A stretch of 64,000 bases of DNA from contig CAZYPW010000007.1 of assembly GCA_964649615.1 (NCBI GenBank), positions 8,734 through 72,733 on the forward strand, in the 5' to 3' direction. The notes under the pieces were generated by a model. The model saw nothing but the letters and a program-made list of their open reading frames with translations, made no database searches and was not told the DNA's origin. Positions within the stretch are counted from its first letter, which is position 1. Each line of letters begins with the position of its first letter. Shown one piece after another: positions 1 through 64,000 of this stretch. The translations under genes and the position numbers were made by a program. Source of the DNA: an uncultured Gammaproteobacteria bacterium. Its GTDB lineage: Bacteria; Patescibacteriota; Microgenomatia; Daviesbacterales; UBA10151.

Positions 1-1708
1 TGATGCCAATCGTGCCTTGATGGGAACTCAGATGCAATGCCAGGCAGTCCCACTGCTTCTTCCTCAATCTCCAATTGTGGGAACTGGTATGGAAAGAATT
101 GTCGCTGATAATATGGGCAGGGTAGTTAGGGCGCCTGAAGATGGAACTGTCACGTATGTTGATGGCAAAAAGTTGGTTCTGAAAGGTAAAAAAGATGAAT
201 ACAAATATGAGATCAGAAAATTTGTCCATTCTCCTCAGGGAACTTGTTATTCTCAAAAACCTATTGTTAATTTAGGTCAAAAGGTCTCCAGAGGAGATCT
301 TTTAATTGATGGAGCAGCCACAGATAAAGGAGATTTGGCACTGGGTACTAATTTATTGATTGCTTATATGAGTTTTGAAGGTTTGGGTTATGAAGATGCT
401 ATTGTGATTTCGGATAGGCTGGTTAAAGATGATGCCCTAACTTCAATTCATATTGAAGAGTATGAAATTGATGTGGTGGAAACCAAATTAGGCCCTGAGG
501 AGCTGACACGGGATATCCCTAATGTATCTGAAGATGCTTTAGCTAATTTAGATGAGGCGGGTTTAATCAGGATTGGAGCAGAGGTTGGGCCAAGTGATAT
601 CTTGGTTGGTAAAGTTCAACCAAAAGGAGAAACAGAGCTAACAGCTGAAGAAAGATTACTTAGAGCAATATTTGGAGAAAAAGCCAAAGAAGTAAGAGAC
701 ACCTCTTTGAGAATTCCCCATGGAGAAAGAGGAACGGTGATTGGAATCCAAATTCTCTCCAGAGATAAAGGAGATGAATTAGACACCGGCACTTTAATGA
801 GAATTAAAGTCAAAGTAGCCCAGATGAGAAAAGTGACTGAAGGAGATAAGTTGGCAGGCAGGCATGGCAACAAAGGAGTAATTTCCAAAATTGTGCCAAT
901 TGCTGATATGCCTCATTTAGAAGATGGAACACCGGTTGATATTGTCATCTCTCCCCTCTCTGTTTTATCCCGTATGAATTTAGGTCAGCTTTTAGAAACC
1001 CATTGGGGTTTTGCAGCCTCAAAATTAGGCTATAAAGTAGCAGCTCCTGTTTTTGAAAAGATTCCTGAAGATAAATTAATAGAAGAATTGAAAAAAGCAG
1101 GATTGTCTGTTGATGGTAAAGTCAGGCTGATTGATGGCAGGTCTGGCCAGGCTTTTGATAGATCAATTGTGGTGGGCAGAAACTATATTCTAAAACTAAT
1201 CCATATGGTGGAGGAAAAGATTCATGCCCGCTCCACTGGCCCTTATTCTTTGGTGACTCAACAGCCTTTGGGTGGAAAAGCTCAAATGGGAGGACAAAGA
1301 TTAGGAGAGATGGAAGTTTGGGCACTGGAAGCATATGGAGCAGCCCATATTTTACAGGAAATGTTAACTATCAAATCTGATGATGTGGTAGGGAGAGCTA
1401 AGGCCTTTGAGGCAATAGTCAAAGGGATTGATATCCCACAGGCCTTGATTCCAGAATCCTTTAAGGTTTTAGTTAAAGAATTACAAGCATTGGGCCTATC
1501 AGTGGATACAATAGGGGCAAAAATTATTCAAGCTCCTGAGGTTGAAGAAAAGCCGTCAATTGTAGAAGAAGTTGCAGAGTTAGAACAGGCTTTAGAGGCT
1601 AAAGTTTCTGCATCTGAGGAAGAGTTAAGTTTGCAGTCAAGCCCCTTTGAAGTAGTTGACCCCGATAAAATTGGGGTTGGTGTAGAGAAAGAAAAGGAGG
1701 CAGAATGA
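1..1708 (+). CDS. rpoB: DNA-directed RNA polymerase beta subunit, C-terminal part (gene starts upstream of window)
   Basis: Frame open from the window edge. Conserved RpoB C-terminal blocks ([61 protein letters not shown]). Acidic C-terminal tail. Stop overlaps the rpoC start (ATGA). Confidence 0.92.
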
Positions 1709-4700
1709 ATGATCTAATAGATTTTGAAAGCTTGAAGTTAACAGCGGCCTCGCCTGAACAAGTCAGAAGCTGGTCTTTTGGTGAAGTAACCAAGCCAGAA
1801 ACTATTAATTATAGAACGCTAAAGGCTGAAAAAGATGGACTTTTTTCTGAAAATATCTTTGGCCCCACCAAGGATTATGAATGTTATTGTGGAAAATACA
1901 AAAGAATTAGGTATAGAGGAGTGATTTGTGATAAATGTGGAGTGGAAGTAACCCAAAGCAAGGTTAGGCGCGAGAGAATGGGCCATATTAATTTAGCCTC
2001 CCCTGTTGCCCATATCTGGTTTGTCAAAGGTGCCCCTTCAAAATTATCATTACTTTTGGAGATCTCCCCTAAAAATTTGGAGGCTGTTATTTATTTTGCC
2101 TCATATTTGGTGATCAATGTTGATCCTGCTGGAAAGGCTGCTGCTTTAGAAAAACTAGAAAAAGATTTAGTGAAAAAGCAGGATGAACAAAAGCAAGCTT
2201 TGGAAAAAAATATTAAAGGATTAGAAGATATCCTCAAAAAAGACCTATCTGAACTTAAGAAAAAAATTGATAAAGAAAAATTTGAGTTAGAAGCTCAAGA
2301 AGTGGAGCTTAAAAACAGGTCAGAAAAACAAAAATTAAGAGATAATTTAGTAGTAGAACAAGGTACTCTGGAGAGTATCTATCAAGCTGTAGCCAGCTTG
2401 GTTAAGTCTGTGGCAGTGTCTAAGCTTTTATCTGAAGAAGAATATTTTAAGCTTGATGAATATGGAGTTTCTGAGTTTATTACTGTGAGTATGGGAGCAG
2501 AGGCACTTCTCGAAATTTTACAAAAATTAGATTTAGATAAATTATCAGCTTCCCTGCGGGAGGAAGTCAGAAAATCCACTGGCCAAAAACATATCAAAGC
2601 TACCAAGCGCTTGCGGATTATTGAGGGCATGAGGGGTGCCAGTGTTAGGCCTGAGTGGTTGATCATGAAGATTTTACCTATTTTACCTCCGGATCTGCGC
2701 CCTATGGTCCAGCTGCCTGGAGGCAGGTTTGCCACCTCAGATTTAAATGATTTATACAGAAGAGTGATTAATAGGAATAACCGTTTAAATAGGCTGATTA
2801 ATCTTGGGGCGCCAGAAATAATTTTAAGAAATGAAAAAAGAATGCTTCAGGAAGCAGTCGATTCTTTAATTGATGCCACCTCCAGAACCTCCAGAAGAGC
2901 AGGCCCTCAAGCTGCGCATAATTTAAGGTCACTTTCTGATATGTTAAGGGGTAAACAAGGCAGGTTTAGGCAAAATTTGTTAGGCAAAAGAGTGGATTAT
3001 TCTGGCAGGTCAGTGATTGTGGTGGGCCCAAAACTAAAATTAGACCAAGTTGGCTTGCCAAAAGAGATGGCTTTGGAGATGTTTAAACCCTTTGTGCTGC
3101 GTGAGATGATAGGAAGGGGAATGTCTGCCAATGTTAAGGGAGCCAAAAATGTGCTGGAAGCCCGCCCTAATGAAGTCTGGGATATTTTAGAGGAGATTAT
3201 CACAGGCCACCCTATTTTAATCAATCGTGCTCCCACCTTGCATAGATTAGGCATCCAGGCCTTTTTCCCAGTCTTGGTTGATGGAAATGCTATTAAAATT
3301 CACCCTTGTATTTGTGCAGGATTTAATGCTGACTTTGATGGAGACCAGATGGCAATTCATGTGCCATTATCTGATAAAGCTCAAGAAGAGGCTAAAGCTT
3401 TGATGACGGCTAAAGAAAATATCTTTGGCCCAGCCCATGCCCAACCAATTACTGTGCCAAATAGAGAAATGGCCTTAGGTTGTTATTACCTAACCCAGAT
3501 TGAGGAAAGCAGTAATGATGAATTGAAATTATTTACCTCTGAAGAAGATGCGATCAGAGCTTATCAGATAGGTAAGCTTGCATTAAAACAAAAAATTAAA
3601 GTTAGAGTTTTAAAGGAGATAGTTGAAACTTCAGTAGGAAGAGTATTTTTCAATAAAGTTTTGCCTGAAAGCATGAGATTTTTTAACCAAACAGTTAAAG
3701 GTATCACCATTAGGGATTTGATCTTGAAGGCTACTGAAACAATGACTAAACAAGAAGTGGTTGATTTGATAGATAATATTAAAACTGTTGGTTTTTGGGC
3801 TGTCACCAATGCTGGTATTTCCATTGGGATATTTGATGCCAAGATTGTCCCTAATAAACAAGAATATTTACAAAGAGCTGAGGTTGAAATTGAGAAAGTA
3901 GAAGCGAATTTAGCCAAAGGGTTAATTACCCTCACTGAAAAATCCCAACTTTCTCAAATGGTTTGGATTCAAACTACTGAAGAGTTAGCTAATGCTACCT
4001 GGGACTTTTTAGGCATGGATAATCCAATCAGGATGATGGTTGAGGCTGGAGCCCGGGGATCCCGTGATCAAGCCAAACAGCTATCAGCCATGAGAGGTTT
4101 ATCTACAGATCCAACAGGAAAGATTGTGGAGCTGCCTACTAAATCTAACTATAGGCAGGGTTTATCTGTATTTGAATACTTTACATCCGCCCGTGGCGCT
4201 AGAAAAGGGGTAGCTGATAAAGCGTTAAAAACTGCTGATGCAGGGTATCTGACTAGAAGACTCGTGGATGTAGCCCATGATGTGATTATTAGAATGGACG
4301 ATTGTGGTACTGATAAGGGATTGGAATATGATCTTTCTAAAGTAAGTTTCCCAGTAGCCAGAGAAAAAGTTTTAGGCAGGATGCTTGTTCAGAATGTCAC
4401 AGAAGAGGGAAGCAGAAAAGTGCTCTTTAAGACAGGCATAATTTTGGCAGAAGAGGAGATTAATGTTTTGCTTAAGTTTTCTGTAAAAACTTTGGTAGCC
4501 CGCTCCCCCTTAACTTGTGAATCAAGATATGGAATTTGTGCTGCTTGTTATGGATTAGATTTAACTACCAGGCAGATTGTTAAAATTGGTACTCCTGTTG
4601 GGGTGGTAGCAGCCCAAGCTATTGGTGAACCAGGAACTCAGTTAACTATGAGAACTTTCCATACTGGAGGAATTGTGGGACTAGATATTACCCAAGGGCT

Positions 4701-5397
4701 GCCTAGGGTAGAAGAGTTATTTGAAGCCAGAACCCCCAAGATTACAGCTCCAGTCTCTGAGATTGCTGGAAAAGTATCTATTGTAGAAAATGAAGATGGC
4801 GGAACCAAGGTTAGAGTCAGAACTACCCAAAAACCTCATGAAGAAAGGGAATATATTATTCCAGCCTCTGCCCAAATCTTGGTTGAAGAAGGGCAGTTAA
4901 TCTCTGCTGGAGCAGTCTTGGCCTCAGGCCATATTGATGTTAAAGAGCTCCTTCGGGTTCAAGGTTTAAGAGATGCCCAAAGATATATTGTGGATGAAGT
5001 AAGAAGCGTTTATGAATCTCAGGGTGTGCCTATTAATGAAAAACATTTTGAAACAATTGTGAGAAAGATGTCTGATAAAGTTAGAGTTGAATCACAGGGG
5101 GACACTAATTTATTGCCAGGTGAGATTATTGATAAACTCAAGTTTGAGGAAGAAAACAAGAGGGTTTTAGCAGGTGGCGGTGAACCATCAACAGCAGAGG
5201 TAGTTATTTTAGGCATCACCAGAGCCTCCCTGCAAACTGAAAGCTTCCTATCTGCTGCATCTTTTCAGGAAACTACCACTATTTTGTCTGATGCAGCTGT
5301 TTCTGGCAAAGTAGATAAGTTGTTAGGCCTAAAAGAGAATGTTATAATAGGGCGCTTGATACCGACAAGCGAAGAAAGGGCAAGAATAGAAGGGTAA
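1705..5397 (+). CDS. rpoC: DNA-directed RNA polymerase beta' subunit
   Basis: 1230 aa. Zn-finger [23 protein letters not shown], catalytic NADFDGDQM, trigger-loop/bridge-helix regions, C-terminal GRLIPT motif. Confidence 0.95.
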
Positions 5398-5410
5398 ACC
5401 CTTGTCAAAA

Positions 5411-5431
5411 ACTCTCCACTGGAGACTTTTT
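5411..5431 (+). terminator. hairpin (TCTCCA-C-TGGAGA) followed by TTTTT, 14 nt after the rpoC stop; part of repeated element copy A
   Basis: Inverted repeat plus T-run read directly from the sequence. Confidence 0.4.
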
Positions 5432-5496
5432 GCAAGCGATCTCCCTCGTTCAAATAATTTTTTAAAGATTATAAATTATTTGAACTTCAGTCCGAT

Positions 5497-5976
5497 ATGC
5501 CAACTATTAATCAACTAATCAGGCACGGCAGACAAAAAATCGTTAAAAAAGTCAAAGCAACAGCGCTAAGGCGCTCATTTAATGCCAAAGATAGAAAATA
5601 TACTCAATTTTATAATCCTCAAAAAAGAGGAGTAGTTTTACTGGTTAAAACCATGACTCCCAAAAAACCAAATTCAGCTTTGAGAAAAGTAGCTAGAGTG
5701 AGACTTTCTAATAGAACTGAGGTCACAGCTTATATTCAGGGTGAAGGCCATTCTTTAGCAGAACATGGCATTGTGATGGTTCGTGGCGGTAGAGTTAAAG
5801 ATCTGCCAGGTGTGAAATACCATCTTGTTCGTGGCAAGTTTGATCTTGCTGGAGTTGAAGGCAGAAAACAAGCCAGGTCAATTTATGGCACCAAATCTGG
5901 CGGTGGACCAGCCCGCCCAGCAGCTAAACCTGCAACTGATCTTGCCCCAGCCGCTGAAGGAGCAGTACCAGTATGA
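5497..5976 (+). CDS. rpsL: 30S ribosomal protein S12, with ~25 aa Ala/Pro-rich C-terminal extension
   Basis: [13 protein letters not shown] start, [16 protein letters not shown] block, [10 protein letters not shown]. Stop overlaps the rpsG start. Confidence 0.95.
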
Positions 5977-6449
5977 GAAGCAAAAAAGCCCCTAAAAGAT
6001 TAATTCAGGAGGATCCTTTATATGGATCAAAGATGCTACAGAGGTTTATTAATAGATTAATGGTTGATGGTAAAAAATCTGTTGCCCAATCTTTAGTTTA
6101 TAAAGCTTTAGAAAATATTAAAGAAACCACTAAGCAAGAACCTTTAGGAGTTTTTGAAAGAGCTATCCAAAATATCTCTCCCAAAATGGAAGTAAGGCCC
6201 AGAAGGGTAGGAGGAGCTTCATATCAGGTTCCAGTTGAGGTGAGGGGAGATAGAAAAGAAGCCCTGGCTATAAGATGGCTTATTGCTGCAGCAAAAAATA
6301 GGCCTAATTCATCTTTTCACAGCTTTGATCTAAAATTAGCCCAAGAATTTATAGATGCAGCTAATAACCAAGGCTTAGCTATTAAGAAAAAAGAAGATAT
6401 GCAAAAAACAGCAGCTGCTAATAGGGCATTTTCTCACTTCAGATGGTAA
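5973..6449 (+). CDS. rpsG: 30S ribosomal protein S7
   Basis: 158 aa. S7 family blocks ([34 protein letters not shown]). Confidence 0.95.
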
Positions 6450-7348
6450 ATTCAGAAAGAAAAGCTGCTCTAATTACTGGTGCTGCAAGTGGAATGGGAT
6501 TTGAAACTGTAAAAAGATTCTCTAAGGATCCTAGATATAATCCCATTTATGCTCTAGATTTAGACCCTTCTGTACATACAATTTTTGAAGCTGCACAATA
6601 TCCTCAAGTAGTTGCTCTTCAAGTAGATATTAGAAAAGGAAATGAAATTGCTCAAGTGTTTGACAAAGTACTCAAAGAAACCAAAAATCTTGATGTGGTT
6701 GTGAATGCTGCAGGAATAATAATTGCTGGTGATGCACAGGGTCCAGAGGGTGAAAAGCAAATTGCCAATCTTAATGATACAAATTTCTTCGGACAGATGT
6801 ATGTAATGCAAAGAGCAGAAATTGCTATGGAAAGTAGAGAAGGCGGAGTTATTATAAATGTAACTTCTGCAAAAGATTATTTTCCAGATCCTTTCCGTTT
6901 TGAATATATGTTATCAAAAATCAGATTTGAAGAGATGAGTTTATATGATGGAGAAAGATTAAGAGAGGATGGAGTTAGGATTGTAGTTGTTAAACCAGGG
7001 AATACAAAAACTCATATAGATAGAAGAGATTGGACTCAAGGCTATAACGAGGGAGAAATGAAAGCAGTACAAGGATTTAATGACTGGTGGAGAAGAACTT
7101 TTGGCAATGATCCTAAAAATGTTGCAGAGGTTATATACAAAATTGCTGAAGGGGAAATTGATAACTCTGTAGTGCCAGTAGGTCTTGATGCTAAGCTGGG
7201 ATATCTTTTAGTAAAAATCCCATTTTGGAGAGCAATGTTTTTCCTAGGAGCAGCTGGAGTTTATGCAGGAATTATAAAGTTACAAAATTTGCGTGATCGT
7301 CTTCCTTTTAAAGGTTATAATTCAAGAGATGATAAAAATAATTTTTGA
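6443..7348 (+). CDS. short-chain dehydrogenase/reductase (SDR) family oxidoreductase
   Basis: N-terminal TGAASGMG Rossmann motif. NAAG. Catalytic S...YMLSK (YxxxK). Start overlaps the rpsG stop by 7 nt. Confidence 0.8.
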   Translation: MVNSERKAALITGAASGMGFETVKRFSKDPRYNPIYALDLDPSVHTIFEAAQYPQVVALQVDIRKGNEIAQVFDKVLKETKNLDVVVNAAGIIIAGDAQGPEGEKQIANLNDTNFFGQMYVMQRAEIAMESREGGVIINVTSAKDYFPDPFRFEYMLSKIRFEEMSLYDGERLREDGVRIVVVKPGNTKTHIDRRDWTQGYNEGEMKAVQGFNDWWRRTFGNDPKNVAEVIYKIAEGEIDNSVVPVGLDAKLGYLLVKIPFWRAMFFLGAAGVYAGIIKLQNLRDRLPFKGYNSRDDKNNF

Positions 7349-7863
7349 GACCCATTCAACTTCTATTGATAATGAGAAGCATCTTTCCTCTGGACATAAT
7401 GATGCAGAGTTGTCTTTTTTAGGTATAAAGCAGGCAAAAGAACTGGGTGAAAGATACCAGGATCAGGAATTTGATGCAATCTTTGTTTCTGATTTACAAA
7501 GATCATACAAAACAGCAGAGATTGCTTTTGGAGAAAAATTTCCCATAATTCGTGATAAAAGACTGCGGGAATGTGATTATGGAGATTTAACTGGACATCC
7601 ATCTAATGAGGTAGAGCTACTTAAAGTGGAACATATAACTGTGCCATTTCCAAATGGAGAATCCTATAAAGACTGTCTAAAAAGGATGAAGGGGTTTTTA
7701 GATGAATTAATACATTATATCACGGCCGTAGCATAAATGTATTAATAATTGGTCATAGAGCAACCCAGTATGGATTAGAACATTTAATCAATGGAGTTGA
7801 TCTAGAAACTTTAGTCACCACTCCCTTTAAATGGCAACCAGGCTGGGTTTATCAGGTGAGTTG
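7329..7863 (+). pseudogene. histidine phosphatase (phosphoglycerate mutase-like) family gene, frameshifted and degenerate
   Basis: Frame 1 (7329-7736) aligns to PGM branch-1 (FETHS in place of RHGES; FDAIFVSDLQRSYKTAEIA). It stops at 7736. The C-terminal His motif (HGRSINVLIIGHRATQ...) continues in the -1 frame to 7863. The Arg of RHG is lost. Confidence 0.55.
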
Positions 7864-7895
7864 ACTTTTAGGATCAAAAACATTAATATTTACAT

Positions 7896-7929
7896 CTAGC
7901 CTCCTGAATTTGAGGGGGCTTCTTTTTTT
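7896..7929 (+). terminator. intrinsic terminator (AGCCUCC-loop-GGGGGCU followed by UCUUUUUUU) ending the SDR/phosphatase insert
   Basis: 7-bp stem including one G-U pair, followed by a T-run. Confidence 0.5.
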
Positions 7930-7944
7930 ATGTAGGATATAAAT

Positions 7945-8178
7945 ATGGACAAGATGGATAATAAGTTACGTCAAGAAAAATTAAAGATGTGGAGAGAAAA
8001 CCTCAAGAAACTTGAGGATCAACTGGTGGCTGTTCAACATAAAAAAGGACTTGCTGCTCAAGAAGGGGATTTATCTGAAAATGCAGCCTATACTATGGCT
8101 ATTGAGGATGCAGAAACTTTTAGAGTGCAGATTGAACAGGTAAAGAAAATAATTCAAGAATTAGAAGGAGGAAAATAG
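7945..8178 (+). CDS. GreA/GreB N-terminal coiled-coil domain-only protein (77 aa)
   Basis: QEGDLSENAAY matches the Gre coiled-coil tip (HGDLKENAEY) including the two acidic tip residues. No FKBP-like C-terminal domain. Stop abuts the fusA start. Confidence 0.55.
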   Translation: MDKMDNKLRQEKLKMWRENLKKLEDQLVAVQHKKGLAAQEGDLSENAAYTMAIEDAETFRVQIEQVKKIIQELEGGK

Positions 8179-10320
8179 ATGGCTACACAGAAGACAAAAA
8201 GAGACTTTCCGCTTGATAGAATACGTAATATTGGAATCATAGCCCATATTGATGCTGGCAAAACAACCACCACCGAAAGAATCCTTTTTTATACAGGCAG
8301 AACTTATAAAATTGGTGATATTGATGAAGGAACCACAGTGACTGATTGGATGGAGCAGGAAAAAGAGAGAGGAATTACCATTGTTTCTGCAGCTATCACT
8401 ACTTTTTGGATAGTTAAATCTGGTGGGATGTTTAATGGGGAAGAAGTAAGGATTAATTTGATTGATACCCCAGGCCACGTTGATTTTACAGCAGAAGTAG
8501 AAAGATCCTTGAGGGTTTTAGATGGAGCAGTGATTGTATTAGATAGTGCCTCTGGTGTGCAATCCCAAACAGAAACTGTTTGGAGGCAGGCTATTAAGTA
8601 TAGTGTACCTTTGATTGCTTTTGCCAACAAAATGGATGTGTTGGGAGCAGATTTTGCTGCCACTATCCAATCTGCCAGAGATAGATTAGGGGCTAATGCT
8701 ATTGCTTACAACTTGCCCATAGGCAAAGAGAATGATTTTAAAGGAGTAGTTGATCTATTAACCCAAAAAGTTTTAGTTTGGGAAGGTGATGATACTGGAG
8801 CTAAGTTTAACGAGGGTGAAATTCCAGCTGATATGGTTGAGGAAGTTAAAGCAGCTAGAGAGAAATTAGTAGAAGAGATTGCGGGAACTGATGATACTTT
8901 GATGGAAAAATACTTAAATGGGCAGGAAATTTCTGTGGGTGAGTTGCAAAAAGCCTTAAGGCAGGCAGTGATTGCCAATAAAATTGTGCCTGTTTTTGCA
9001 GGATCATCTTTGCGAAATAAAGGTGTCCAACCCATGCTGGATGCAGTGGTCCAATATTTGCCCTCCCCCCAAGATATTGCTAAAGTGGATGGAACAAATC
9101 CTCAGACAGGAGAGACAGAAGAAAGAAAAGCAGATCCTACTGCACCACTTTCTGCTTTAGCTTTTAAAATTCAAGTTGATCCTCATGTGGGCAAGTTAAC
9201 TTATATTAGAGTTTATTCAGGCACCTTAAAAAGTGGAACATATGTTTATAATGCTACTAAGCAGATAAAAGAACGAATTGGCAGGCTGCTTTTGATGCAT
9301 GCCAATGATAGAGAAGAGATAGATGAAGCATATGCAGGAGAGATTGTAGCTGCAGTTGGGCTTAAAGATACAACCACAGGAGATACTTTGTGTGAGGATA
9401 ATGCTCCCATTATTTTAGAGTCTATTTCTTTCCCAGAACCTGTTATCTCTTTAGCAATCGAACCAAAAACTAAATCCGACCAGGAGAAGCTAGGTTATGC
9501 CTTGCAAAGGCTGTCTGAGGAAGACCCAACTTTTAGAGTCAAGTCTGACCATGAAACAGGCCAAACTATTATTGCTGGAATGGGTGAGCTGCAGCTAGAG
9601 GTTTTGGTAGATAGGATGAAAAGAGAGTTTAAGGTTGAAGCAAATGTGGGCCAGCCTCAAGTTGCTTATAAAGAAACTATTCAAAAATCAGCAGAAGGGG
9701 AAGGTAAATATATCAGGCAAACTGGAGGTAGGGGCCAGTATGGCCATTGTTTGCTTAGAATTGAACCTCTCCCCAGAGGAACAGGCAGAGAATTTGTCTC
9801 AGAAGTGGTGGGAGGTGCTATCCCCAGGGAGTTTATTTCTCCAATAGAAAAAGGAGTTATTGAAAAAGAAGATACAGGAATTCTGGCAGGTTATCCTGTA
9901 ACTGATATTAAAGTTACAGTTTATGATGGATCCTACCATGATGTTGATTCATCTGAGATTGCCTTTAAGATTGCTGCATCCTTAGGTTTATCTGAAGCTG
10001 CTAAAAGGGCAGATCTGATCCTGCTTGAGCCTATCATGAAGGTGGAAGTGACCACTCCTGAGGAGTTTTTAGGAGAAATTATTGGTGACCTGTCTTCTAA
10101 AAGAGCCCAAATTGTCTCTTCTGAGACCCAAAACAAAGCCAGAGTGGTTTTAGCTTATGTGCCTTTGGCTGAGATGCATGGATATGCCACTTCTTTAAGA
10201 AGCATGTCTCAAGGTAGAGCCACCTACTACATGGAAGCAGACCACTATGAACCAGTTCCAGCTAATATCACTGCTAAAATAGTAGAATCCTCAGGCTTTA
10301 CAGGCAGAGTTGAACATTAA
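8179..10320 (+). CDS. fusA: elongation factor G
   Basis: 713 aa. [16 protein letters not shown]-domain, DTPGHVDF, full EF-G domain order. Confidence 0.95.
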
Positions 10321-10562
10321 ATTGCTTTATGTTATAAAGTATAAATTATGCCAGTATATGAAGTAGAGCCGAGATTTAGAGTTTCATTATGTTCGCGGTC
10401 GAGAATATAATGTCATTGTTTGCAGCTAAGTATTTTAGAGAAAAAGCAAAAAGGAGAAAAAGATGAGCTTTGGTGAAATCACCAATGGAGTTGCACTAAT
10501 GTACATTGCTTTTTGGAAAAAAGACACTTCGCGTAAATCTTCAAAGAGATCTTAAATTCTCC

Positions 10563-10597
10563 TCTTGCATTATCAGGCAGTTTATTGTATATTTACT
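10563..10597 (+). promoter_or_regulatory. candidate sigma70-type promoter for tuf (TTGCAT-17-TATATT)
   Basis: Spacing and hexamers read directly. Lies about 45 nt upstream of the tuf ATG. Confidence 0.35.
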
Positions 10598-10639
10598 TCA
10601 TCCAGCTGGGATATAGCTGGTTTTTAAAGATTTAAAATT

Positions 10640-11824
10640 ATGGCAGATGTAAAAAAATTTGATAGATCAAAACCACACGTAAATGTAGGAACAATGGGCC
10701 ACGTTGACCATGGTAAAACCACTCTTACAGCAGCAATTACTAATGTTTTAGCTGCTAAAGGTTTGGCTGAAAAAAGATCAGTTGATCAAATTGATAACGC
10801 CCCTGAAGAAAAAGCCCGTGGCATCACCATTAACATTTCCCACCAAGAATATGAAACAGAAAAAAGGCACTATGCCCATATCGACATGCCTGGCCACGCA
10901 GATTATATTAAAAACATGATTACTGGAGCAGCTCAAACAGATGGCGCCATTTTAGTGGTTTCAGCTCCAGATGGTCCCATGCCTCAAACTAGAGAACATC
11001 TTTTGCTTGCTAAACAAGTAGGAGTTCCAGCCATTGTAGTTTTTCTTAATAAAGTAGATATGGTTGATGATCCAGAACTGCTTGATTTGGTGGAAGAAGA
11101 AGTTCGTGATTTACTTAAAAAATATGAATATGATCCACAATCTCCAATAATCAGAGGTTCTGCTAAAAAAGCGCTAGAAGGTGACGGCGAAGCTGTAAAA
11201 GCAGTTGAAGAGTTAATGAACAAAGTTGATGAGTGGATTCCTACTCCAGTTCGTGACAAAGATAAGCCATTTTTGATGGCAGTTGAAGATGTTTTCTCTA
11301 TTAAAGGCAGGGGAACAGTGGTGACAGGAAGAATTGAAAGAGGAGTTGTAAAGGTTAATGAAGAGATTGAGATTATTGGTATTAGGCCTACTAAAAAGTC
11401 AGTGGTAACTGGAATTGAGATGTTTCATAAATTATTAGATCAGGGAGAAGCTGGAGATAATGCAGGGATTCTCCTGCGAGGAGTGGAAAAAGATGATGTG
11501 GAAAGAGGACAAGTTTTAGCTAAACCTGGTTCTATCACCCCTCACAGTGAATTTGAAGCAGAAGTTTACATTTTATCTAAAGAAGAAGGTGGAAGGCATA
11601 CACCATTTTTTAAAGGCTACAGGCCACAGTTTTACATCAGAACTACTGATGTGACCGGTGAAGTACAACTTCCAGAAGGTGTGGAAATGGCCATGCCGGG
11701 AGATACGGTTAAAGTGACCGGCAAATTAATTACACCGGTGGCTATGGAAGAAGGTTTAAGGTTTGCTGTTCGTGAAGGCGGTAAAACTGTGGGAGCTGGA
11801 GTGATTACCAAAATAATAGCTTAA
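10640..11824 (+). CDS. tuf: elongation factor Tu
   Basis: 394 aa. [23 protein letters not shown]-terminal beta-barrel domains. Confidence 0.97.
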
Positions 11825-11993
11825 CTCAAATCTTAGATCTCAAATCGCAAATCTGAATCTAAAATCTAATACGCCCCTCCTTTGGAGGCAAAACTTTTGA
11901 GATTTAGCAATTAAACTTTAGTTTAATTGGGTGTATTGTTGTAGTTTTGAGTTTTGAGATATAATTAGCACATTGAAAGGGGAATAACAATTT

Positions 11994-12302
11994 ATGCCGA
12001 GAGGCCGTATTAGAGTAAAACTAAAAAGTTACGATCATCGGGTTTTAGATAAAACCTGTGAGTCCTTATTGGATACAGCTTTAAGAACCGGAGCTAAAAT
12101 TGTCGGTCCTATCCCCTTACCTACCAAAATTGAAAGAATGACCGTTTTAAGGTCTCCCCATACAGATAAAAATTCCAGAGAAGCTTTTGAAATTAGAACT
12201 CACAAAAGAGTTTTAGATATTGTAGAACCAACCCAAAAAACCATTGATTCCCTGATGCATCTGGAGATCCCTGCGGGTGTTGATATTGAAGTTAAGATGT
12301 AA
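11994..12302 (+). CDS. rpsJ: 30S ribosomal protein S10
   Basis: 102 aa. [15 protein letters not shown] ... [21 protein letters not shown]. Confidence 0.95.
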
Positions 12303-12499
12303 ACTACCCCTGACAATTGTCAGCTTGCATTCGAGCTCGAACTTATGTTAGAATTCTTTTACTGATGAGTTTATTATCAGGTTGATATTATAATTGTCAA
12401 TTTCAGTAGATCGTGCGTCGGAGATCGATACGACGATTGAAAGCGAGATACTGAGTGAGCGTCCCCTAAAAAGGCCTCACTCTTTTTTATGCTTTAAAT
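12303..12499 (+). promoter_or_regulatory. structured 197-nt spacer between rpsJ and rplC: two perfect 12-bp palindromes, a CGUCG/CGACG hairpin, and a terminator-like GAGUGAG...CUCACUC + U6 abutting the rplC start
   Basis: TGACAATTGTCA (from 12312), TTCGAGCTCGAA (from 12330), hairpin plus TTTTTT (12444-12487). GC-richer than its flanks. Confidence 0.3.
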
Positions 12500-13294
12500 A
12501 TGATTAACAGTTTACTTGGTATAAAGAAAAATATGACCTCAACTTATGACTCTCGCGGGAGAAGAGTTGGGGCCACTATTATCCAAATGGAGCCAAATCT
12601 AATTACCCAAACCAAAACTGCAGAAGGTAAAGATGGCTATAATGGGGTACAGCTTGGATTGGGAACAAAAAAAAGCGTCAGAAAACCTCAAATAGGACAC
12701 CTTAAAAAAGCGGGCATAGAAACAAAGGTTAGATGGTTTAGAGAAATTACCACAGAAAACATTGAAGATATAAAACCTGGACAAGAAGTAAACTTGAGCC
12801 AGGTTTTTTCAATTGGAGATGCAGTTAAAGTAACTGCTACCTCCAAAGGGAAGGGTTTTCAAGGTGGAATGAGGCGCCATGGCTTTCATGGAGGACCCAA
12901 AACTCATGGTCAATCAGATAGGCAAAGAGCTCCTGGAGCAATTGGTTCAGGCACTACCCCTGGAAGAGTCTTAAAAGGAAAAAAGATGGCAGGGCACATG
13001 GGTTCAGGTACTGTTTCTACCAAGAATTTAGAAGTGGTCAAAATTGATGGGCAAAATAATTTAATAGTTATCAAGGGTGCAGTTCCAGGCCCAAATGGAG
13101 GGTTGGTTTTAATCACAAACTTAGGCAGAATGAAAGGTTATACTCCTCCACCTGAGGAAAAACCATCTGAAGAGGAAGAAAGTGAACAGGCTACAGGCAA
13201 CAGTGGACAGTCAGAAAATACAGAAGAACCAAAAAATGAAACACCAGATCAGCCAGTTGAAGTGCCAACGACAGGAGAACAAAATGCCAGTTAA
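12500..13294 (+). CDS. rplC: 50S ribosomal protein L3, with ~50 aa acidic Pro/Glu-rich C-terminal tail
   Basis: MINSLLGIKKNMT...GKGFQGGMRRHGFHGGPKTHGQSDRQRAPGAIG. Confidence 0.9.
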   Translation: MINSLLGIKKNMTSTYDSRGRRVGATIIQMEPNLITQTKTAEGKDGYNGVQLGLGTKKSVRKPQIGHLKKAGIETKVRWFREITTENIEDIKPGQEVNLSQVFSIGDAVKVTATSKGKGFQGGMRRHGFHGGPKTHGQSDRQRAPGAIGSGTTPGRVLKGKKMAGHMGSGTVSTKNLEVVKIDGQNNLIVIKGAVPGPNGGLVLITNLGRMKGYTPPPEEKPSEEEESEQATGNSGQSENTEEPKNETPDQPVEVPTTGEQNAS

Positions 13295-14042
13295 GCAAAG
13301 CTTGCGACCTAAAGGTCTAAAAAAATCGTTAATAGTTAATCGTAAATCGTCTATCGTAAAAACAAATAAGGTTGAACGAAAAACGACAAACGAAAAACGA
13401 CAAACGAAATTATCAGTTCCTGCCTATTCATTAGCTGGAAGAGCTGCAGGAAATTTAACTTTGCCAAAAGATATTTTTGGGGTCAAGGTTAATAAAAAAC
13501 TTTTAGCTCAAGCAATGAGAGTTTATATGACTAATAAAAAGGTTATGACTGCCTCAACCAAAACTAGAGGAGAAGTAGTTGGTTCAACTGCTAAAATATA
13601 CGCCCAAAAAGGCACAGGTAGAGCAAGACATGGCAGTATAACTGCTCCAATTTTTGTGGGTGGGGGAGTGGTTTTTGGGCCAAAAATAAGAAAAGTAACC
13701 CTTAACTTACCACAAAAAATGAGAAAAGCTGCTTTAGTTTCTGCTTTATCTGATAAAGCAGCAAATAAAATAGTCTGGGGTGTATCAGGGTTAGAAAAAG
13801 CTACAGGTAAGACCAAGCAGTTAGCAAGTTTACTAAAAAAGATTGGCACCAAAAATGCTCTAATAGTAACTGCTGAAAAAAAGGACAATGTCATAAGAGC
13901 AGTTAGCAATATTCCCTCTGTTGATGTTCTATCAGCAAATCTTATTAATACCTTTGAGGTTTTAAGGCATGACGGTTTAATTTTAACTAAAGAAGCAGTT
14001 GATACTTTAAGCGGAAAGGGTAAAGCGGAAAGGGTAAAGTAA
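13284..14042 (+). CDS. rplD: 50S ribosomal protein L4, with ~40 aa basic N-terminal extension
   Basis: [27 protein letters not shown] core. Start chosen at the internal ATG 13284 (overlaps the rplC end by 11 nt) rather than the ORF-track start 13182. Confidence 0.85.
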
Positions 14043-14044
14043 TT

Positions 14045-14482
14045 ATGATAATTTTGAAAAGACCACTTATTACTGAAAAATCTATGGGTTTGGCCCAAAA
14101 AGGGTTTTATACTTTTGAGGTAGATAAAAATGCTACCAAACCACAAGTTGCTAAGATTGTAGCTGAAAAATTTAATGTTAAAGTTTTAAAAGTTAAAGTC
14201 ATTAATAAAAAAGGCCAAATAAAAAATCAAAGACAGATTAGGGGAACTTATAAAACTAAAGGATTTAAAAAAGCCATAGTCCAGCTTAAAAAGGGTGATA
14301 AAATTGCCATCTTTGAGACACCAAAAACCGAGAAAGAAGCAGTAGTTACTACAGTAGAGGGTGAATCAATCAAGATGAAGGAGAAAAAAGATTTATTAGG
14401 AAGAACAAAAGTTAGAGTTGAAAAAACAGGAGCTACAGGAGCTGCTCCCACTACTCAAAGAAAGGTGATTACCGGTAAGTAA
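14045..14482 (+). CDS. rplW: 50S ribosomal protein L23, with C-terminal extension
   Basis: [11 protein letters not shown]...[26 protein letters not shown]. Confidence 0.85.
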
Positions 14483-14483
14483 T

Positions 14484-15221
14484 ATGAATAAATTAAAAAC
14501 AATATTAAAGAAAAATTCTGGAAGGTCTCATGGGACAGTGTCTGTTAGGGGCCAGGGTGGAAGACAAAAAAGATATTATAGAGAAATAGATTTTAAAAGA
14601 GAAAAGCATGGGGTGGTGGGTGAAGTGAGCGGGCTTGAATATGATCCCAATAGGAATGTGGAAATTGCCAAGGTCAAATATTCTGATGGTGAATTTAGAT
14701 ATATCCTTGCTCCTTTGGGGCTTAAATTGGGAGATAAAATTGAATCTGGAGATAAGGTAGAAGCAAAGGTTGGTAATGCCCTAAAGCTTAAAAATATTAC
14801 AGTTGGAGCACTTTTGCATAATGTGGAGATTACTCCAGGCAGAGGTGGTTTAATGGGCAGAAGTGCAGGTACTTTTATCCAACTTTTGGCAAAAGAGGCT
14901 GGATTTGCCCATTTGAAGCTACCATCAGGGGAGATTAGAATGGTCAGTCTAGAATCCATGGCCACAGTAGGGCCTTTGGGTAATGAAGATGTTAAGCAAA
15001 AGGTGATAGGTAAAGCTGGAAGAAGTAGGCATATGGGAATTAAACCAACTGTTCGGGGTGTAGCCCAAGATCCCCATTCTCATCCTCATGGCGGTGGTGA
15101 GGGCAGATCAGGTGTTGGTAGAAAGAAACCAATGACTAAATATGGCAGGCCAGCAGTTGGTAAAACCAGAAATAAGAAAAAGTGGACTAGTAAATATATT
15201 ATTCAAAGGAGGAAACCATAG
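14484..15221 (+). CDS. rplB: 50S ribosomal protein L2
   Basis: GRSHGTVSVRGQGGRQKR, HSHPHGGGEGRS, PAVGKTRNKKK. Confidence 0.92.
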   Translation: MNKLKTILKKNSGRSHGTVSVRGQGGRQKRYYREIDFKREKHGVVGEVSGLEYDPNRNVEIAKVKYSDGEFRYILAPLGLKLGDKIESGDKVEAKVGNALKLKNITVGALLHNVEITPGRGGLMGRSAGTFIQLLAKEAGFAHLKLPSGEIRMVSLESMATVGPLGNEDVKQKVIGKAGRSRHMGIKPTVRGVAQDPHSHPHGGGEGRSGVGRKKPMTKYGRPAVGKTRNKKKWTSKYIIQRRKP

Positions 15222-15505
15222 TGAGCAGATCAACCAAAAAGGGGCCCTATATTGATGAGAAATTAATGAAAAAGGTGCAAGCCCAAAAGGCTGCTGGAGG
15301 CAAAACTGCCATTAAAACTTGGGCCAGAAGGTGTAGTATCCCACCTGAATTTGTGGGACATACCTTTTTGGTACATCAGGGCAAAAACTTTGTGACAGTT
15401 TATATATCTGAATCTATGGTTGGGCACAAGCTGGGGGAATTTGCTCCTACCAGGATATTTAGAAGCCATGGAACTGTGACCAAGAGAACACTGGAGAAAA
15501 CATAA
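15221..15505 (+). CDS. rpsS: 30S ribosomal protein S19 (GTG start)
   Basis: SRSTKKGPYIDEKLMKKV, HQGKNFVTVYISESMVGHKLGEFAPTR. Confidence 0.92.
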   Translation: MSRSTKKGPYIDEKLMKKVQAQKAAGGKTAIKTWARRCSIPPEFVGHTFLVHQGKNFVTVYISESMVGHKLGEFAPTRIFRSHGTVTKRTLEKT

Positions 15506-15927
15506 TGGAAGCAATACATATACAAAAATATATCCATACTTCACCTCGAAAATTGAGGCTGATGGCAGATATGGTTAGGAATATCAGTCCAGCAAAAGCG
15601 CTAGATTTATTGGTATTTACTCCCAAAGCTGCCTCAGATGATTTATTAAAAGCTATCAAAACAGCTTTAGGCAATGCTAAACAAGCAGGTTTAGACCAGT
15701 CGCAGTTGAATTTTAAAAAGATTGAAATCAATGAAAGCATGAAAATGAGAAGATTTAGAGCAGGTACTAGGGGTAGGGCTAAGCCATACAGAAAAAAGAT
15801 GGCCCATATTAAAATCATCCTTACAGATGATTTAAAACTCAAAACTCCCGTCAAAGACGAGGCTCGCCAAAGGCGGCAAAAGTCAAAAGTCAAAACTGAA
15901 AAACAAAAGAAAGAGGAGGCAAAGTAA
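15505..15927 (+). CDS. rplV: 50S ribosomal protein L22, with Lys-rich C-terminal tail
   Basis: TSPRKLRLMADMVRNISPAKALDLLVFTPKAAS. Confidence 0.9.
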   Translation: MEAIHIQKYIHTSPRKLRLMADMVRNISPAKALDLLVFTPKAASDDLLKAIKTALGNAKQAGLDQSQLNFKKIEINESMKMRRFRAGTRGRAKPYRKKMAHIKIILTDDLKLKTPVKDEARQRRQKSKVKTEKQKKEEAK

Positions 15928-16569
15928 ATGGGCCAGAAGATTCATCCAGTGGGATTTAGAATGGGAATTGGGACTAATTGGCAATCACGTTGGTTTGCTG
16001 ATTCCAAAAAATACAGGGAGTATGTGGCTTCTGATCTAAGCATTAGAGAACTGCTGTTGAAAAAATTGCGGCCCGCAGGAATATCTTCTGTGGAGATTGA
16101 AAGATCTACTAATAAAATTAAAATTTTGTTGTTTGTATCTAGACCAGGAGTGCTAATTGGCAGAGGAGGTAGTGGTTTAACTGAGATTAAAAAATTCTTA
16201 ATGCAAAACTTAAAAATTAAAAGTGATAATGCTTTAGAAATAGTCCCAATGGAAGTTAAATCAGCAGATTTATCTGCTTATTTAGTGGCCCAAAATGTGG
16301 CAGAACAATTAATCAAAAGATTGCCTGCACAAAGGGTGATGAACCAGTCAATAGAAAGAGTGATGAGAGTTGGTGCTAAGGGAGTTAGAATTGTTCTTTC
16401 TGGAAGAATTGGTGGAGCAGAGATTGCCAGAAGAGAATGGAAAGCATCAGGGACTATGCCACTACATACTTTGCGAGCAGATATTGATTTTTCTGTTTAC
16501 CCTGCTTTAACAAAATCTGGATTTGTGGGAGTAAAAGTATGGATTAACAAAGGGGAGGTAGATATTTAA
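15928..16569 (+). CDS. rpsC: 30S ribosomal protein S3
   Basis: MGQKIHPVGFRMGIGTNWQSRWFA, KH domain GRGGSGLTEIK. Confidence 0.95.
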   Translation: MGQKIHPVGFRMGIGTNWQSRWFADSKKYREYVASDLSIRELLLKKLRPAGISSVEIERSTNKIKILLFVSRPGVLIGRGGSGLTEIKKFLMQNLKIKSDNALEIVPMEVKSADLSAYLVAQNVAEQLIKRLPAQRVMNQSIERVMRVGAKGVRIVLSGRIGGAEIARREWKASGTMPLHTLRADIDFSVYPALTKSGFVGVKVWINKGEVDI

Positions 16570-16570
16570 T

Positions 16571-16981
16571 ATGGCACTTTTGCAACCAAAAAGAACAAAG
16601 CATAGAAAAGCCTTCAAAGGTAAAAGAGGAGGTATTGCTACCAGAAATAACGAGTTATCTTTTGGTACCTTTGGCATTAAAGCTATGGAAGCTGGATTTA
16701 TTTCTGCCAGGCAAATTGAAGCAGCCAGAAGAGCTATGGCCCACTATACTCAGCGGGGCGGGCGTATTTGGATCAGGGCATATCCTGATAAACCTATTAC
16801 CAAACACCCAGCTGAGAGTAGAATGGGTTCTGGTAAAGGTGACGTGGAAGGATATGTGGCAGTTGTTAAGCCTGGCCAAGTTCTTTTTGAAATGGGAGCA
16901 ATTGCTAAAAATATAGCTGAGGAGGCTTTGAGGTTGGCTTCACATAAACTGCCAGTCAACACTAAATTTGTAGAAAAATAG
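16571..16981 (+). CDS. rplP: 50S ribosomal protein L16
   Basis: LQPKRTKHRKAFKGKRGG ... YTQRGGRIWIRAYPDKPITKHPAESRMGSGKG. Confidence 0.95.
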   Translation: MALLQPKRTKHRKAFKGKRGGIATRNNELSFGTFGIKAMEAGFISARQIEAARRAMAHYTQRGGRIWIRAYPDKPITKHPAESRMGSGKGDVEGYVAVVKPGQVLFEMGAIAKNIAEEALRLASHKLPVNTKFVEK

Positions 16982-16985
16982 GATT

Positions 16986-17216
16986 ATGAAAAAGAAAGAC
17001 TTAGTACAAATTAAAGGATTAGATATTAGGGAGTTAAATACCAAGGCAAAGGCTTTACAAAAAGAGATAGCCGATTTAGTAATGGATAAAAATATGGATA
17101 AATTAAAAGATTTAAAAACTATTAGCAAAAAGAGAAAAGATCTTGCTCAAATTCTAACTGTTTTAAGACAAAAGGAATTATTAAATCAATTAGAAGTTAA
17201 AAAGGAGGCAAAATGA
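16986..17216 (+). CDS. rpmC: 50S ribosomal protein L29
   Basis: 76 aa helical protein in the canonical position between L16 and S17 (LNTKAKALQKEIADL). Confidence 0.85.
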   Translation: MKKKDLVQIKGLDIRELNTKAKALQKEIADLVMDKNMDKLKDLKTISKKRKDLAQILTVLRQKELLNQLEVKKEAK

Positions 17217-17635
17217 TAGCTAGGGTGGTATCTACAAAATCAAAGAATACAGCAGTGGTAATTATTGAAAGACAAAAAATTCATCCTTTATACAAAAAGG
17301 CTTTTGCTAGGTCCAAAAAATATCTGGTAGATGACCAAATTGGTGTAAAAATAGGCGACTTAGTCAGCATTGAAAAGTGCAGGCCTATTTCCAAGAAGAA
17401 ACATTGGAAGATCATTCAAATAGTAGGCCAAAACTTGGAAGAGGTCACAAAGGCACAACTTAAAGAGAGTGCTGAAAAGGTAATCTCAGAAGTAATGCCA
17501 GAAGAAAAAGAACAGCCATCAGTTGTCAGTCCATCTGATAAACAGAAAATAAGAAAACCAAAATCTGAAAAGAGGAACTACTCTGTAGAGCGAAAACAGA
17601 AAACTGATAACAGAAAAAATAAGGAGACAAAATAG
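17213..17635 (+). CDS. rpsQ: 30S ribosomal protein S17, with ~55 aa Lys-rich C-terminal tail
   Basis: VVSTKSKNTAVVIIERQKIHPLYKK...VSIEKCRPISKKKHWKI. Confidence 0.87.
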   Translation: MIARVVSTKSKNTAVVIIERQKIHPLYKKAFARSKKYLVDDQIGVKIGDLVSIEKCRPISKKKHWKIIQIVGQNLEEVTKAQLKESAEKVISEVMPEEKEQPSVVSPSDKQKIRKPKSEKRNYSVERKQKTDNRKNKETK

Positions 17636-18003
17636 TGGTACAACATCGTAGTAGATTAACTGTTGCAGATAATAGTGGAGCAAAAGCGCTGCAAGTAATC
17701 CAACCGCTTGGTGGATCTGGTAAAAGGAAAGCCAGCTTAGGGCAAATGGTAATTGGAGTTGTGAAAGGTGCAGATCCAAATGGCCAAGTTAAAGATCATG
17801 AGGTAGTTAGGATTGTGATTGTCAGATGCAAAAAGGAAGTCAGGCGCGATGATGGCTCTTATATTAAATTTGATGATAATGCAGGAGTTTTAATTGATGC
17901 TGATGGAAACTTGCGAGCCACCAGGATTTTTGGGCCAATTGCCAGAGAAGTTAGGGATGCTGGATTTAGCAAAATAATATCACTAGCCCAGGAGGTATGG
18001 TAA
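17635..18003 (+). CDS. rplN: 50S ribosomal protein L14 (GTG start)
   Basis: VQHRSRLTVADNSGAKALQVIQ ... FGPIAREVR. Confidence 0.95.
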   Translation: MVQHRSRLTVADNSGAKALQVIQPLGGSGKRKASLGQMVIGVVKGADPNGQVKDHEVVRIVIVRCKKEVRRDDGSYIKFDDNAGVLIDADGNLRATRIFGPIAREVRDAGFSKIISLAQEVW

Positions 18004-18326
18004 TGAAAATAAAAAAGGGAGATAAAGTAAAAATATTATTAGGTAAAGATAGTGGTAAAGAGGGCACAGTTGAATATGTGATAGTAAAGTCTAAAAAAGT
18101 ATTTGTTAGTGGAGCAAATTTATACAAAAGACATGTTAGAAAGATGCAAGGAGTTGAAGGGGGGATTATAGATTTACCAAAACCAATGGATGTTTCAAAT
18201 GTTAGCCTGGTCTGCCCAAATTGTAAAAAAGTGGCAAAGATTGGTTTTAAAATGGAAAAAGGTTTAAAGGCCAGAATCTGCAGAAAATGTAAAAAAGAAA
18301 TAGGAGGTAAAAAAGAAATATTATGA
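18003..18326 (+). CDS. rplX: 50S ribosomal protein L24 (KOW) with C-terminal CxxC-x17-CxxC zinc-ribbon extension
   Basis: KIKKGDKVKILLGKDSGKEGTV KOW motif. CPNCKK...CRKCKK. Start taken at ATG 18003 (better RBS spacing than 17997). Confidence 0.85.
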   Translation: MKIKKGDKVKILLGKDSGKEGTVEYVIVKSKKVFVSGANLYKRHVRKMQGVEGGIIDLPKPMDVSNVSLVCPNCKKVAKIGFKMEKGLKARICRKCKKEIGGKKEIL

Positions 18327-18862
18327 ACAGACTAAAACAAAAATATATAGATGAGGTGCAAACCAAATTGCAACAAGAGCTAGATTTAAAAAATAAACTG
18401 GCAGTACCTAAAGTGGAAAAAGTAGTTATCAGCATGGGACTAGGTGAGGCAAAAGATAATAGTGGAATTTTAGATAAGGTCAAGGTATATTTATCTGCTC
18501 TAGCTGGGCAGCAAGCAGTGGTAACTTTAGCTAAAAAGTCTATTTCCACATTCAAATTAGCAAAGGGCCAGCCAATTGGTATGATGGTGACTTTAAGAGG
18601 AGATAAGATGTATTCTTTTTTAGATAAGTTTATCAATATTGTTCTGCCAAAAGTGAGAGATTTTAAGGGAATAAATGCTAAATCTTTTGATAGTAAAGGA
18701 AATTTAAATATTGGTTTAAGAGAACAGATTATTTTTCCAGAGGTAGATTATAGAACAGTTGATAAAACAAGAGGTTTGGCAATTACTATTACTACTACTG
18801 CCAGAAATCGTGAACAAGGGAAAAAGTTACTTGAGGCACTGAGGATGCCTTTTAAAAGTTAA
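18323..18862 (+). CDS. rplE: 50S ribosomal protein L5
   Basis: [10 protein letters not shown]...[10 protein letters not shown]...[24 protein letters not shown]. Confidence 0.95.
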
Positions 18863-18863
18863 T

Positions 18864-19043
18864 ATGGCCAAAGTTAGTAATATTGTAAAGAAAAAATTTA
18901 AATATGAAGTTCAAAAGAGAAGCCGTTGTTTGCGATGTGGCAGATCGCGGGGGTTTTTGCGGAAATTTGGCCTTTGTAGATTATGTTTTAGGCAATTAGC
19001 ACACGGAGGATTACTTCCTGGTGTTAAGAAAGCGAGTTGGTAA
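18864..19043 (+). CDS. rpsZ: 30S ribosomal protein S14 type Z (zinc-binding, 59 aa)
   Basis: [38 protein letters not shown]. Below the ORF-track length cut-off; found by translating the L5-S8 gap. Confidence 0.85.
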
Positions 19044-19046
19044 GGT

Positions 19047-19424
19047 ATGAATGATTATATAGCAGATACATTAATCAGAATAAAAAATGGTTACAGGGTA
19101 GGCAAAGAATCTGTTGATTTAAGATACTCTAAATTAATATTAAATTTGGTCAAACTTTTGGAAAAAGAGGGATATGTTGGAAAAGTGGATGGTAAAGAAA
19201 AGGGTATCAGGGTTGAACTTAAATATAATGGTAGATTACCTGCTTTAACAGAAGTGAAAAGAGTTTCCAGGCCATCACTTAGGGTATATAAAGGTGTAAA
19301 AGATTTACCAAGAGTCTTAAATGGGTTGGGGATTGCTGTGGTCTCAACTCCACAGGGATTGATGACAGATAAAGAGGCTCGAAAATTAAATGCAGGAGGA
19401 GAAGTGCTAGCACTTATTTGGTAA
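19047..19424 (+). CDS. rpsH: 30S ribosomal protein S8
   Basis: DYIADTLIRIKNG ... GIAVVSTPQGLMTDKEARKLNAGGEVL. Confidence 0.95.
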   Translation: MNDYIADTLIRIKNGYRVGKESVDLRYSKLILNLVKLLEKEGYVGKVDGKEKGIRVELKYNGRLPALTEVKRVSRPSLRVYKGVKDLPRVLNGLGIAVVSTPQGLMTDKEARKLNAGGEVLALIW

Positions 19425-19429
19425 AAACT

Positions 19430-19996
19430 ATGAGTAGAATTGGAGAAGCACCTATTTTAATAGCGCCTTTAGTAACTGTTCAAAAAGAAAGGAAGACAGT
19501 TGTAGTGAATGGCCCTAAAGGCAGTTTAAAAATGGAGATTGATCCCCAAATTAATGTGGAAATTGAAGGTGGGGAAATTTTAGTAAAAAGAAAGCTAGAG
19601 GAAAAAAGAATAAAAGCCATGCATGGATTAACAAGAAATTTAATTGCCAACATGATTACTGGAGTTACTGCTGGATGGACTAAGAATTTAGAGTTGGTAG
19701 GTGTAGGTTTTAGGGCAGCGGGAAGTGGGAGTAAGTTAACCTTAAACGTAGGTTTTTCTCATCCAGTTGAAATTGAAGCGCCCGAGGGTATTAGTTTTGA
19801 AGTTTTGGATAATATCAAAATAAGAGTTTGTGGAATAGATAAACAGCTGGTGGGCCAAGTTGCAGCTAATATTAAAAAAGTAAGGCCACCTGATGTTTAT
19901 AAAGGAAAAGGGATTAGATACCAAGGAGAATATATCAGAAAGAAATTAGGCAAGAGTGGAAAGGTAGGTGCAACAGGGGCCGCAGGAGCTAAATAA
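19430..19996 (+). CDS. rplF: 50S ribosomal protein L6
   Basis: MSRIGEAPI start. Two L6 alpha/beta repeats. Confidence 0.9.
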
Positions 19997-19997
19997 T

Positions 19998-20330
19998 ATG
20001 AAAAAGATTATAAGAGTTAGGAAACATAAAAGAGTTAGGAAACATCTTTTTGGTACAACTAAAATACCAAGGTTGGCTGTTTTTAGATCAATCCAGCATA
20101 TCTATGCTCAAATTATAGATGATCAAACAGGTAAAACTTTAATGTCAGCATCTGATTTGAAAGAAACTGGCAAGAAAAATGAAAGAGCCTACAAAGTAGG
20201 AGAAAAATTGGCTAAAAACGCTTTAAAGAGTAAAATTACCACTGTGGTATTTGATAGAGGTGGATTTCTCTATCATGGCAGAGTAAGTGCTTTAGCCAAG
20301 GGTGCCAGAGAAGGAGGATTAAAGTTTTAA
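19998..20330 (+). CDS. rplR: 50S ribosomal protein L18
   Basis: [19 protein letters not shown]...[28 protein letters not shown]. Confidence 0.9.
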
Positions 20331-20331
20331 C

Positions 20332-20838
20332 ATGCAAAATAATTTTGACAATAGGGAAGGTAGGAGAAGACCACAATTTAGAAATCAAAATAACAGACCT
20401 CCAGAAGATAGTGAATATTTTGAAAGAGTGGTCCAAGTTAATAGAGTCTCAAAGAAGACAAAAGGTGGAGATAAGAGATCTTTGTCTGTTTTAGTGGTGG
20501 TGGGAGATAAAAAAGGAAAAGTGGGAGTTGGTTTAGGAAAAGCAACTGAGGTTCAATCAGCAGTTAGAAAAGCCACAGTTTATGCAAAGAAGCATATGAT
20601 TTTAGTACCTTTAAAAGGTAGAACTATACCACATCAAATTTTAATTAAGATTGGAGCAGCCCAAGTTTTATTAAAGCCTGCTCCAGTTGGAACAGGAGTC
20701 AGGGCTGGAGGAGCAGTTAGGGTGGTAATTGAGGCAGCAGGAATTCATGATATCACAGCCAAGATTTTAGGTACAGAAAACAAAGCTTCTAATGTTTACG
20801 CTACACTGGAGGCTTTGGGAAGATTAAAAAAGATATGA
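20332..20838 (+). CDS. rpsE: 30S ribosomal protein S5
   Basis: [39 protein letters not shown]. Followed directly by rplO with no rpmD (L30) between them. Confidence 0.95.
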
Positions 20839-21266
20839 AACTTTCTAATTTATTAAAAGTAACAACTAAAAGTAAAAAAAGAGTAGGCAGGGGATTAGGT
20901 TCTGGCAAAGGTAAGACTGCAGGACGTGGTACAAAGGGCCAAAAAGCTAGAGGTAAGATTCCTGTTGGTTTTGTAGGCAGCCTGCCACTTTATAAAAAAT
21001 TACCCTTAAGGAGGGGTTTAGGCAATCCAAAGATGTCTATTAAAAAAAAGATTGTTAAATTAACTGCTTTAGAGGTTTTTGCTGCCAAAACTGTGGTGGA
21101 TTTAGAACAACTGATTAAATCAAAAATCCTAACCCAAAAAGAGGCAAAATTTGGAGTAAAGATTTTAGGAGGCCAGTTAAGTAAGACTTTAACTATTAAA
21201 TTAGCTGTCTCCAAAAGTGTTCAAAAAAGTATTGAAAAATTAGGTGGAAAGGTAGAGAATGGCTAA
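20835..21266 (+). CDS. rplO: 50S ribosomal protein L15
   Basis: [25 protein letters not shown]. Confidence 0.92.
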
Positions 21267-22557
21267 TATTCTCTCTCCGATTATTTCTGCCTTTAAGATT
21301 CCAGAACTCAGGCGTAAAATTATTATCACTACCTCTATTATTATAATTTTTAGGATAGTTTCCCATATTCCAGTTTCAGGAATTGATCTTGTTGCACTGC
21401 AGAACATTTTTGCCTCCAATCAATTATTAGGGCTATTGGATATTTTTTCAGGAGGAACTTTAGTTAATTTTTCAGTAATCTCTTTGGGTTTAAACCCTTA
21501 TATTAATGCATCAATTATTATGCAGCTTTTAATGATGATTGTGCCCTCCCTTGAGGCTTTATCAAAAGAGGGAGAAATGGGCAGGCAAATGATAAATCAA
21601 TATACCAGGTATATGAGTGTACCACTGGCTGTACTGCAGGCAATTGGGATGTTTTTCCTTTTGAAAAATCAGGGTTTGCTTTTTGATGTTACTCCCATTG
21701 CGATTGCAGCCATTATTATAGGGATGACTGCCGGAACAATTTTCTTAATGTGGTTGGGAGAGTTGATTACAGAGTATGGTATTGGCAATGGAATTTCCCT
21801 GTTAATTTTTGCAGGTATTGTAGCCAGATTGCCTGTTGTTTTAACTCAAACTGTTTCAGTTGTAGATCAAGCTCAAATCTTAAATATGTTAATTTTTACT
21901 GCTCTTAGTTTGTTAGTTATTACTGGGGTGGTTTTTGTTAATGAAGGTAGAAGACAGATACCTGTTAAATATGCCAGAAGGTATGTGGGAGATAAAAATA
22001 CCACAGGCAAAGGGGCGGAAACATATCTTCCCCTAAGAGTTAATCAAGCAGGAGTGATACCAATTATTTTTGCTGTATCACTTGTATTAATTCCTTCTTT
22101 TGCAGGCAATTTTCTATCTTCAGTTAATCATCCGCAGCTTTCAGCTATAGGCAGATTTTTAGTACAAAACTTTGACCCAAATGGAATTTTTTATAATTTA
22201 GTTTATTTTCTATTAGTGGTAGGATTTACTTACTTTTATACAGCAGTTATTTTTAATCCTACTAAAATAGCTGATGAAATCAAAAAATATGGAGGATTTA
22301 TACCTGGAATCAGGCCCGGGACTCAAACAGCTGGTTTTTTAAACTTTGTCATGGTTAGAATTACTTTAGCAGGAGCCTTATTCTTAGGCCTTATTGCCAT
22401 TTTACCTTCAATAGCATCACAAGTGACTGGGATTCAGACTTTAATTTTAGGAGGAACAGGAATTTTGATTGTGGTATCAGTTATTATGGATACTGCCAAA
22501 CAATTTGAGTCTAAATTAATTGAGCGAAGTTATGATGTATTTGCAAGAAGGAAATGA
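21259..22557 (+). CDS. secY: preprotein translocase subunit SecY
   Basis: 432 aa, 10 TM segments, SecY signature blocks ([22 protein letters not shown]). Confidence 0.95.
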
Positions 22558-23084
22558 TGAAAATTGTACTTTTTGGCCCACAAGGTTCAGGAAAATCTAC
22601 TCAAGGCAAGGAGTTAGCGCAACATTTGAATATTCCTTATTTGAGTACTGGTGATATTTTTAGAAATTTGCCTGAAGATAGTGAAGAGGGAAAAAGAATA
22701 AAACAGATTTTAGCTGAGGGAAAATTAGTAGATGATCAAACCACAGTTGAAATAGTCAAAAATAAATTATCAGAACAAAAGTTTAAAGATGATTTTATCT
22801 TGGATGGATACCCAAGAACTTTGGAGCAACTAAATAGCTTTGACCCACAATTTGACAAAGTGGTTTATCTTAAGGTGCCCAAAGAAGAGTTGATACAAAG
22901 GTTGCTACAAAGGGGTAGGGCAGATGATACTCTTGAGATAATTAATACCAGACTTGACCATTATTTTAATCAAACAGAGCCGCTTTTAGATCATTTTAGG
23001 CAACAAGGGATTTTAGAAGAAATTGATGGCCTAGGCAGTATTGAGAAGATCCAGGATAATCTCAAAAGTAGTTTTGCAAAATGA
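22554..23084 (+). CDS. adk: adenylate kinase (short-lid form)
   Basis: [11 protein letters not shown]-loop, [16 protein letters not shown]. Confidence 0.9.
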
Positions 23085-23839
23085 GTAAGATAAGAAACTC
23101 TTACGAATTAAAGCTAATGAGAGAAAGCGGAAAGATCGCTGCTATAGCTTTAAAAAGGGCAATTGATGCTGTTAAGGTAGGGGTTTCAGAATTGGAGATA
23201 GATGAGATTGCCCAAAGGCAAATTTATAAATTAGGAGGGGATTTATCATACAAAAGCGTACCAGGCTATAAATTTGCCACTTGTATCACTGTGAATGACC
23301 AAGTTGTTCATGGGATACCAACAGATAGAAAATTTGTTGAGGGTGATTTTATCTCTGTTGATTTAGCAGTGAATTTTAAGGGTTGGCATACAGATTGTGC
23401 TTGGTCAAAACTATTAGGCCAAGATGCAGAGAAAGAAAGGTTTCTAGAAGCAGGAGAGAGAGCTTTATGGAAAGGGATTGAGCAAGCAGTTGATGGCAAT
23501 AGAATTGGAGATATATCTTTTGCAATTCAGAGCACAGTTGAGGGGGCAGGTTACAGCGTAGTTAGAAGTTTAGTTGGGCATGGAGTAGGGCAGAATCTGC
23601 ACGAGGAACCTGAGATTCCAGGCTATGGCAAAAAGGGGACAGGTTCAATTTTAAAGTCAGGCATGACTTTGGCTATTGAGGTAATTTATACTAAAAGCAG
23701 CTCAGATGTTATTTTGGATAAAGATGGGTGGACTTATAATTCAGCTGACGCCTCTTGGGGGGCAGTTTATGAGATGAGTGTGGTTGTAGGAAGAGAGAAA
23801 GCTGAAGTTTTAACTAGCATACAATCCTATGGGTTGTAA
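23081..23839 (+). CDS. map: methionine aminopeptidase type I
   Basis: Pita-bread fold motifs (VHGIP, HTDCAWS, VGHGVGQNLHEEP). Confidence 0.9.
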   Translation: MSKIRNSYELKLMRESGKIAAIALKRAIDAVKVGVSELEIDEIAQRQIYKLGGDLSYKSVPGYKFATCITVNDQVVHGIPTDRKFVEGDFISVDLAVNFKGWHTDCAWSKLLGQDAEKERFLEAGERALWKGIEQAVDGNRIGDISFAIQSTVEGAGYSVVRSLVGHGVGQNLHEEPEIPGYGKKGTGSILKSGMTLAIEVIYTKSSSDVILDKDGWTYNSADASWGAVYEMSVVVGREKAEVLTSIQSYGL

Positions 23840-23883
23840 ATTGAAGCTAGATTTGTTAAGATAATTTGCTTGGACTGATACTT

Positions 23884-24126
23884 ATGGCAAAAGATGTTCT
23901 TGAGGTTGAAGGTAAAGTAGTTGAGGTTTTACCAAACACCTTATTTAGAGTTAGTATTGAAAGATGTGATGATTTGCCTGAGCTTTTGGGCAGAGTAATT
24001 TTATGCCATATATCAGGTAAGATGAGGATGCACTATATTAGGCTCTTGGAAGGAGATAGAGTTAGGATTGAAATGAGCCCAAAATATGACTTGGACAAAG
24101 GAAGGATAACGTTTAGACTCAAATAG
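23884..24126 (+). CDS. infA: translation initiation factor IF-1
   Basis: [22 protein letters not shown] ... ISGKMRM...[19 protein letters not shown]1-like fold. Start taken at the internal ATG. Confidence 0.85.
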
Positions 24127-24195
24127 CGATGAGTTATTAGTTGGTAGTTCGTAGAAAAAATCTATGAACTATAAACTATAAACTATGAACTAATT

Positions 24196-24312
24196 ATGAA
24201 AGTATTAGCCAGTATTAAAAAAAGATGTAAATTTTGCAAAGTGGTTAAAAGAGAGGGTATTTTGTATATAATATGCCCACGTGAAGTAAGGCACAAACAA
24301 AGGCAGGGATAA
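24196..24312 (+). CDS. rpmJ: 50S ribosomal protein L36 (38 aa)
   Basis: [38 protein letters not shown]. Below the ORF-track cut-off; translated manually. Confidence 0.88.
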
Positions 24313-24315
24313 TTT

Positions 24316-24735
24316 ATGGCAAGAATAGCTGGTGTTGATTTACCGGAAAATAAAAGAGTTGATATTGGTTTAACCTATATATATGGTATAGGCCGTTCAA
24401 ATGTGATTTCAGCCATTAAAGTTGCTAATGTTGATGCTGGAAAGAGAATAAAGGATTTAACAGATGATGAGATAGGAAGGTTACAAAAGGCAATTGAAAA
24501 AATTAAAGTTGAAGGAGATTTAAGGCAAGAGGTTGAGCAAAATATCAGAAGGTTAGAAGACATTGGTAGTTATAGGGGGCTGCGGCATAGAAAAAATTTA
24601 CCCTCCCGCGGCCAAAGGACACGTTCAAATGCCAGAACAAAAAGAGGCAAGAGGAAGACAATTGGGGCAATGAAAAAAGAAGACCAAACAAAGGTAACTA
24701 CCGGAAAGGAAGCAAGCAGTGATACAAAAAGGTAG
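24316..24735 (+). CDS. rpsM: 30S ribosomal protein S13
   Basis: [26 protein letters not shown]. Confidence 0.95.
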
Positions 24736-25111
24736 GCAGATTAAAATTCAAAAAGAAGACAGAAAAATCACTCAAGGTAGGGTGTATGTGACTGCTACTT
24801 TTAACAATACTATAGTTACTCTAACAGATAGTGCGGGAAATACTCTAGCTTGGGGTTCTTCCGGCGCTTCAGGTTTTAAGGGTGCAAGAAGAGCTACACC
24901 TTTTGCTGCCATTTCTGCTATGGAGCAGGTGGCCCAAAAAGCTAAAGCTTTAGGAATGGCTACTTGTGAAATTTTTATTAAAGGGCCAGGCAGCGGGCGT
25001 GATGCAACCATTAAAGCTTTAAGGGGAGCCGGTATCAATATCACTATGATTGCAGATATTACCCCTATTCCTCACAATGGCCCAAGAGCTAAGAAAAGGA
25101 GAAGAGTCTAA
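24719..25111 (+). CDS. rpsK: 30S ribosomal protein S11
   Basis: [14 protein letters not shown]...[19 protein letters not shown]. Confidence 0.95.
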
Positions 25112-25714
25112 ATGGGAAGGTATACTGGTCCAAAAAGGAGATTATCAAGGAGAGAAGGCTTGCCACTTTTTGCAAAAGATGTTAAATCTTTAGAGAGAAA
25201 AGGAATAATACCTCCAGGCCAACATGGGTTAAAAAGTAGAAGAAGAATTTCAGAATATGGTATCCAGCTTCGGGAGAAACAAAAGGCAAAAAGATTTTAT
25301 GGTTTGATGGAGAGGCAATTTAAAAAATATGTAGATTTAGCATCTAAAGTTAAAGGTTCAACAGGGTTGGCGCTACTACATTTTTTGGAGAGTAGGTTGG
25401 ATAATATAGTATATAGGTTAGGTTTCGCGTCAAGTAGGGCAGGTGCAAGGCAAATAGTCTCGCACGGACACATTTTGGTAGATGGTAAGAAAGTTAATAT
25501 CCCCTCATATCAGATGAAAATTGGACAAACACTTGCAATCTCTTCCAAATTATTGGATAATACACAGGTTAAAAAGAGTTTGGATAATCAAGAAACCTTG
25601 CCAGAGTGGCTGGAAAGAAAAGCTACAGTAGGCAAGGTTTTAAGAATGCCAGAGCGTTCTGAGATGGAACAAGCTATTGATGAACAATTAATTGTAGAGT
25701 ATTATTCAAGGTAA
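25112..25714 (+). CDS. rpsD: 30S ribosomal protein S4
   Basis: [15 protein letters not shown] ... S4 domain [15 protein letters not shown]. Confidence 0.95.
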
Positions 25715-25718
25715 AAAA

Positions 25719-26627
25719 ATGGTATTTAAAGTTAAAGTAGAAAAAGAAGCAGAAAATTTTGCCCAGTTGGCAATTGAGCCTTTAGAGGCAGGATTTGGCC
25801 ATACCTTGGGAAATAGCTTAAGAAGAATATTACTTACTTCTTTAGAAGGAGGAGCAATTATAAGTGTAAAAATTGATGGTGTGGCTCATCAATTTTCCAC
25901 CATAGATGGGGTACTGGAGGATATGATAGAAATCATTCTTAATATTAAAAAGATCAGAGTAAGAGTGCATTCTGATAAAGAAGCTAAGTTATCAATTAAA
26001 GCATCGGGCAAAAAAGAGATCAAAGCAGGAGATTTTGAGGTGGAGGGAGATGTAGAAATTGCTAACCCAAAGCAGCATATTGCCACTTTAACAGACAGCA
26101 AGTCTAAGTTAAATATGGAATTGACTGTTTCCAAAGGTAGGGGTTACTCTTTGGCAGAAGAAAGAAAAATGAGTGAAATTGGAGTTATTTCAATTGATGC
26201 ACTTTTTACTCCAGTTGCAGCAGTTAACTATACTGTTGAACCAACTAGGGTAGGAAGAAGCACAGATTTTGATAAATTAAATTTAGAGATTACCACTGAT
26301 GGAACTGTTACTCCTCAGGAGGCTTTGAATGAGGCTGCAAAAATCCTTTCTGAAACATTTAAAAGAATATATGAGCCAGTGGTGGAACAGGAAGCCGAAG
26401 AAACTGAGCCTAAAATTTCTGAGGAAGTTTTAAAGATGACTGTTGAGGAATTGGATCTTCCTGTCAGAATCACTAATGCCCTAAGGGCCATTGAAATAAA
26501 TGTTATTGAAGAACTAATCGCTGTGCCAAGGCAGCAGCTTCTTAAAGCCAAAAACTTGGGCACAAAATCCTTAAGCTTAATTTCTGAGAAGCTGACGGAG
26601 AGGGGGTTGTCTTTGAGTGAGACATAG
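25719..26627 (+). CDS. rpoA: DNA-directed RNA polymerase alpha subunit
   Basis: 302 aa. NTD GFGHTLGNSLRRILL, CTD LDLPVRITNALRA. Confidence 0.92.
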   Translation: MVFKVKVEKEAENFAQLAIEPLEAGFGHTLGNSLRRILLTSLEGGAIISVKIDGVAHQFSTIDGVLEDMIEIILNIKKIRVRVHSDKEAKLSIKASGKKEIKAGDFEVEGDVEIANPKQHIATLTDSKSKLNMELTVSKGRGYSLAEERKMSEIGVISIDALFTPVAAVNYTVEPTRVGRSTDFDKLNLEITTDGTVTPQEALNEAAKILSETFKRIYEPVVEQEAEETEPKISEEVLKMTVEELDLPVRITNALRAIEINVIEELIAVPRQQLLKAKNLGTKSLSLISEKLTERGLSLSET

Positions 26628-27165
26628 GGTATATGGCAAAAAACTTGGGTTACACAAAGATCAACGGGATGTACTATTCAAAAGTTTAGTGTACCATCTT
26701 TTCTCCTACGGGACTATCCAAACATCAGAAACAAAAGCCAAAGCCATTAAGGGTTTGGTAGATAAGATCATCAATTTAGCCAAAAGCAAAAATTCACGAA
26801 GATTGGTTCAAAGCTATTTTAATAATAAGCTGCTTGAGGAGAGGTTAACAAAAGAACTTTTACCAAAATTGCAAAGTAGAAGATCTGGTTATACCTCACT
26901 GGTAAGATTAGGTAAAAGGTTAGGGGATAATAGTATGATGGTCAGAATGAGTTTGATTGGAGTTGGAGAGTTAAGACCAGTTAAGAAGCAGTTATCAGTT
27001 CTCAGTGGTCAGTTGTCAGATAGAGGTTCATCAGTTGCCAGTAAACCAGATAAACAGAAAACTGGAAAACTAAATTCCGAAAACAGAAAACCGAAAACTG
27101 ATAACAGGGGAAAAGCAGCCTCTTCAAAGACTAAGACAATAGCTAAAAGGAGGACATCTAAGTGA
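26617..27165 (+). CDS. rplQ: 50S ribosomal protein L17 (GTG start), with ~65 aa basic C-terminal tail
   Basis: RHRVYGKKLG...RRSGYTSLVRLGKRLGD. Confidence 0.9.
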   Translation: MRHRVYGKKLGLHKDQRDVLFKSLVYHLFSYGTIQTSETKAKAIKGLVDKIINLAKSKNSRRLVQSYFNNKLLEERLTKELLPKLQSRRSGYTSLVRLGKRLGDNSMMVRMSLIGVGELRPVKKQLSVLSGQLSDRGSSVASKPDKQKTGKLNSENRKPKTDNRGKAASSKTKTIAKRRTSK

Positions 27166-27581
27166 GTACAAATGCTTTATCATCAAAAGATATTAAAAGG
27201 CAGTGGCATTTGATTGATGCCAAGGATAAAATATTGGGAAGGCTGGCAACAGAGGTGGCAACAATTTTAATGGGTAAGAATAAACCCCAGTATGTTAGCT
27301 ATCTTGATAGCGGTGATTATGTAGTAGTTAAAAATGCAGCATATATAAAAGTTACAGGCAAAAAACTGCACAAAAAAAAATATATAAGGCACTCAGGCTA
27401 TCCTGGCGGGTTGAAAACTGAAACGCTGGATAAGTTATTAGCTAAAAAGCCAGAGAGAGTAATTGAGCACGCAGTTTCAGGCATGCTGCCAAATACTAAA
27501 TTAGGAAAACAAATGATTAAAAAATTAAAAATATTTGCAGAAGAGAAGCATTCCTATCAAAAACAATTAGGAGAGAGTTAA
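27162..27581 (+). CDS. rplM: 50S ribosomal protein L13 (GTG start)
   Basis: KRQWHLIDAKDKILGRLATEVA. Confidence 0.9.
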   Translation: MSTNALSSKDIKRQWHLIDAKDKILGRLATEVATILMGKNKPQYVSYLDSGDYVVVKNAAYIKVTGKKLHKKKYIRHSGYPGGLKTETLDKLLAKKPERVIEHAVSGMLPNTKLGKQMIKKLKIFAEEKHSYQKQLGES

Positions 27582-27582
27582 T

Positions 27583-27999
27583 ATGGAAGAAAGTAATGAA
27601 AAGAAAGCCTCTAAAACAGTTACTTCAGTAGGTAGAAGAAAAGAGGCAATTTCAAGGGTTAGATTGATAGAAGGTAATGGCCAGGTAGTTGTAAATGGTA
27701 AACCAATATCGCAGTATTTTACTGGAGCTATTTTCCAAAAACTCTATAGCAAACCTTTGGAGTTAACTAAAACTATTGGTAAATATTCTGTTTCTGTAAA
27801 AGTTGAAGGAGGAGGAAAGGTCTCTCAACTTGGAGCAGTGATTCACGGAATTTCTAGGGCTCTTTCAAAACAAAATCCCGATTTTAGAACTTTACTAAAA
27901 AGAGAAGGATTATTAACAAGGGATGCAAGAGTTAAAGAGAGAAGAAAATTTGGCCATGCAGGAAAAGCCAGAGCGAAGAAGCAGTCACCAAAGAGATAG
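27583..27999 (+). CDS. rpsI: 30S ribosomal protein S9
   Basis: C-terminal ...RDARVKERRKFGHAGKARAKKQSPKR. Confidence 0.92.
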   Translation: MEESNEKKASKTVTSVGRRKEAISRVRLIEGNGQVVVNGKPISQYFTGAIFQKLYSKPLELTKTIGKYSVSVKVEGGGKVSQLGAVIHGISRALSKQNPDFRTLLKREGLLTRDARVKERRKFGHAGKARAKKQSPKR

Positions 28000-28022
28000 T
28001 TTGTGTTAGAATATTTATTTAA

Positions 28023-29432
28023 ATGAGTAATGTTCCTCCAGAGAAGATTTTTAAAAGCTATGATATCAGAGGCGTATACCCTGAAGAAATAAATGAAGAA
28101 TTTGCTATTCCTATCACCAGAGCAATTTATAAACTAATACTAGATCAATTAAATTCTGTGGGTCCTTTAACTGTAGCTGTGGGGCGTGATATGAGACTAT
28201 CCTCCCCTGCCCTATTTGAAAATGTTACTAAAACATTAATTAAGTTAGGTGCTAAAGTAATAGATTTAGGAATTGTTTCTACCCCCACCTTTTATTATGC
28301 AGTTTTTAAAGGGGGGTTAGATGGAGGTGTACAGATTACTGCTTCCCATAATCCCAAAGAATATAACGGCATAAAAATAGTTAGAAAATCTCCTACAGGT
28401 TTAGTCAAGATTGGTAAATCTACTGGCATGGATGATATTAAGAAAATGGCAATTGAAGGAATAGATCTACCAAAAGTAGATGGTGGATCTATTACCAAAA
28501 AGATGGGAGTAGTTGTGGAGGAAGTAGAAAATGCTTTAAGGATTGCCGGAAACCCAATCTTAAATTCCTATAAAGTTGTGGCTGATGCTGCTAATGCTTT
28601 GGGGGCTTTATATATTGAGGAGTTATTTAAACATATCCCCGGTGAATTAATAAAGATGAATTTTGAACTGGATGGAACTTTTCCTGCACATCAGGCAGAT
28701 CCTTTGCAAAAAGAAACTTTAGTTGATTTGCAAAAAAGAGTAGTTAAAGAGGGTGCTGATTTAGGGTTGGCTCCGGATGGGGACGGAGATAGACTATTTT
28801 TTATTGATGAAAAAGGTCAAATTGTACAGCCATCTTTTATTACAGCACTTGTGGCCAGAGAACTTTTGAAAAAACATAAAGGCGAAACAATTTTAGCAGA
28901 GATCCGTTATATCTTAACTCCTAAAAGGATTGTAGAAGAATTGGGGGGAACATTTGTTATTACCAAGGTAGGCCATGCTTTTATTACAGAACAACTTCAT
29001 AAAACTAAAGGAATATTTGCAGGTGAATCATCAGGACATTATTTCTTTAGGGAAACAGGCAATGCTGAGTCTCAACTGCCAGTTATTTTGACAGTTTTAA
29101 AAGTTATGACAGAGGAAGGTAAAAAATTATCAGAAATAGTAGAAGATTTAAGGAGATCTCATGAGTCAGGGGAGTTTAATTTTAGAGTGAAAAACACCCC
29201 GGAGGTTTTAGCAGCTATAAAAAAAGAGTTCTCTGATGGGCAAATAGATGAATTAGATGGAGTGGCCATCTCATATACAGATTGGAGACTGTCTTTAAGA
29301 TCTTCTAATACAGAACCATTACTAAGGTTAAATGTAGAAGCTGATGTTGGTACCTCTCTGGAGGATAAAAAACAAAAAGTAATAGATTTAATTAAAAAGC
29401 ATGCCATCTTAGAAGATGGTAGTGGTCATTAG
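28023..29432 (+). CDS. phosphoglucomutase/phosphomannomutase family phosphohexomutase
   Basis: Active-site TASHNPKEYNGIK, metal loop APDGDGDR, sugar-binding GESSGHYFF. Confidence 0.82.
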   Translation: MSNVPPEKIFKSYDIRGVYPEEINEEFAIPITRAIYKLILDQLNSVGPLTVAVGRDMRLSSPALFENVTKTLIKLGAKVIDLGIVSTPTFYYAVFKGGLDGGVQITASHNPKEYNGIKIVRKSPTGLVKIGKSTGMDDIKKMAIEGIDLPKVDGGSITKKMGVVVEEVENALRIAGNPILNSYKVVADAANALGALYIEELFKHIPGELIKMNFELDGTFPAHQADPLQKETLVDLQKRVVKEGADLGLAPDGDGDRLFFIDEKGQIVQPSFITALVARELLKKHKGETILAEIRYILTPKRIVEELGGTFVITKVGHAFITEQLHKTKGIFAGESSGHYFFRETGNAESQLPVILTVLKVMTEEGKKLSEIVEDLRRSHESGEFNFRVKNTPEVLAAIKKEFSDGQIDELDGVAISYTDWRLSLRSSNTEPLLRLNVEADVGTSLEDKKQKVIDLIKKHAILEDGSGH

Positions 29433-29471
29433 GTACTTGTAAAAAATATTTAAATATGATTTAATATTTTT

Positions 29472-29603
29472 GCATCAAGAGTTCATGTACCATACGGTAC
29501 GTGACGGCAACCGGAAAGAACGGTGCCAAATCCTTAGAGAGGAAGATGCGTCCTGAGAAAAGTCGAAGGAAAACTTTAAGCCTCTCGAGTGAGAGGTTTT
29601 TTT
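29472..29603 (+). promoter_or_regulatory. S-box (SAM-I clan) riboswitch with intrinsic terminator, upstream of metK
   Basis: P1 GCAUC/GAUGC, J1/2 AAGAG, P3/J3-4 GGCAACC-GGAAAGAAC-GGUGCCAAAUCC. P2 is a plain GUACC-AUA-CGGUAC hairpin with no kink-turn block. P4 is minimal. Terminator CCUCUCGAGUGAGAGG+U7 at 29581-29603. The aptamer GAGAGG can alternatively pair with the terminator 5' arm. Confidence 0.65.
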
Positions 29604-29708
29604 AATCGGACTGAAGTAAAAAACAATTATAATTTTCTTAAATTGTTTTTTGCAAGGGAGATCGCTTGCAAAAATTGCGAATAAGCAATTTTTGACAAGG
29701 GAAAAAAC

Positions 29709-30824
29709 ATGATTAAGACTAATGGTATAACAACATTTACATCAGAATCAGTTTGTGCTGGCCATCCGGATAAAATCTGCGACCAGATTTCTGATGCTAT
29801 TTTAGATGCGGTTTTATCCCAAGATCCTCAAGGCAGAACAGCCATCGAATGTTTGGCTGGAAACAACAGACTGATTATTGCAGGAGAGGTAGGGGCAAAA
29901 GCGAAAGTAGATTTTAAAAAAATTGCCAGAGACCAAATTAAAAGGTTGGGTTACACTGATCCTAAATTTAACTTTTCAGATAAATCCCCTATTGAAGTTT
30001 TTGTCCATGAGCAATCTCCGGAAATTGCAGTGGGAGTAAAGAAAAAAGGTGCAGGTGATCAGGGTATGATGTTTGGATATGCCTGCAGGGAAACAACTGC
30101 TTTAATGCCGCTGCCTATTATGATGGCACACTCTTTGACCAAAAGAATGGATACTGTCAGGGAAGAAAATATTGTCAAATACTTAAGGCCGGATGGAAAG
30201 TCTCAGGTGACTATAGAATATAGAAATGGTAAACCAGATAAAGTATTGCAGGTTGTGATAGCGGTGCCCCATAAAGAAACTGTTAACTTAGATGAAGTGA
30301 GAGAAGATGTCTATAATTTTATAGTTGTGCCGGTTTTGGAAATGTATGGATATAAAATTAAGAAAAAGGATTTAATTGTTAATGGTACAGGAATCTGGCA
30401 CAATGGCGGGCCGGCATCTGATTGCGGTTTAACTGGTAGGAAAATTGTAGTTGATACATATGGAGGATATGCCAGAGTGGGTGGTGGAGCATTTTCCGGG
30501 AAAGAACCGTCAAAAGTGGATAGGGGCGGAGCATATGCTGCCAGATTTTTGGCTAAAAATATTGTGGCAGAGGGTTTAGCAGAAAAAGCAGAAGTGAGAC
30601 TGGCATATTTTATCGGGGCTAAAAAACCCACTATGGAAGATGTGGAAACTTTTGGCACTAACAAAAAGAGCCATAAAGTAATAATCTCTTTTATGAATAA
30701 GATTTTAGATACATCTGTTTCAGGAATTTTGCAGGGATTGGATTTACAAAGACCAATTTATTTACCAACTGCTGCATATGGTCACTTTGGCCGTGAAGAA
30801 TTCCCCTGGGAAAGAATAGTTTAA
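29709..30824 (+). CDS. metK: S-adenosylmethionine synthetase
   Basis: FTSESVCAGHPDKICDQISDAILDA, GAGDQGMMFGYA, GGGAFSGKEPSKVDRGGAY. Confidence 0.95.
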   Translation: MIKTNGITTFTSESVCAGHPDKICDQISDAILDAVLSQDPQGRTAIECLAGNNRLIIAGEVGAKAKVDFKKIARDQIKRLGYTDPKFNFSDKSPIEVFVHEQSPEIAVGVKKKGAGDQGMMFGYACRETTALMPLPIMMAHSLTKRMDTVREENIVKYLRPDGKSQVTIEYRNGKPDKVLQVVIAVPHKETVNLDEVREDVYNFIVVPVLEMYGYKIKKKDLIVNGTGIWHNGGPASDCGLTGRKIVVDTYGGYARVGGGAFSGKEPSKVDRGGAYAARFLAKNIVAEGLAEKAEVRLAYFIGAKKPTMEDVETFGTNKKSHKVIISFMNKILDTSVSGILQGLDLQRPIYLPTAAYGHFGREEFPWERIV

Positions 30825-30888
30825 TTCTTCTGTCATTGCGAGCCCCGAAGGGGCGTGGCAATCTTTATTTTGCTATAATTTCATTTAC

Positions 30889-31458
30889 ATGAGTAATTTT
30901 AAAGACTTTTATCATTATAAAGGCGCTGAGTTAACACCTTCTGAAAAGGTGGAAAGAAAAGTTATAGAAATTTTGCTTAACTCACAACTTCCTGATAGCC
31001 AAAGAGAAAGTTCTATTGTCTGGGAAATAAAACACTCTTCAGGTTGTGTACAAATTGCCAGAGTTTTAGCTCAAAAAAGAAACCTCGATGCTGATATTGC
31101 TGCAACAGCATCACTACTTCATGATATCTATGTAATTGTGGAAGGAAAATATAAAGATCATGCAAAACTCGGTGCACCGATAGCTGAAAAAATTCTGAGA
31201 GAAATAGGTGGATTTTCAGATGGGGAAATAAAAACAATAACTGATGCGGTCGCACACCATAGTGAAAAAGAAGTGTATACGGATAATCCTTATATAGAAA
31301 TAGTTAAAGATGTTGATGTGTTTGACTGCTCATTTTATAAAAATGCTGAAGGGTATTACAGATTACATAAAAGTGGAGAAATTGTTAGAGAGTATGAGAA
31401 TAGAATTAAAAAGGTGAGAGAAGAATTCAATCTGCCTCCTGACCCAATTTTCAGATGA
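30889..31458 (+). CDS. HD-domain phosphohydrolase (YqeK-like)
   Basis: H...LLHDI...H...D metal-binding pattern, ~190 aa. Confidence 0.65.
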   Translation: MSNFKDFYHYKGAELTPSEKVERKVIEILLNSQLPDSQRESSIVWEIKHSSGCVQIARVLAQKRNLDADIAATASLLHDIYVIVEGKYKDHAKLGAPIAEKILREIGGFSDGEIKTITDAVAHHSEKEVYTDNPYIEIVKDVDVFDCSFYKNAEGYYRLHKSGEIVREYENRIKKVREEFNLPPDPIFR

Positions 31459-32897
31459 ATAGTATACCAGATCCAATTTTTAAAAAAGATTTAGATAAAA
31501 TTTCCTGGAAAAAAATTTATGATAGGGAATATGGAGTACAGTATTCTGAAGCAGCTGTATCTCTTTTGGCTTTTGCGAGTTATCATTTTCCTAAAACTTC
31601 CGTTGCACAAGTTATTATCCCCGGAGAAGGTAACAACACCTCATTTTATATTGATGATGTTTCTTGGCTAGAACTGGTAGAAGGTCTTAATAAGAAATAT
31701 ACTGTTAATGTAAAGCAATTAGAGAAATACGAGAGACAATTTTTATTTGATGGAAAAAATTATTTAAAAATTACTAAAAAAGTATCTAAACTCAATTTAA
31801 AAAAATTAACTAACAAACAACTACTTTCCCTATTTTTAGATCACCAGGACAAGAGGAATAAATACTCAGTGTTTGCTTGGTCTGCTTTTATTTTAAATAA
31901 CTATGTAGCAGACAGAGCAGTATCGATTTTAGAGCCTTACATTAAAAAGCATAATTTAGTAAATCAAAAACAGAGAATTATTGACGCTTTGTTTACACCT
32001 GAAAAACATGCGGCAGTATTACAATTACAACAAGAAGTAGAAAAACATAATGGAAAATTAACAAATAAACAGTTCGATACATTGTATGAGAAATTTAACT
32101 GGCTTTCTTGTTTAGATATTCAAAATAAACCCTGGAGTAAAGAGGAATTTAGACAACACATAAAATCATTTACTAAATCAGATAAAACAAACAAAATATC
32201 ATTTAGAGAAATTGTTAAAAAGTTAAAACCCTCAAAGAAAGATTTAGAATATCTCCAAATGGCAAAAAGGTTTGTTTATATAAAGGATGCAAGAGATGAC
32301 TTTAGGCGAGAAAGCGTATTTTATTCAATCAATTTATGGAAAGAAATAGGAAGAAGGATGGGAATTTCAGCAGAAGATACGAGCTATTTACAAGATTCGG
32401 AAATAATAGCCTTTTTGAAAGACAAGAATAATACTGATTTAGACAAAATTTCTCGATCGAGAAAAAATGGTTTTGTAATATATATTGGTTCCAATAAAAA
32501 AGTAATTTGTTCACAAGGAGACCATATACTTGCTGCTCTTAAGTTATTTAAATTAGACTTTGAGGAAGAGAAAACACAAGAGATAAAAGGAAGAGTTGCA
32601 TCAAAAGGGTTGGCGAAAGGTAATGTAGCAATTGTTAAAGGTGTAAAGGATTTGGATAAAGTAAAAATGGGAGATATCTTAATTGCTGTTACTACTCATC
32701 CGGATTATGTTTCGGCTATGAGGAAGGCTGTGGCAATTGTGACGGATGAAGGTGGAATTACATCTCATGCTGCGATAGTTTCCAGAGAATTTGGAATTCC
32801 TTGTATTGTTGGAACAAAACTTGCAACAAAAGTTTTAAGGGATGGAGATATGGTAGAAGTTGATGCTAACAGTGGGGTTGTAAAGAAACTAAATTAA
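31455..32897 (+). CDS. two-domain protein: unknown ~380 aa N-terminal region plus C-terminal PEP-utilising-enzyme swivelling phosphohistidine domain
   Basis: C-terminus GDILIAVTTHPDYVSAMRKAVAIVTDEGGITSHAAIVSREFGIPCIVGT (GGxTSHAAI catalytic His motif). Stop overlaps the next start (TAATG). Confidence 0.65.
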   Translation: MNSIPDPIFKKDLDKISWKKIYDREYGVQYSEAAVSLLAFASYHFPKTSVAQVIIPGEGNNTSFYIDDVSWLELVEGLNKKYTVNVKQLEKYERQFLFDGKNYLKITKKVSKLNLKKLTNKQLLSLFLDHQDKRNKYSVFAWSAFILNNYVADRAVSILEPYIKKHNLVNQKQRIIDALFTPEKHAAVLQLQQEVEKHNGKLTNKQFDTLYEKFNWLSCLDIQNKPWSKEEFRQHIKSFTKSDKTNKISFREIVKKLKPSKKDLEYLQMAKRFVYIKDARDDFRRESVFYSINLWKEIGRRMGISAEDTSYLQDSEIIAFLKDKNNTDLDKISRSRKNGFVIYIGSNKKVICSQGDHILAALKLFKLDFEEEKTQEIKGRVASKGLAKGNVAIVKGVKDLDKVKMGDILIAVTTHPDYVSAMRKAVAIVTDEGGITSHAAIVSREFGIPCIVGTKLATKVLRDGDMVEVDANSGVVKKLN

Positions 32898-33634
32898 TGT
32901 ATATTAAACTTTTTAATGAAATTTCCAAAAATGATGTAAAGGAGGTAGGTGGTAAGGGTGCATCTTTGGGGGAAATGACTAATGCTGGTATCCCAGTCCC
33001 TCCTGGATTTGTAATTACCACAGAAGCTAATGGTGTAATTCATGAAGAAGAAATATTAAAAGCCTTTGATACGCTAAATACTGAAAGAGTTTCTGTTAGG
33101 TCATCAGCAATCGCTGAAGATTCTTTAAGAGCTTCCTGGGCAGGGCAGTTAGAAACTTATTTAAATGTTACAAGAGAAAATCTAATTGAAAGTATTAAAA
33201 AGTGCCGGGAATCAGTAAAATCAGAAAGGGCAAAAACATATGCCAAGGAATATAGGTTATCAGATGATCAACTGGCTATGGCAGTAGTTATACAAAAAAT
33301 GGTCGATGCTAAAGCAGCTGGAGTTATGTTTACTGCTAATCCTGTAACTTCTGATAAAGAAGAAATAATGATTGAATCAGTTTTGGGATTAGGAGAGAAA
33401 CTTGTACAGGGATCAGTTACTCCGGATAACTTTATTGTTGATAAGGGAAGTGTAGATATAAAAAGTAAAGATTTACAAGGAGAGCAAACCATAGCTGATG
33501 AGGTAGTTAAGAAATTAGTAGAACTGGGAAAAAAGATAGAAAAGCACTGGGGAAGCCCACAAGATATAGAGTGGGCAATTGATACAGATAATATGATTTG
33601 GATCCTTCAATCAAGACCGATTACCAATTTGTAA
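32897..33634 (+). CDS. stand-alone PPDK_N-type ATP/nucleotide-binding domain protein (pyruvate phosphate dikinase / PEP synthase / rifampin phosphotransferase N-domain family)
   Basis: VGGKGASLGEM, VRSSAIAEDSLRASWAGQLETYLNV, AVVIQKMVDAKAAGVMFTANPVT, QDIEWAID...ILQSRPIT. Confidence 0.75.
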   Translation: MYIKLFNEISKNDVKEVGGKGASLGEMTNAGIPVPPGFVITTEANGVIHEEEILKAFDTLNTERVSVRSSAIAEDSLRASWAGQLETYLNVTRENLIESIKKCRESVKSERAKTYAKEYRLSDDQLAMAVVIQKMVDAKAAGVMFTANPVTSDKEEIMIESVLGLGEKLVQGSVTPDNFIVDKGSVDIKSKDLQGEQTIADEVVKKLVELGKKIEKHWGSPQDIEWAIDTDNMIWILQSRPITNL

Positions 33635-33670
33635 ACGATAGATTTTTTTAAGTTTTGGTATACTTCAGTC

Positions 33671-34477
33671 ATGAATAAACCAATTATTACTTTAACTTCT
33701 GATTTTGGAGTACAGAGTCAAGGAGTTGGAAATATGGAAGGGGTAATTGCCCAAATTGCCCCGGATGCCCGGATTATCCATCTAATGCATGGTTTACCCA
33801 GTTTTGATATCAGAGCTGGGGCACGCACCATGGAAGTTATCCAATTTATGCCTGTCGGTTTTCATGTATGTGTAGTTGATCCAGGAGTTGGTACATCCCG
33901 CAAGCCGATAATAATTCAGGTTAAAAGGGGAGATTATTTTATTGGTCCAGATAATGGAGTTTTTATATCTGCAGTTAATATTCTAGGAGGTCCCAAAAAA
34001 GTAGTAGAAATTACCAATCCTAAATTTATGATCCAGCCAGTTTCACCTATTTTTCATGGTAGACATATTTTTGTCCCGGCTGCAGCATATCTTGCTAAAG
34101 GTATCCAGATTGAAGAGTTTGGTTCAAAATTATCCTTTGATCAATTAGCCCCTGCTCCATATACAGAAGCTGTTTTAAGCAAGGGTGTGATAAATGCTGA
34201 AGTAATTAATATCAATAAATTCGGCTCGCTCAACCTTAATATTCTTCATAGTGTTTGGGATCAATTGAATCTTATGCTTGGACAAGTTGTAACAATTACC
34301 TTCAATCATAAAACAATGAAAATGCCTTTTGTAGAAACTTTTGGTCAGGTTAAGCCAGGCGAAGCTTTAGTTTTAAAAGATGATTATGGCAGGGTAGAAG
34401 TGGCCATTAATTTAGGAGATTTTGCCAAAAAATATCAGATTAAAATCGGTGATAAATTTAAATTTAGCAAACTTTAA
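33671..34477 (+). CDS. SAM hydroxide adenosyltransferase / DUF62 (fluorinase-chlorinase-like SAM hydrolase) family protein
   Basis: ITLTSDFG, VVDPGVGTSRK, PDNG, IFHGRHIF, ETFG...GEALVL. Strong match to COG1912-type proteins. Confidence 0.85.
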   Translation: MNKPIITLTSDFGVQSQGVGNMEGVIAQIAPDARIIHLMHGLPSFDIRAGARTMEVIQFMPVGFHVCVVDPGVGTSRKPIIIQVKRGDYFIGPDNGVFISAVNILGGPKKVVEITNPKFMIQPVSPIFHGRHIFVPAAAYLAKGIQIEEFGSKLSFDQLAPAPYTEAVLSKGVINAEVININKFGSLNLNILHSVWDQLNLMLGQVVTITFNHKTMKMPFVETFGQVKPGEALVLKDDYGRVEVAINLGDFAKKYQIKIGDKFKFSKL

Positions 34478-34496
34478 TTAAAAGCCAAACCTAAAA

Positions 34497-34766
34497 TTAT
34501 TTAATCTCAAATTCTGAAAAGTTTTTAAGGGGATCTTTTCTTATTTCTACTTCTTCGACTTTGGCCAAAGTAGGGCTTTTGTGGCACCATGCCAAGAATT
34601 TATTTAAATTTTCCTTTTCCCCTTCAGCTTCTATATAAACAGACCCATCCTTTTCATTTCTGGCAAAACCTTTAATAGATAATTTATCTGCTTGGTCTTT
34701 GGCAGATACTCTAAAAAATACTCCCTGAACTAACCCTGTGACTTTAATATTTAAATGTTTTTTCAT
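34497..34766 (-). CDS. acyP: acylphosphatase
   Basis: VTGLVQGVFFRVSAKDQADKLSIKGFARNEKDGSVYIEAEGE. Confidence 0.85.
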   Translation of the reverse strand: MKKHLNIKVTGLVQGVFFRVSAKDQADKLSIKGFARNEKDGSVYIEAEGEKENLNKFLAWCHKSPTLAKVEEVEIRKDPLKNFSEFEIK

Positions 34767-35554
34767 GTAAAATCCAAAACTAAAGGAAGATGATCAGAAA
34801 CCTCTTCTTCTAAAACCTTAAAATCTTTCAAATTGATATCTGAAGAGATAAAAGCATAATCTGCAAATTTTTGGAAATTTGGGGTTTTAGCATAAGGGCT
34901 TAAGTCACTTCTAGTTCTTGGGATATTATATTCTTTAATTAAATTTCTTAAATTCTCCTCAAATAGATTAATACACCTTGTATTGGGTAAGAGATTAAAG
35001 TCTCCAACAATTATCTTTGATCCAGTTTTAGAATTCATAATTTCTAATACTTTTTTGGTCTCCTTAAATCTATTTGGAGAATCAAGTTTATTAAAAGGAT
35101 ATGCAGTACCATGAAAGTTAAAAACCGAGAATTCTCTACCATCTACACTAAAACTAATATATTGAAGTGGAGTGGCCAGATTAGAAAAATCTGGCTTTAA
35201 AGCTCTAAAAGAATGATCCTGATATATAAAATAATCCTGATGGGAAGTTATTTTAATAGAATCTTTAACAAAAATAGCAGAACCATACTTTAGATCAAAT
35301 TTTACTTTGTGAGGCTTTATATCAGTATCAAATCCTTCTAAAGTTGGAAAGTAAAATACCCTAAATTTTGGTAAAATAATTCTTATTTCCTCAAGTAGAT
35401 TGGTCTGAATACTTTTCTGCAATTTTTTATCAGATTTTGTGGAATATATTTCTTGAAAACAGAAGATATCAGTATCTTTTGACTGATGTTTGATAAACTG
35501 GATTAGTGGTCTATACATTTTCCCACCCCAAGTATTTAGCGAAATAAGCTTCAT
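34763..35554 (-). CDS. endonuclease/exonuclease/phosphatase (EEP) family protein, tandem paralog 1
   Basis: MKLISLNTWGG...DIFCFQEI...GDFN...SDHLPLVLDF. Confidence 0.75.
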   Translation of the reverse strand: MKLISLNTWGGKMYRPLIQFIKHQSKDTDIFCFQEIYSTKSDKKLQKSIQTNLLEEIRIILPKFRVFYFPTLEGFDTDIKPHKVKFDLKYGSAIFVKDSIKITSHQDYFIYQDHSFRALKPDFSNLATPLQYISFSVDGREFSVFNFHGTAYPFNKLDSPNRFKETKKVLEIMNSKTGSKIIVGDFNLLPNTRCINLFEENLRNLIKEYNIPRTRSDLSPYAKTPNFQKFADYAFISSDINLKDFKVLEEEVSDHLPLVLDFT

Positions 35555-35558
35555 AATT

Positions 35559-36338
35559 TTATGAAAACTCCAGAATCATGGGTAGATGATCAGATATCTC
35601 AATATCTGGAACCTGAAATTCTAAAACTTTTACATTAGGGGATACTAAAGTGTAATCTGCAAATTTGTCACCCCAGGTATAAAGCTTACTTCTGGTAGTA
35701 GGAATTTTATTTTCCTTAATTAAATTTATTAAATCTCGTTCTAAAATTTTTAGACTCTTGGTATTTATATTTAAATTAAAATCTCCACATAATATTTTTG
35801 CTTCCTCTTTATATTGAGCCAAAAAGTTAACAACTTTTTCAGACTGGCTAATTCTTGATGAATGATCTACCTTTTTCCCTTTTCTCCATACTCCATGTAA
35901 GTTACAAACGATGAACTTTTTATTTTGGTGGGCGAATGTTATATATTGCATATTTCTTGGTAGGGTATTTAAATCTTTGGGATTAAAACTATCTTTGGTA
36001 CGAAATACAAAAAAATCCCGGTATGAAGTAACTGGTAATTTTTTATTGATAAATATAGCTAACCCCCAGGAAAGATTAAAATTTATAAAATTAGGTTGAA
36101 AACTACCAGCTATGTAATTATCTACACAGGATGCAAAGTATCCTCGGTATTCAGGTAAGATTTTACAAAACTCCTCATACAGATTTAATCTAAAGCCTGC
36201 ACTTTCAGTAATATTAGAAGTTGTTTTAAACACTTCTTGCAGACAAAAAATATCAGTATCTTGTGAGTATTTCTTTATGAAATCCATTAAGGGTTGATAC
36301 ATTCTTCCTCCCCAGGTATTTAGCGCAATAAGCTTCAT
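35559..36338 (-). CDS. endonuclease/exonuclease/phosphatase (EEP) family protein, tandem paralog 2
   Basis: MKLIALNTWGGRMYQPLMDFIKKYSQDTDIFCLQEV...GDFN...SDHLPMILEF. Start set at the internal Met aligned to paralog 1. The ORF-track N-terminal extension is the reverse translation of the tRNA below. Confidence 0.7.
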   Translation of the reverse strand: MKLIALNTWGGRMYQPLMDFIKKYSQDTDIFCLQEVFKTTSNITESAGFRLNLYEEFCKILPEYRGYFASCVDNYIAGSFQPNFINFNLSWGLAIFINKKLPVTSYRDFFVFRTKDSFNPKDLNTLPRNMQYITFAHQNKKFIVCNLHGVWRKGKKVDHSSRISQSEKVVNFLAQYKEEAKILCGDFNLNINTKSLKILERDLINLIKENKIPTTRSKLYTWGDKFADYTLVSPNVKVLEFQVPDIEISDHLPMILEFS

Positions 36339-36379
36339 ACATAGAATTATACTCGAGTAGGTGGTAAAATTTAAGACTA

Positions 36380-36451
36380 CGGAGTGTAGTTCATCGGTAG
36401 AACGCTCGGCTGGGGGTCGAGAAGTAGGAGGTCCAATTCCTCTCACTCCGA
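36380..36451 (+). tRNA. tRNA-Pro (anticodon GGG)
   Basis: Hand-folded cloverleaf. 7-bp acceptor with C1:G72 and A73 (bacterial tRNA-Pro identity elements). U8, D-arm GUUC/GAAC with G18G19. Anticodon loop C-U33-GGG-G37-G. T-stem GGAGG/CCUCU. T-loop UCCAAUU (C at position 55). No encoded CCA. Confidence 0.7.
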
Positions 36452-36545
36452 CTTTTGTTATGTATATCCATGTATCCATACATAAATACACTAAGTAATT
36501 TTTGGGGTATTGACACCTTTGGGATATATTTGGTAATTTTAATTT

Positions 36546-38969
36546 ATGGCACAAACTTCAAATAACAACGAAGCTAAAAAAGCTGCAATTTCTGCTGCTA
36601 TGGCCCAGATTCAAAAAACTTACGGGACTGGTTCTATTATGAGGCTTGGTGAAAGAGCGGAAAAAATGACCACCCAGGTGATCTCCACAGGTTCTATTGC
36701 TTTGGATTTGGCGCTGGGAGTGGGAGGTCTTCCCAAAGGCAGGATTATTGAGGTTTATGGGCCTGAGGCGGGAGGAAAATGTGTTTCAACAGATACTATT
36801 GTTTTTACAGAACATGGAATGTTACCTATTGGTGTTTTCGGTGATTTATTTAAACCAGGCTTTCAAAAAAAGAATTTAAGCATATATTCTGAAGGTGGAA
36901 CTGCTACAACAAGCCACTTCTATAATAGTGGTTTTAAAAAAACTATTAAGATAAAAACTGCGTATGGTTATGAATTAGAGGCAACGCCTAATCATAGAAT
37001 TAGAATTATAGATAAAAAAGGTGACTACGTTTTTAGACGTTTAGATAAGTTGAAAGAAGGTGATCGGGTCGCTATACAGAGAGGCCAGGGGTATTTTGGT
37101 CAAGGTGTAAATTTATCTAATTTCAGATATATATTATCAAGGTACAATAACGGAAAGGAGTATGATGCTCCTTTAACAATTGATTCTCAGTTAGCGAAGT
37201 TAATGGGATATTTAGTTGGTGATGGCACATGTACATTAACAGGTTTGAGTAAAAATACTATTAGCATAACTATTGCCGATGACGAAGTAGCAGCAGATTT
37301 TATAGAAGTTTGTCTAAATATATTTGGTGAAGAACCAAAGGTGACTTTAGATAAACGTAGTAAAAATACTAAACAGTTTCGTATCCATAACGCCAAAGCT
37401 CGTTCATTTTTAGCCTATTGCGGTTTAGATTATAACTCCGCCGCAGATAAGCATATTCCTTACTCAATTATGCAGTCACCAAAACCGGTTGTAACCTCTT
37501 TTTTATCAGCTATATTTGAAACAGATGGGTGTTTCGTAACTAATACTATCGAATACTGTTCCAAATCAAAGGTTCTGGTTAGACAGATCCAGACTGTGCT
37601 ATTAAATTTTGGGATTATATCTAGGTTAAAAACTAGGATAGTAAGCGATAAGGAATACTTTTATCTTTACATTGATGGGCGTAACGATTTAGAGATATTT
37701 GCTCAAAATATTGGTTTTATTTCAATTAGAAAACAAAATAAATTACTGTCTTATACAGAAAAAAAAGTTAGTCAATATCAAAGTAATTGTGATACTTTAC
37801 CTATAAATAGAAAGATCCAGCAGTTAATGATAGATTATCGTAAAGGTGTAGGTACTACTACCAGAGAACACTGGGATGTAGTGTATGACTATCTACCTCA
37901 AACATCAGGATTTTCTATGCTGACATATCCACGCCTTAATAAAATATTAAAGACGTTTATTTCGGCTCAAACATTGGCAATTTACCAACACCTAAAGGAA
38001 ATATACTCAAAAAATATCTTTTATGACAGAATTGTCCGTATCTCTCCCTCTAAGTCAGTGGTAGTAGATTTTACTGTACCTTCTACAGCCTCCTTTTTTG
38101 GTAATGGATTTATTAATCATAATACTAGCATTTGCTTACATGTTATTGCAGAGGCTCAAAAAAAGGGTGGGGTGGCAGCTTTTATAGATGCAGAGCATGC
38201 GCTAGACCCACAAAGGGCCCAAAAAATTGGGGTGAACTTAGATGATCTTTTAATTTCCCAGCCTGATACAGGGGAGCAGGCCTTAGAAATTGCGGAGAGC
38301 CTCATACGCTCCGGGGGGATTGATGTTTTAGTGATAGATTCTGTAGCGGCATTGGTTCCCAGAGCTGAACTGGAAGGTGAGATGGGTGATGCGGTTATGG
38401 GGATGCAAGCCCGTTTAATGTCGCAAGCATTACGTAAGCTGACAGGAGCTGTTTCTAATACAAACACAATCATTATTTTTACAAATCAGCTGCGTCAAAA
38501 AATTGGGGTAATGTTTGGAAATCCGGAAACAACAACAGGGGGATTAGCTCTTAAGTTTTATTCATCAATAAGACTGGACGTCAGGAAAATTGAGAATATA
38601 AAGTCTGGTGATATGGTGGTGGGCTCAAGGCATAGAGTTAAAGTGGTTAAAAACAAAGTGGCTCCCCCATTTAGAATTGCAGAATTTGATATGGATGAAA
38701 ATGGAATTATTCATGAAGGAGAGATTTTGGATGTTGGTATAGAATTGGGGATTTTAACCAAGTCCGGAGCATTTTTAAAATGGGGAGAGAATATGTTAGG
38801 ACAAGGTAGAACTGCAGCTATAGATTATTTAAAGGCTAATAAAAAAGAAGCGGAAAAATTAGAGAAAGAAATAAGGGAAGCTTGGGGCAAACAAAAGGAA
38901 GGCAAAGAGAAAATAGTAGTAGGACCGCAAGAAGAAGAGGGCGCAGGAACCGTAGAAGAAGCCGTATAA
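36546..38969 (+). CDS. recA: recombinase RecA precursor containing a 448-aa intein (mature extein about 359 aa)
   Basis: Extein [30 protein letters not shown] | intein | [29 protein letters not shown]... L2 loop and C-terminal domain intact. Confidence 0.92.
36780..38123 (+). mobile_element. intein with LAGLIDADG homing-endonuclease domain inserted in the RecA Walker A P-loop
   Basis: Starts with Cys after GGK. Block B TPNHRI. LAGLIDADG-like motifs [10 protein letters not shown] and [12 protein letters not shown]. Ends ...NGFINHN followed by +1 Thr. In-frame with the extein. Confidence 0.85.
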
Positions 38970-38978
38970 TATTCTTTA

Positions 38979-39686
38979 ATGCCCAAAGTTACTTTATTAG
39001 AACCACAAAAGTCGTCCAAAGGACGATCTGCCTATGGCGGAAAAAACCCACACAGATTTAATATTTTTTTAGATGGTACTTTTGCTTTCGGAGCGGATGA
39101 GGATTTAGTTATTGAGCATCGGTTAGTGGTGGGAAAAATACTTGACACATCCGATGTGAAAAAACTGTTATTTGAGGTAGAAGTTGGTAAGCTGATGGAA
39201 CGAATGTATCGGTTATGGAATATTAGACCTAGATCAGAGAAAGAAATAAGAGATTATTTAAAAAGTTTATCTTTTAAAAGAAAAATTAAGGATCAAGAAG
39301 ACATTTCTGATGCAGCAGTTGAGCTTTTAATAAATAAATTAAAACAAAAGGGGTTATTAAATGATGAACAATTTGCTAATGTCTGGGTGGAAGCAAGAAG
39401 AAAAAGCAAGAAAAAGGGCAAGATTGCCCTAAAGATGGAACTTATTCAAAAGGGGATTAATAGAGATATTATAAATGAGGCAATTAAACAGTCTTCTGAA
39501 GAAGAACAACTATTAGCTGAGAGGGCTTTAGAGAAAAAAATAAAGGTTTGGGAAAAATTGCCTTACTTGGAATTTAAGAAAAAAGGCATGGAGTTTTTAT
39601 TAAGGCGTGGATTTGAATATGATGTAATCAAAAGTACAATTGAAAAAATCTTACAAAAGAGATACAATAGCAGAGAAGAAGAATGA
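38979..39686 (+). CDS. recX: RecA regulator RecX
   Basis: Immediately downstream of recA. N-terminal RFNIFLDGTFAFGADEDLVIEHRLVVGK resembles Firmicutes RecX. Repeated three-helix motifs with KGLLNDEQFA. Confidence 0.75.
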   Translation: MPKVTLLEPQKSSKGRSAYGGKNPHRFNIFLDGTFAFGADEDLVIEHRLVVGKILDTSDVKKLLFEVEVGKLMERMYRLWNIRPRSEKEIRDYLKSLSFKRKIKDQEDISDAAVELLINKLKQKGLLNDEQFANVWVEARRKSKKKGKIALKMELIQKGINRDIINEAIKQSSEEEQLLAERALEKKIKVWEKLPYLEFKKKGMEFLLRRGFEYDVIKSTIEKILQKRYNSREEE

Positions 39687-39767
39687 GTAAAGTTATGATG
39701 AAATTCTTATCATTTTTAACTCCTCGATACTCTAAGTAATTAGAGTAATTTTTGATTCTTCTAAAAT

Positions 39768-41138
39768 ATGCAACGTTCATTTGGGCCAATTAAATCTGAT
39801 CAGCCTTCTGTTCCATCAACTGGGGGGGACCTGCCTGCTGGCAGGCAGGATTTTTCACAAAAAGAAGCAGAACTGGCAAAACGCGAAGGCATTTTGGAAG
39901 AAAGAGAAAGGCAAATCTCAGAGAAAAATAAGACTCTGGATGATAAATTAGATCAAGTCGAAAAAGCTAGATTAGATCTCATAGAAAAGTTAGAAAAATC
40001 CTCCAAGATATCCTCAGATGAGGCAAAGAAAATTATTTTAGAACAAGTTGAGAAAGATTTAGCAACTGAAGTATCCAAAAAAATAAAAGAAGCAGAAGAA
40101 GAAATAAAACTCTCAGCTGATGAAAAAGCTAAAGAGATTTTAGCTGAAGCAATGCAGCATGGCTTTACTGATGTAATTTCAGAGTTTACTACTTCACGTA
40201 TTAATTTATCAGATGAAGAAGTAAAAGGTAGAATCATTGGCAAAGAAGGAAGAAATATTAGGACATTTGAACAAGCAACAGGGGTGGATGTAATCATGGA
40301 TGATGAAATCCCTAATAGTCTAATTATTTCTTCTTTTGATTCTGTCAGGAGGGAAATTGCCAAAGTTGCCTTAGAGCGGCTTATTGCGGATGGAAGAATT
40401 CAACCCCAAAGGATAGAAGAAATTGTTCAAAAAACGACTGAAGAATTTGAAAAAATTATGCTGCAAGCAGGCGAGAAACTTTGCAGCGATGGAGGAGTAT
40501 ATAATTTACCTGCTGATTTGGTGAAGCTTTTAGGCCGTTTTAAATATAGATTTTCTTTTGGCCAAAATTTAATACAGCATACTTTAGAAGAGTTAAGAAT
40601 TGGGGTAGCTTTGGCCAAGGAGATTGGGGCGGATGTTAATATAGTAAGATTGGGTTGTTTACTGCATGATATTGGGAAAGTGGTTACAGAAGGAGATGAA
40701 GGCACACATGTTGATAAAGGGGTTGCTGTTGCCAAGAAATTCCAGATGCCAGAGAAAGTGGTTAATTGTATTGCAGAACATCATGAAGATAAGCCTTTCT
40801 CTTCCATAGAATCTGTATTGGTATATATAGCTGATGCTATTTCTGGTGGTAGGCCTGGAGCCAGGCATGAGAATGTAGAAGATTACATCAAAAGAATGGT
40901 AGACTTGGAAAATATAGCCACCTCTTTTGAGGGTGTAGAAAAGTGCTTTGCAGTCCAAGCAGGAAGAGAAGTTAGAGTAATTGTGATGCCAGATAGAATT
41001 TCAGATGAGCAGTTGCCAAAGTTAGTGCATGATATTGCCCAGAGGATCTCTAAAGAAGTGATGGTTCCAGGTGCAGTTAAAATTACAGCTATAAGAGAGA
41101 CAAGAGTAACTGAGACAACTATGACCACTCCACAATAG
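39768..41138 (+). CDS. rny: ribonuclease Y
   Basis: Coiled-coil N-terminal region, KH domain (IIGKEGRNIRTFEQATGVD), HD domain (LLHDIGK). No N-terminal TM helix; an in-frame stop lies 3 nt upstream of the ATG. Confidence 0.85.
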   Translation: MQRSFGPIKSDQPSVPSTGGDLPAGRQDFSQKEAELAKREGILEERERQISEKNKTLDDKLDQVEKARLDLIEKLEKSSKISSDEAKKIILEQVEKDLATEVSKKIKEAEEEIKLSADEKAKEILAEAMQHGFTDVISEFTTSRINLSDEEVKGRIIGKEGRNIRTFEQATGVDVIMDDEIPNSLIISSFDSVRREIAKVALERLIADGRIQPQRIEEIVQKTTEEFEKIMLQAGEKLCSDGGVYNLPADLVKLLGRFKYRFSFGQNLIQHTLEELRIGVALAKEIGADVNIVRLGCLLHDIGKVVTEGDEGTHVDKGVAVAKKFQMPEKVVNCIAEHHEDKPFSSIESVLVYIADAISGGRPGARHENVEDYIKRMVDLENIATSFEGVEKCFAVQAGREVRVIVMPDRISDEQLPKLVHDIAQRISKEVMVPGAVKITAIRETRVTETTMTTPQ

Positions 41139-41139
41139 G

Positions 41140-42225
41140 ATGTTCAAAAAGGCTATTATCTACCCAACTTTAGTTTTTTTAGCTTGGCGTCTGATAATTT
41201 TTTTGTTTCAAATTTTTATTCAACCTCATTATCTAATTACTGCTGATTCTCTAACTTTAGAACAAAGATTATTCACTTCCTGGACTATTTACTGGGATGC
41301 TGGTCATTATCTAACTATTGCTACTTCTGGTTACCAATTTCCCCAACAAGCTTTTTTCCCGCTATGGCCATTATTAATTAAATTAGCAACACTGATGGGA
41401 TTTTCTTCTCAATGGGCAAGTTATCTGCTAACTCTGATATTAAGTTTTTGTAATTTTGTTCTACTTTATCTGTTGGCAGTTAAATTGGTCGGTAAGACAA
41501 AGGCACTTTGGGCAATAATTATTTTTAGTTGTTACCCTGCGACTGTTTTTTTGCATGCAGGATATAGTGAGAATTTATTTCTATTTTTCACGCTGTTTTC
41601 TTTTTTTCTTTTGGAAAATAAAAGATATTGGCTTTCAGCTATTGTGGGCGGGTTAAGTACTGCCACTAGAATGGTTGGTATTGCTACATCTTTATCCTTT
41701 TGGTTTATTAAGATATTTTTTGGCAAAAGATTATTAATGAGTTTTATGGGAATATCTGGCCTTTTATTATATATGGTATACCTCTATTTTAATTATGGAG
41801 ATTTTTGGTTTTTTATCAAAGGACAGCAAGCTTGGTGCGAAGCAGCTGGTCGTTGCCAGTTCACATTTCCTTTAGTGCCCCTTCTTTCATATGCACACTT
41901 GATGTTAATTGGTTGGGTTAAACCAAGTTTATCTCATTTATTTATAGACTGGATAAGTGCTGTAATTTTTCTGGCTTTTTTACCTATGGTTTGGAATAGC
42001 TTACCAAAGCACTATTTTATTTACTCTTTAGTAACATTAATAATGCCGCTTTTATCAGGGACCACTATTTCAATGACTAGGATGACCTTGATTGTCTTTC
42101 CATTTTTTTTAGTTTTACCACACTTTTTAAAAAGAAAGTGGTTGATGTTTGTTGTGTCGCTTATGTTGTTGTTACTGGAGTTAAGATTTGTAGCTCTTTT
42201 CACTGGCCGAATTTGGGTAGCTTAA
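41140..42225 (+). CDS. GT-C fold integral membrane glycosyltransferase (PIG-V/GT76-like mannosyltransferase family)
   Basis: About 9 TM segments. WDAGHYLTIATSGY...AFFPLWP matches the Mannosyl_trans2-type motif. Confidence 0.45.
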   Translation: MFKKAIIYPTLVFLAWRLIIFLFQIFIQPHYLITADSLTLEQRLFTSWTIYWDAGHYLTIATSGYQFPQQAFFPLWPLLIKLATLMGFSSQWASYLLTLILSFCNFVLLYLLAVKLVGKTKALWAIIIFSCYPATVFLHAGYSENLFLFFTLFSFFLLENKRYWLSAIVGGLSTATRMVGIATSLSFWFIKIFFGKRLLMSFMGISGLLLYMVYLYFNYGDFWFFIKGQQAWCEAAGRCQFTFPLVPLLSYAHLMLIGWVKPSLSHLFIDWISAVIFLAFLPMVWNSLPKHYFIYSLVTLIMPLLSGTTISMTRMTLIVFPFFLVLPHFLKRKWLMFVVSLMLLLLELRFVALFTGRIWVA

Positions 42226-42283
42226 AAATACATTTTTGAAAAAGGGTCTTTACAAAGACCTAATCTTCTGATAATTTAGGACC

Positions 42284-42556
42284 ATGACAAAAAACGAGCT
42301 TATTGATAAGGTTGCTAAGAAAGCAAATCTTACCAAGTCTGCCTCCTCAGATGCAGTAAATCAGACCTTTGGATTAATAAGAGATTCTTTAGTCAGAGGA
42401 GAAAAAGTAATCATTACGGGTTTTGGAACTTTTTTAATTAGATCTAGGGCAGCTCGCCGGGGTAGAAATCCTCAAACTGGTGAGACGATTCAGATCCCTT
42501 CTAAAAAGCTTCCCTCCTTTACTGCGGGTAAAACTATCAAACGCCTAATTAAATAA
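42284..42556 (+). CDS. hup: DNA-binding protein HU
   Basis: MTKNELIDKVA...ITGFGTF...RNPQTGETIQIP. Confidence 0.92.
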   Translation: MTKNELIDKVAKKANLTKSASSDAVNQTFGLIRDSLVRGEKVIITGFGTFLIRSRAARRGRNPQTGETIQIPSKKLPSFTAGKTIKRLIK

Positions 42557-42583
42557 TTGTATTAACTAAGATATAATCCTCTT

Positions 42584-43558
42584 GTGAGCATAATCTCTGT
42601 TAGAAATCTGAAAAAATATTATACTGTACATCAGAAAGAACCTGGGCTTTGGGGATCTATTAAATCCTTATTTTCTAGAAAGTATTATGATGTGAAAGCT
42701 GTTGATGATATCTCCTTTGATATTAAAGAAGGAGAATTAATTGGGTTCATTGGTCCTAATGGTGCTGGGAAAACTACTACTTTAAAAGTATTATCTGGAT
42801 TGCTTTACCCCACATTAGGTGAAGTGAAAGTTTTAGGGTTTGAACCGTTTAAAAGACAACCACAATTTCAAAAACAGTTTTCTCTGGTAATGGGTCAGAA
42901 AAATCAGCTCTGGTGGGACTTACCTGCTATGGAAAGTTTTCTTTTAAATAAAGAAATTTATGACCTCTCAGAAAAAAAGTTTAAAAAAACTTTAGATGAA
43001 TTATCTGAATTATTAGATGTCAAAGATATTTTAAAAATACAGGTTAGGAAATTATCCTTAGGACAAAGAATGAAGTGTGAGCTAATTGCAGCCTTACTGC
43101 ACTCTCCAAAGGTTTTATTTTTGGATGAGCCAACAATAGGTTTGGATGTAGTGGCTCAAAAAGCTATGCGTGATTTTATTAAAGAATATAATCAAAAATT
43201 TAATGCCGCCATCATTTTAACTTCCCATTACATGGGAGATGTAAAAGAACTTTGTAAAAGAGTAATCATTATCAATGAAGGAAAGATTTTATATGATGGC
43301 CTTTTGGAAAAAATTGTTAATAAGTTTGCTCCTTTTAAAGTAATTAGGGTGGATTTTGAAAAAGAGGTTGGCATTAAAAAATTAACTGGTTTAGGAGAGG
43401 TTGAGGAATTGGATGGTAGCCATGCTAAGATTAGAATTAAGAAAAATCAAGTATCAGAGAAGGCAAGTGAGCTTTTATCTCAGTTCAAAGTAGCTGATTT
43501 AACAATAGAAGATCCGGCCATAGAGGATATTATTAGGGATATTTTCAACAAAGCCTGA
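42584..43558 (+). CDS. ABC transporter ATP-binding protein (GTG start)
   Basis: Walker A GPNGAGKTTTLK, signature LSLGQRMK, Walker B LFLDEPTIGLD. Confidence 0.85.
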   Translation: MSIISVRNLKKYYTVHQKEPGLWGSIKSLFSRKYYDVKAVDDISFDIKEGELIGFIGPNGAGKTTTLKVLSGLLYPTLGEVKVLGFEPFKRQPQFQKQFSLVMGQKNQLWWDLPAMESFLLNKEIYDLSEKKFKKTLDELSELLDVKDILKIQVRKLSLGQRMKCELIAALLHSPKVLFLDEPTIGLDVVAQKAMRDFIKEYNQKFNAAIILTSHYMGDVKELCKRVIIINEGKILYDGLLEKIVNKFAPFKVIRVDFEKEVGIKKLTGLGEVEELDGSHAKIRIKKNQVSEKASELLSQFKVADLTIEDPAIEDIIRDIFNKA

Positions 43559-43586
43559 TTCTTGACTGCTCTGCCCCTTTATATTA

Positions 43587-43886
43587 ATGTATGGATACAT
43601 GTCGAAACCTTTAAAGGAAAAAAATATTCAAATTCCAGGTGATATTTTAAGAAAGTTGCTTACCCCCTCTGAAATTAGGATGTTAAAGAATCGCTTCCTG
43701 ATTCTTAATTTCCTAAAGGAAGGGTTATCTATTAGATCAATTGCAGAAAAGGTTAGAGTAGGAACAGATACAGTAGTAAGGACTATCAGGTTAATTGAAG
43801 AAGCAGGTTTAAGAAATAGAGGAAATTCTAAAACAAGAAAGATCAAATCGTCTATCCCTTGGATCTTTGGAAAAATAAATGAGTGA
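43587..43886 (+). CDS. TrpR/YerC-like small helix-turn-helix protein
   Basis: LLTPSEIRMLKNRFLILNFLKEGLSIRSIAEKVRVGTDTVVR. Embedded between the ABC ATPase and permease genes. Confidence 0.45.
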   Translation: MYGYMSKPLKEKNIQIPGDILRKLLTPSEIRMLKNRFLILNFLKEGLSIRSIAEKVRVGTDTVVRTIRLIEEAGLRNRGNSKTRKIKSSIPWIFGKINE

Positions 43887-44673
43887 TACTTTAGCAGTTT
43901 TTAAAATTGCCTGGCAGCAGCAATTAGTTTATAGGCTTAATTTTGTTCTTTGGAGAATGAGAACTATTCTACAATTTCTATTGGTTTATTTTATTTGGTG
44001 GACCATATTTCAATCTAATCATGAACTATTCGGATATAATGAATCATCTATTTTAACTTATATTTTGTTAGTTGTTTTGATAAGAGCATTAGTTTTGTCC
44101 TCTAGAGCAAATGATGTAATGAATAAAATAAATGATGGAAGCATCGCAAACTTTCTTCTTAAACCGATTAGTTTTATAAAATATTATTTTGCCCAAGATG
44201 TTGCAGATAAGCTAGCAAACAGTATGTTTATGATTTTTGAGTTGGGCTTAATAATAATTATTTTTAAACCTCAAATTATTATTCAAGAAAATATACTTAA
44301 TATTTTCTTGTTTATATCAGCCTTCTTACTGGGAACAATCCTGTGGTTTTGTATGAATATGATTATCGGTTTAATGGCATTTTGGGTGGAAAATTCCTGG
44401 GGACCATTTTTTCTGATAATGATTTTTATGGAAGGTTTAGGAGGTGGCTTATTCCCTATAGACATTCTGCCAAAATATTTTTTTAATTTTCTAATGCTAA
44501 CTCCATTCCCCTACATAATATATTTTCCTGCCAAGGTATATCTAGGTGGTTTTCAAAGTAATGATCTATTAATCTATTTTTCAATTTTAATCTTATGGAC
44601 TGTTACTCTTTGGATATTAATGAATAGGATATTAAAAATGGGACTTAAACATTACACATCTGGGGGTAATTGA
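43879..44673 (+). CDS. ABC-2 family transporter permease
   Basis: 6 predicted TM helices, directly follows the ABC ATPase. Confidence 0.6.
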   Translation: MSDTLAVFKIAWQQQLVYRLNFVLWRMRTILQFLLVYFIWWTIFQSNHELFGYNESSILTYILLVVLIRALVLSSRANDVMNKINDGSIANFLLKPISFIKYYFAQDVADKLANSMFMIFELGLIIIIFKPQIIIQENILNIFLFISAFLLGTILWFCMNMIIGLMAFWVENSWGPFFLIMIFMEGLGGGLFPIDILPKYFFNFLMLTPFPYIIYFPAKVYLGGFQSNDLLIYFSILILWTVTLWILMNRILKMGLKHYTSGGN

Positions 44674-44674
44674 T

Positions 44675-45460
44675 ATGTTAAAAAAGTATTTAAAAATTTG
44701 GTGGATTTATGCAATAAATTCTTTTCAAAGCCAATTTGCAGTCAGATGGGCTCTTTTGGTATTCCTAATAGGTAAAATCTTAAGATTTAGCTTATTTACC
44801 CTTTTTATAATTATACTTTTACAAAAGACAAATGTTTTAGCTGGATATACGCTAAATCAAACCATGCTCTTTTTTCTTTCTTTTAATCTAGTAGATATTT
44901 TAACTCAACTTGTTTTTAGAGAAGTTTATAGATTTAGATCACAGATAGTTTTTGGAAATTTTGATTTCTCTTTAAGCAAACCAATAAATCCTTTATTCAA
45001 ATCACTTTTTGGCGGACCAGATATTTTAGATTTTTTTACCCTGATTCCTCTTATATTTGCCATTTTTTATTTTATTAGTCAAATGGGCATGATGGATTTA
45101 TTCTCAATTATGCTATATCTTTTACTAATTATTGTTGCCTTTGTGATCTCTCTTTCCTTTCATATTTTAGTTTTATCTTTGGCAATTCTGACAACAGAGA
45201 TAGACCATACAATCATGTTATATAGGGATATAGCAGCTATGGGTAGGATGCCGATTGATATTTACAAAGAACCAATTAGGGGATTACTAACTTTTGTTAT
45301 TCCAGTTGGAATAATGATGTCTTATCCCACCAAAGCCTTACTGGGTGTTCTATCCCCTGTTTTTATAATTTATGCTTTTATATTTGCAGTATCTTTTTTA
45401 CTCTTATCTTTAAAAGTATGGAACTATGCTTTAAAAAAGTATTCTTCAGCCAGCAGTTGA
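44675..45460 (+). CDS. ABC-2 family transporter permease (second subunit)
   Basis: Polytopic membrane protein, translationally coupled to the preceding permease. Confidence 0.6.
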   Translation: MLKKYLKIWWIYAINSFQSQFAVRWALLVFLIGKILRFSLFTLFIIILLQKTNVLAGYTLNQTMLFFLSFNLVDILTQLVFREVYRFRSQIVFGNFDFSLSKPINPLFKSLFGGPDILDFFTLIPLIFAIFYFISQMGMMDLFSIMLYLLLIIVAFVISLSFHILVLSLAILTTEIDHTIMLYRDIAAMGRMPIDIYKEPIRGLLTFVIPVGIMMSYPTKALLGVLSPVFIIYAFIFAVSFLLLSLKVWNYALKKYSSASS

Positions 45461-45464
45461 GCTT

Positions 45465-46688
45465 TTAAAAAGGATTTTTGGTTAAGTTAGTATAAAAAAA
45501 TAGCATCATAAAATCTTTTGGTAAATGAATTGCAATCAAAAAAGGATAGATCAGAGCAAAACCCAAGCTAAGGATGATAATAAACAAAAATATTTTCCAT
45601 TTATCTTTAGGATAGATAATTTCTTTACTTATTTGATGTCCTAAAGCTAAACATAAAAAAGGAATTGAAGCAGAAAAATGGTATAGAAACATTATCCGGG
45701 GAGAGGCCAGCCAGGGTAACCAAAAAGCAAAAAATCCCAAACTTAAGATAAACAAATTTACTGATTTTTTACGTATGGTCTCCCAGAGGGTCAGCAGAAT
45801 AGAAACAAAGCCTAACCAGAGCAAGATTGGGTTTCCTGATGAGAAAATATTAGCGATCAAATTATTTTGGTAATCAACGAAGTACCAAACAGGATATAAA
45901 TTAAAAGGCCATGACCAGGCAGGGGAAGCATAATCATGGGCAGCTTTAAGGTTGGTATGATACCACCACATCTGTTTGTGCAAATCTATGAATTGATTAA
46001 AGTTGTGGCCTAAGATAAAAAATGGGCCATAGGTTAAAAAATAAATTAAAGTAGGAATAATGATTAGTATAATTAACTGTTTGAAGAGCCTTCTCTGCAT
46101 GAGAAGTGGCATATAAATAATGTAGGTATATAAAGCTGCCCATTTGCTTGATAGTGATAGACCAAGCATTATAGCTGATAAAAGAAATTTTTTGTTTAAG
46201 AAAAAATACAGGCTTAAAAGCATAAAAGTAATATAATAAATATCATTCATTCCAATTCTGGATTGAACAAAATTTAAGCCATCAATTGAGAAAGCAAAAG
46301 CAGCAATTAAAGAGGCAACTTCACTTTTCAGCAATTTTTTTCCTAAAAGATATACCAAATATACAGAGAATATTCCTAATGCAGTTCCCGGTAATCTCCA
46401 AGCCCAGCCTTCTTGAGAATTTAGCAGCAGCATAGAGACTGCCATGATTTCTTTAGCCAATGGGGGATGTGTCCACTCATAGGCAACTCCTGGAGGTGGA
46501 GTAGTCCACCACTCCCAGGCTTCGATATTTCCTTTTAAAAATTCCTGTGCCGTAAATGCATGATAAACTTCATCAAAAACAAATTTATTAGGAAAATCTA
46601 ATCTGGTAACTCTTAATAAAGTTGTAAAAAATAGGATTAATATTAAAAGGTGCTTAGGTTTTTTAAGTATTCTAATTATCCTTAGCAT
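45465..46688 (-). CDS. GT-C membrane glycosyltransferase, PMT/GT39-like (phospholipid-carrier-dependent)
   Basis: N-terminal loop RLDFPNKFVFDEVYHAFTAQEF (DE..H motif) followed by multiple TM helices. Confidence 0.6.
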   Translation of the reverse strand: MLRIIRILKKPKHLLILILFFTTLLRVTRLDFPNKFVFDEVYHAFTAQEFLKGNIEAWEWWTTPPPGVAYEWTHPPLAKEIMAVSMLLLNSQEGWAWRLPGTALGIFSVYLVYLLGKKLLKSEVASLIAAFAFSIDGLNFVQSRIGMNDIYYITFMLLSLYFFLNKKFLLSAIMLGLSLSSKWAALYTYIIYMPLLMQRRLFKQLIILIIIPTLIYFLTYGPFFILGHNFNQFIDLHKQMWWYHTNLKAAHDYASPAWSWPFNLYPVWYFVDYQNNLIANIFSSGNPILLWLGFVSILLTLWETIRKKSVNLFILSLGFFAFWLPWLASPRIMFLYHFSASIPFLCLALGHQISKEIIYPKDKWKIFLFIIILSLGFALIYPFLIAIHLPKDFMMLFFYTNLTKNPF

Positions 46689-47880
46689 ATTTTAGATAAT
46701 AAATATAGAAAAACATAAATCCAAGGAAAACGATTAATGACATATATGAAAATAGATTGGAAGAAAGTAAATTATTAAACGGTAAATTGGTTATTCCTAC
46801 ACTATTATTGTAATAAGAGTAAGGTAAATATAGATTTAATAAAAACACTAATGAAAAAAATATATAAAAGCCTATTAAAACTTTAGATTTTAATGTCATA
46901 GCTGATAGTAATAAAAATGGAAAGAAATATGAAAAATATCGTTCATGCATTCTAGTAAGAAACATAAAAAATGCTAGCATAGAAATAGAGATTGTAAGAT
47001 ATAAAATATTACCTTTTATTTTGTTCAGGCTAAAAATTATAATTAGAAAAATTGATGTTAGCAGGAATCCCCAAGTTAACATTGGAATACCTAAAAATAA
47101 ATTTGCGTCATTTTGCCAATTACCGATAATACCCCAAAAATTTAAAGCGTTACAGGAAGTGCAATTAAATAATTTAGTAGAGCCATAATTTACATAATAT
47201 ATTCCATAAAGAGGATTGCTTGGAAAGAATGGTAAGTAGACTATAAGTGTGATTAATATAAATGCTAAAAGTGAGTATCCCCATTGTATTGGTTTAAAAT
47301 ACTTAATAAAATAAAAAATTAAAAATGGTGCCAATTCTAACGATTGGGGTTTGACAATCCAGGCGACAGAGAAAAGGATTGAACCTACAATAGGAGATTT
47401 TTTAATAAATATAGAATAAATACTTAAGAGCAAAAAAAAGATTGCCACACCATCATATTGACCCCAGATTGCAGAATTAAAAGAGAGTCCTGGATTAAAA
47501 ATGTATAATGCTGTAGCAATATAAGCTAATCTTTCATTTAGTTCTTTTCTTACTATTTTATAAATTATAAATCCTGTTGATATATCAGCTAAATTAGCAG
47601 CAAGTTTTAGTAAGAGATCTAGATTGATGGTAAAAGGCAAACTTGAAAGGATTGAATTTTTAATTAGCCCAATAAACCAAAAGAAATAAAGTATTCCAAG
47701 TGGATTATTAGTAAATATATCAGGAGAATAAAAATTAGCAGGACCACCACTCGCTAATCTTGCAGTCCAAAATCTAAAAGCACTTTGATCAGCCTCAAAA
47801 GCTGGAAGAAAGGATAATAATAATCTTATAATTAATCCAATGATCAAAATCCAATATATAATAGCAATATTTTTATTCAT
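46672..47880 (-). CDS. GT-C fold membrane glycosyltransferase (DUF2029/PMT_2-like)
   Basis: About 11 TM segments, FEADQSAFRFW loop motif, YDGVAIFF. Confidence 0.5.
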   Translation of the reverse strand: MNKNIAIIYWILIIGLIIRLLLSFLPAFEADQSAFRFWTARLASGGPANFYSPDIFTNNPLGILYFFWFIGLIKNSILSSLPFTINLDLLLKLAANLADISTGFIIYKIVRKELNERLAYIATALYIFNPGLSFNSAIWGQYDGVAIFFLLLSIYSIFIKKSPIVGSILFSVAWIVKPQSLELAPFLIFYFIKYFKPIQWGYSLLAFILITLIVYLPFFPSNPLYGIYYVNYGSTKLFNCTSCNALNFWGIIGNWQNDANLFLGIPMLTWGFLLTSIFLIIIFSLNKIKGNILYLTISISMLAFFMFLTRMHERYFSYFFPFLLLSAMTLKSKVLIGFYIFFSLVFLLNLYLPYSYYNNSVGITNLPFNNLLSSNLFSYMSLIVFLGFMFFYIYYLKYAKDN

Positions 47881-49024
47881 CCTGACATTCTTAGTATACT
47901 TGATTTCTCATAGAGGAGAAGGTGCTCACTGGAACCACTACATCTACCTTGCCGGTGCTTTTTTACAAGGACATCTGTATGTGCCAAATATCCTCACGGA
48001 ATTAATACCCTGGGGTAATAACTATTATGTAGTTTATCCTCCCATGCCAGCAATATTATTGATGCCTTTTGTTTTTATATTTGGTACTGATTTTCATCAG
48101 CCAATATTATCAATAGCACTGGGAGCAATTAATGCCGTATTAGCCTACTTAGTCTTGTTAAAATTTTTTAAGGATACTAAACTTTCTTTATGGATAAGTA
48201 TTTTATATGCATTTGGAACAATACAGTGGTATCATGCTGAGGTAGGTTCTTCCTGGTATATTGCACATATAGTTGCTTTATTTTTTTTGTGGCTAAGTCT
48301 GTTAGAACTCGTAACAAAGCAAAGACTCTTTCTGATAGGCCTATTTATTGGAGGAGCATATCTGGCCCGACTCCCAACTATTTTAGCAGTTATATTTGTT
48401 TTAATTTTTCTGAAAGAAGAATTCTTAGTTGGAAAAAGAATTAAGCAGATTAATATTAAGAATCTTTTTCTTTTCATTTTGGGATTATTGCCAGCACTTG
48501 TTATTAATGGTATGTATAATTTTTTACGTTTTGGCAAATTCTATGATTATGGTTATACTCTTTATCTAAACTCACAATCTTTAGCTATTAAAGAATTAAT
48601 TTTCCCATATGGCTTTTTTAGTATTTACTATATTCCTGATAGGATAAAAGACATTTTTTATTCGTTCCCCACTTTTACTGCTCAGCCCCCATTTGTTATT
48701 CCTTCCTTATATGCGATGGCTCTATATATTGTCACCCCGGCCTTTTTTTTAATCCTATTTGCTTCTTTTAAAAATAGATTAGTTTATTCTTCGCTGGTTT
48801 CAATTTTAATTATGTCTATTCCTATTCTAGTGAAAGGCGGTAATGGTTTTACTCAATTTGGTTTTCGCTATAGTTTAGATTTTCTCCCCTTTTTATTAAT
48901 ACTGACTGCGAGTGGATTAGAAAACAGATTTAATATCTACTCTAAATTGTTGATAGTTTTAAGTATTTTAATAAATCTTTGGGGAGTTCTAATGATTAGC
49001 TTTTTAAATATTTGGGTAATTTAA
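47840..49024 (+). CDS. GT-C fold membrane glycosyltransferase (ArnT/PMT_2-like); start uncertain
   Basis: Polytopic. YVVYPPMPAILLMPF loop. The ORF-track start overlaps the divergent neighbour by 40 nt. Confidence 0.45.
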   Translation: MIKIQYIIAIFLFILTFLVYLISHRGEGAHWNHYIYLAGAFLQGHLYVPNILTELIPWGNNYYVVYPPMPAILLMPFVFIFGTDFHQPILSIALGAINAVLAYLVLLKFFKDTKLSLWISILYAFGTIQWYHAEVGSSWYIAHIVALFFLWLSLLELVTKQRLFLIGLFIGGAYLARLPTILAVIFVLIFLKEEFLVGKRIKQINIKNLFLFILGLLPALVINGMYNFLRFGKFYDYGYTLYLNSQSLAIKELIFPYGFFSIYYIPDRIKDIFYSFPTFTAQPPFVIPSLYAMALYIVTPAFFLILFASFKNRLVYSSLVSILIMSIPILVKGGNGFTQFGFRYSLDFLPFLLILTASGLENRFNIYSKLLIVLSILINLWGVLMISFLNIWVI

Positions 49025-49984
49025 ATGAAAAAAGCACTTGTTATTTTAGGGCCAACTTCAACAGGTAAGACTGATGTAGCTTTGAATTTAGCCAAAAAAT
49101 TTAATGGAGAACTAATATCTTGTGATTCAAGACAAGTCTATAAGAATTTAGATATTGGCACAGGAAAACTGCCCACCAAAAAAGTAGATATTGAGAAGCA
49201 TGACAAATTTTGGGTTTTAGATGGGGTCAAAATCTGGATGTATGATGTAATAAGCCCAAAAAAACAATACACAATTTTTAATTATCTAACTGATGCCCAA
49301 AAAATCATTGATGAGATTTATCAAAAGGGAAAGCTACCTATTATAGTAGGAGGTAGCGGATTATATCTTAAAGCTTTACTTAAGGGACTGGCAAATTTAG
49401 AAATCCCAGTAGATAGAAAACTGCGTAAAGAATTAGAAAGTTTAACATTAGAACAATTACAAGGTAAACTGAAAGTCCTCTCTTTAGCTAAATGGAAATT
49501 ATTGAATCGATCAGACCAGCAAAATTCAAGAAGGTTAATCAGGGCAATAGAATTAATTATGTTGTCTCCCTTTAAGAAAAAAAACACCTTTTCTAAAGGG
49601 TTAGCTGCTAAGTATCACGTTCTAAAAATTGGTTTAACTGCATCAAAGGAATATCTTTATAAGCGGGTTGATCAAAGAGTCATTTTAAGGATAAAGGCAG
49701 GAATGATTGAAGAAGCAAAGCAGTTACAAAAAAATGGTTTAAGTTTAAAAAGGATGAGAAAACTTGGGTTGGAGTATGGTGTATTAGCCGATTATTTAGA
49801 AGGAAATATTACAACTGTCAAGGAACTGGAAACCACCTTGCAAAATAAAATCCATAAGTATGTTAGAAGGCAGCAAACCTGGTATAAAAAAGAAACGGGG
49901 GTAATTTGGTTTAATATTACTGAGGCAGAAACTTTGGATAAATTGGAAAAAAGAGTTTATAGATGGTATCATGAGCTAAAGTGA
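49025..49984 (+). CDS. miaA: tRNA dimethylallyltransferase
   Basis: ILGPTSTGKTDVALNLAKKFNGELISCDSRQVYKNLDIGTGK. Confidence 0.9.
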   Translation: MKKALVILGPTSTGKTDVALNLAKKFNGELISCDSRQVYKNLDIGTGKLPTKKVDIEKHDKFWVLDGVKIWMYDVISPKKQYTIFNYLTDAQKIIDEIYQKGKLPIIVGGSGLYLKALLKGLANLEIPVDRKLRKELESLTLEQLQGKLKVLSLAKWKLLNRSDQQNSRRLIRAIELIMLSPFKKKNTFSKGLAAKYHVLKIGLTASKEYLYKRVDQRVILRIKAGMIEEAKQLQKNGLSLKRMRKLGLEYGVLADYLEGNITTVKELETTLQNKIHKYVRRQQTWYKKETGVIWFNITEAETLDKLEKRVYRWYHELK

Positions 49985-50949
49985 CCCAAAAAATTGATAT
50001 CTCACATAAAACAGTTATCTTCATAGCCATTTTTTTGGTTAGTTTGTGGTTAACATATCTTGTTAAGGATCTTTTAATAATTATTTTTGTGGCAATTATT
50101 TTAATGTCTGCGCTGCACCCCTTAGTAAATTTTTTTACAAAATTTAAAATATATAAAGGATTGGCAATTGGTTTAACTTATATAATCATAATTACTGCCA
50201 TAACAGGCATGGTTTTAGCAATCTCTAAACCTCTAATTGAAGAGAGTAATAAGCTAGCTTCTACTTTTCCAGCAACTGCAAGCCAACTCTTACAAATTTT
50301 AAATATTGATAGGTCAATTGTCCAATCTGAGGTTGGTTCTTTATCCAGAAATCTTTTCTCCTTAACTCTGGCTGTTTTTGATAACTTATTAACAATTATC
50401 TTTTTACTGGTGATTACTTTTTATTTGCTTTTAGAAAAAGACAGTTTAGAAAAAAGAATTGCCTCTTTTTTTGTTAAAAGAGAAGAAAAAACAAGAAAGT
50501 TACTGGTACAGATAGAGGACAAATTAGGAGCTTGGTTAAGAGGCCAGTTATTCTTAAGCCTAATTATTGGGCTTCTTTCCTATATTGGATTGTTAGTTTT
50601 AAATATACCTTATGCCCTGCCTCTATCTTTACTGGCAGCAGTTTTTGAGATTATTCCAGTGATTGGCCCTATTGTTTCAGCCATCCCGGCAGTACTTATT
50701 GCTTTAACCATCTCTCCTATTTTGGCTCTTGGAGTGGTAGCTATGTATTTTATAATTCAACAATTGGAAAATCATTTAATTGTGCCCCAAGTTATGCAAA
50801 GAGCAGTTGGTTTAAATCCTCTGGTGGTAATTTTAGCTATTGCTATAGGCAGCAGAATTTTAGGATTTGCAGGAGCACTTCTGGCAGTGCCTTTGGCAGT
50901 TGTTTTACAGATTGTTGTTGCTGAAATTATCTCCGAGAAGAAATTGTAA
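49981..50949 (+). CDS. AI-2E family transporter (UPF0118/PerM-like)
   Basis: 8 TM. EIIPVIGPIVSAIPAVLIAL signature region. Confidence 0.8.
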   Translation: MTQKIDISHKTVIFIAIFLVSLWLTYLVKDLLIIIFVAIILMSALHPLVNFFTKFKIYKGLAIGLTYIIIITAITGMVLAISKPLIEESNKLASTFPATASQLLQILNIDRSIVQSEVGSLSRNLFSLTLAVFDNLLTIIFLLVITFYLLLEKDSLEKRIASFFVKREEKTRKLLVQIEDKLGAWLRGQLFLSLIIGLLSYIGLLVLNIPYALPLSLLAAVFEIIPVIGPIVSAIPAVLIALTISPILALGVVAMYFIIQQLENHLIVPQVMQRAVGLNPLVVILAIAIGSRILGFAGALLAVPLAVVLQIVVAEIISEKKL

Positions 50950-50952
50950 ATT

Positions 50953-51328
50953 GGTGCCTAGGAAGCGAGTAAGCCAGATTCTGTTTTAGATGATATTTAT
51001 CTTCAGTGTGATTATTAGTCACTCTGATCCGCCTTATGGCGAGATGCTCCTTACTTTGATTATCAAGCGAGCAGCTTAATCAATTCTAGGATTGCAGCAG
51101 GGAGGATTGCCCTTCGACTCGCTTCGCTCACTCAGGGTTATAACCCTGAGTATTTGAAACTAATCGAAAACCCGTTAGCTTGGTCGTTTCATTCGGCGCA
51201 ACCCGATTCGTCACTGTTGCTCTAAACTTTGTCTTACGACCATCCGCCTTTCGGCGGACACCTTGCTCTATGCTGTCTGGACTTTCCTCTCCGCCAAAGG
51301 CGGAGTAATCATCCTTCTTCCTAGGCTT
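50953..51328 (-). ncRNA. rnpB: RNase P RNA (bacterial type A)
   Basis: The reverse complement carries a 10-bp P1 (GCCUAGGAAG/CUUCCUAGGC), P3 hairpin CUCCGCCUUUGGCGGAG, P4 5' strand GAGGAAAGUCCAGAC, CAUAGAGCAAGGUG, and P4 3' strand ACAGAAUCUGGCUUA. Confidence 0.85.
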
Positions 51329-51362
51329 ATATATTTTACTATATAATAAGTTTAAATTCAAA

Positions 51363-52067
51363 ATGCTGTCCAAAATTCATTCAGCTGCTAATATTGGTTT
51401 AGATGCTACTCTAATCACTGCGGAAGTTGATGTATCTGCTATGGGCCTGCCCGCATTTATAATTGTTGGTTTGGCAGATAGAGCTGTTGAGGAGAGTAAA
51501 GAGAGAGTTAAACTTGCTATAAAAAATAGTGGAGTTGAATTTCCTGACCACAAGATTACAGTAAATTTGGCACCTGCAGATTTGCCAAAAGAAGGACCAA
51601 TATTTGATTTACCAATTGCTTTAGGGATACTTGCTTCATCAGGTCAAATTCTAAGCAATCAAAATTTCAATTTGAAAGAAACCTTAGTAATAGGAGAATT
51701 ATCTTTGGATGGGACACTAAGATATACCCGTGGAATTTTACCAATTAGTTTATTTGCCCAATCTTATGGTTTTAAAAACATTATCGTCCCTTTTGAAAAT
51801 GCCCAAGAGGCAGCTTGTGTGGAAGGATTACAAGTTTTTGCTTTCCACTCTTTACAACAAATAATCAAAGTGTTGTTAGGGCAGGAACCAATAAATCCCA
51901 TTAAAAAAGAAAGCCTAAATTTAGAAGAGGATTTAATATTTGATTATGATTTTTCTCAAATTAAAGGTCAAGAACAAGCCAAGAGAGCTCTGGAAATTGC
52001 TGCTACAGGTGGCCACAATATTTTACTAATGTGGACACAATACCAACAATTGAGTTCAAAATTGTAA
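51363..52067 (+). pseudogene. comM: comM/yifB (Mg-chelatase-like competence protein) 5' fragment, truncated at the start of the AAA+ domain
   Basis: Lon-like N-domain (GLPAFIIVGLADRAVEESKERVKLAIKNSG, KITVNLAPADLPKEGPIFDLPIALGILA) and ...GQEQAKRALEIAATGGHNILLM. It then diverges before the expected GPPGSGKT Walker A. Confidence 0.7.
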
Positions 52068-52301
52068 AAATGTTGCCTAAAGTTGTCAATCAACATAAGA
52101 TAATCTGGCCTACAATATAATGGACAGACTCAAATATGGCATATTGCTAAGATTCGGTTTGCTTCTGATTATTATAGGAATAGCCTTGGGTGGATTAAAA
52201 GGAATTGAATATATGTTCCAATGGATTATCAGACATATATTCTAAATTCTCCTTAAAAATGGCACTTGTAAATTAAAATATCCAGAAGTATAGTTGGGTT
52301 A

Positions 52302-52535
52302 ATGAAGAAGCTAACAGGATTTCTATTCGCAGCTATACTATTTATCTCCTTAGCTCTGATAAGTGTTCCAGAAGCAGAAGCATACCAAAGAGTAAGAGGT
52401 TACACCCGAAGCAATGGCACTTATGTTCAGCCTTACTACCGCAGTTATTCAAACAGTACAAGATGGGACAACTTCTCAACTAGAGGTAACTACAACCCCT
52501 TTACTGGTAGCCGTGGTTATAGAAGCCCTTGGTGA
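52302..52535 (+). CDS. small secreted Tyr/Arg/Gly-rich protein (signal peptide)
   Basis: N-terminal hydrophobic signal ...SVPEAEA. Low-complexity mature part. Confidence 0.4.
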   Translation: MKKLTGFLFAAILFISLALISVPEAEAYQRVRGYTRSNGTYVQPYYRSYSNSTRWDNFSTRGNYNPFTGSRGYRSPW

Positions 52536-52554
52536 AGATATGTTCATGTTACAT

Positions 52555-52869
52555 TTACCTTTCAGTAGTTTCACAAACTAAAATAGTCATTCCATCTTTA
52601 ATCTTACAATTCTTCCCACATTCATAATCGTAACCTTCACCACTGGGGTTGTATCTATCAACCATAGAGTCAACCCAGTCTCTACATTCATCAATTGATT
52701 TGTAAATGGGACTCTTAATATCTCTGGTTAAATCTCCAGCATTTGGGTAGTAGAAACCTTGCCATGTATCCGCCTGTCTGAAGAAGAACCACCAAATTAG
52801 TCCTATTATTACTATGACTCCGAAAATTGATCCCTCATGATTTCTTTTCTCCTCTGGAAGGTCATCCAT
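52555..52869 (-). CDS. single-pass membrane protein with Cys-containing extracytoplasmic domain
   Basis: TM helix IFGVIVIIGLIWWFFF. Confidence 0.35.
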   Translation of the reverse strand: MDDLPEEKRNHEGSIFGVIVIIGLIWWFFFRQADTWQGFYYPNAGDLTRDIKSPIYKSIDECRDWVDSMVDRYNPSGEGYDYECGKNCKIKDGMTILVCETTER

Positions 52870-52878
52870 TACTTCCAG

Positions 52879-53283
52879 TTATAGCCATTGTGCTACTCCT
52901 CCATGATGACTGCATGTCCCCCTCCTGCTTTGACTGTAGCTGTAAGTTCCATCCCTACATTTGGCAGTTGCACCAGCAGGAACATTATTTGCAGGACAGG
53001 GTCTAGCTACCTCTTGACCAAAACTATTGATATAGGTACCACAACCAGCATCAATTACCGGAGGTTTAACCTTTGGGGTTGGGCTTACTACTGGTTTAGC
53101 TGTGGGATTTGGAGTAGGTGTAGGGGTTATGGTTGGAGTTGGAGTATTTGTCGGATTTGGTACTGCTTCTATTTGAGTACCAGCAACTTGGGGATTTGAA
53201 GAACTAAAAATTCCACCTAATACAACTAACCCAATTACTATTCCAACACCAATTAAAATCTTATTCTTCATTTTTCTTACCAA
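52879..53283 (-). CDS. membrane-anchored DUF3761-domain protein with Pro/Thr-rich linker
   Basis: TM, PTxTP repeats, C-terminal CRDGTYSYSQSRRGTCSHHGGVAQWL (DUF3761 signature). Confidence 0.55.
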   Translation of the reverse strand: MVRKMKNKILIGVGIVIGLVVLGGIFSSSNPQVAGTQIEAVPNPTNTPTPTITPTPTPNPTAKPVVSPTPKVKPPVIDAGCGTYINSFGQEVARPCPANNVPAGATAKCRDGTYSYSQSRRGTCSHHGGVAQWL

Positions 53284-53500
53284 AATTATACACCTGGTAG
53301 ATTACTCCACCAAGTGGAGGATTGAATTTTCACTTGATAAGAGGTATTAGTAAGCTACTACGAAAATACTAATTTTATCTATAAGCATTATTGTAGGTTT
53401 CTATAATCTATTTGGTTTAACCCCTAGTGTCTTTGCTCAACAGGGATGTTGTTCATGGCATGGTGGCATCAGTTATTGCGACTACAGTACTGGAAGATAT

Positions 53501-54508
53501 GTGTGTAATGATGGTGAATATAGTCCAACATGTACTTGTAGTGGGTATCAGCCACCTCCTACATGTCCTCTATTTTCCTCTTATGACAGCCTTTCTAGTT
53601 CTTGTAAGTGCAATTATGGTTATGTATCGGATGGTGGTAGATGTATTTCAGAAGATCAATACTGTCAAGACCGCTATGGTTGGAACTCTAGGTATAATAC
53701 TTTAACTGATAATTGTGAATGTTCATATGGTAATGTAGTTGATCCATCTACAAATAGGTGTATCAGTGGCAATCAATATTGTTGGAATAAGTATGGTTAC
53801 AACTCCTCATACCAAAGTTGGGATAAAAGTTGTGCATGTAGTTATGGATATGTATTTAACAGATCAGGTACACAATGTGTATCAAGAGATGCTGCCTGTG
53901 AAGATCAATTTGGATTTGGAAGTGAGTATAGCTCTTTAGAGGATGGCTGTATATGTCAATCTGGCTACAAATTTGAAGGTTCAGAATGTGTATTAGATGT
54001 CCAAACTCCTATATTTGTCCCCCGAAATCCACCACCTTCATTGCCCTCTCCATCGCCTACCTTACCGCCAGTACAAGTACCAAAGACTACACCTCAACCT
54101 ACACCTAAGCCTCAAGTTGCAACTTCTACTCCTTCACCTAAAGCTATCCCACAGTTAAAACCTCCTTACCAACTTGATAGTTCCCTATGGCCAGAGTCCA
54201 TTGAGCAGATTAAAATTCTGCAAACTGCATTAGCCACAGATAAGGATATCTATCCCGAAGGAATTATAAGTGGTAATTATGGTTCTCTAACACAAGCAGC
54301 AGTTAAAAGATTTCAAAGAAAGCATGAATTAGGGGAAACTGGTAGCGTAGATAGCAGTACGATTACCAAGTTTAATGAGGTATTTGGAGAAAAGCCAACT
54401 CCATCAATTTCTAGTAATCAAGAGAATACTGAGCCTAAAAACTGGCAGAGAAAAGTTGTGGATGGTATTTGGAATGTTATTACAGGTGTTTGGAAAGCTA
54501 TCTTTTAA
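53501..54508 (+). CDS. secreted cysteine-rich repeat protein with C-terminal peptidoglycan-binding (PGBD) domain; true start upstream and non-canonical
   Basis: At least 5 repeats of about 37 aa (C.C.YGYV....C.S.DQYC..YG.NS.Y......C). PT-rich linker. LQTALATD...GNYGSLTQAAVKRFQRKHEL PGBD. The frame is open from 53372 and encodes a signal-like FLSISIIVGF...VFAQQ followed by a DUF3761-like CCSWHGGISYC, with no ATG/GTG/TTG in that stretch. Confidence 0.5.
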   Translation: MCNDGEYSPTCTCSGYQPPPTCPLFSSYDSLSSSCKCNYGYVSDGGRCISEDQYCQDRYGWNSRYNTLTDNCECSYGNVVDPSTNRCISGNQYCWNKYGYNSSYQSWDKSCACSYGYVFNRSGTQCVSRDAACEDQFGFGSEYSSLEDGCICQSGYKFEGSECVLDVQTPIFVPRNPPPSLPSPSPTLPPVQVPKTTPQPTPKPQVATSTPSPKAIPQLKPPYQLDSSLWPESIEQIKILQTALATDKDIYPEGIISGNYGSLTQAAVKRFQRKHELGETGSVDSSTITKFNEVFGEKPTPSISSNQENTEPKNWQRKVVDGIWNVITGVWKAIF

Positions 54509-54524
54509 TGGAAAGGGGGTGAAT

Positions 54525-54887
54525 ATGAATACAACTACAAAATGGATATTTGCAGTTATTGCAGCAGCAGTTATAGGAGGTGGTACAGTAGCATTATTAG
54601 GGAATAGATCATCAACACCTACACCTACTGCTCAACCATCGGGTGTTCAACAGCCAACAGTTACACCTCAAGCATCAGAACCTTCTCAACCCAGCTCAAC
54701 TCCAACACCTACAAAGGTAGGTAATTGTCTGATTAAAGGTAACATTAGTTCTAGTGGTGAGAAGATTTACCACATGCCAGGACAACAGTATTATGACAGG
54801 ACTAAGATTGATTTAAGTGCTGGGGAAAGGATGTTCTGTACAGAGGATGAAGCAGTTGCTGCTGGCTGGCGTAAATCAAAGGTATAG
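54525..54887 (+). CDS. small secreted protein with PT-linker and conserved C-terminal YHxPGxxYY...F..EAxAAGWR domain
   Basis: RBS AAGGGGG, N-terminal TM/signal, TPTPT linker, KIYHMPGQQYYDRTK...FCTEDEAVAAGWRKSK. Confidence 0.45.
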   Translation: MNTTTKWIFAVIAAAVIGGGTVALLGNRSSTPTPTAQPSGVQQPTVTPQASEPSQPSSTPTPTKVGNCLIKGNISSSGEKIYHMPGQQYYDRTKIDLSAGERMFCTEDEAVAAGWRKSKV

Positions 54888-54890
54888 AAA

Positions 54891-55499
54891 ATGAGATTAA
54901 GAAAGCTAGGTAACATACCCACCTTAATAGTTTTAGTGGCGGTTATATCAGCATTGGCTATGTTGATACTACCACAATCTCCATATAGGATTTTTAATCG
55001 TTATCAAGTTGAACAGCAGCTTAAAAGATTGCAGATAGAGTTGGATGAAACCAGTAAGAAGTTAGAGCAAGCTACATCTAGTGCAACCCCAGTTTTTACC
55101 AAAGAATTTGTCAAAGTAACTAAAGTTATTGATGGAGATACAATAGAGATAGAGGGAGGGTATCATGTCAGGTATATTGGTATTGATACCCCAGAAACAG
55201 TACACCCAAGCAAACCTGTCCAATGTTTTGGTAAAGAAGCTAGTAATAAGAATAAGGAGCTAGTAGAAGGTAAGATAGTTAGATTAGAAAAAGATATAAC
55301 AGAGATTGATCGTTACGGGAGATTGTTACGCTATATTTGGATAGATGATACTTTAGTTAATGAAGTTCTAGTAAAAGAGGGATATGCTAATTCTTATACA
55401 TACCCACCTGATGTAAAGTATCAGGATAGGTTTATCAAAGCCGAAAGAGAAGCAAGGGAAAGTAAAAAGGGATTATGGGCTAGTTGCCCTGTCTCTTAG
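54891..55499 (+). CDS. membrane-anchored thermonuclease (staphylococcal nuclease, SNase-like)
   Basis: VIDGDTIEI...RYIGIDTPE...YGRLLRYIW...KKGLWA. Confidence 0.85.
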
Positions 55500-55503
55500 T
55501 AAC

Positions 55504-55833
55504 ATGGATAAAAATACAGTATTTGTTGTTGGTTTCTGGGTAGTTTTAATAGGAGGGATAATTTGGTGGAATCTTGCTAGCAGTGATTCATCAAAGACAA
55601 AGTCAGTAAAGCAGTACAATACCCCAACCTACGATCTTAATGTTGATGATTCTTATGAGAGATATGATGATCCAGAAACAGAAAGGTCATTCTCATCAGG
55701 AGATTATGACTGTTCAGACTTCTCTACACAAGATGAAGCACAAGAGTTCTTTGAAGATGAGGGTGGCCCAGATGATGACCCTCATAATTTAGATAGAGAT
55801 GGAGATGGGATAGCTTGTGAAACATTACCATGA
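55504..55833 (+). CDS. membrane-anchored Excalibur calcium-binding domain protein
   Basis: C-terminal [38 protein letters not shown]. Confidence 0.75.
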
Positions 55834-56360
55834 ATGAGAAACTAGCCTTGCTTTTAACTTCAGTACGATCCCATATTACTCTTACAAATATGCTTTTAGT
55901 CACAATTCTAGTGTTAGTCTTTTCTGGATTCTATATTTCAGCTCCTCAATTTAAGAATTTCATTGATAACATTGGTTATTCAACTAAAGCCGAAAGGGTT
56001 GGTACAGCTACTTTCATCTGTACTTATGGGAAGTTAACTAAAGAGGAATATGAAAGTAGAATAGATGAGCTTAATAAGCAAATAGAAGCTGAAAAATTAA
56101 AAGATAAATTACTTAATATGGATTTAATTACATTGAAGGTTGATCTTGAGTCACTACAGAGAGAAAGCTATTTAACTACTAAGAAGGAAGATATTGATGT
56201 AATTAGAACTAGGAAGTTCAGGTTTGGATTCACAACTTATGACTCCTACGGATATGCAGGAGAAATACCAAAGGATGGTATGGATCACAAATGTAAATGC
56301 GAAAAGACTGGAATAGGTGGTCTGTGTGAATGGAAACCTATCAATAAAGTAGATAATTAA
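55830..56360 (+). CDS. hypothetical membrane-anchored coiled-coil protein
   Basis: N-terminal TM, central coiled coil. No recognised domain. Confidence 0.3.
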
Positions 56361-56878
56361 TGATATCTGTAGATAGCCACATTCTTAATCATACTACCTT
56401 CAAAATCTTTTGAAATTGAGATGATAATATCTTCAATCTCACTATAATCCAATGAATTATGTTGCTTATTACCTAACAGTCTATCTGATAAATGTTCAAA
56501 TATGGATTTCTTAATTTTAGGTAACTTAATACTTCCAATGGCAACTGACTTTGCTTCATATAATTCGGCTAGGATAAAAGCATTCCTCAAGGATTGATGG
56601 AGGCCAATATAATTAGTTCCAACATCTTGTATATGGTCATAAATTGGCATGAAGATAATATTTTTAGTCTGAAGGTTATATCCTTTGACTATAGCTGTAT
56701 TGCCAATTTCACAGTAGCCAATAGCAGAGAGTTCTCTAACTAAATCTTGCCCACCTCTATCTAAAACCTTCCCGACTATACCCTCCTTCTTATAAGTTAA
56801 ATCTGAATCACAAGGTATGATAATAATGTCACCAGTAAAATCACCTATACTGTCTGTGCATATTTGGATATTCATCAA
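56357..56878 (-). CDS. hypothetical protein, possibly macro-domain-like
   Basis: Weak pattern GDIIIIPCDSDL...GIVGKVLDRGGQDL...GNTAIVKGYNL..KNIIFMPI resembling macro domain blocks. Confidence 0.3.
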   Translation of the reverse strand: MMNIQICTDSIGDFTGDIIIIPCDSDLTYKKEGIVGKVLDRGGQDLVRELSAIGYCEIGNTAIVKGYNLQTKNIIFMPIYDHIQDVGTNYIGLHQSLRNAFILAELYEAKSVAIGSIKLPKIKKSIFEHLSDRLLGNKQHNSLDYSEIEDIIISISKDFEGSMIKNVAIYRYH

Positions 56879-56903
56879 TAGTTATAATTTTTAGAACAAG
56901 AGC

Positions 56904-57392
56904 TTACTTGAATAGCTTCTGAGTAGGACACAATTGTTCTACACAGGAATAATAGAATTGATCTTTATCTTTTGAAATTAAATAATCCCAATTCTCATTT
57001 CTTTTTATCTGTCTGATACCCTCGTAATTACATTTAGGGTCTCTACCTTCTGTAAGATTTCTGTGTAAGCTCCCTGCGAAGTCAGTATTATCACTATATC
57101 CATAAGTTTGTTTGCAGTAAGCATCATCCCTCTGAAATAAAGCTTGCCAATTCTGCTTTGATTCTAAATCATCATGCCTTGACCAAAAGACACAGCCAGC
57201 AATACCTGAGTGGTTAGGATAGGTGGGATATTCTTTTTCAATACATTGTTGCTGATTGAATGTAAAGAAATCCTTATTGAGTTGGAAACCGAGAAGTCTT
57301 AGGATAACTATCCATAGTAGAATGAATAGACTTAGTCCAAATAGAGAATAGACAGTAACTCTTAATACTTTTCCTCTAAAAAACTTATTCAT
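56904..57392 (-). CDS. hypothetical membrane-anchored Cys-containing protein
   Basis: N-terminal TM. No recognised domain. Confidence 0.3.
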   Translation of the reverse strand: MNKFFRGKVLRVTVYSLFGLSLFILLWIVILRLLGFQLNKDFFTFNQQQCIEKEYPTYPNHSGIAGCVFWSRHDDLESKQNWQALFQRDDAYCKQTYGYSDNTDFAGSLHRNLTEGRDPKCNYEGIRQIKRNENWDYLISKDKDQFYYSCVEQLCPTQKLFK

Positions 57393-57435
57393 AATTATAT
57401 TATCTCATTGAAAGTAGTATACATGGAATACTGAA

Positions 57436-57999
57436 TTAGTTTAGGAATCCTTCAATTTTAGATTCAGATGGAAATTGTATTATGCTTAATTTCCCAGTCC
57501 CAAAGGCAATCTTGAGTGAATACTTACGCCCAGTTATATCTTGATAAGTTATCTTAATAGGGATATTATGATTTGCAAACTCTGGGTCAAGGTAAGCTGA
57601 TAGATCCCAGTTCTGCATAAGTTCGTTATTTAAGTAGGTCTCATATATTAAGTCTTTTTCCTCATCCTTTACTAGGATATTAGGATCACTCATACTCAAT
57701 ACATATTTGTAAGTTTTATCTATCTTCTTTCCTTTAATGCGTAGGTAAAAGTTTTCAATTTCAATGTTAAGAGCTGCACCATAGCCAATGTTTCTTATTC
57801 TAAAGACTCTATGTACTCGTCTTTGAGTATCTGTTATTTTCCTTCTGTAAATAACAGGTAGAGGCATCAAGCTTTGCTTAGTTTGCTTGATAGAAGTTCT
57901 CCATATTCCCAAAGTAAAGTATGCATATATTCCAGCCACAATAGCTGTAATTAACAAGAGAGCAGCAGATGCTATAGATGTGAGTTCAATTATTGTCAT
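57436..57999 (-). CDS. hypothetical membrane-anchored protein
   Basis: N-terminal TM. No recognised domain. Confidence 0.3.
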   Translation of the reverse strand: MTIIELTSIASAALLLITAIVAGIYAYFTLGIWRTSIKQTKQSLMPLPVIYRRKITDTQRRVHRVFRIRNIGYGAALNIEIENFYLRIKGKKIDKTYKYVLSMSDPNILVKDEEKDLIYETYLNNELMQNWDLSAYLDPEFANHNIPIKITYQDITGRKYSLKIAFGTGKLSIIQFPSESKIEGFLN

Positions 58000-58412
58000 C
58001 TTATTATTGAATTTGCAGATATTTTAACATTTTAAGTATTAAAACTAATTATCTTGATTTAGAGAGCTAAATTGATATCTTCTTGAAAAGGAAAGCAAAT
58101 GTCTTTCCCTATTGATTCAGTGAGGCTGACTGCTAAACTTAAAACATAACCTAAATATAGATTAGATTGATATATCAATGAAAATGGAACAGTTAAGAAA
58201 AAGAAATTCTAGGAAATCATTAGTTCCTCTTACTCAAATAGAAATTATCAGAAATATCAATAAATCTACACAGAACTCATATAAGTACTTTGGTTTACTC
58301 AATTGGAAAGGAAATTGAATGACAGGTCAAACTACATTAGAAATCTCTTGCAATCTAGGTGAACCTAGCAAAGTATGTTTCTGCAAAATTGCAGACGATG
58401 AAAAGATGAATT

Positions 58413-59072
58413 ATGAAGCCTAAAGAGCAAATATCTCTATTTACATTTTTCCAACCAGAAGAAAAGAAAGAAGAAAAGGCTCATGTAACTAAAAATGGCT
58501 ATGACTTTAGTGAAGTGACCAGTGCTTTGCAGAAGGCAATCAGAGCCTCCGACGAGGAAGCTGCCATTTTTTGGGCATATGAATTATCTGAAAGTAATGC
58601 TTGGCATTATCTTCTTAAAAGATTGTGCGTAATAGCTTCAGAGGATTGTGCTGATCCACAGGCTGGATTGATAGCTGAATCAACCTACATGGCTTGTACG
58701 ATCATGTGGGGTAAAGCCCAAGCTACGAAATCATATTATCAGGTTGATATGAACATGGTGGGAAAAGTAATTCTATATTTGTGCCGAACCCCTAAAAATC
58801 GGATAGTTGATATTTCTACAACTCTAATTTATGAGAAAAGGAAAGCTGGATGGAGATTGGAAGTTCCCGAAATCGCAGTTGACAGTCATACTTCTAAGGG
58901 AAAGAAACTCATTAAAGAGGAAGGGATTGATCCTAATAGGCAGTTTTATGCACAGGGAGCACAGGTTAAAAACAGGGTCAGGATTGATAAAGACCAATAC
59001 TACTGGGATAAGTTGATGGAAATTTATGGCTTGGATGATTTGGTTGGTAAAGAAACAGAGGAAATGAAGTGA
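58413..59072 (+). CDS. stand-alone RarA/MgsA C-terminal (MgsA_C) domain-like protein
   Basis: YDFSEVTSALQKAIRASDEEAAIFWAYELSESNAWHYLLKRLCVIASEDCADPQAGLIAEST parallels the RarA HYDxISAFxKSxRGSDxDAAlYWlaRM...ASEDIGlADP block. No AAA+ ATPase domain. Confidence 0.55.
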   Translation: MKPKEQISLFTFFQPEEKKEEKAHVTKNGYDFSEVTSALQKAIRASDEEAAIFWAYELSESNAWHYLLKRLCVIASEDCADPQAGLIAESTYMACTIMWGKAQATKSYYQVDMNMVGKVILYLCRTPKNRIVDISTTLIYEKRKAGWRLEVPEIAVDSHTSKGKKLIKEEGIDPNRQFYAQGAQVKNRVRIDKDQYYWDKLMEIYGLDDLVGKETEEMK

Positions 59073-59282
59073 AAATATGTACAGGCACAGAATTTACTAA
59101 GCAGTTCTATGCGGTATCAGCACAGCAATCTGCAAGAAAAGGATTTCCGCATAGGATAAAGATAATATCTGTAGCTAATGAGTAGACAGGTTCATTTAGC
59201 TTGAATATGTGGTGTATTAAATCTATGCAACAGGTACTTGAAGGAAGGAAATAGCCTTTTTTACCCTTGCAGTACAGGAAAT

Positions 59283-59489
59283 TTAAGAAAGGAGTTCGGC
59301 AGCAGTGCAACCAAATACCTTTGCAATTCTGTTCAATGTCTTAATTGTAGGATTCTTTCTCCTAGCATTCTCAATTTCTATTACAGTCTTTGGGTCAACA
59401 TTTGCCAACCCTGCAAGTTCTTCCTGTGTTAGGCCTTTTTCTTTCCTTAACCTTCTGATTTTATCACCTAGTTTCTTTAGGCTCGCCAT
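59283..59489 (-). CDS. XRE-family (Cro/CI-type) helix-turn-helix transcriptional regulator
   Basis: LGDKIRRLRKEKGLTQEELAGLANVDPKTVIEIENARRKNPTIKTLNRIAKVFGCTAAELL. Start set at the internal Met. Confidence 0.75.
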   Translation of the reverse strand: MASLKKLGDKIRRLRKEKGLTQEELAGLANVDPKTVIEIENARRKNPTIKTLNRIAKVFGCTAAELLS

Positions 59490-59592
59490 TGACAGAATTA
59501 TGGAATATATGCCAGACTTATGACAGGAAATATATTCCAGATTTACGCATGAATTTGAAGCTAAAAGGTAATTTACAAGATTGGAGGATAAT

Positions 59593-59919
59593 ATGAAGCT
59601 AAGAAATAACATACTGGTAATCGGCTCTGTAGTTTTAATTGCTATTGCAGTTGCTTATTACTTCTTAATTTATCTCCCTAAACAACAGGAATTGAGGCTA
59701 CTCCAGGAGGAAACTACTCTTAGGAAACAGACTTATGAGCTTTGCCTAAAAGAAGTTAATAATCTAATTGATGAAAGTGTAAATACTTTAGGTAGAATGT
59801 TTGCAGCTGGCGAAATTACTAAACAGGTGATGGAGGATAGAGTTATGATTCTTCTCTCAAAAAAAGATGAAGTTATTACTAATTGTGTTGAAAAGAGAAT
59901 TCAAGAGTATAGGAAGTGA
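59593..59919 (+). CDS. hypothetical single-pass membrane protein, divergent from the XRE regulator
   Basis: RBS GGAGGA 7 nt upstream. TM helix. Confidence 0.3.
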   Translation: MKLRNNILVIGSVVLIAIAVAYYFLIYLPKQQELRLLQEETTLRKQTYELCLKEVNNLIDESVNTLGRMFAAGEITKQVMEDRVMILLSKKDEVITNCVEKRIQEYRK

Positions 59920-60185
59920 GGAATGCCGGATGGAAACAATTCTTTTTAGGGGGTGAGAATTTAATGAAAAACATAATTTGGGGTATTTTAGTTTTACTGC
60001 TTCTAATTGTTCTATTTAATCAGTTAATTAGACTCGGTGATGTTTCAATTAAGGAGAAAGAGGTTGAGAAACAGCTTGCAGAATCCCGCTCCAACTATAT
60101 CCAGCTTTTAGATAAGTATTGCAAAGGTAAAGATTGTAAGATTGAGAATGGTGCATTGGTTTGTAAACTCTTAGAAGAAAAATGA
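59916..60185 (+). CDS. hypothetical small membrane protein
   Basis: TM helix. Likely start at the internal MKNIIWG. Confidence 0.25.
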   Translation: MRNAGWKQFFLGGENLMKNIIWGILVLLLLIVLFNQLIRLGDVSIKEKEVEKQLAESRSNYIQLLDKYCKGKDCKIENGALVCKLLEEK

Positions 60186-60186
60186 A

Positions 60187-60774
60187 ATGAAGGCTAAAGT
60201 AAAGTATCTACTCTTAATCATTGGACTTATAATTACAGTTCTAGTTGTTAAAAAGTTGTACTTAGTCTTATCTGTACAGAACCCACCCAATATATCATTT
60301 GAAAGCCCAAAGGCTGTTCAGTTGGAGTTAAAGTATCCTTATGAAGTGAAGGATTTAACTGATAAGGAAAAAGGGGGAGTTTTACAACTTGTTAGAACAT
60401 TTGAAACTCTGCAATATGAAAGGAAGGCAAAAGAAGTATTAGCTCTGTTTACCCTAGCTGCTCTTAAAGATGAAAAAGATCAACTGGATTTTCTGGAAGG
60501 AAAAGATATCAATTCAAGCCCAAGACTTTACAGCACAGCTGAATTTAATTGTTCCTTAAATTGGTACATGGTAAGAAGCATTGAAAAAGATAATGCAGGC
60601 ATATCTGTTACTTTGAAAGAGTTGAGGACATATTACAACAATGAAACAGCAGACTACATAGCTAAGATTGATGATTTTACCCTAGCTTTATCCCTGAAAA
60701 AAGATAATGGATATCAAGTAGAAGGATACAAGCAGGAATCTCCTGGAAAATACAGTGGCTTTGATTGTCTTTGA
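60187..60774 (+). CDS. hypothetical membrane-anchored protein
   Basis: N-terminal TM, translationally coupled to the upstream ORF. Confidence 0.3.
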   Translation: MKAKVKYLLLIIGLIITVLVVKKLYLVLSVQNPPNISFESPKAVQLELKYPYEVKDLTDKEKGGVLQLVRTFETLQYERKAKEVLALFTLAALKDEKDQLDFLEGKDINSSPRLYSTAEFNCSLNWYMVRSIEKDNAGISVTLKELRTYYNNETADYIAKIDDFTLALSLKKDNGYQVEGYKQESPGKYSGFDCL

Positions 60775-60902
60775 ACCACCCACCCCACCCGCTGAATGAA
60801 ATGCTGCTAGAGGAAGCTGTATGCTACTCCTTTCTTCTAAATATGCTTCATTAAAGCTATTTTCATATCTGCAAAAAATTTCATTTACCTAATAAGGTTT
60901 AA

Positions 60903-61706
60903 TTGGTAAAATTAGGCCATATGGATATGAAAATGGAAGATGAAAAAGTTAGAGGAACATATATCTCTAAAGTTCGTAATCTATCAGGTTCAACAATAGA
61001 ATCTCTACATAAAATAGTTTCTGAAGTTTTGAAAGAAAAGGAACTTAATAGAAATGGGATGATTCAACTTCCTAATACCCATGAAAACCAAACAATTTTA
61101 GCATACATAGAGGATGAATTTAGTATTAAGCCTTATTTAAGTAATAGACCTTGGTTCAAAACAGATACATGTCAATTAGATTTTTACCCAGAAGAAATTA
61201 ACAATCTGGTAGTGTTAGATAAAATTCTGGCAATAAAATTAGGATTGGCACAAAAGTTAAAACTTATGGAGAGATTAAATTTCATACAAAACTTAAAACA
61301 GTTTCAGAAGAAACATGGAAAAAGAGATGACGAAGAAAAGTCGTTTTGTAAATTTGAAAATGATTCTTTCTTTATGAAACTTAATGATGGGTCGGATGGT
61401 TCTATAAATTTTACAGTTAAAAGAGGCAATGAAGATATGGTGACTCTATTCGCAGTATTCTTTGATCATTGGAAATCTTTTGGAGAAAAAGATAATGGTT
61501 GGATAGTAGTCAAGATGAGCAAGGATGAGATTAAAAAAAGATTTGCAGAAAAAGGTAAAAAAGATATCTCAGATAATTGGATAAAAGATACCGTAAGCAA
61601 TATAAGGAATATAAAAATAGGGCCATCTAAACTGAATGGTTATTTATCATTTGATTACTATGATCGTAAAGCTAATGTATACCCATTTAGGATAAAGAAA
61701 GTTTAG
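60903..61706 (+). CDS. hypothetical protein
   Basis: Long ORF, no recognised domain. Confidence 0.3.
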   Translation: MVKLGHMDMKMEDEKVRGTYISKVRNLSGSTIESLHKIVSEVLKEKELNRNGMIQLPNTHENQTILAYIEDEFSIKPYLSNRPWFKTDTCQLDFYPEEINNLVVLDKILAIKLGLAQKLKLMERLNFIQNLKQFQKKHGKRDDEEKSFCKFENDSFFMKLNDGSDGSINFTVKRGNEDMVTLFAVFFDHWKSFGEKDNGWIVVKMSKDEIKKRFAEKGKKDISDNWIKDTVSNIRNIKIGPSKLNGYLSFDYYDRKANVYPFRIKKV

Positions 61707-61989
61707 ATAAGCTCCAATATCCAATTTTATGATGTCCTTCTTACGCCCAGCGTAAAATAAAAAGACTTACTTTACGCACAAATTGCCTATATTGACAGAA
61801 TTTCAGCGTACCAGCATGGTCAAACCATGCAATCTAAATCTAAAGATTTTCAAGTTGTATATCAATTTGATCCAGTTGCTATTCCTAACTGGCAAGAGAG
61901 GCTAGCTTCCGCATTTGAAATTCTGTTCAAGAAAATTGATGAGCTTGAAGATAGAGGATTGAGAGGATTAAAAGGAAAAGGAGAGGATT

Positions 61990-62253
61990 ATGGAGAATAC
62001 ACAACACCCTAGTACAGCAATCCGAGACCTGAATATTGCAGCATTTCTCATGGCGTCTGGCCAAGTTAAGTTAGTTAATGTTGAACGCCATCCTGATAAT
62101 ACTACCTACTTTCACTTTGAACCTAAAGAAATTGCCGAGGGTCTAGTAACAGCATATTGGGCAGAGGACGCACCACCAATCCAGCCCAAGAAACTCTTAG
62201 GAAGTCTGCGTGATTTAAAGGATATTCTGTTCTCGGGAGGTAAAAATGATTAA
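61990..62253 (+). CDS. hypothetical small protein
   Basis: Overlaps the start of the downstream P-loop gene. Confidence 0.25.
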   Translation: MENTQHPSTAIRDLNIAAFLMASGQVKLVNVERHPDNTTYFHFEPKEIAEGLVTAYWAEDAPPIQPKKLLGSLRDLKDILFSGGKND

Positions 62254-63616
62254 AGAAAACCCCCAACTAGGAAATACTAAAGAAGTAGGTTTCAAAGCCG
62301 CAGATAGCGAGACGAAAATTCCAGATAGTAGCCAGCAATTGATTCCCTCAAACCTTTCTTATGAGGAAATAGAAGCTAAAGTTAAGAATTTCTTACCAGG
62401 TTCACAAACAGCCTTAAAACTTATATTAGCAGTGGCAGTTTCTAGTCAATATCAAAACTCAGTCATGCTTTGGCTCCTATTAGTAGGAGTTCCTTCATCT
62501 GGAAAAACTGAATTAGTCCGTCTTACAAAGGATGTAGCAGAGATTACTTACTATTTAGATAATTTAACCCAAAATGCTTTCATATCAGGAGAGAGACCAA
62601 CTAGAAATGAAAGAGTACATGATTTACTGCCTTTGCTAGATAAAAAATGTCTAATTATCAAAGACTGGACAGCAATCTTTTCTCTTGACGAAAAGATGAC
62701 CAAAAAACTACTTGGAGATTTAGTAGGAATTTATGATAAAGAGTTCACAAAATTTAGTTCTAGAAGAGGTAATATTAGCTATTCTAGTGCCTTTTCTCAA
62801 CTTGGTTGTATTACCCCAGCCACTCTGAATAGACATACCAACTATATGAATATGGTTGGTCCCCGATTCCTGTGTTATACAATCCCTCAACCAAACCTTG
62901 GCGATGAAAATGAAAGTTACGATTTGATATTTTCAAGCCATGATAGATCAGCCACTGAAAAAGAAGCGAGACTGTATGTATCTGCTTACCTTAATGAATT
63001 ATCAAAGCGAACCCCTAATATAAAACCACTTACAAAAGAAATTCAAAATTTCCTTAAAACTGCTGCTAAATTAATGTCTAATTGTCGGGGAATAGTACTT
63101 CTGCAAGCAGCTACTTTTAAGAATGAAGATGGTGAGGAAGTTAAGTATTATGAGGTATTAGATGTCCAAATAGAAGAGCCTTGGAGAGCAATACAACAGT
63201 TGATTTCTTTAGCAAAATATTTAGCCTTTGTAGTAGGTAAGGATGAAGTCGGAGTGGAGGAATTAGAGATAGTTAAAGAGGTAGTAATCTCCTCAATGCC
63301 TGCTGATCGCTCTCAAGCATTAAGAGTAGTAATTGCAAAAGAAGGAGAGATTACCGCTAAAGAGCTTTCAGAATTTTCAGATAAGTCAACTAGAACTTCC
63401 CGAAGACTGCTAGATGAATTGGATGCTTTGAAGGTATTGGAGAAAATTAAAGGTGTAGGCACGATAGCCAATGATTACAAGATTAATGAGCAATTTAAGG
63501 AGTTCCTAATATTAGACCCTACGGAATTTCTGTCCCACAAGGTAGTTAGTAGGACAGAAAGTGGAGAGGGCATACAGGTTATGAAGGAGGATTCAAATGA
63601 ACCCCTCCCATATTGA
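62246..63616 (+). CDS. P-loop NTPase, putative replication/primase-helicase-like protein with C-terminal winged-helix-like region
   Basis: Walker A LLLVGVPSSGKTEL. Downstream acidic Walker B-like LIIKDW. Confidence 0.45.
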   Translation: MIKENPQLGNTKEVGFKAADSETKIPDSSQQLIPSNLSYEEIEAKVKNFLPGSQTALKLILAVAVSSQYQNSVMLWLLLVGVPSSGKTELVRLTKDVAEITYYLDNLTQNAFISGERPTRNERVHDLLPLLDKKCLIIKDWTAIFSLDEKMTKKLLGDLVGIYDKEFTKFSSRRGNISYSSAFSQLGCITPATLNRHTNYMNMVGPRFLCYTIPQPNLGDENESYDLIFSSHDRSATEKEARLYVSAYLNELSKRTPNIKPLTKEIQNFLKTAAKLMSNCRGIVLLQAATFKNEDGEEVKYYEVLDVQIEEPWRAIQQLISLAKYLAFVVGKDEVGVEELEIVKEVVISSMPADRSQALRVVIAKEGEITAKELSEFSDKSTRTSRRLLDELDALKVLEKIKGVGTIANDYKINEQFKEFLILDPTEFLSHKVVSRTESGEGIQVMKEDSNEPLPY

Positions 63617-63830
63617 AAGGATAAAAGAGTTGTTCAAAAAACTAAAGTTGGGTTATGACTGGTGTCAGAGAAATCAGCATAACCAAACTGGAATAGAAGA
63701 ACTATACAAAAGGACTGAACAGATATTTCAAGAGCTTGAGAGTTTAGGTGTATCTCGGACATTTTCTGAGGCTCTGTTTGTGTTTGGGGCTTTTAGTAAT
63801 CATGAAGTTTTACATGGACAGAAACATTAA
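63597..63830 (+). CDS. hypothetical small protein
   Basis: Overlaps the preceding gene's end. Confidence 0.25.
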   Translation: MNPSHIERIKELFKKLKLGYDWCQRNQHNQTGIEELYKRTEQIFQELESLGVSRTFSEALFVFGAFSNHEVLHGQKH

Positions 63831-63914
63831 ATTTGACAACAGTGTTCAGCATGCTACGCTATAAATAAACCTAATTATGGAGATTAAAATGAAAAACAGA
63901 AAGATGAAGAACAA

Positions 63915-64000
63915 ATGAGAATTTGCCTATATTGCAGGGTTTCAACAGAGAAGCAGAAAGATGAAAAGACTATTGATTCCCAGATTGAGGAATTAGAAAA
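63915..64000 (+). CDS. serine recombinase (resolvase/large serine integrase family), N-terminal fragment; continues beyond window
   Basis: MRICLYCRVSTEKQKDEKTIDSQIEELE matches the catalytic YxRVSTxxQ ... SxxxQ motif at the recombinase N-terminus. Confidence 0.65.
   Translation, partial: MRICLYCRVSTEKQKDEKTIDSQIEELE

Follow-up and report, generated by a model that had tools for sequence, protein, structure and literature searches.

A Short Gre-Like Protein Encoded Directly Upstream of fusA: A Conserved Family of Candidatus Daviesbacteria and Their Microgenomates Relatives

A textbook Gre factor consists of a needle that reaches the active site of RNA polymerase and a globular anchor. This description raises a simple question when a gene is encountered that appears to encode only the needle: is it a broken greA, or can such a protein be of use to the cell without the rest of the factor? 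An open reading frame (ORF) of this type is present directly upstream of fusA in a 64,000-nucleotide stretch of bacterial DNA that was analyzed at its full length (hereafter called the window). The initial annotation left two explanations standing, namely a remnant of a greA gene disrupted by rearrangement and a minimal factor of the RNA polymerase secondary channel. Comparative sequence evidence favors the minimal secondary-channel factor, and it is very likely that the encoded protein, here termed mini-Gre, is a real and functional protein built from the Gre N-terminal domain. The coding features of the locus are the following.

7945-8178, + strand: the mini-Gre ORF, 77 codons from the ATG at 7945, encoding helix 1, the tip loop and helix 2
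7990-7992, + strand: the codon for Trp16, at the hairpin base in the motif K-L-K-M-W (residues 12-16)
8065-8091, + strand: the tip codons, G41-D42-L-S-E45-N-A-A-Y49 (D42 at 8068-8070, E45 at 8077-8079), corresponding to the catalytic loop of E. coli GreA (D41, E44)
8166-8171, + strand: the fusA Shine-Dalgarno sequence AGGAGG, within the last mini-Gre codons and 7 nt before the fusA ATG
8179-10320, + strand: fusA, the downstream gene, encoding EF-G (713 aa)

As originally described, the ORF abuts fusA, with its TAG stop at 8176-8178 adjoining the fusA ATG at 8179. The 77-aa form that begins at ATG 7945 is the one annotated by NCBI (GCA_016176385.1, contig JACOXE010000004.1). However, the product is probably 74 aa long and initiated from the second Met (ATG 7954), because alignments of the family begin at this position. 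The 77-codon product carries no Cys residues.

The proposal that this protein corresponds to the N-terminal coiled coil of Gre factors and has kept its acidic tip intact (GDLSENAAY, 8065-8091) was borne out by profile searches. Pfam family PF03449 (GreA_GreB_N) matches mini-Gre with E = 2e-6 and 28.4 bits, above the curated gathering cutoff of 24.5 bits, and the match spans profile positions 3-69 of 71. The NCBIfam greA models match via their N-terminal halves only (for TIGR01462, positions 3-67 of 151 with E = 7.8e-8), and the full-length models yield 32.5 bits against a cutoff of 139. An HMM constructed from the N-terminal domains of full-length GreA proteins scores mini-Gre at 61.0 bits, compared to 10.5 bits for the best of 2,000 shuffled sequences, although this model over-weights the tip, many of its members having been retrieved through the DLSENAAY pattern. 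Indeed, the bulk of the discriminating score obtained with this HMM derives from the nine-residue tip, and the helices alone, with the tip masked, still score 13.1 bits. The tip of Shapirobacteria-type GreA is DLKENSAY, unlike that of mini-Gre, and therefore an hhalign comparison to these proteins (97.6% probability, E = 2.9e-12, 42% identity over 53 ungapped columns) and the Pfam score serve as independent checks. By these measures the homology is not an artefact of composition, and this concern about the original motif similarity can be set aside.

Structure prediction is in agreement with this assignment. The AlphaFold2 model of mini-Gre is a two-helix hairpin (helices 2-39 and 47-75, pLDDT 86.9). 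When this model is compared to the PDB using Foldseek, GreA structures rank at the top (9a7t_B and 1grj, rmsd 1.3-1.4 A) with E-values of 0.18-0.3, which are not significant because helical hairpins are common, and the ranking serves as a consistency check only. A phmmer search of the PDB sequences with the 77-aa protein returned only a designed helical repeat (E = 0.41), and the DksA/TraR family (zf-dskA_traR) is absent from the Pfam matches to mini-Gre even to E = 10. Overall, the architecture is that of a single domain, with a full-length coiled coil and an intact catalytic tip, and it does not resemble the two-domain proteins Gfh1, Rnk or Rv3788.

The absence of a Gre C-terminal domain, also claimed at the outset, was upheld in every reading frame of the window. 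The Pfam scan gave no PF01272 match in mini-Gre, an HMM of the Gre C-terminal domain found nothing in the six-frame translation of the 64-kb window, and a tblastn search of the window with E. coli GreA likewise revealed no C-terminal domain, with a best E-value of 0.27 across both searches. There is also no space for such a domain between the mini-Gre ORF and fusA. A split Gre factor, in which a separate C-terminal domain or another polymerase-bound protein provides the anchor in trans, must nonetheless be considered, given that the ORF stops precisely at the point where GreA continues into its interdomain linker (the E. coli N-terminal domain being residues 1-75; PMC7104715, PMC7527559) and that the regions inspected comprise one 64-kb window plus stretches of 8-20 kb around fusA. 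This arrangement is improbable, since split genes are usually adjacent, whereas no C-terminal-domain gene is located in the window or beside mini-Gre in more than 55 loci. The sole conserved neighbor is fusA, and no other conserved partner gene accompanies mini-Gre.

A search of 5.8 billion proteins recovered 387 relatives, and the best 120 of these are all 63-109 aa in length and contain PF03449 alone. Those that are named among the 120 are listed as 'hypothetical protein' of Candidatus Daviesbacteria or of 'Patescibacteria group bacterium'. When 1.84 billion cluster representatives were scanned exhaustively with HMMER, 40 matches were obtained, of which approximately 27 are shorter than 105 aa and lack the C-terminal domain, and full-length GreA proteins appeared only at E = 6.5e-6 or weaker. 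By sequence, mini-Gre is thus placed in a protein family that is conserved among Candidatus Daviesbacteria and their relatives within the Microgenomates (Patescibacteria/CPR), an uncultivated groundwater lineage. Many of the species-representative genomes that carry the locus (L005, L007-L009, L012, L016, L018 and others) are titled 'uncultured Gammaproteobacteria bacterium'. These genomes are binchicken co-assemblies in which the locus is typical of Patescibacteria, and the titles are evidently placeholders or wrong taxonomy.

The position of the gene is as well preserved as its length. In a collection of species-representative genomes, mini-Gre is located directly 5' of fusA in at least 52 species-level loci (L005-L056 minus the duplicates L014 and L029, together with L001 and L003 from an exact-protein look-up). 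This slot lies downstream of rpoB-rpoC-rpsL-rpsG in the cluster rpoB-rpoC-rpsL-rpsG-...-fusA-tuf, of which the beta' gene occupies 1705-5397 in the window. The distance from the mini-Gre stop to the fusA start, as extrapolated from tblastn coordinates, is 5 nt or less in 39 of the 52 loci whatever genes are present upstream, whereas the interval from rpsG to mini-Gre ranges from 27 nt to 3.5 kb and holds differing inserted genes. Two divergent loci (L089 and L090) also keep the gene directly 5' of fusA, and the exceptions to this adjacency form one sub-clade (L057-L061). The proteins are 46 to 92% identical to one another and are accompanied by 35 distinct hairpin sequences, and so they are not assembly duplicates of one genome.

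The sequences also carry the marks of selection. The dN/dS ratio between the window gene and its nearest relatives is 0.02-0.09, and the median over 163 pairs that are unsaturated at synonymous sites is 0.16 (Nei-Gojobori method, 61 ungapped codons). There are no internal stops in 57 mini-Gre sequences. The acidic pair and the Tyr of the GDLSENAAY tip were invariant in 27 of 27 family members and then in all 57, and across all short forms the Asp is kept in 76 of 81 and the Glu in 78 of 81. By these codon-based estimates, mini-Gre is under strong purifying selection.

These observations bear directly on the proposal that the ORF is a decaying, functionless remnant of a greA gene that was truncated by a rearrangement inserting genes between rpsG and fusA. 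The C-terminal domain is missing, as a truncation would require, and in the window two unrelated genes and a hairpin do separate rpsG from the mini-Gre ORF. However, the short gene occupies the same position in at least 52 species-level genomes that have differing upstream inserts, its tip is invariant, and it shows dN/dS values of 0.03-0.16 while synonymous sites are saturated, again with no internal stops. Furthermore, the full-length greA genes of Shapirobacteria are not adjacent to fusA. The remnant explanation offered by the initial annotation is refuted by these findings, and the chance that it is correct is exceedingly small.

The inserted genes are of some interest in their own right. 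In the window, the region between rpsG and fusA carries at 6443-7736 a short-chain dehydrogenase gene (301 aa, overlapping the rpsG stop) and a gene of the histidine-phosphatase family. Both this interval and the one from fusA to tuf carry other inserts in other species, an example being the PhdYeFM/ParE toxin-antitoxin pair and RelA_SpoT gene of L001. Judged by gene content, the str cluster of this lineage is an insertion hotspot.

Even though mini-Gre shares its domain with GreA, the family has a signature of its own. A Trp residue occupies a core position at the hairpin base in 80 of 81 short forms and in 0 of 38 full-length GreA proteins, which have Leu, Ile or Tyr at the position of Trp16; in this comparison the short forms share a phylogenetic relationship, and the full-length proteins are few and come mainly from Patescibacteria. 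The Trp signature is present even in the most divergent short subfamilies, which suggests that the domain-only architecture might have arisen once and then diversified. The mini-Gre clade is therefore defined here as proteins of 68-90 aa that carry PF03449 only and have K-[LI]-K-x-W at the hairpin base. The window protein has all of these features (77 or 74 aa, K-L-K-M-W), and it is encoded directly 5' of fusA.

Among full-length proteins, the nearest relatives are GreA proteins of 149 aa from Candidatus Shapirobacteria, another Microgenomates lineage, which have in common with mini-Gre the signature [KR]-G-x-A-A-x-x-G-D-L. In a search with a Microgenomates GreA profile, every identifiable protein among the best 120 of 1,804 matches was from Shapirobacteria. 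Two Shapirobacteria genomes have greA at a site away from fusA, with neighbors that differ from one genome to the other. A truncation that occurred at an ancestral greA locus was therefore rejected as the source of mini-Gre. More distant matches in Saccharibacteria, Nealsonbacteria and Dojkabacteria are ordinary GreA proteins of 150-180 aa. No fusA was detected in the fetched flanks of these genes, and the greA loci of other Patescibacteria have no neighbors in common with the window.

The initial annotation had noted a terminator just upstream of the ORF. The hairpin and its T-run are real, yet this element is more than the end of the upstream gene, because a conserved promoter directly precedes it. 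The relevant features in the window are as follows.

7861-7866, + strand: the -35 element TTGACT, identified by a promoter scan, inside a longer conserved block TTGACTTTTAGGATCA
7884-7889, + strand: the -10 element TAATAT, 17 nt after the -35 element, completing a conserved sigma70-type promoter
7898-7920, + strand: a GC-rich hairpin AGCCTCCTGAATTTGAGGGGGCT with an 8 bp stem and a 7-nt loop (z = -2.45, -12.8 kcal/mol)
7921-7929, + strand: a T-run TCTTTTTTT after the hairpin, giving the shape of an intrinsic terminator

Right after the T-run is an ATG-TAG start-stop (7930-7935) that lies 10 nt 5' of the annotated mini-Gre start.

The arrangement TTGACT-N17-TAATAT is kept in approximately 34 of 36 aligned loci that bear the hairpin, and immediately 5' of the stem the motif AATATTTAC hardly varies. 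The spacing from the -10 element to the stem is 8-10 nt across loci and 8 nt in the window. Transcription of mini-Gre and fusA would therefore start near 7896, about 1-2 nt before the stem, and because the conserved promoter directly precedes the hairpin, the hairpin is predicted to sit at the extreme 5' end of the mini-Gre/fusA mRNA. There is no space for a promoter between the T-run and the mini-Gre ATG. Conservation extends past the -35 element as TTGACT-TTTAGGATCA (7867-7876 in the window, with equivalents in L001-L054), and this segment has an outer TTGA...TCAA symmetry. The block is more conserved than a -35 box requires, and it could be the binding site of a regulator.

A hairpin with a T-run ends within 110 nt upstream of the mini-Gre start in 35 of 50 loci, with the shape GCCTCCC, loop, GAGGGAGG, and then the T-run. 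Elsewhere on the + strand of the same loci, only 22 terminator-like hairpins occur in approximately 396 kb, which corresponds to an enrichment of about 100-fold at mini-Gre, and only 2 of these 22 have the stem shape seen at mini-Gre. Since the set was picked by a hairpin scanner, the statement that all members fold is circular, but the enrichment and the sequence conservation are not. RNAalifold recovered only 3 pairs from a MAFFT alignment of the hairpins, in which two stem variants were aligned out of register, and a structure-anchored count was used in its place. No Rfam match was obtained for the hairpin or for the region from rpsG to tuf. The promoter-plus-hairpin block precedes mini-Gre whatever gene lies upstream. 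The cassette is missing in L021, L036 and L038, where the rpsG stop is 27-28 nt from mini-Gre, and in these loci the gene is the third cistron of the str operon.

A leader of this general form is known from E. coli. There, greA is preceded by a strong promoter and a hairpin shaped like an intrinsic terminator (greA leader terminator / GraL), two-thirds of transcripts end within the leader, and GreA uses it to autoinhibit its expression (PMC2836576, PMC6829880). The mini-Gre cassette has a similar layout, but here a cassette is also found before tuf, with these components in the window.

10565-10593: the promoter part of the tuf cassette, TTGCAT (10565-10570), 17 nt and TATATT (10588-10593), followed by 8 nt
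10602-10620: the tuf hairpin CCAGCTGGGATATAGCTGG, followed by a T-run and then the ATG at 10640

The tuf stem (CCAGCT...AGCTGG) differs from the mini-Gre stem, and at least 12 other loci have it after fusA or before tuf. Because layout and 8-nt spacing are the same at tuf, the cassette probably belongs to this lineage's highly expressed genes in general and is not a feedback device specific to Gre, and autoregulation of the GraL type via the leader hairpin was down-weighted for this reason. The cassette could act as a 5' stabilizer, as an insulator against read-through from upstream, or as an attenuator. The spacer between fusA and tuf also contains a 30-codon ORF MSFGEITNGVALMYIAFWKKDTSRKSSKRS at 10463-10555 that is not among the gene calls of the record. 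It has a strong Shine-Dalgarno sequence (AAGGAG) 8 nt upstream and encodes a hydrophobic core followed by a basic tail.

At the other end of the gene, the placement of the fusA Shine-Dalgarno sequence inside mini-Gre and the abutting stop and start codons imply that the two genes may be translationally coupled, and the small protein would then be made in large amounts. The possibility that read-through yields a fusion with EF-G was also entertained, given that the TAG and the ATG are in frame in the window, and was rejected on the basis that the gap and the frame vary among species. The close association with fusA does invite a quite different explanation, according to which mini-Gre does not act in transcription and its hairpin has been recruited to a task in translation, for instance binding EF-G or the ribosome. 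In addition to fusA being the only invariant neighbor, with stop and start codons that usually overlap or abut, there is a weak match to the ribosome-associated NCBIfam family YibL (E = 0.019, far under its cutoff). However, this match is within coiled-coil noise, and similar chance matches appear in the Pfam scan. The invariant tip is a Gre active-site motif that has no known ribosomal role, and the location of the gene in the rpoB-rpoC-str cluster fits a link to RNA polymerase equally well. A translation-related role thus seems quite unlikely.

The reading preferred here is that mini-Gre serves as a cleavage or anti-arrest factor within RNA polymerase's secondary channel, to which we assign a probability of roughly 55% from the comparisons described above. 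In this mechanism, the hairpin would enter the secondary channel as the N-terminal domain of GreA does, and the carboxylates of D42 and E45 would help to hold the catalytic Mg2+ and water at the active center. Backtracked RNA would thereby be cleaved and arrested polymerase rescued.

In favor of this mechanism, mini-Gre is homologous to the N-terminal antiparallel coiled coil of GreA and GreB (PF03449 plus PF01272; PDB 1GRJ, 2P4V). Helix lengths agree to within about 3 residues, the tip Asp is at position 39-42 (41 in E. coli), both have identical tip chemistry (G-D-L-x-E-N-A-x-Y), and the predicted fold superimposes on 1GRJ at 1.3 A. The differences are that mini-Gre is without the globular C-terminal domain that anchors Gre factors to polymerase, that a core Leu or Ile is replaced by an invariant Trp, and that the gene is fixed upstream of fusA instead of residing at a free-standing greA locus. 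A secondary-channel factor of this size has a precedent in TraR, a 73-aa plasmid-encoded minimal relative of DksA, which demonstrates that a protein of approximately 70-75 residues can still work on RNA polymerase. TraR has the unrelated zinc-finger fold of the DksA/TraR family, and it regulates initiation, not cleavage.

A protein made of the same part has also been produced in the laboratory. In PMC7104715 and PMC7527559, which cite Koulich et al. (1997, 1998), residues 1-75 of E. coli GreA are described as the N-terminal domain that carries the determinants for inducing cleavage. E. coli GreA requires its C-terminal domain to bind polymerase and the two domains together to be fully active (PMC7104715, PMC7527559), and so weak binding is to be expected of an N-terminal domain by itself. 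The engineered GreA 1-75 fragment (Koulich et al. 1997, 1998; plasmid pHM1885, PMC7527559) is essentially the same protein part as mini-Gre, with the distinction that the fragment was made in the laboratory, binds polymerase poorly and is incompletely active, whereas mini-Gre is a natural gene kept by selection throughout a lineage. The missing anchor might be offset by abundance, because expression appears to be coupled to that of EF-G and the protein would be made in step with it, by residues at the hairpin base such as Trp16, or by both.

Diversification within the family is a further point in favor of this reading. One divergent subfamily, with the tip G-D-W-H/Q-E-N-A-E-F/Y, comprises 30 proteins of 68-114 aa, all with PF03449 only. 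Tandem mini-Gre pairs are present 5' of fusA in L089 (7619-8231) and L090 (7835-8246), on contigs of 1.18 Mb and 609 kb. In each pair the copy with a main-type tip (GDLRENAAY or GDLRENAAF) comes first, followed next to fusA by the copy with GDWHENAEF or GDWQENAEY. The tandem genes overlap by 11-23 nt, with the upstream copies, called as 130 and 62 aa, having uncertain starts. In the sub-clade L057-L061, three of the five loci have a tandem paralog with a degenerate tip (L059 4256-4480, L060 1797-2018, L061 1835-2053), which adjoins a copy with an intact tip in a context without fusA. The tip of these paralogs, S-D/E-S-M-x-V-G-Y-L-S-E-N-A-Y, has a conserved change of Asp to Tyr and a deletion of one residue. 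By analogy, they could be inactive partners of the Gfh1 type. Gfh1 (Thermus; PDB 2F23, 3AOI) and Rv3788 (M. tuberculosis), which have no cleavage activity, are possible analogues of the variant-tip paralogs in L059-L061, with the differences that both keep two domains and that the tip of the window protein is intact. With its tandem, variant-tip and degenerate-tip paralogs, the clade therefore shows the behavior of a functional gene family from which specialized and possibly inhibitory members emerge, much as two-domain Gre factors gave rise to GreB and Gfh1.

These paralogs bring a competing explanation to the fore, in which mini-Gre is itself a secondary-channel regulator or competitor similar to Gfh1, Rv3788 or DksA/TraR that tunes initiation, pausing or factor access and does not stimulate cleavage. 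Several members have altered or degenerate tips (GYLSENA-Y in L059-L061, as well as altered or deleted tips in a few representatives, P0136, P0148, P0126 and P0132), and the pairing of different tips in tandem recalls systems of the GreA/Gfh1 type. Without a C-terminal domain, the binding mode and residence time should also differ from those of GreA. Inhibitory Gre homologues that lack cleavage activity are known (Rv3788, cited in PMC7104715). Nevertheless, the window protein and the core family keep the catalytic D-x-x-E and the Tyr throughout 57 sequences, a motif that a pure blocker would not need. A purely regulatory role is accordingly a credible minority view, and cleavage or anti-arrest activity remains the preferred reading of the intact-tip proteins.

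A more ambitious version of the proposal holds that mini-Gre is the only Gre-type factor of these genomes, that the coiled coil alone suffices for cleavage or anti-arrest in vivo, and that the lineage possesses a whole anchor-less secondary-channel toolkit, with tandem and dead-tip paralogs echoing GreA, GreB and Gfh1 and with expression tied to EF-G. This combination is speculative and should be regarded as doubtful.

Regardless of the precise function, what is new can be separated from what is known. The Gre domain and its chemistry are known, whereas the anchor-less architecture, the clade-specific Trp, the fixed coupling to fusA and the tandem paralogs are new. No description of domain-only Gre proteins was found in the searchable literature (using PF03449 or GreA_GreB_N, and GreA with Daviesbacteria or Microgenomates), and PMC12455944 contains no GreA data. 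The proteins are mostly labelled 'hypothetical protein' in current databases.

There are several lessons that might be drawn from this family. Because mini-Gre is fixed to fusA inside the rpoBC-str cluster, the arrangement suggests that the capacity for transcript rescue scales with the amount of translation machinery made. That a needle-only Gre protein has been selected, duplicated and diversified is an argument that some polymerase contexts do not require the anchor. Mini-Gre also offers a minimal system of approximately 74 residues for studying entry into the secondary channel and function there, as TraR does for DksA, and it adds a testable case of protein miniaturization in the streamlined CPR/Patescibacteria.

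Follow-up and report, generated by a model that had tools for sequence, protein, structure and literature searches.

Do a riboswitch, the SAM synthetase gene metK and the four genes that follow it on the same strand form a single unit of SAM metabolism? The question is raised by a cluster spanning positions 29472-34477 of a 64,000-nt stretch of DNA (hereafter the window) from Candidatus Daviesbacteria (CPR), for which the original prediction proposed an S-box riboswitch controlling metK and one SAM synthesis/salvage module comprising metK, an HD hydrolase, a split phosphotransferase and a SAM-cleaving DUF62 enzyme. The gene content and coordinates as first listed are correct, and the features of the interval are as follows.

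29467-29586, + strand: predicted SAM-I/IV riboswitch aptamer (RF01725); 38.7 bits (gathering score, 41.1), E 6.5e-5 in a local scan, 99/99 model positions
29578-29606, + strand: predicted intrinsic terminator, the riboswitch expression platform, from a terminator scan; stem 29578-29599 (AAGCCUCUC/GAGAGGUUU) followed by a U-run, -12.2 kcal/mol
29709-30824, + strand: metK, methionine adenosyltransferase, 371 aa; TIGR01034 at 463.6 bits against a cut-off of 309.4, with PF00438, PF02772 and PF02773 all matched
30835-30871, + strand: terminator-like hairpin after metK (30835-30862) with a CUUUAUUUU tail; -15.2 kcal/mol, z -2.19; putative function
30871-30879, + strand: near-consensus extended -10-like box, TGCTATAAT, 9 nt before the HD start codon; a consensus match only
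30889-31458, + strand: HD-domain phosphohydrolase, 189 aa; PF01966, 43.9 bits
31455-32897, + strand: 480-aa protein, acceptor-binding and phosphohistidine swivel component of a dikinase; PF00391 (PEP-utilizers swivel domain) at residues 404-474
32897-33634, + strand: ATP-grasp (PPDK_N) protein, nucleotide-binding component of the dikinase, 245 aa; PF01326, 246 bits
33656-33664, + strand: extended -10-like box, TGGTATACT, 6 nt before the DUF62 start codon; a consensus match only
33671-34477, + strand: DUF62 SAM hydrolase (adenosine-forming), 268 aa; SAM_HAT_N (PF01887) 151.3 bits, SAM_HAT_C (PF20257) 61.5 bits

That these genes are co-directional and close to one another, as first described, is borne out by the profile matches, by the location of all five on the + strand and by intergenic gaps of 64, -4, -1 and 36 nt in the order metK, HD, 480-aa, ATP-grasp, DUF62. 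The stop codon of the HD gene and the start codon of the 480-aa gene share the sequence ATGA (a 4-nt overlap), and the 480-aa and ATP-grasp genes share TAATG (a 1-nt overlap). Within the split phosphotransferase, the acceptor and His protein comes first and the ATP-grasp protein second. The metK product is a full member of the MetK family, exceeding the equivalog cut-off and possessing all three S-AdoMet synthetase domains.

We nevertheless consider it likely that the interval consists of three separable units, which came to lie head to tail by chance in this one small lineage of Daviesbacteria. The first would be a SAM-I/IV riboswitch that controls metK through transcription termination, the second a translationally coupled trio of the HD hydrolase, the 480-aa protein and the ATP-grasp protein, and the third the DUF62 enzyme. 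The co-directional and tight spacing of the five genes runs counter to this arrangement and favors a single riboswitch-controlled operon, in which the HD hydrolase and split phosphotransferase would process SAM-derived products and DUF62 would recycle SAM, though on the evidence of transcript boundaries and gene neighborhoods given below we regard such an operon as very unlikely.

A SAM-I/IV riboswitch upstream of metK

The proposed control of metK by an S-box riboswitch stands insofar as a SAM riboswitch with a terminator is predicted 5' of metK, whereas its class is SAM-I/IV and not S-box. The window aptamer falls 2.4 bits short of the RF01725 gathering score, and because of this shortfall a whole-window scan at the gathering threshold gave no riboswitch match. 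The leaders of four orthologous metK genes, however, score above gathering (L019, 44.5 bits; L063, 48.1 bits; L026, 47.1 bits; L029, 46.7 bits) and the element is therefore real. The leader folds with a z-score of -7.1, its minimum-energy fold reproduces the aptamer helices, and comparison of five metK leaders reveals compensatory changes in P2. In the aptamer, P1 is formed by 29472-29476 paired with 29545-29549, and a second hairpin, as in SAM-I/IV, begins after P1 at position 29550. The position of the S-box P4, between P3 and the 3' strand of P1, is occupied by a short extra hairpin of 5 bp and 13 nt (29531-29543), which is similar in L086. The classic S-box (SAM-I, RF00162) was considered and rejected, SAM-I/IV being the clan member retained when one overlapping, lower-scoring clan match was dropped.

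The 3' end of the aptamer lies 123 nt upstream of the metK ATG. An antiterminator alternative, in which 29533-29543 pairs with 29581-29589, becomes the minimum-energy fold once the 3' arm is omitted. With SAM bound, the aptamer would hold 29533-29543, leaving the CCUCUC segment to pair downstream and form the terminator, whereas in the absence of SAM these two segments would pair with each other as the antiterminator. The relatives differ in this respect, as in L019, L063, L029 and L086 the metK start codon is buried in the 3' hairpin; the riboswitch of the relatives acts on the metK start codon only, which argues against a riboswitch-controlled operon of five genes. The SAM-I/IV riboswitches on metK in Daviesbacteria would have two expression platforms, transcriptional in the window and translational in the relatives, and the sub-variant with the extra junction hairpin escapes the Rfam threshold.

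Transcript boundaries between the genes

The original proposal of one SAM module is also at odds with the gap between metK and the HD gene, where a hairpin with a U-tract, at which the metK transcript probably ends, and the consensus-level TGCTATAAT box are located. The hairpin is not listed by a simple terminator scan owing to an internal loop in its stem. No Shine-Dalgarno sequence is present before the HD gene, suggesting a near-leaderless transcript. Upstream of HD, -10-like boxes (consensus matches) occur in many related loci, and in L019 a matching -10 box, TGGTATAAT, is positioned 6 nt before the HD start. Only 7 nt separate the metK stop from the HD start in L019, and given this spacing co-transcription of metK and HD is possible in some relatives. 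Both the promoter and the terminator calls are consensus-level ones in a genome rich in A and T; in a promoter scan, promoter-like sites were no more frequent than in shuffled sequence.

The 36-nt gap between the ATP-grasp and DUF62 genes harbors no hairpin or terminator (fold -3.6 kcal/mol, z 0.19), a point in favor of the single operon. Transcription of the DUF62 gene may start at its own -10 box or continue through from the dikinase genes. We infer these boundaries around metK, HD and DUF62 from the nucleotide sequence.

The HD hydrolase and the two-component dikinase

The 189-aa protein is assigned by its sequence to the HD phosphohydrolase superfamily, and the residues H49, H78-D79, H91, H123-H124 and D141 are invariant among 16 sequences. 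Its AF2 model (pLDDT 93) matches generic small nucleotide-type HD hydrolases only, with a TM of about 0.5 and a best E of 9e-4, and profile searches against the PDB are likewise weak (E 0.027 at best, range about 0.03-0.08). No NCBIfam subfamily cut-off is reached (HDIG, 24.8 versus 27.6 bits); HDIG, YqeK, RNase Y, dNTPase and other characterized HD subfamilies were rejected, all of their NCBIfam scores being sub-threshold. The family is narrow, with 334 matches in a word-based search.

Together, the two proteins of the split phosphotransferase make up a dikinase of the rifampin-phosphotransferase (RPH) type with two components, like HpeHI and PpsAB. The 480-aa protein comprises a helical domain (approximately residues 68-336), which contains the invariant Arg/Asp-rich motif KDARDDFRR, and a swivel domain (340-478) with the motif TDEGGITSH, whose His438 is invariant in 11 homologues. 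The best solved-structure matches to its AF2 model (pLDDT 80) are rifampin phosphotransferases (PDB identifiers 5hv2 and 5fbt; Foldseek E 6.6e-12 to 4.4e-11 over ~550 columns), with a TM of just 0.40 as the domain orientations differ. Homologues that join PPDK_N, the N-domain and the swivel domain in one chain, in the RPH domain order, exist, and one homologue is fused to a NUDIX domain. The NCBIfam equivalog cut-offs for RPH and PEP synthase are not reached by the dikinase proteins.

By analogy, the two proteins would act as an ATP-dependent water dikinase, in which the ATP-grasp protein loads the β-phosphate of ATP onto His438 and the swivel domain delivers it to an acceptor in the helical domain, with a phosphorylated small molecule, AMP and Pi as products. 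The HD enzyme likely works in the same pathway, and its genomic contexts hint at a purine nucleotide or ribose-phosphate compound as the acceptor. The HD-dikinase pair is widely conserved in CPR bacteria and DPANN archaea, with identities of 50-75% across Microgenomates and 41-49% in four closer DPANN archaeal loci. Organisms with small genomes retain few genes, and the conservation of HD-dikinase among them suggests that the module is probably central in function and a reasonable target for enzymology. We regard this pair as the most interesting part of the interval.

DUF62 as a probable SAM hydrolase

The assertion that the DUF62 protein cleaves SAM to adenosine and methionine agrees with its predicted hydrolase type. 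The triad Asp70, Arg77 and His129 is conserved and aligns with the VDPGVGTxR and FHGR motifs of PH0463 and 2zbu, and the protein aligns end to end with the solved hydrolases PH0463 and TTHA-type (E 1e-38 to 1e-39). This Asp-Arg-His triad activates water in DUF62 hydrolases and is absent from fluorinase and chlorinase. NCBIfam names the matched family models (R)-S-adenosyl-L-methionine hydrolase, and the protein scores below their equivalog cut-offs (NF053629, 148.7 versus 470 bits; NF058624, 138.2 versus 350 bits). DUF62 enzymes have been reported to remove the inactive SAM sulfonium epimer stereoselectively, though one paper questions whether all DUF62 enzymes serve physiologically to hydrolyze (R,S)-SAM. 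The window protein is probably specific for (R)-SAM, and the third unit would thus serve as a housekeeping clean-up step, releasing adenosine and methionine from SAM, most probably from the inactive (R)-sulfonium epimer.

The pairing of a SAM synthetase with a SAM-cleaving enzyme, originally described as unusual, is not puzzling for a family of (R)-SAM hydrolases, since an enzyme that clears the inactive epimer poses no paradox beside metK. In CPR and DPANN, DUF62 genes belong to a wide variety of operons and frequently neighbor genes for NUDIX hydrolases and SAM-dependent methyltransferases, and such varied contexts fit a role in the clean-up of damaged SAM.

Gene neighborhoods in related genomes

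Conservation of gene order in relatives, which the original prediction had named as a check, speaks against the single module. In a survey of 50 non-redundant related loci anchored on the 480-aa gene, with denominators that differ by neighbor (41, 42 and 34), HD is directly upstream of the 480-aa gene in 37/41 loci, and this is the only adjacency of the cluster that is conserved. ATP-grasp is directly adjacent in 9/42 loci, metK is nearby in 2/34 and DUF62 in 0/34. In favor of the operon, metK is kept upstream of HD-dikinase in L019 and L063. When the survey is anchored on DUF62 instead, metK is nearby in 4 of 11 loci and HD-dikinase in one of 11. Further against the operon, the closest syntenic relatives have no DUF62 between ATP-grasp and the acylphosphatase gene, that slot being occupied by a Bro-N protein in L019 and empty in L063, and the genome CAYNFQ01 has metK and DUF62 on one contig and HD-dikinase on another. 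On the other side, in L029 all three of DUF62, metK and HD-dikinase fit within 8 kb and share a strand.

The four loci with metK near DUF62 all belong to close Daviesbacteria relatives, in which DUF62 is at least 74% identical to the window copy and lies about 1.5-6 kb from metK, in four different arrangements that vary in order and strand. The persistence of this closeness through several rearrangements could reflect weak selection for proximity and not inherited synteny alone. It is left unexplained, being seen in 4/4 sampled close relatives, if the stretch from metK to the convergent acylphosphatase gene is a rearrangement-prone cargo slot into which HD-dikinase and DUF62 arrived independently and without functional meaning. 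The variable content of this stretch is what such a slot would show: between metK and the next conserved gene there is a toxin-antitoxin pair, an SDR and a GNAT gene in L086, ORFs plus a second swivel protein in L029 and L063, a 322-aa protein in L026 and the Bro-N gene in L019, while at some loci the place of HD ahead of the 480-aa gene is taken by recombinase, Fic or DUF3800 genes. The idea is largely compatible with three units and supplies no separate mechanism, and as an account of the locus we find it highly improbable.

Another explanation is a loose metabolic clustering around adenine nucleotides, with no operon, in which the substrate of HD-dikinase is a ribose phosphate or a purine nucleoside or nucleotide. 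There would then be a functional reason for the position of HD-dikinase beside metK, which consumes ATP, and DUF62, which produces adenosine. In four Levyibacteria groups the purine operon has HD-dikinase between purE and purC, and three loci from DPANN or Gottesmanbacteria place it beside an AMP-phosphorylase-like gene. The proximity of metK in Daviesbacteria, the resemblance of the HD model to the nucleotide hydrolases YpgQ, YqeK and SP1746, the NUDIX-fused homologue and the invariant KDARDDFRR point in the same direction. However, the majority of the 50 loci have unrelated neighbors, the purine context and the AMP-phosphorylase context are each confined to a few related genomes, the HD fold matches are weak and sequence alone assigns no substrate, so that we hold this link to be unlikely. 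A further argument against the five-gene operon is that HD-dikinase is found in DPANN archaea as well as within these purine operons, which have no SAM genes nearby.

In its more specific form, the HD protein, the RPH-type swivel protein and an ATP-grasp protein encoded adjacently or elsewhere would be a previously undescribed housekeeping module of the ultra-small CPR and DPANN cells, with a purine nucleotide or ribose-phosphate metabolite as the compound that it phosphorylates and hydrolyses, tied to SAM turnover in Daviesbacteria and lying in the purine operon of Levyibacteria where purK is usual. purK normally follows class I purE. We offer this as a rather doubtful proposal; if true, the Daviesbacteria module could handle adenosine or AMP from DUF62 and from the dikinase itself.

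Three separable units thus remain our preferred reading. From the SAM-centred interpretation we retain the riboswitch-metK pair, the predicted SAM-cleaving activity of DUF62 and the closeness of DUF62 to metK in Daviesbacteria, and set aside the single SAM unit, which would have amounted to a novel route of SAM salvage and finds no support in the evidence.

Comparison with known systems

The window riboswitch resembles RF01725 (SAM clan CL00012) in keeping the core elements GCAUCAAGAG, CGGCAACC, GGUGCC and AGAUGC, in having a hairpin 3' of P1 and in its location directly 5' of metK, and differs from it in the extra 13-nt hairpin where the P4 of a classic S-box would be, a feature shared with L086. 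The DUF62 protein is like PH0463, TTHA-type, StDUF62 and SaciSAMH in its two Pfam domains and its hydrolase, not halogenase, triad. In Sulfolobus, a DUF62 gene has been described in an operon with a triphosphate tunnel metalloenzyme and NMN adenylyltransferase, whereas in the window it follows a dikinase.

The HD protein shares with YpgQ, YqeK, SP1746 and PDB identifier 2pq7 an all-helical HD fold of ~190 aa and the ligand pattern H...HD...H...HH...D, though its structural and sequence similarity to them is weak. Two-component dikinases, namely HpeHI, CreHI and PpsAB, have been described and their T/SxxGGxxxH motif defined (PMC12167813); the window proteins share with them this motif and the division into an acceptor and swivel-His protein and a separate ATP-grasp protein. 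To the single-chain RPH they are alike in the fold of the helical acceptor domain and in the domain order of their fused relatives, but the helical domain of the window protein is shorter (~270 aa), and its NCBIfam RPH-type likeness begins only at about residue 246 or 305. Unlike all of these systems, the window module has a minimal ATP-grasp protein (245 aa), which adjoins in just 9/42 loci, and a conserved HD partner, and it is found in the tiny genomes of CPR and DPANN and not in contexts of aromatic catabolism or antibiotic resistance.

Gene block and conservation of its order

The window is from a Candidatus Daviesbacteria genome (CPR, Microgenomates), the name also carried by public copies of its DUF62 and HD proteins. 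The five genes that the original prediction had placed in a single SAM-centred module are all present, and their coordinates and domain matches put all of them on the plus strand. They follow glmM, which itself comes after a ribosomal-protein block ending in rplM-rpsI, and the block ends at a convergent acylphosphatase gene:

28023-29432, glmM, 5' of the five-gene block
29709-30824, plus strand, metK, passing the equivalog cut-off (463.6 bits against 309.4 in the NCBIfam search)
30889-31458, plus strand, HD-domain protein
31455-32897, plus strand, 480-aa protein with a C-terminal PEP-utilizers swivel domain
32897-33634, plus strand, 245-aa PPDK_N ATP-grasp protein
33671-34477, plus strand, DUF62 protein
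34497-34766, minus strand, convergent acylphosphatase

A check of GC content revealed no island-like break in the window. A defence-island reading of the region was rejected because PADLOC returned zero defence-system matches for the HD protein, both dikinase components, the DUF62 protein and the neighbouring EEP-family protein.

A homologue alignment of the 480-aa protein was used to scan a genome collection (25 loci) and a metagenome collection (43 loci), and after tblastn searches with the window proteins and removal of duplicates at 97% identity, 50 non-redundant loci were left. The HD gene lies directly 5' of the 480-aa gene in 37 of the 41 assessable loci, archaeal loci of Micrarchaeia and Diapherotrites among them; of the other four, three have a DUF3800, Fic or recombinase gene at that position, and the fourth (L025) is distant, at 26% identity. 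The ATP-grasp gene is found directly 3' of the 480-aa gene in 9/42 loci; CP066685.1 is one of the complete genomes with no ATP-grasp gene adjoining. Within flanks of about 8 kb around the 480-aa gene, metK occurs in 2/34 loci (the L019 group and L063) and DUF62 in none of the 34. These two relatives share with the window the order glmM, metK, HD, 480-aa, ATP-grasp and convergent acylphosphatase, and the position of DUF62 is occupied by a Bro-N protein in L019 and is empty in L063. Thus, gene order in relatives retains the HD/480-aa adjacency but not that of metK or DUF62 with the HD-dikinase genes, and the proposed single module is not borne out.

Two variations were observed among these loci. 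In L019 (7998-9210; equivalent to L072 and L073, Daviesbacteria of UBA9644 type) the 480-aa gene is split into ORFs of 288 and 142 aa; the gene could be frameshifted or a pseudogene, or the assembly could be in error there. In some loci of Levyibacteria and Daviesbacteria a second swivel-domain paralogue of 428-448 aa lies directly 5' of the HD gene; its 33% identity to the window's 480-aa protein is confined to the swivel region, and it is absent from the window:

L002, 6033-7379
L029, 11919-13205
L063, 6124-7371

Anchoring the comparison on DUF62 instead, we read 11 non-redundant loci. In four of these metK is nearby, all with a DUF62 protein at least 74% identical to the window copy, and each has a different layout:

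L026, DUF62 on the opposite strand, between rpsI and glmM
L029, DUF62 on the same strand, 5' of glmM
L031, DUF62 on the opposite strand, adjoining rpsI, about 6 kb from metK
L086, DUF62 2.3 kb 3' of metK, behind a toxin-antitoxin pair, an SDR gene and a GNAT gene

The other seven, whose DUF62 proteins are at most 68% identical, lack metK; here the gene that DUF62 overlaps or adjoins is Dus, HerA, enolase or a SAM-dependent methyltransferase, and NUDIX genes are often close by. Given the different layouts and the restriction to close relatives, the proximity of metK and DUF62 characterises the region after rpsI at the level of a clade and does not amount to a conserved operon. One assembly (CAYNFQ01, loci L027 and L010) has metK and DUF62 on one contig and the HD-dikinase genes on another, and the HD-dikinase unit is independent of both metK and DUF62. 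In four loci from more distant CPR (L083, L084, L085 and L038), the recurrent neighbours of DUF62 are NUDIX hydrolases and SAM-dependent methyltransferases (FtsJ or Methyltransf_11/23), and in some cases the stop and start codons of adjoining genes overlap.

Possible transcript boundaries

The HD and 480-aa genes overlap in ATGA, and the 480-aa and ATP-grasp genes in TAATG; the three proteins are almost certainly co-translated. The 64-nt gap between metK and the HD gene contains a hairpin (30835-30862, -15.2 kcal/mol, z -2.2) followed by CUUUAUUUU, a TGCTATAAT box 9 nt 5' of the HD start codon, and no Shine-Dalgarno sequence before that start. In L019 the corresponding gap is only 7 nt, but a TGGTATAAT box overlaps the metK stop codon, and -10-like boxes precede the HD gene in many unrelated loci. 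The 36-nt gap between the ATP-grasp and DUF62 genes yielded no hairpin and has a TGGTATACT box 6 nt 5' of the DUF62 start. The hairpin and -10-like boxes suggest transcript boundaries, as read from consensus matches in an AT-rich genome where a scan of the window found no excess of promoter-like sites over shuffled sequence.

The metK leader

An Rfam scan of the whole window at gathering thresholds reported no riboswitch, only an RNase P RNA and a tRNA. A local E-value scan of 29380-29760 found a full-length SAM-I/IV match (RF01725) at 29467-29586, scoring 38.7 bits against a gathering score of 41.1 (E 6.5e-5), and the leader folds much more strongly than shuffled sequence (z -7.1). Four related metK leaders exceed the RF01725 gathering score (L019, 44.5; L063, 48.1; L026, 47.1; L029, 46.7). 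Compensatory changes in the P2 stem are seen in a MAFFT/RNAalifold alignment of five leaders, of which only P1 to P3 is usable since inserted hairpins make the 3' half wrong. The riboswitch predicted before metK is real, though it belongs to the SAM-I/IV class and not to the S-box model originally assigned. The likely cause of its score deficit is an additional hairpin of 5 bp (29531-29543), placed after P3 and ahead of the 3' strand of P1; L086, the closest relative, carries a comparable insert and also scores below gathering.

The expression platform is a terminator (29578-29599 plus a U-run) whose 5' arm has, on folding, an alternative pairing partner within the aptamer (29533-29543), in the usual manner of an antiterminator. 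In L019, L063, L029 and L086 the metK start codon lies within a hairpin 3' of P1, and these copies look translational.

Between the terminator and the metK ATG (29612-29708, plus strand) are three more AT-rich hairpins (29618-29651, 29647-29674 and 29669-29694) and a directly repeated Shine-Dalgarno-like segment (TTTTTTGCAAGGGA at 29646 and TTTTTGACAAGGGA at 29689). This segment of about 110 nt is absent from relatives and might provide extra attenuation or ribosome-binding-site mimicry.

The DUF62 enzyme

Over its full length the window protein can be aligned with DUF62 hydrolases of solved structure (E about 1e-38), and it retains Asp70, Arg77 and His129, the Asp-Arg-His triad that activates water in these hydrolases and is missing from halogenases. 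NCBIfam names the family (R)-S-adenosyl-L-methionine hydrolase, and the window protein scores under the equivalog cut-offs. DUF62 enzymes of one bacterium and two archaea are reported to hydrolyse the inactive (R,S) epimer stereoselectively; one group doubts that this is always their physiological role. Whichever role holds, a SAM synthetase near a DUF62 enzyme is no futile cycle.

Other features of the window

Beyond the acylphosphatase gene, whose synteny with the EEP genes is kept in relatives, the window holds several further features:

34763-35554, EEP-family gene
35559-36554, minus strand, mechanical ORF of its tandem paralogue (38% identical)
36380-36452, plus strand, tRNA-Pro(GGG) gene
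36546-38969, plus strand, recA, 807-aa product
38979-39686, recX, 3' of recA
50954-51324, minus strand, bacterial RNase P RNA class A

The second EEP ORF has a long 5' extension that overlaps the tRNA gene, and the true gene start is probably near 36365. An intein with a LAGLIDADG homing-endonuclease domain interrupts RecA, the product having RecA domains at both ends and Intein_splicing and LAGLIDADG_3 in the middle. The RNase P RNA, at 108.5 bits, is just over its gathering score of 100, with a large region (model positions of about 135-200) replaced by unaligned inserts.

The HD-dikinase unit and its acceptor

The AlphaFold model of the 480-aa protein (pLDDT 80) has an all-helical domain (about 68-336) and a swivel domain (340-478); the N-terminus (residues 1-63), though disordered, is conserved. 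Its best solved-structure match is rifampin phosphotransferase (E 6.6e-12), and the catalytic His motif TDEGGITSH is present. Searched alone against 1.84 billion representatives, the helical domain found only 352 clusters, among them proteins of 733-789 aa that fuse PPDK_N, helical and swivel domains; these fusions support the ATP-grasp as a partner also in loci where the two genes lie apart. The HD protein (model pLDDT 93) has invariant metal ligands and resembles, weakly, only generic small nucleotide hydrolases. One homologue of the 480-aa protein (P0382; L087, 4692-6575) carries a C-terminally fused NUDIX hydrolase domain, which parallels the HD partnership. An HD gene 3 kb from it was rejected as a window-type HD, its 28% identity being limited to the HD motif. 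No relevant paper on the HD-swivel pair emerged from a literature search covering CPR.

In four Levyibacteria groups the HD-dikinase pair lies between purE and purC in an operon of purA, purB, purE, purC, purF, purN, purD and purL (L005, 6882-10894; likewise L018, L020 and L045). By its SAHR and AAHL motifs this purE belongs to class I, and the 17-kb locus contains neither purK nor an ATP-grasp partner. The order purE-pair-purC without purK raised the possibility that the HD-dikinase replaces PurK; we set this aside as a general function because the pair also occurs in DPANN archaea, most loci have no pur genes and the Levyibacteria loci lack an adjacent ATP-grasp. Three loci have the pair beside an AMP-phosphorylase-like gene (Glycos_trans_3N, Glycos_transf_3, PYNP_C; 426-567 aa), directly 3' of the 480-aa gene in two Diapherotrites-type archaeal loci and one gene away in a Gottesmanbacteria locus:

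L022, 9292-10995
L023, 9459-10985
L024, 1773-3053

In Daviesbacteria the HD-dikinase is near metK. These three contexts all touch adenine nucleotides, but the neighbours in most HD-dikinase loci are unrelated, and a nucleotide or ribose phosphate as the acceptor is a minority hypothesis.

Relation to known systems

The original observation was largely right once the riboswitch class is corrected, and its interpretation only in part. We propose that the locus comprises a riboswitch-metK unit, then an independent and widely conserved module of HD protein and two-component dikinase, then a putative (R)-SAM hydrolase with a likely housekeeping role, the three units being juxtaposed in one lineage. 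In CPR and DPANN organisms the dikinase partnered by HD is a variant not yet characterised and merits enzymology. Every component of the locus belongs to a known kind, and the 480-aa protein with its separate ATP-grasp matches the two-component dikinases HpeHI, CreHI and PpsAB (PMC12167813).

What the first reader, a model, noticed from the sequence alone, without database searches (positions are those of the whole stretch)
29472..29603. Variant S-box (SAM-I clan) aptamer with a plain-hairpin P2 and no P4
The P1 (GCAUC/GAUGC), J1/2 (AAGAG), P3 (GGCAACC-GGAAAGAAC-GGUGCC) and J3/4 (AAAUCC) signatures of SAM-I are present. The kink-turn and pseudoknot-bearing P2 (GGUGGAGGGA...GGCCC) is replaced by a simple GUACC-AUA-CGGUAC hairpin, and P4 is essentially missing. 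The terminator/antiterminator logic (GAGAGG competing for CCUCUC) is intact. This may be a minimal SAM-I or SAM-I/IV-like variant.
Basis: seen in the sequence. Interest (0 to 1): 0.55.

Follow-up and report, generated by a model that had tools for sequence, protein, structure and literature searches.

The report
Ordinary SAM-I/IV riboswitch before metK
This is a SAM-sensing RNA switch of the already published SAM-I/IV class, sitting in front of the SAM synthetase gene of a Candidatus Daviesbacteria genome; it is real and probably works, but its design is not new.

Summary
Window 29467-29603 (+) is a genuine SAM-clan riboswitch in the metK leader of a Candidatus Daviesbacteria (Patescibacteria) genome. 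Its best Rfam match is SAM-I/IV (RF01725): 38.7 bits, 2.4 bits under the gathering score. That explains why the whole-window scan reported nothing. Five orthologous leaders in the same gene context score 43.5-50.2, above the threshold. A covariance model built from 12 orthologues, without the window, hits only this site (91.3 bits, E 3e-27).

"No P4" is wrong. There is a 5-bp P4 hairpin inside the junction (29531-29543) and a second hairpin after P1 (29551-29570). A short pseudoknot is also possible between the P3 loop (AAAG) and the 3' tail (CUUU).

This layout is exactly the published SAM-I/IV consensus (Weinberg 2010 alignment): undivided P2, optional P4, post-P1 hairpin and a pseudoknot from the P3 loop to the 3' tail. 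It is therefore a member of a known class, not a new variant.

Inferred mechanism: SAM stabilises the aptamer and hides GAGAGG (29537-29542) inside P4, so the terminator (29578-29603) forms. Without SAM, GAGAGG pairs with CCUCUC (29581-29586) and metK is read through.

The parts
29437..29465 (+). Putative promoter: -35 TTGTAA (29437-42), 17-nt spacer counted to TTTAAT, extended -10 TGATTTAAT (29457-65). Transcription would start about at P1.
   Evidence: The CTTGyN -35 and TrTGGTTTAaT -10 sit at a fixed distance before P1 in all 13 Daviesbacteria leaders. The consensus scanner did not call it. Inferred.
29472..29476 (+). P1 5' strand GCAUC
   Evidence: Pairs with 29545-49. 98.5% of cells paired in 13 sequences; the outer pair covaries (GC/AU/GU).
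29477..29482 (+). J1/2 AAGAG(U), conserved SAM-core junction
   Evidence: Nearly invariant in alignment A1: AAGAG in 12 of 13, AGGAG in L208. Matches the RF01725 consensus.
29483..29504 (+). P2: plain 9-bp hairpin, loop AUAC, no internal loop or k-turn
   Evidence: RNAfold. Every one of the first 6 pairs from the base shows 3-5 pair types among 15 relatives.
29506..29527 (+). P3 GGCAACCG / CGGUGCC with loop GAAAGAA (29514-20). AAAG 29515-18 is the proposed 5' strand of pseudoknot PK-2.
   Evidence: P3 is 96% paired, and the 59-72 pair covaries GC/UA. The PK-2 columns are 74% paired. In the window PK-2 is only 4 bp, no better than shuffled loops.
29531..29543 (+). P4: 5-bp in-junction hairpin UCCUU-AGA-GAGGA. 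GAGAGG 29537-42 is the antiterminator strand.
   Evidence: RNAfold. RNAalifold and the pair counts show covariation (UA/CG, UA/GC), 92.7% paired. GAGAGG:CCUCUC duplex is -10.9 kcal/mol; 0.8% of shuffles do as well.
29545..29549 (+). P1 3' strand GAUGC
29551..29570 (+). Hairpin after P1 (the final stem-loop of Rfam's SAM-I/IV model, here called P5): UCCU/AGGA with tandem G.A/A.G, then GA/UC, loop AAAG
   Evidence: RNAfold. All 4 basal pairs covary in relatives. Aligned to the last stem of RF01725.
29574..29577 (+). CUUU: proposed 3' strand of PK-2, pairing with AAAG 29515-18
   Evidence: Same position as the pseudoknot in the published consensus. Longer in relatives: 8 bp in L208, 7 bp in L217, 7-8 bp in L224.
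29578..29603 (+). Intrinsic terminator: AAGCCUCUC-GAGU-GAGAGGUUU plus a U7 tract. CCUCUC 29581-86 is the contested strand.
   Evidence: Terminator scan: 2 sites found in the scanned 29300-29800 region against 0.2 expected from shuffles; this is the + strand site. Part of the MFE fold. Present in 12 of 15 related leaders.
29709..30824 (+). metK (SAM synthetase), the regulated gene
   Evidence: ORF. 100% identical to NCBI 'methionine adenosyltransferase [Candidatus Daviesbacteria bacterium]', with Pfam PF00438, PF02772 and PF02773.

Best explanation
It is a SAM-I/IV-class (Rfam RF01725, SAM clan) S-adenosylmethionine riboswitch that controls metK by transcription termination, in a Candidatus Daviesbacteria genome.

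The aptamer (29472-29577) is a four-way junction. P1, a plain P2, P3 and a small P4 form the junction. A hairpin follows P1, and there is probably a short pseudoknot between the P3 loop and the 3' tail.

When SAM is bound, P1, P4 and the pseudoknot are stabilised. GAGAGG (29537-42) stays locked in P4, and the terminator hairpin with its U7 tract (29578-29603) forms and stops RNA polymerase before metK. When SAM is low, GAGAGG pairs with CCUCUC (29581-86), the 5' arm of the terminator. This blocks the terminator and lets metK be transcribed.

Shown here: the sequence, the fold, covariation, orthology, family assignment, and the competing pairings with their energies. Inferred: SAM binding itself and the direction of the switch.
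For: Family:
- Best Rfam match is SAM-I/IV, full-length, 38.7 bits, E 6.5e-5.
- Orthologous leaders in the same PGM/PMM-leader-metK context score 50.2, 47.1, 44.9, 44.5 and 43.5 bits against a gathering score of 41.1.
- A model built without the window finds only this site: 91.3 bits, E 2.7e-27.

Structure:
- 89% of cells are paired against about 40% when partners are slid. 10 pairs change on both sides. 0 of 500 shuffles reach the observed covariation score.
- P2 is replaced wholesale yet is always a hairpin.
- RNAalifold independently recovers P1, P2, P3, P4 and the post-P1 hairpin.

Architecture matches the published consensus.

Switch:
- For the nascent transcript to 29588, the aptamer fold (-38.8) and the antiterminator fold (-38.7 kcal/mol) are equal in energy. 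At 29592 the antiterminator fold is the MFE.
- The full-length MFE has aptamer plus terminator (-50.5), against -42.3 with the antiterminator forced.
- Complementarity between the P4 3' half and the terminator 5' arm is 6-9 bp in the six leaders with the small UCCUU..GAGAGGA-type P4, and beats shuffles.

Context: metK is the classic target of SAM riboswitches (established knowledge). A conserved promoter lies just upstream.
Against: - The score is 2.4 bits below Rfam's gathering threshold.
- The pseudoknot is only 4 bp (AAAG:CUUU) in the window, and 88% of shuffled loops do as well. Across 13 leaders, cognate loop-tail pairs are not better than non-cognate ones (permutation p 0.23-0.49).
- Relatives with long GC-rich P4 (L208, L221, L224) and L228 lack significant P4-terminator complementarity, so that detail of the mechanism is not universal.
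- A 100-nt spacer separates the terminator from the ATG.
- No binding or termination experiment exists.
Confidence: 0.9

Rival explanations
1. It is a degenerate classical SAM-I (S-box, RF00162) riboswitch that lost the k-turn and shortened P4. It works like a Firmicutes S-box without any SAM-IV-type pseudoknot.
For: It has a four-way junction with an in-junction P4, like SAM-I. The more distant relatives L002 (49.8 bits, above the gathering score), L003 (25.6) and L224 (24.3) match RF00162 best. The PK-2 pseudoknot is not statistically supported in the window.
Against: The best clan match is SAM-I/IV, not SAM-I; a lower-scoring overlapping hit to another family of the same clan was dropped. 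P2 has no internal loop, and the L2 loop AUAC has no complement in J3/4, so PK-1 cannot form. The hairpin after P1 and the AAACUU tail are conserved and covary, which SAM-I does not need. The published SAM-I/IV consensus already includes an optional P4.
Confidence: 0.05
2. The hairpin with its U-tract at 29578-29603 is simply the constitutive terminator of the upstream phosphomannomutase-like gene, and the upstream aptamer-like sequence is a non-functional relic.
For: The element lies 40 nt after the stop codon of the upstream ORF. A 100-nt spacer containing a repeated element separates it from metK.
Against: All SAM-core positions are intact and invariant among 13 leaders. A conserved promoter lies between the upstream stop codon and P1. 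Helices covary, meaning they are under selection. The antiterminator complementarity is better than shuffles. Three orthologues keep the aptamer without any terminator and overlap the start codon instead.
Confidence: 0.03
3. It has the same aptamer fold but senses a different ligand, for example SAH or another adenosyl compound.
For: Ligand binding was not tested here. The genome is from a reduced, poorly studied lineage.
Against: The core nucleotides match the SAM-I/IV consensus, whose SAM-binding core is shared with SAM-I and SAM-IV. The metK context fits SAM feedback.
Confidence: 0.02

Closest known systems
SAM-I/IV riboswitch (Rfam RF01725; 'SAM-I-IV-variant' of Weinberg et al. 2010, Genome Biol 11:R31; SAM-I/IV class crystal structure of Trausch et al. 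2014, cited)
   Same: It has the conserved core (AUCAAGAG, GCAACC, GGUG, AGAUG) and an undivided P2 without k-turn or PK-1. It also has the optional in-junction P4, a hairpin after P1, and a 3' tail positioned to pair with the P3 loop. It sits in a SAM-metabolism leader.
   Different: The score is just under Rfam's gathering threshold (38.7 against 41.1). The pseudoknot is only 4 bp. The expression platform here is an intrinsic terminator whose competitor strand lies in P4. Three Daviesbacteria orthologues instead use the pseudoknot and post-P1 hairpin to cover the start codon.
SAM-I / S-box riboswitch (RF00162)
   Same: Four-way junction P1-P4, the same SAM-binding core motifs, terminator/antiterminator control, and metK as a target.
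   Different: There is no k-turn in P2 and no P2-loop:J3/4 pseudoknot. P4 is only 5 bp. There is an extra hairpin after P1. RF00162 was not the reported best clan match in the window.
SAM-IV riboswitch (RF00634)
   Same: A hairpin after P1 and a PK-2-type pairing between the P3 loop and the 3' tail, with a shared ligand core.
   Different: SAM-IV has a divided P2 (P2a/P2b) with PK-1 and lacks P4. Here P2 is undivided, PK-1 is absent and P4 is present.

Membership tests
SAM-I/IV (RF01725) | Covariance-model score at or above the Rfam gathering score (41.1 bits) | tested here: not met
   The window scores 38.7 bits, E 6.5e-5, with a full-length match. Five syntenic orthologues score 43.5-50.2 and pass. 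The miss is 2.4 bits.
SAM-I/IV (RF01725) | Conserved SAM-clan core: P1, J1/2 AAGAG, P3 with GCAACC/GGUGC, AGAUG closing P1 | tested here: met
   All are present and invariant or nearly invariant in 13 orthologues.
SAM-I/IV (RF01725) | P2 undivided (no internal loop or k-turn) and no PK-1 | tested here: met
   A 9-bp continuous hairpin. The L2 loop AUAC has no complement in J3/4. This is the definition given.
SAM-I/IV (RF01725) | Hairpin immediately 3' of P1 | tested here: met
   29551-29570. Aligned to the model's last stem. All 4 basal pairs covary.
SAM-I/IV (RF01725) | Pseudoknot (PK-2) between the P3 loop and the 3' tail | tested here: inconclusive
   AAAG 29515-18: CUUU 29574-77 lies at the homologous position but is only 4 bp and no better than shuffles. 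It is 7-8 bp in L208, L217 and L224.
SAM-I/IV (RF01725) | Optional in-junction P4 helix | tested here: met
   29531-43. It covaries and is present in the published SS_cons.
SAM-I/IV (RF01725) | Selective SAM binding | not testable with these tools
   Needs in-line probing or ITC.
SAM-I / S-box (RF00162) | K-turn in P2 and PK-1 between the P2 loop and J3/4 | tested here: not met
   P2 is a plain hairpin, and nothing is complementary between AUAC and AAAUCC.
SAM-I / S-box (RF00162) | Covariance-model score at or above 44.4 bits | tested here: not met
   No gathering-level hit in the window. In the sensitive scan the reported clan match was SAM-I/IV at 38.7 bits, and one lower-scoring overlapping clan match (family not shown) was dropped.
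SAM-IV (RF00634) | Divided P2 with PK-1, and no P4 | tested here: not met
   P2 is undivided and P4 is present. Definition.

The most novel reading that the evidence does not exclude
Within Daviesbacteria, the 'optional' in-junction P4 of SAM-I/IV may not be mere decoration. It may be the module that couples the aptamer to a transcription terminator.

All 12 related leaders with a terminator have P4. The 3 leaders that lack a terminator, and instead bury the start codon in the post-P1 hairpin or pseudoknot, have none. In the window and five close relatives, the P4 3' half is the antiterminator strand.

Whole hairpin modules also appear to have been swapped between P2, the P3 extension and the post-P1 hairpin. 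Together these would make the set a compact natural example of modular rewiring of one riboswitch between transcriptional and translational control.
Probability: 0.35. Interest if true: 0.3.

Novelty: new member of a known kind. Interest (0 to 1): 0.15.

Why it matters
It matters little for riboswitch biology, because the class, its fold and its target gene are all established.

Practical value:
- It shows that Rfam's gathering cut-off misses some genuine SAM-I/IV riboswitches in Patescibacteria. The window scores 38.7 bits, several orthologues score 30-40, and L001 is not detected at all.
- It provides 13 orthologous Daviesbacteria leaders, plus two more distant relatives, in which one aptamer is wired either to a terminator or to the start codon. 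That set could be used to study how expression platforms evolve.
- It confirms that these reduced genomes keep SAM feedback control of metK.

Tried and rejected
- The whole-window Rfam scan at gathering thresholds found no SAM family. A sensitive local scan was needed.
- The genome scan with the MetK protein returned mostly distant metK loci. Only L001-L003 carried related leaders.
Nearly all were classical k-turn SAM-I; only L123 was of the window's kind.
- The pseudoknot statistics (cognate against non-cognate loop/tail, and shuffled loops) were not significant overall, because both partners are A/U-rich. I therefore do not claim PK-2 as shown in the window.
- My first forced-antiterminator fold used coordinates shifted by 2 nt and gave misleadingly poor energies. 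This was corrected.
- Trausch et al. 2014 (PMC4020084) is not held in the library. The architecture was taken from Zhang 2019 and the Weinberg 2010 alignment instead.
- The idea that the CCUGAG...UCGAAGG hairpin is a k-turn or a hammerhead-like core was considered and rejected. It is a symmetric tandem G.A/A.G with no 3-nt bulge and no three-way junction.
- The literature search for riboswitches in Patescibacteria gave nothing relevant.

Full report
**Location and context.** The finding lies in the 276-nt gap between a phosphoglucomutase/phosphomannomutase-like ORF (28023-29432, +) and an ORF at 29709-30824 (+). The second ORF is 100% identical to an NCBI 'methionine adenosyltransferase [Candidatus Daviesbacteria bacterium]' and carries the three S-AdoMet synthetase Pfam domains. 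The element is therefore the metK leader of a Patescibacteria (CPR) genome. That is the classic place for a SAM riboswitch (established knowledge).

- P1: GCAUC 29472-76 with GAUGC 29545-49.
- J1/2: AAGAG 29477-81.
- P3: GGCAACCG with CGGUGCC, 29506-27.
- AAAUCC at 29528-33.
- A terminator at 29578-29599 followed by U7.
- GAGAGG 29537-42, complementary to CCUCUC 29581-86.

The region folds far better than shuffles (z = -5.4). Two statements need correction. Second, P4 is not missing. RNAfold closes a four-way junction with a 5-bp hairpin, UCCUU-AGA-GAGGA (29531-43), and predicts a further hairpin directly after P1 (29551-70).

**Database tests.**
- The whole-window Rfam scan at gathering thresholds reports only RNase P and one tRNA.
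- A sensitive scan of 29380-29760 gives a full-length match to SAM-I/IV (RF01725) at 38.7 bits, E 6.5e-5. The gathering score is 41.1. One lower-scoring overlapping match to another family of the same clan was dropped.
- In that alignment the post-P1 hairpin matches the model's last stem. The P4 hairpin is treated as an insertion in the junction.

**Relatives.**
- The metK protein has many 75-93% identical relatives labelled Daviesbacteria or Microgenomates.
- Fetching their contigs gave 11 distinct leaders, all in the same PGM/PMM-leader-metK arrangement. One more came from a metagenome pattern scan (L123).
- Two more distant leaders came from a genome scan (L001, L003).
- Against Rfam, five orthologues pass the SAM-I/IV gathering score (L216 50.2, L217 47.1, L228 44.9, L212 44.5, L201 43.5). 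Five fall just or somewhat below it (L221 40.1, L123 40.0, L230 38.7, L205 34.1, L208 30.5). L224 matches SAM-I weakly, and L203 had no SAM-clan match at E up to 1.
- L001 is not detected at all at E up to 1.
- A covariance model built from the 12 Daviesbacteria-type leaders without the window finds exactly one site in the 64-kb window: 29467-29582, 91.3 bits, E 2.7e-27. It finds L001 at 59.1 bits and classical SAM-I leaders at only 19-33 bits.

**Structure and covariation.**
- On the 13-sequence alignment, the proposed P1, P3, P4, post-P1 hairpin and pseudoknot have 89.1% of cells paired. Sliding the partners gives 39-43%.
- Ten pairs change on both sides, and 0 of 500 shuffles reach the observed covariation score.
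- P4 is 92.7% paired, with two pairs changing on both sides. All four basal pairs of the post-P1 hairpin covary.
- RNAalifold independently recovers P1, P2, P3, P4 and the post-P1 hairpin.
- P2 could not be counted on the MAFFT alignment. Folding each P2 on its own always gives a hairpin of 5-12 bp, with 3-5 pair types at each of the six basal positions.
- P4 ranges from 3 bp (L228) to 8-9 bp (L208, L224). It is absent in L212, L217 and L230.

**The pseudoknot.** The P3-loop AAAG (29515-18) can pair with CUUU (29574-77) in the tail just after the post-P1 hairpin. The same positions give longer helices in some relatives: UAAAGUUA:UAACUUUA in L208, AUAAGUU:AACUUAU in L217 (which includes the AUG), UUUUAGU:ACUGAGA in L224, and GUUUU:AAAAC in L212 and L230. 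Both partners are A/U-rich, however. In the window, 88% of shuffled loops pair as well, and cognate loop-tail pairs are not better than non-cognate ones (p 0.23-0.49). I rate this feature as positionally conserved and likely by homology, but not demonstrated here.

**Comparison with the literature.**
- Weinberg et al. 2010 describe the SAM-I/SAM-IV variant as sharing the SAM-I/SAM-IV core but lacking the P2 internal loop, with no evident pseudoknot from the tip of P2.
- Their deposited alignment (Additional file 5) carries a consensus structure with P1, an undivided P2, P3, an optional hairpin inside the junction, a hairpin after P1, and a separate pseudoknot line joining the P3 loop to the 3' tail. 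Individual rows either have short in-junction hairpins such as CCCA-UCU-UGGG or lack them.
- Zhang et al. 2019 summarise the class in the same way: P2 not split, no PK-1, and a P4 helix that SAM-IV lacks.
- The window's layout is therefore the published SAM-I/IV layout, not a new or minimal variant.

**Mechanism (inferred).** The antiterminator strand GAGAGG (29537-42) overlaps the loop and 3' strand of P4, so it excludes P4 and with it the junction.
- For the nascent transcript ending at 29588, the aptamer fold (-38.8 kcal/mol) and the fold with GAGAGG:CCUCUC (-38.7) are equal in energy.
- At 29592 the antiterminator fold is the MFE (-40.0).
- At full length the aptamer plus terminator wins (-50.5 against -42.3).
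- This balance is what a ligand-tipped, kinetically controlled OFF switch needs: SAM stabilises P1, P4 and the tail, the terminator forms, and metK is not transcribed.
- The GAGAGG-type complementarity is 6-9 bp and beats shuffles in the window, L123, L201, L203, L205 and L216.
- It is not significant in L208, L221, L224 and L228. By eye, another strand seems to compete there: the 5' strand of the post-P1 hairpin (GGUCC against GGACC), or its 3' strand in L228.
- The three leaders without P4 also have no terminator. In them the start codon lies in the post-P1 hairpin or in the pseudoknot, which suggests translational control.
- A conserved promoter (-35 CTTGyN, extended -10 TrTGGTTTAaT) ends 6-9 nt before P1 in all 13 leaders. 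This argues that the riboswitch heads its own transcript.

**Verdict.** This is a genuine, probably functional SAM-I/IV riboswitch controlling metK by termination. It is a new member of a known class that Rfam's threshold narrowly misses. The 'no P4' description and the implied novelty were not.

Noticed in passing
window 29607-29708 (+) and window about 5399-5494 (-): The 100-nt spacer between the riboswitch terminator and the metK ATG is absent from all orthologous leaders, where the terminator nearly abuts the ATG. It has a 78%-identical inverted copy in the rpoC-rpsL intergenic region. Shared blocks are ATCGGACTGAAGT, TTATAAT, AGGGAGATCGCTTGCAAAAA and TTTTTGACAAGGG. It carries a promoter-like TTGCAA-18-TATAAT that points toward rpsL in one copy and antisense into the riboswitch in the other.
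   Followed up: partly
L217 and L228 (P2), L203 (post-P1 hairpin); window 29551-29570, L123, L205, L003 P3 extension: Whole hairpin modules recur in different helices of orthologous riboswitches. ACGUUCAGUUUACAUGAACGU is P2 in L217 and L228 but the post-P1 hairpin in L203. CCUGAG-N-UCGAAGG (tandem G.A/A.G) is the post-P1 hairpin in the window and L123, is nested twice in L205, and sits inside the P3 extension of L003.
   Followed up: partly
L212, L217, L230 versus the other 12 leaders: Leaders lacking the in-junction P4 also lack a terminator and overlap the start codon with the post-P1 hairpin or pseudoknot. The same three have an A.C mismatch at the second P3 pair (GACAACC/GGUGCC).
   Followed up: partly
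L001 1729-1873: A Patescibacteria metK leader of the same subfamily, with a 40-nt P3 insertion. Rfam does not see it at E up to 1, but the model built here finds it at 59.1 bits.
   Followed up: partly
L172, about 474-560 (+): A classical k-turn SAM-I aptamer in which P4 appears to be deleted altogether (GGTGCCAAATCCAGGCAGATGAG).
   Followed up: no
window 50954-51324 (-): Bacterial RNase P RNA scores only 108.5 bits (gathering score 100) and has large deleted regions.
   Followed up: no
L123 11942-12142 (-): A T-box leader match at 71.6 bits, below the gathering score of 93, on the contig of a close relative.
   Followed up: no
window 29437-29465 and the equivalent position in 12 loci: A strongly conserved promoter-like motif, CTTGyN(-35)...TrTGGTTTAaT(extended -10), lies at a fixed distance upstream of P1 in all Daviesbacteria leaders. 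The sigma-70 scanner misses it because the second hexamer has T at position 2.
   Followed up: partly

Follow-up and report, generated by a model that had tools for sequence, protein, structure and literature searches.

A probable two-component small-molecule dikinase cassette with an HD-domain partner in a Daviesbacteria genome and its relatives across CPR and DPANN

Three consecutive genes on the forward strand of a 64 000-nucleotide stretch of DNA from a tiny-genome Daviesbacteria bacterium (hereafter the window) probably form a cassette for an ATP-dependent dikinase of small molecules that has two components and belongs to the RPH / PpsAB / HpeHI type. They encode an HD-domain phosphohydrolase (30889..31458, 189 aa), a substrate-binding and phosphohistidine-carrier component (gene 1; 31455..32897, 480 aa) and a nucleotide-binding component consisting of a compact, free-standing ATP-grasp (PPDK_N) domain (gene 2; 32897..33634, 245 aa). 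A split of such enzymes into two proteins is already known; what is added here is a clade in CPR and DPANN that is linked to an HD gene. The two-component RPH-like dikinases characterized so far all come from aromatic catabolism. This clade is kept in the minimal genomes of CPR and DPANN, which lack many of the kinases one would expect.

The TGA stop of the HD gene and the ATG of gene 1 overlap as ATGA, by which the two genes are predicted to be translationally coupled. At the gene 1/gene 2 junction (aaattaatgtat), the TAA stop (32895-32897) and the ATG (32897-32899) have one base in common. Coupled genes typically overlap in these two ways, as ATGA or TAATG. Reading the upstream region by eye gave a weak candidate for a metK terminator on the forward strand (30835..30871; an imperfect hairpin ATTGC..CCCC GAA GGGG..GCAAT, then CTTTATTTT) that is absent from the output of a consensus scan, and a speculative -10-like hexamer TATAAT (30874..30879, same strand) located 9 nt before the HD start codon. 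This hexamer could, speculatively, be the operon's own promoter, with a leader that is very short or absent. The consensus scan for promoters and terminators yielded counts no higher than background. We found no additional PPDK_N, PEP-utilizers or HD paralogues elsewhere in the 64 kb window.

According to its AF2 model, gene 1 begins with a substrate-binding domain of the RPH type and ends in a swivelling His domain. The latter (residues 376-480; 32580..32894, + strand) is matched by PEP-utilizers (PF00391) in Pfam over residues 404-474 with an E-value of 7.6e-26, and its top sequence match in PDB is PEP synthase 8a8e (E 6.9e-29). The sequence TDEGGITSHAAIVSREFG at 32742-32795 includes T430-D-E-G-G-I-T-S-H438, which fits the catalytic motif T/S-x-x-G-G-x-x-x-H (defined in PMC12167813) and places the predicted catalytic His438 at the CAT codon 32766-32768 (+ strand). 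T430, G433, G434 and H438 are unchanged in all 36 sequences of alignment A1, and more than 120 full-length homologues of gene 1 (about 478 aa) are 53-75% identical. The substrate-binding assignment of the mostly helical residues 1-370 (31455..32564, + strand) draws on alignment A1, the AF2 model and the structural match to RPH. A profile search of this region, suggested in the preliminary description, returned no Pfam match within residues 1-370 and no PEP/pyruvate TIM barrel, and NCBIfam matches on gene 1 reach just 70-130 residues upstream of the His domain. The profile of residues 1-370 retrieves 1216 cluster representatives and finds no meaningful match in PDB, so the homology of the substrate domain to RPH rests on predicted structure; for the whole of gene 1, RPH is the top structural match (AF2 model against PDB 5fbt and 5hv1), at 14-16% identity. 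Invariant positions of residues 1-370 in A1 include R24, Y26, Y30, H44, W142, N148, W216, C219, D221, N224, K277, D278, R280, D281, D282, R284, R285, R301 and R336, mainly Arg, Lys and Asp and also aromatic residues. The predicted substrate pocket residues are charged and aromatic.

Gene 2 matches PPDK_N (PF01326, Pfam E 7.5e-73) and aligns to residues 5-53, 149-281 and 312-362 of PEP synthase 8a8e (E 6e-59), retaining GGKGA, VRSSA..ED, QKMV, DIEWA and QSRPIT in that alignment. It has more than 120 matches among ATP-grasp proteins that stand alone, with lengths of 237-284 aa. Checks of ORFs, junction and Pfam domains thus agree with the preliminary description on the two reading frames, the swivelling phosphohistidine C-terminus, the stand-alone PPDK_N domain and the TAATG overlap. 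In sequence, the ATP-grasp and swivel His domains both lie closest to PEP synthase and PPDK, with PEP synthases as the top matches, and by analogy they would share dikinase chemistry via a pyrophospho-His intermediate. An ordinary PEP synthase or PPDK in pieces, serving gluconeogenesis or glycolysis, is nevertheless very improbable. Here the domains come in another order and on separate genes, and the PEP/pyruvate TIM barrel is absent in Pfam searches from gene 1, gene 2 and five flanking genes; nor was it found in the Pfam-scanned ORFs of the compared loci, most locus ORFs having been compared only with this window's sequences. With PEP_synth models the scores are 119-237 bits, where the cut-offs lie at 598-740, and the N-terminal domain of gene 1 matches RPH rather than PEP synthase. 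The missing barrel, the scores below cut-off and the RPH-like domain contradict a split PEP synthase or PPDK, in line with the earlier view that the pair is not one.

Fused relatives, for which a survey of other lineages had been proposed, do exist: P0123, P0126, P0134 and P0240 carry PPDK_N, a gene-1-like domain and PEP-utilizers in a single chain. P0123 is 41% identical to gene 2 in its N-terminal domain and 44% identical to gene 1. Their order is the canonical one, ATP-grasp first, then substrate domain and His domain, as in the three domains of RPH. The existence of these fusions, together with a Levybacteria ortholog (L009) that looks truncated, would fit a fused gene that is decaying as a pseudogene or carries a frameshift from sequencing or assembly. 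Yet His module and ATP-grasp stand here in the opposite order to the fused form, neither ORF is shortened, the separate forms of gene 1 and gene 2 are each kept in more than 100 independent assemblies, and the ATGA and TAATG overlaps are of the kind typical of coupled genes. These comparative data contradict an artifact or pseudogene, which we regard as hardly credible, and bear out the preliminary description, which had argued against a frameshifted fused gene; the separate forms number more than 100 homologues each.

The split and permuted layout, which that description took to be unusual, has been published for PpsAB, CreHI and HpeHI, in which the substrate/His gene comes first and the ATP-grasp gene second, with a small accessory third protein in PpsABC (PMC12167813, PMC6114531). 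Shared with these systems are a separate ATP-grasp protein, a protein with a helical substrate domain and, C-terminal to it, a swivel His domain, adjacent separate genes (pps-alpha and pps-beta, where alpha/H is the substrate/His protein and beta/I the ATP-grasp protein) and the T/S-x-x-G-G-x-x-x-H motif; PpsABC also resembles the present cassette in having an accessory third protein, as the HD gene is here. The components differ in size and kind. PpsA and HpeH are 70-71 kDa, whereas gene 1 has 480 aa with a shorter substrate domain of about 370 aa, and the ATP-grasp protein of the PpsAB type is about 40 kDa against the compact 245 aa of gene 2. The accessory is an HD hydrolase instead of the AcuB-like gamma subunit of PpsABC, a CBS-domain protein. 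The swivel motif has Thr at -2, like PEP synthase, where PpsAB, CreHI and HpeHI have Met. Unlike those systems, the hosts are CPR and DPANN without a context of aromatic catabolism, and the ATP-grasp gene is often unlinked or common to several modules. Sequence-level homology of the substrate domain to PpsA, CreH or HpeH was not detected with NCBIfam or in the PDB profile search, and the NCBIfam PRK08296 models, which we assume to represent PpsA-like proteins, match only residues 370-479 of gene 1, that is, the His domain. The gene 1 family is therefore a separate clade; the sequence divergence of its substrate domain is not evidence against an architecture shared with PpsA, CreH and HpeH. In comparison with RPH-Lm (5fbt, 5hv1), a single polypeptide, the present system comprises two genes, and the pocket residues in gene 1 are polar and charged. 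The linear order of gene 1 then gene 2 equals that of plant and algal alpha-glucan water dikinase (GWD), which runs from a substrate-binding region through the His domain to a C-terminal ATP domain. GWD is one polypeptide with carbohydrate-binding modules, and the Pfam GWD1_pHisD model has no match on gene 1.

Among 45 non-redundant CPR and DPANN loci with gene 1 homologues, the HD gene lies directly upstream of the homologue in 35, DPANN archaea included. An ATP-grasp gene is adjacent in just nine loci, and 36 have none within 5-6 kb, which counts against the dikinase reading. Elsewhere the ATP-grasp gene occurs alone (L082) or after up to three different His modules, as in the cassettes of L086 and L087 (HD gene, a different module and ATP-grasp) and in L083, where three modules accompany one ATP-grasp. 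The ATP-grasp protein probably works in trans, able to serve several modules; if true, this would be a new organizational principle for dikinases.

The preliminary description had missed the HD gene, the most conserved partner. Its product has the H...HD...D metal-ligand motif and an HD fold, which in a structure prediction built with database homologues is nearest to YpgQ/YqeK-type hydrolases, with the metal ligands H..HD..H..H..D in common. Among these, YqeK hydrolyses Ap4A and YpgQ is an NTP pyrophosphohydrolase. While fold and ligands are those of the small HD nucleotide pyrophosphohydrolases (YpgQ, YqeK, 2pq7-type), sequence similarity is marginal (profile E 1e-5 against 2pq7), and the family is narrow (334 matches) and specifically tied to His-module genes. 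HD proteins are 62-70% identical even beside modules that are 30-33% identical to gene 1 overall; the HD protein is thus a conserved accessory, and we infer that it acts on a constant part of the system and not on the variable substrate. It might target the carrier in its phospho- or pyrophospho-histidine state, or else an adenine nucleotide. If kinase and phosphohydrolase both acted on one compound they could form a futile pair, a point that counts against the dikinase reading. A literature search for an HD gene with a PEP-utilizer module in CPR or DPANN found nothing relevant, and the tight link of the HD gene to gene 1 is previously unremarked. The HD partner could help to clarify pyrophospho-histidine handling and the roles of accessory subunits such as PpsC in the dikinase class.

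This linkage also bears on a phosphorelay or regulatory device, in which the swivel His would hand phosphate on to the HD protein or some other protein, or be reset by it, with ATP-grasp not the obligatory donor in most genomes. The HD gene is linked far more consistently than ATP-grasp (35/45 against 9/45), its sequence is kept whatever the module type, and the swivel motif retains the Thr at -2 that is a regulatory site in PEP synthase and PPDK. Against these points, ATP-grasp is covalently joined in the fused relatives, cassettes of HD, module and ATP-grasp recur, the large conserved helical domain with its polar pocket resembles the small-molecule site of RPH, and a protein substrate is without precedent for the fold of that domain, which leaves such a device decidedly unlikely. 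The ATP to His to small-molecule phosphotransfer of the preliminary description is the best reading. In the dikinase mechanism, whose steps follow from homology, the gene 2 protein would bind ATP, and His438 of the swivel domain would attack the beta-phosphate to become pyrophosphorylated. The gamma-phosphate would leave as Pi, and the swivel domain would take the phosphate still bound to it to gene 1's helical N-terminal domain, where a bound small molecule X would be phosphorylated (ATP + X + H2O -> AMP + Pi + X-P).

The nature of X is weakly indicated to be a nucleoside, nucleotide or ribose-phosphate compound because of PurE/PurC and AMP phosphorylase neighbors, a NUDIX fusion (P0149) and the resemblance of the HD protein's fold to YpgQ/YqeK. 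Among 140 neighbor proteins, PurC was found in five, PurE in four and Glycos_transf_3 in four. The PurE and PurC neighbors are restricted to a group of loci in which those with a label belong to Levyibacteria, and AMP phosphorylase, scoring above the equivalog cut-off, occurs in a few DPANN loci and one Gottesmanbacteria locus. This neighborhood evidence is lineage-restricted, which counts against the dikinase-cassette reading. The link to SAM metabolism suggested earlier did not hold beyond the closest related loci: metK synteny is found only in L011 (Daviesbacteria) and in two metagenome loci without a label, L036 and L050, and a SAM hydrolase neighbor, among the loci compared, only in this window. 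The same chemistry might instead serve to detoxify or scavenge a hydrophobic xenobiotic, either an antibiotic, the case of RPH, or a phenolic, the case of PpsAB/HpeHI, without any nucleotide link, given that rifamycins or phenolics are the substrates of all characterized proteins sharing this substrate-domain fold and that NCBIfam RPH and prodigiosin-ligase models match partially. We consider this quite unlikely, as the scores fall far below family cut-offs (NF041857, the RPH model: 69.6 bits for gene 1 and 203.9 bits for gene 2 against 999), the substrate domain lacks sequence similarity to known members and has mainly Arg, Lys and Asp as invariants, and a housekeeping-like cassette with an HD partner and nucleotide-metabolism neighbors is kept across minimal genomes.

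Taken further, the HD, His-module and ATP-grasp cassettes might constitute a modular, PTS-like system of CPR and DPANN, in which a shared ATP-grasp 'charger' would pyrophosphorylate several modules with their own substrate domains, the HD protein would process or reset the carrier, and the substrates would be nucleoside, nucleotide or ribose-phosphate intermediates of salvage, the system thereby standing in for kinases that these reduced genomes lack; we view this larger scheme as unlikely. Knowing which substrate the proposed dikinase uses could close a gap in how nucleotide or ribose salvage is reconstructed for CPR and DPANN. A role in anti-phage defense was rejected for want of PADLOC support: no defense model matched gene 1 or gene 2, and the HD protein had only marginal Cas3-HD matches (E 0.004 and 0.008). 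Members of the clade are currently annotated just as 'PEP-utilizing enzyme' or 'hypothetical'.

The locus is a new HD-linked variant, found in CPR bacteria and DPANN archaea, of a known two-component dikinase architecture, and the preliminary description of it was right in part. Both of the ORFs it named are present exactly as it gave them, gene 1 at 31455..32897 (+, 480 aa) and gene 2 at 32897..33634 (+, 245 aa), with one base common to the TAA stop of the first and the ATG start of the second. It treated this pair as the whole unit, however, and overlooked an HD-domain gene directly upstream (30889..31458, +, 189 aa), whose TGA stop overlaps the ATG of gene 1 as ATGA, so that the unit consists of three translationally coupled genes. 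In the spacer between metK and the HD gene, a hairpin and T-run are followed by a TATAAT box, a weak suggestion of a separate transcription unit for the cassette. The cassette is flanked by metK upstream (29709-30824, +) and an (R)-SAM hydrolase-like SAM_HAT gene downstream (33671-34477, +), products that together would turn ATP and methionine into adenosine and methionine. Only L011, L036 and L050, the most closely related loci, share the metK neighbour; a SAM hydrolase neighbour was seen in this window alone.

Gene 2 is a PPDK_N ATP-grasp domain across the protein (Pfam, E 7.5e-73). The sole Pfam domain of gene 1 is a PEP-utilizers swivel domain at residues 404-474 (E 7.6e-26), in which His438 (codon CAT at 32766-32768) lies within the motif T-D-E-G-G-I-T-S-H. 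Residues 1-370 gave no hit in the Pfam search and, as a 10-sequence profile, no match in the PDB, and the region had been put forward as a novel module. AlphaFold2, given 36 homologues, models gene 1 confidently (pLDDT 90.2, pTM 0.85) and predicts an RPH-like structure instead of a new fold: of the residues superposed on RPH (rifampin phosphotransferase), about 100 lie in the His domain, which leaves roughly 290 from the helical N-terminal region, matching the rifampin-binding domain. The RPH-like NCBIfam ‘PRK06241’ models also align to gene 1 from residue 246 or 305 on, upstream of the His domain. A PEP/pyruvate TIM barrel in the N-terminal region is ruled out by this superposition and these alignments, and the locus is therefore not a split PEP synthase.

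The two-component small-molecule dikinase subfamily, comprising HpeHI, CreHI and the phenylphosphate synthase PpsAB, was defined in a 2025 JBC paper; one protein is the counterpart of the RPH ATP-grasp domain and the other of its substrate-binding and swivel domains (PMC12167813). In its mechanism, ATP is presented by the ATP-grasp protein, the swivel His attacks the beta-phosphate to form a pyrophosphorylated His, the gamma-phosphate is hydrolysed, and the substrate is phosphorylated by His~P (PMC12167813). The adjacent PpsABC genes encode alpha (His/substrate), beta (ATP) and gamma subunits, the last a small accessory subunit whose way of stimulating the reaction is unknown (PMC6114531). Given these architectures, a substrate/His protein with a separate ATP-grasp protein is standard within the subfamily, and the split, permuted layout is less remarkable than first thought (PMC12167813, PMC6114531). 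The precedent supports the proposed phosphotransfer between the two proteins, and we consider the general dikinase mechanism quite likely to apply here.

The reversed order was attributed to something other than a frameshift in a fused gene, and this is borne out by fused relatives. A profile of the gene 1 N-terminal domain, searched against 1.84 billion cluster representatives, matched 1216 of them at E ≤ 1e-3 (99 at ≤ 1e-30), mostly two-domain proteins some 450-480 aa in length. Among the best 150, about a dozen are larger (730-860 aa), with the match beginning near residue 280-325, and all four of the scanned proteins having an ATP-grasp domain (P0123, P0126, P0134 and P0240) read PPDK_N, gene-1-like region, PEP-utilizers. 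In P0123, residues 7-288 share 41% identity with gene 2 and residues 284-752 share 44% with gene 1. Since the fused junction ‘ARPITTLGLKKPVWRKI’ aligns both with the gene 2 C-terminus (SRPITNL, then stop) and with the gene 1 N-terminus (DPIFKKDLDKISWKKI), the order in the window is truly a permutation of the one in its own fused relatives. Other relatives include tandem double modules (P0253 and P0264) and P0149, a gene-1-like module with a C-terminal NUDIX fusion (L085:4692-6575); no family-type HD gene is adjacent to the latter, and its NUDIX domain may substitute for HD.

Scanning of GTDB species genomes and JGI metagenomes yielded 77 loci (54 after collapse at 90% identity) from Levyi-, Davies-, Gottesman- and Roizmanbacteria and from DPANN archaea (Micrarchaeia, Diapherotrites, Woese- and Nanoarchaeia). 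Among the 45 non-redundant loci with sufficient flanking sequence, 35 have the HD gene directly upstream of the gene 1 homologue, and 9 have an ATP-grasp gene adjacent or fused; labelled loci with an adjacent ATP-grasp are all CPR bacteria, mostly closer relatives of the window. Five ATP-grasp contexts were sampled: the window itself (HD, gene 1, gene 2), L086 and L087 (HD, a 439/440-aa module, ATP-grasp), L083 (Levybacteria JACOXT010000003.1, 1-4834; HD, three different modules of 439, 465 and 355 aa, one ATP-grasp) and L082 (an orphan ATP-grasp beside rpsO/pnp). From gene arrangement, these contexts suggest that the ATP-grasp protein acts in trans, possibly serving several modules. To a specialist the architecture is unsurprising; unreported so far, and testable, are the conserved HD partner, an ATP-grasp that is shared or unlinked, and the restriction to ultra-small genomes. 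The L083 cassette has PfkB, RpiB and glycerate kinase genes downstream. A Levybacteria chromosome (L003:4036-5382, and L005) encodes, directly upstream of HD-gene 1-ATP-grasp, one more swivel-His protein, of 448 aa, whose N-terminal region is unrelated. In Levybacteria RIFCSPLOWO2_02_FULL_37_18 (L009, L046 and L080; about 5001-7488 in L009), the gene 1 orthologue ends at ~316 aa without the His domain and is followed by a 515-aa ORF containing PurC, which could reflect decay, fusion or an assembly issue.

The HD family is narrow (334 database matches), with invariant H49, H78-D79, H91, H124 and D141. HDs beside the paralogous 439-aa modules show 62-70% identity to that of the window, and those beside true gene 1 orthologues are at the same level (60% in one Micrarchaeia archaeon), while the paralogous modules themselves share 30-33% identity with gene 1 overall and an estimated 26% or so in the substrate domain. 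From this steadiness beside divergent modules, we infer that HD may act on an invariant feature (the phospho-/pyrophospho-His carrier, or an adenine nucleotide) and not on the variable substrate.

As to that substrate, Arg, Lys, Asp, Trp and Tyr abound among the invariant residues of the gene 1 N-terminal region (e.g. K277-D-A-R-D-D-F-R-R285), a composition that seems ill suited to a pocket for a rifamycin or phenol. In a set of 140 proteins whose genes lie no more than two genes from a module, the Pfam families seen most often are SAICAR synthetase (5), AIR carboxylase (4) and Glycos_transf_3 (4); five non-redundant loci, the labelled ones being Levyibacteria, have the order PurE-HD-gene 1-PurC. 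In DPANN loci the module is followed by an AMP phosphorylase (TIGR03327; score 567.7 bits, cut-off 535), and in a Gottesmanbacteria locus a related phosphorylase adjoins it. Dikinases release AMP as a product, and archaea recycle AMP by a pathway that begins with AMP phosphorylase. These neighbours, the NUDIX fusion and the YpgQ-like HD hint, weakly but repeatedly, at nucleotide or ribose-phosphate metabolism; we have little confidence in any one substrate class. No signal of a defence-system role for the cassette was found.

Elsewhere in the window, an acylphosphatase gene (34497-34766, -) is convergent with the SAM hydrolase gene, and two tandem paralogous Exo_endo_phos genes follow (34763-35554 and 35559-36338, both -). 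The longer TTG-started ORF of the second (35559..36554) overlaps tRNA-Pro(GGG) at 36380-36452, so its true start is probably Met73. recA (36546-38969, +) is interrupted by an intein bearing a LAGLIDADG-type homing endonuclease domain (Pfam: RecA in two stretches, Intein_splicing, LAGLIDADG_3), and a bacterial class A RNase P RNA lies at 50954-51324 (-; 108.5 bits, gathering score 100). Nearly the whole window has a positive GC skew, and most genes lie on the + strand, consistent with a single leading-strand replichore segment.
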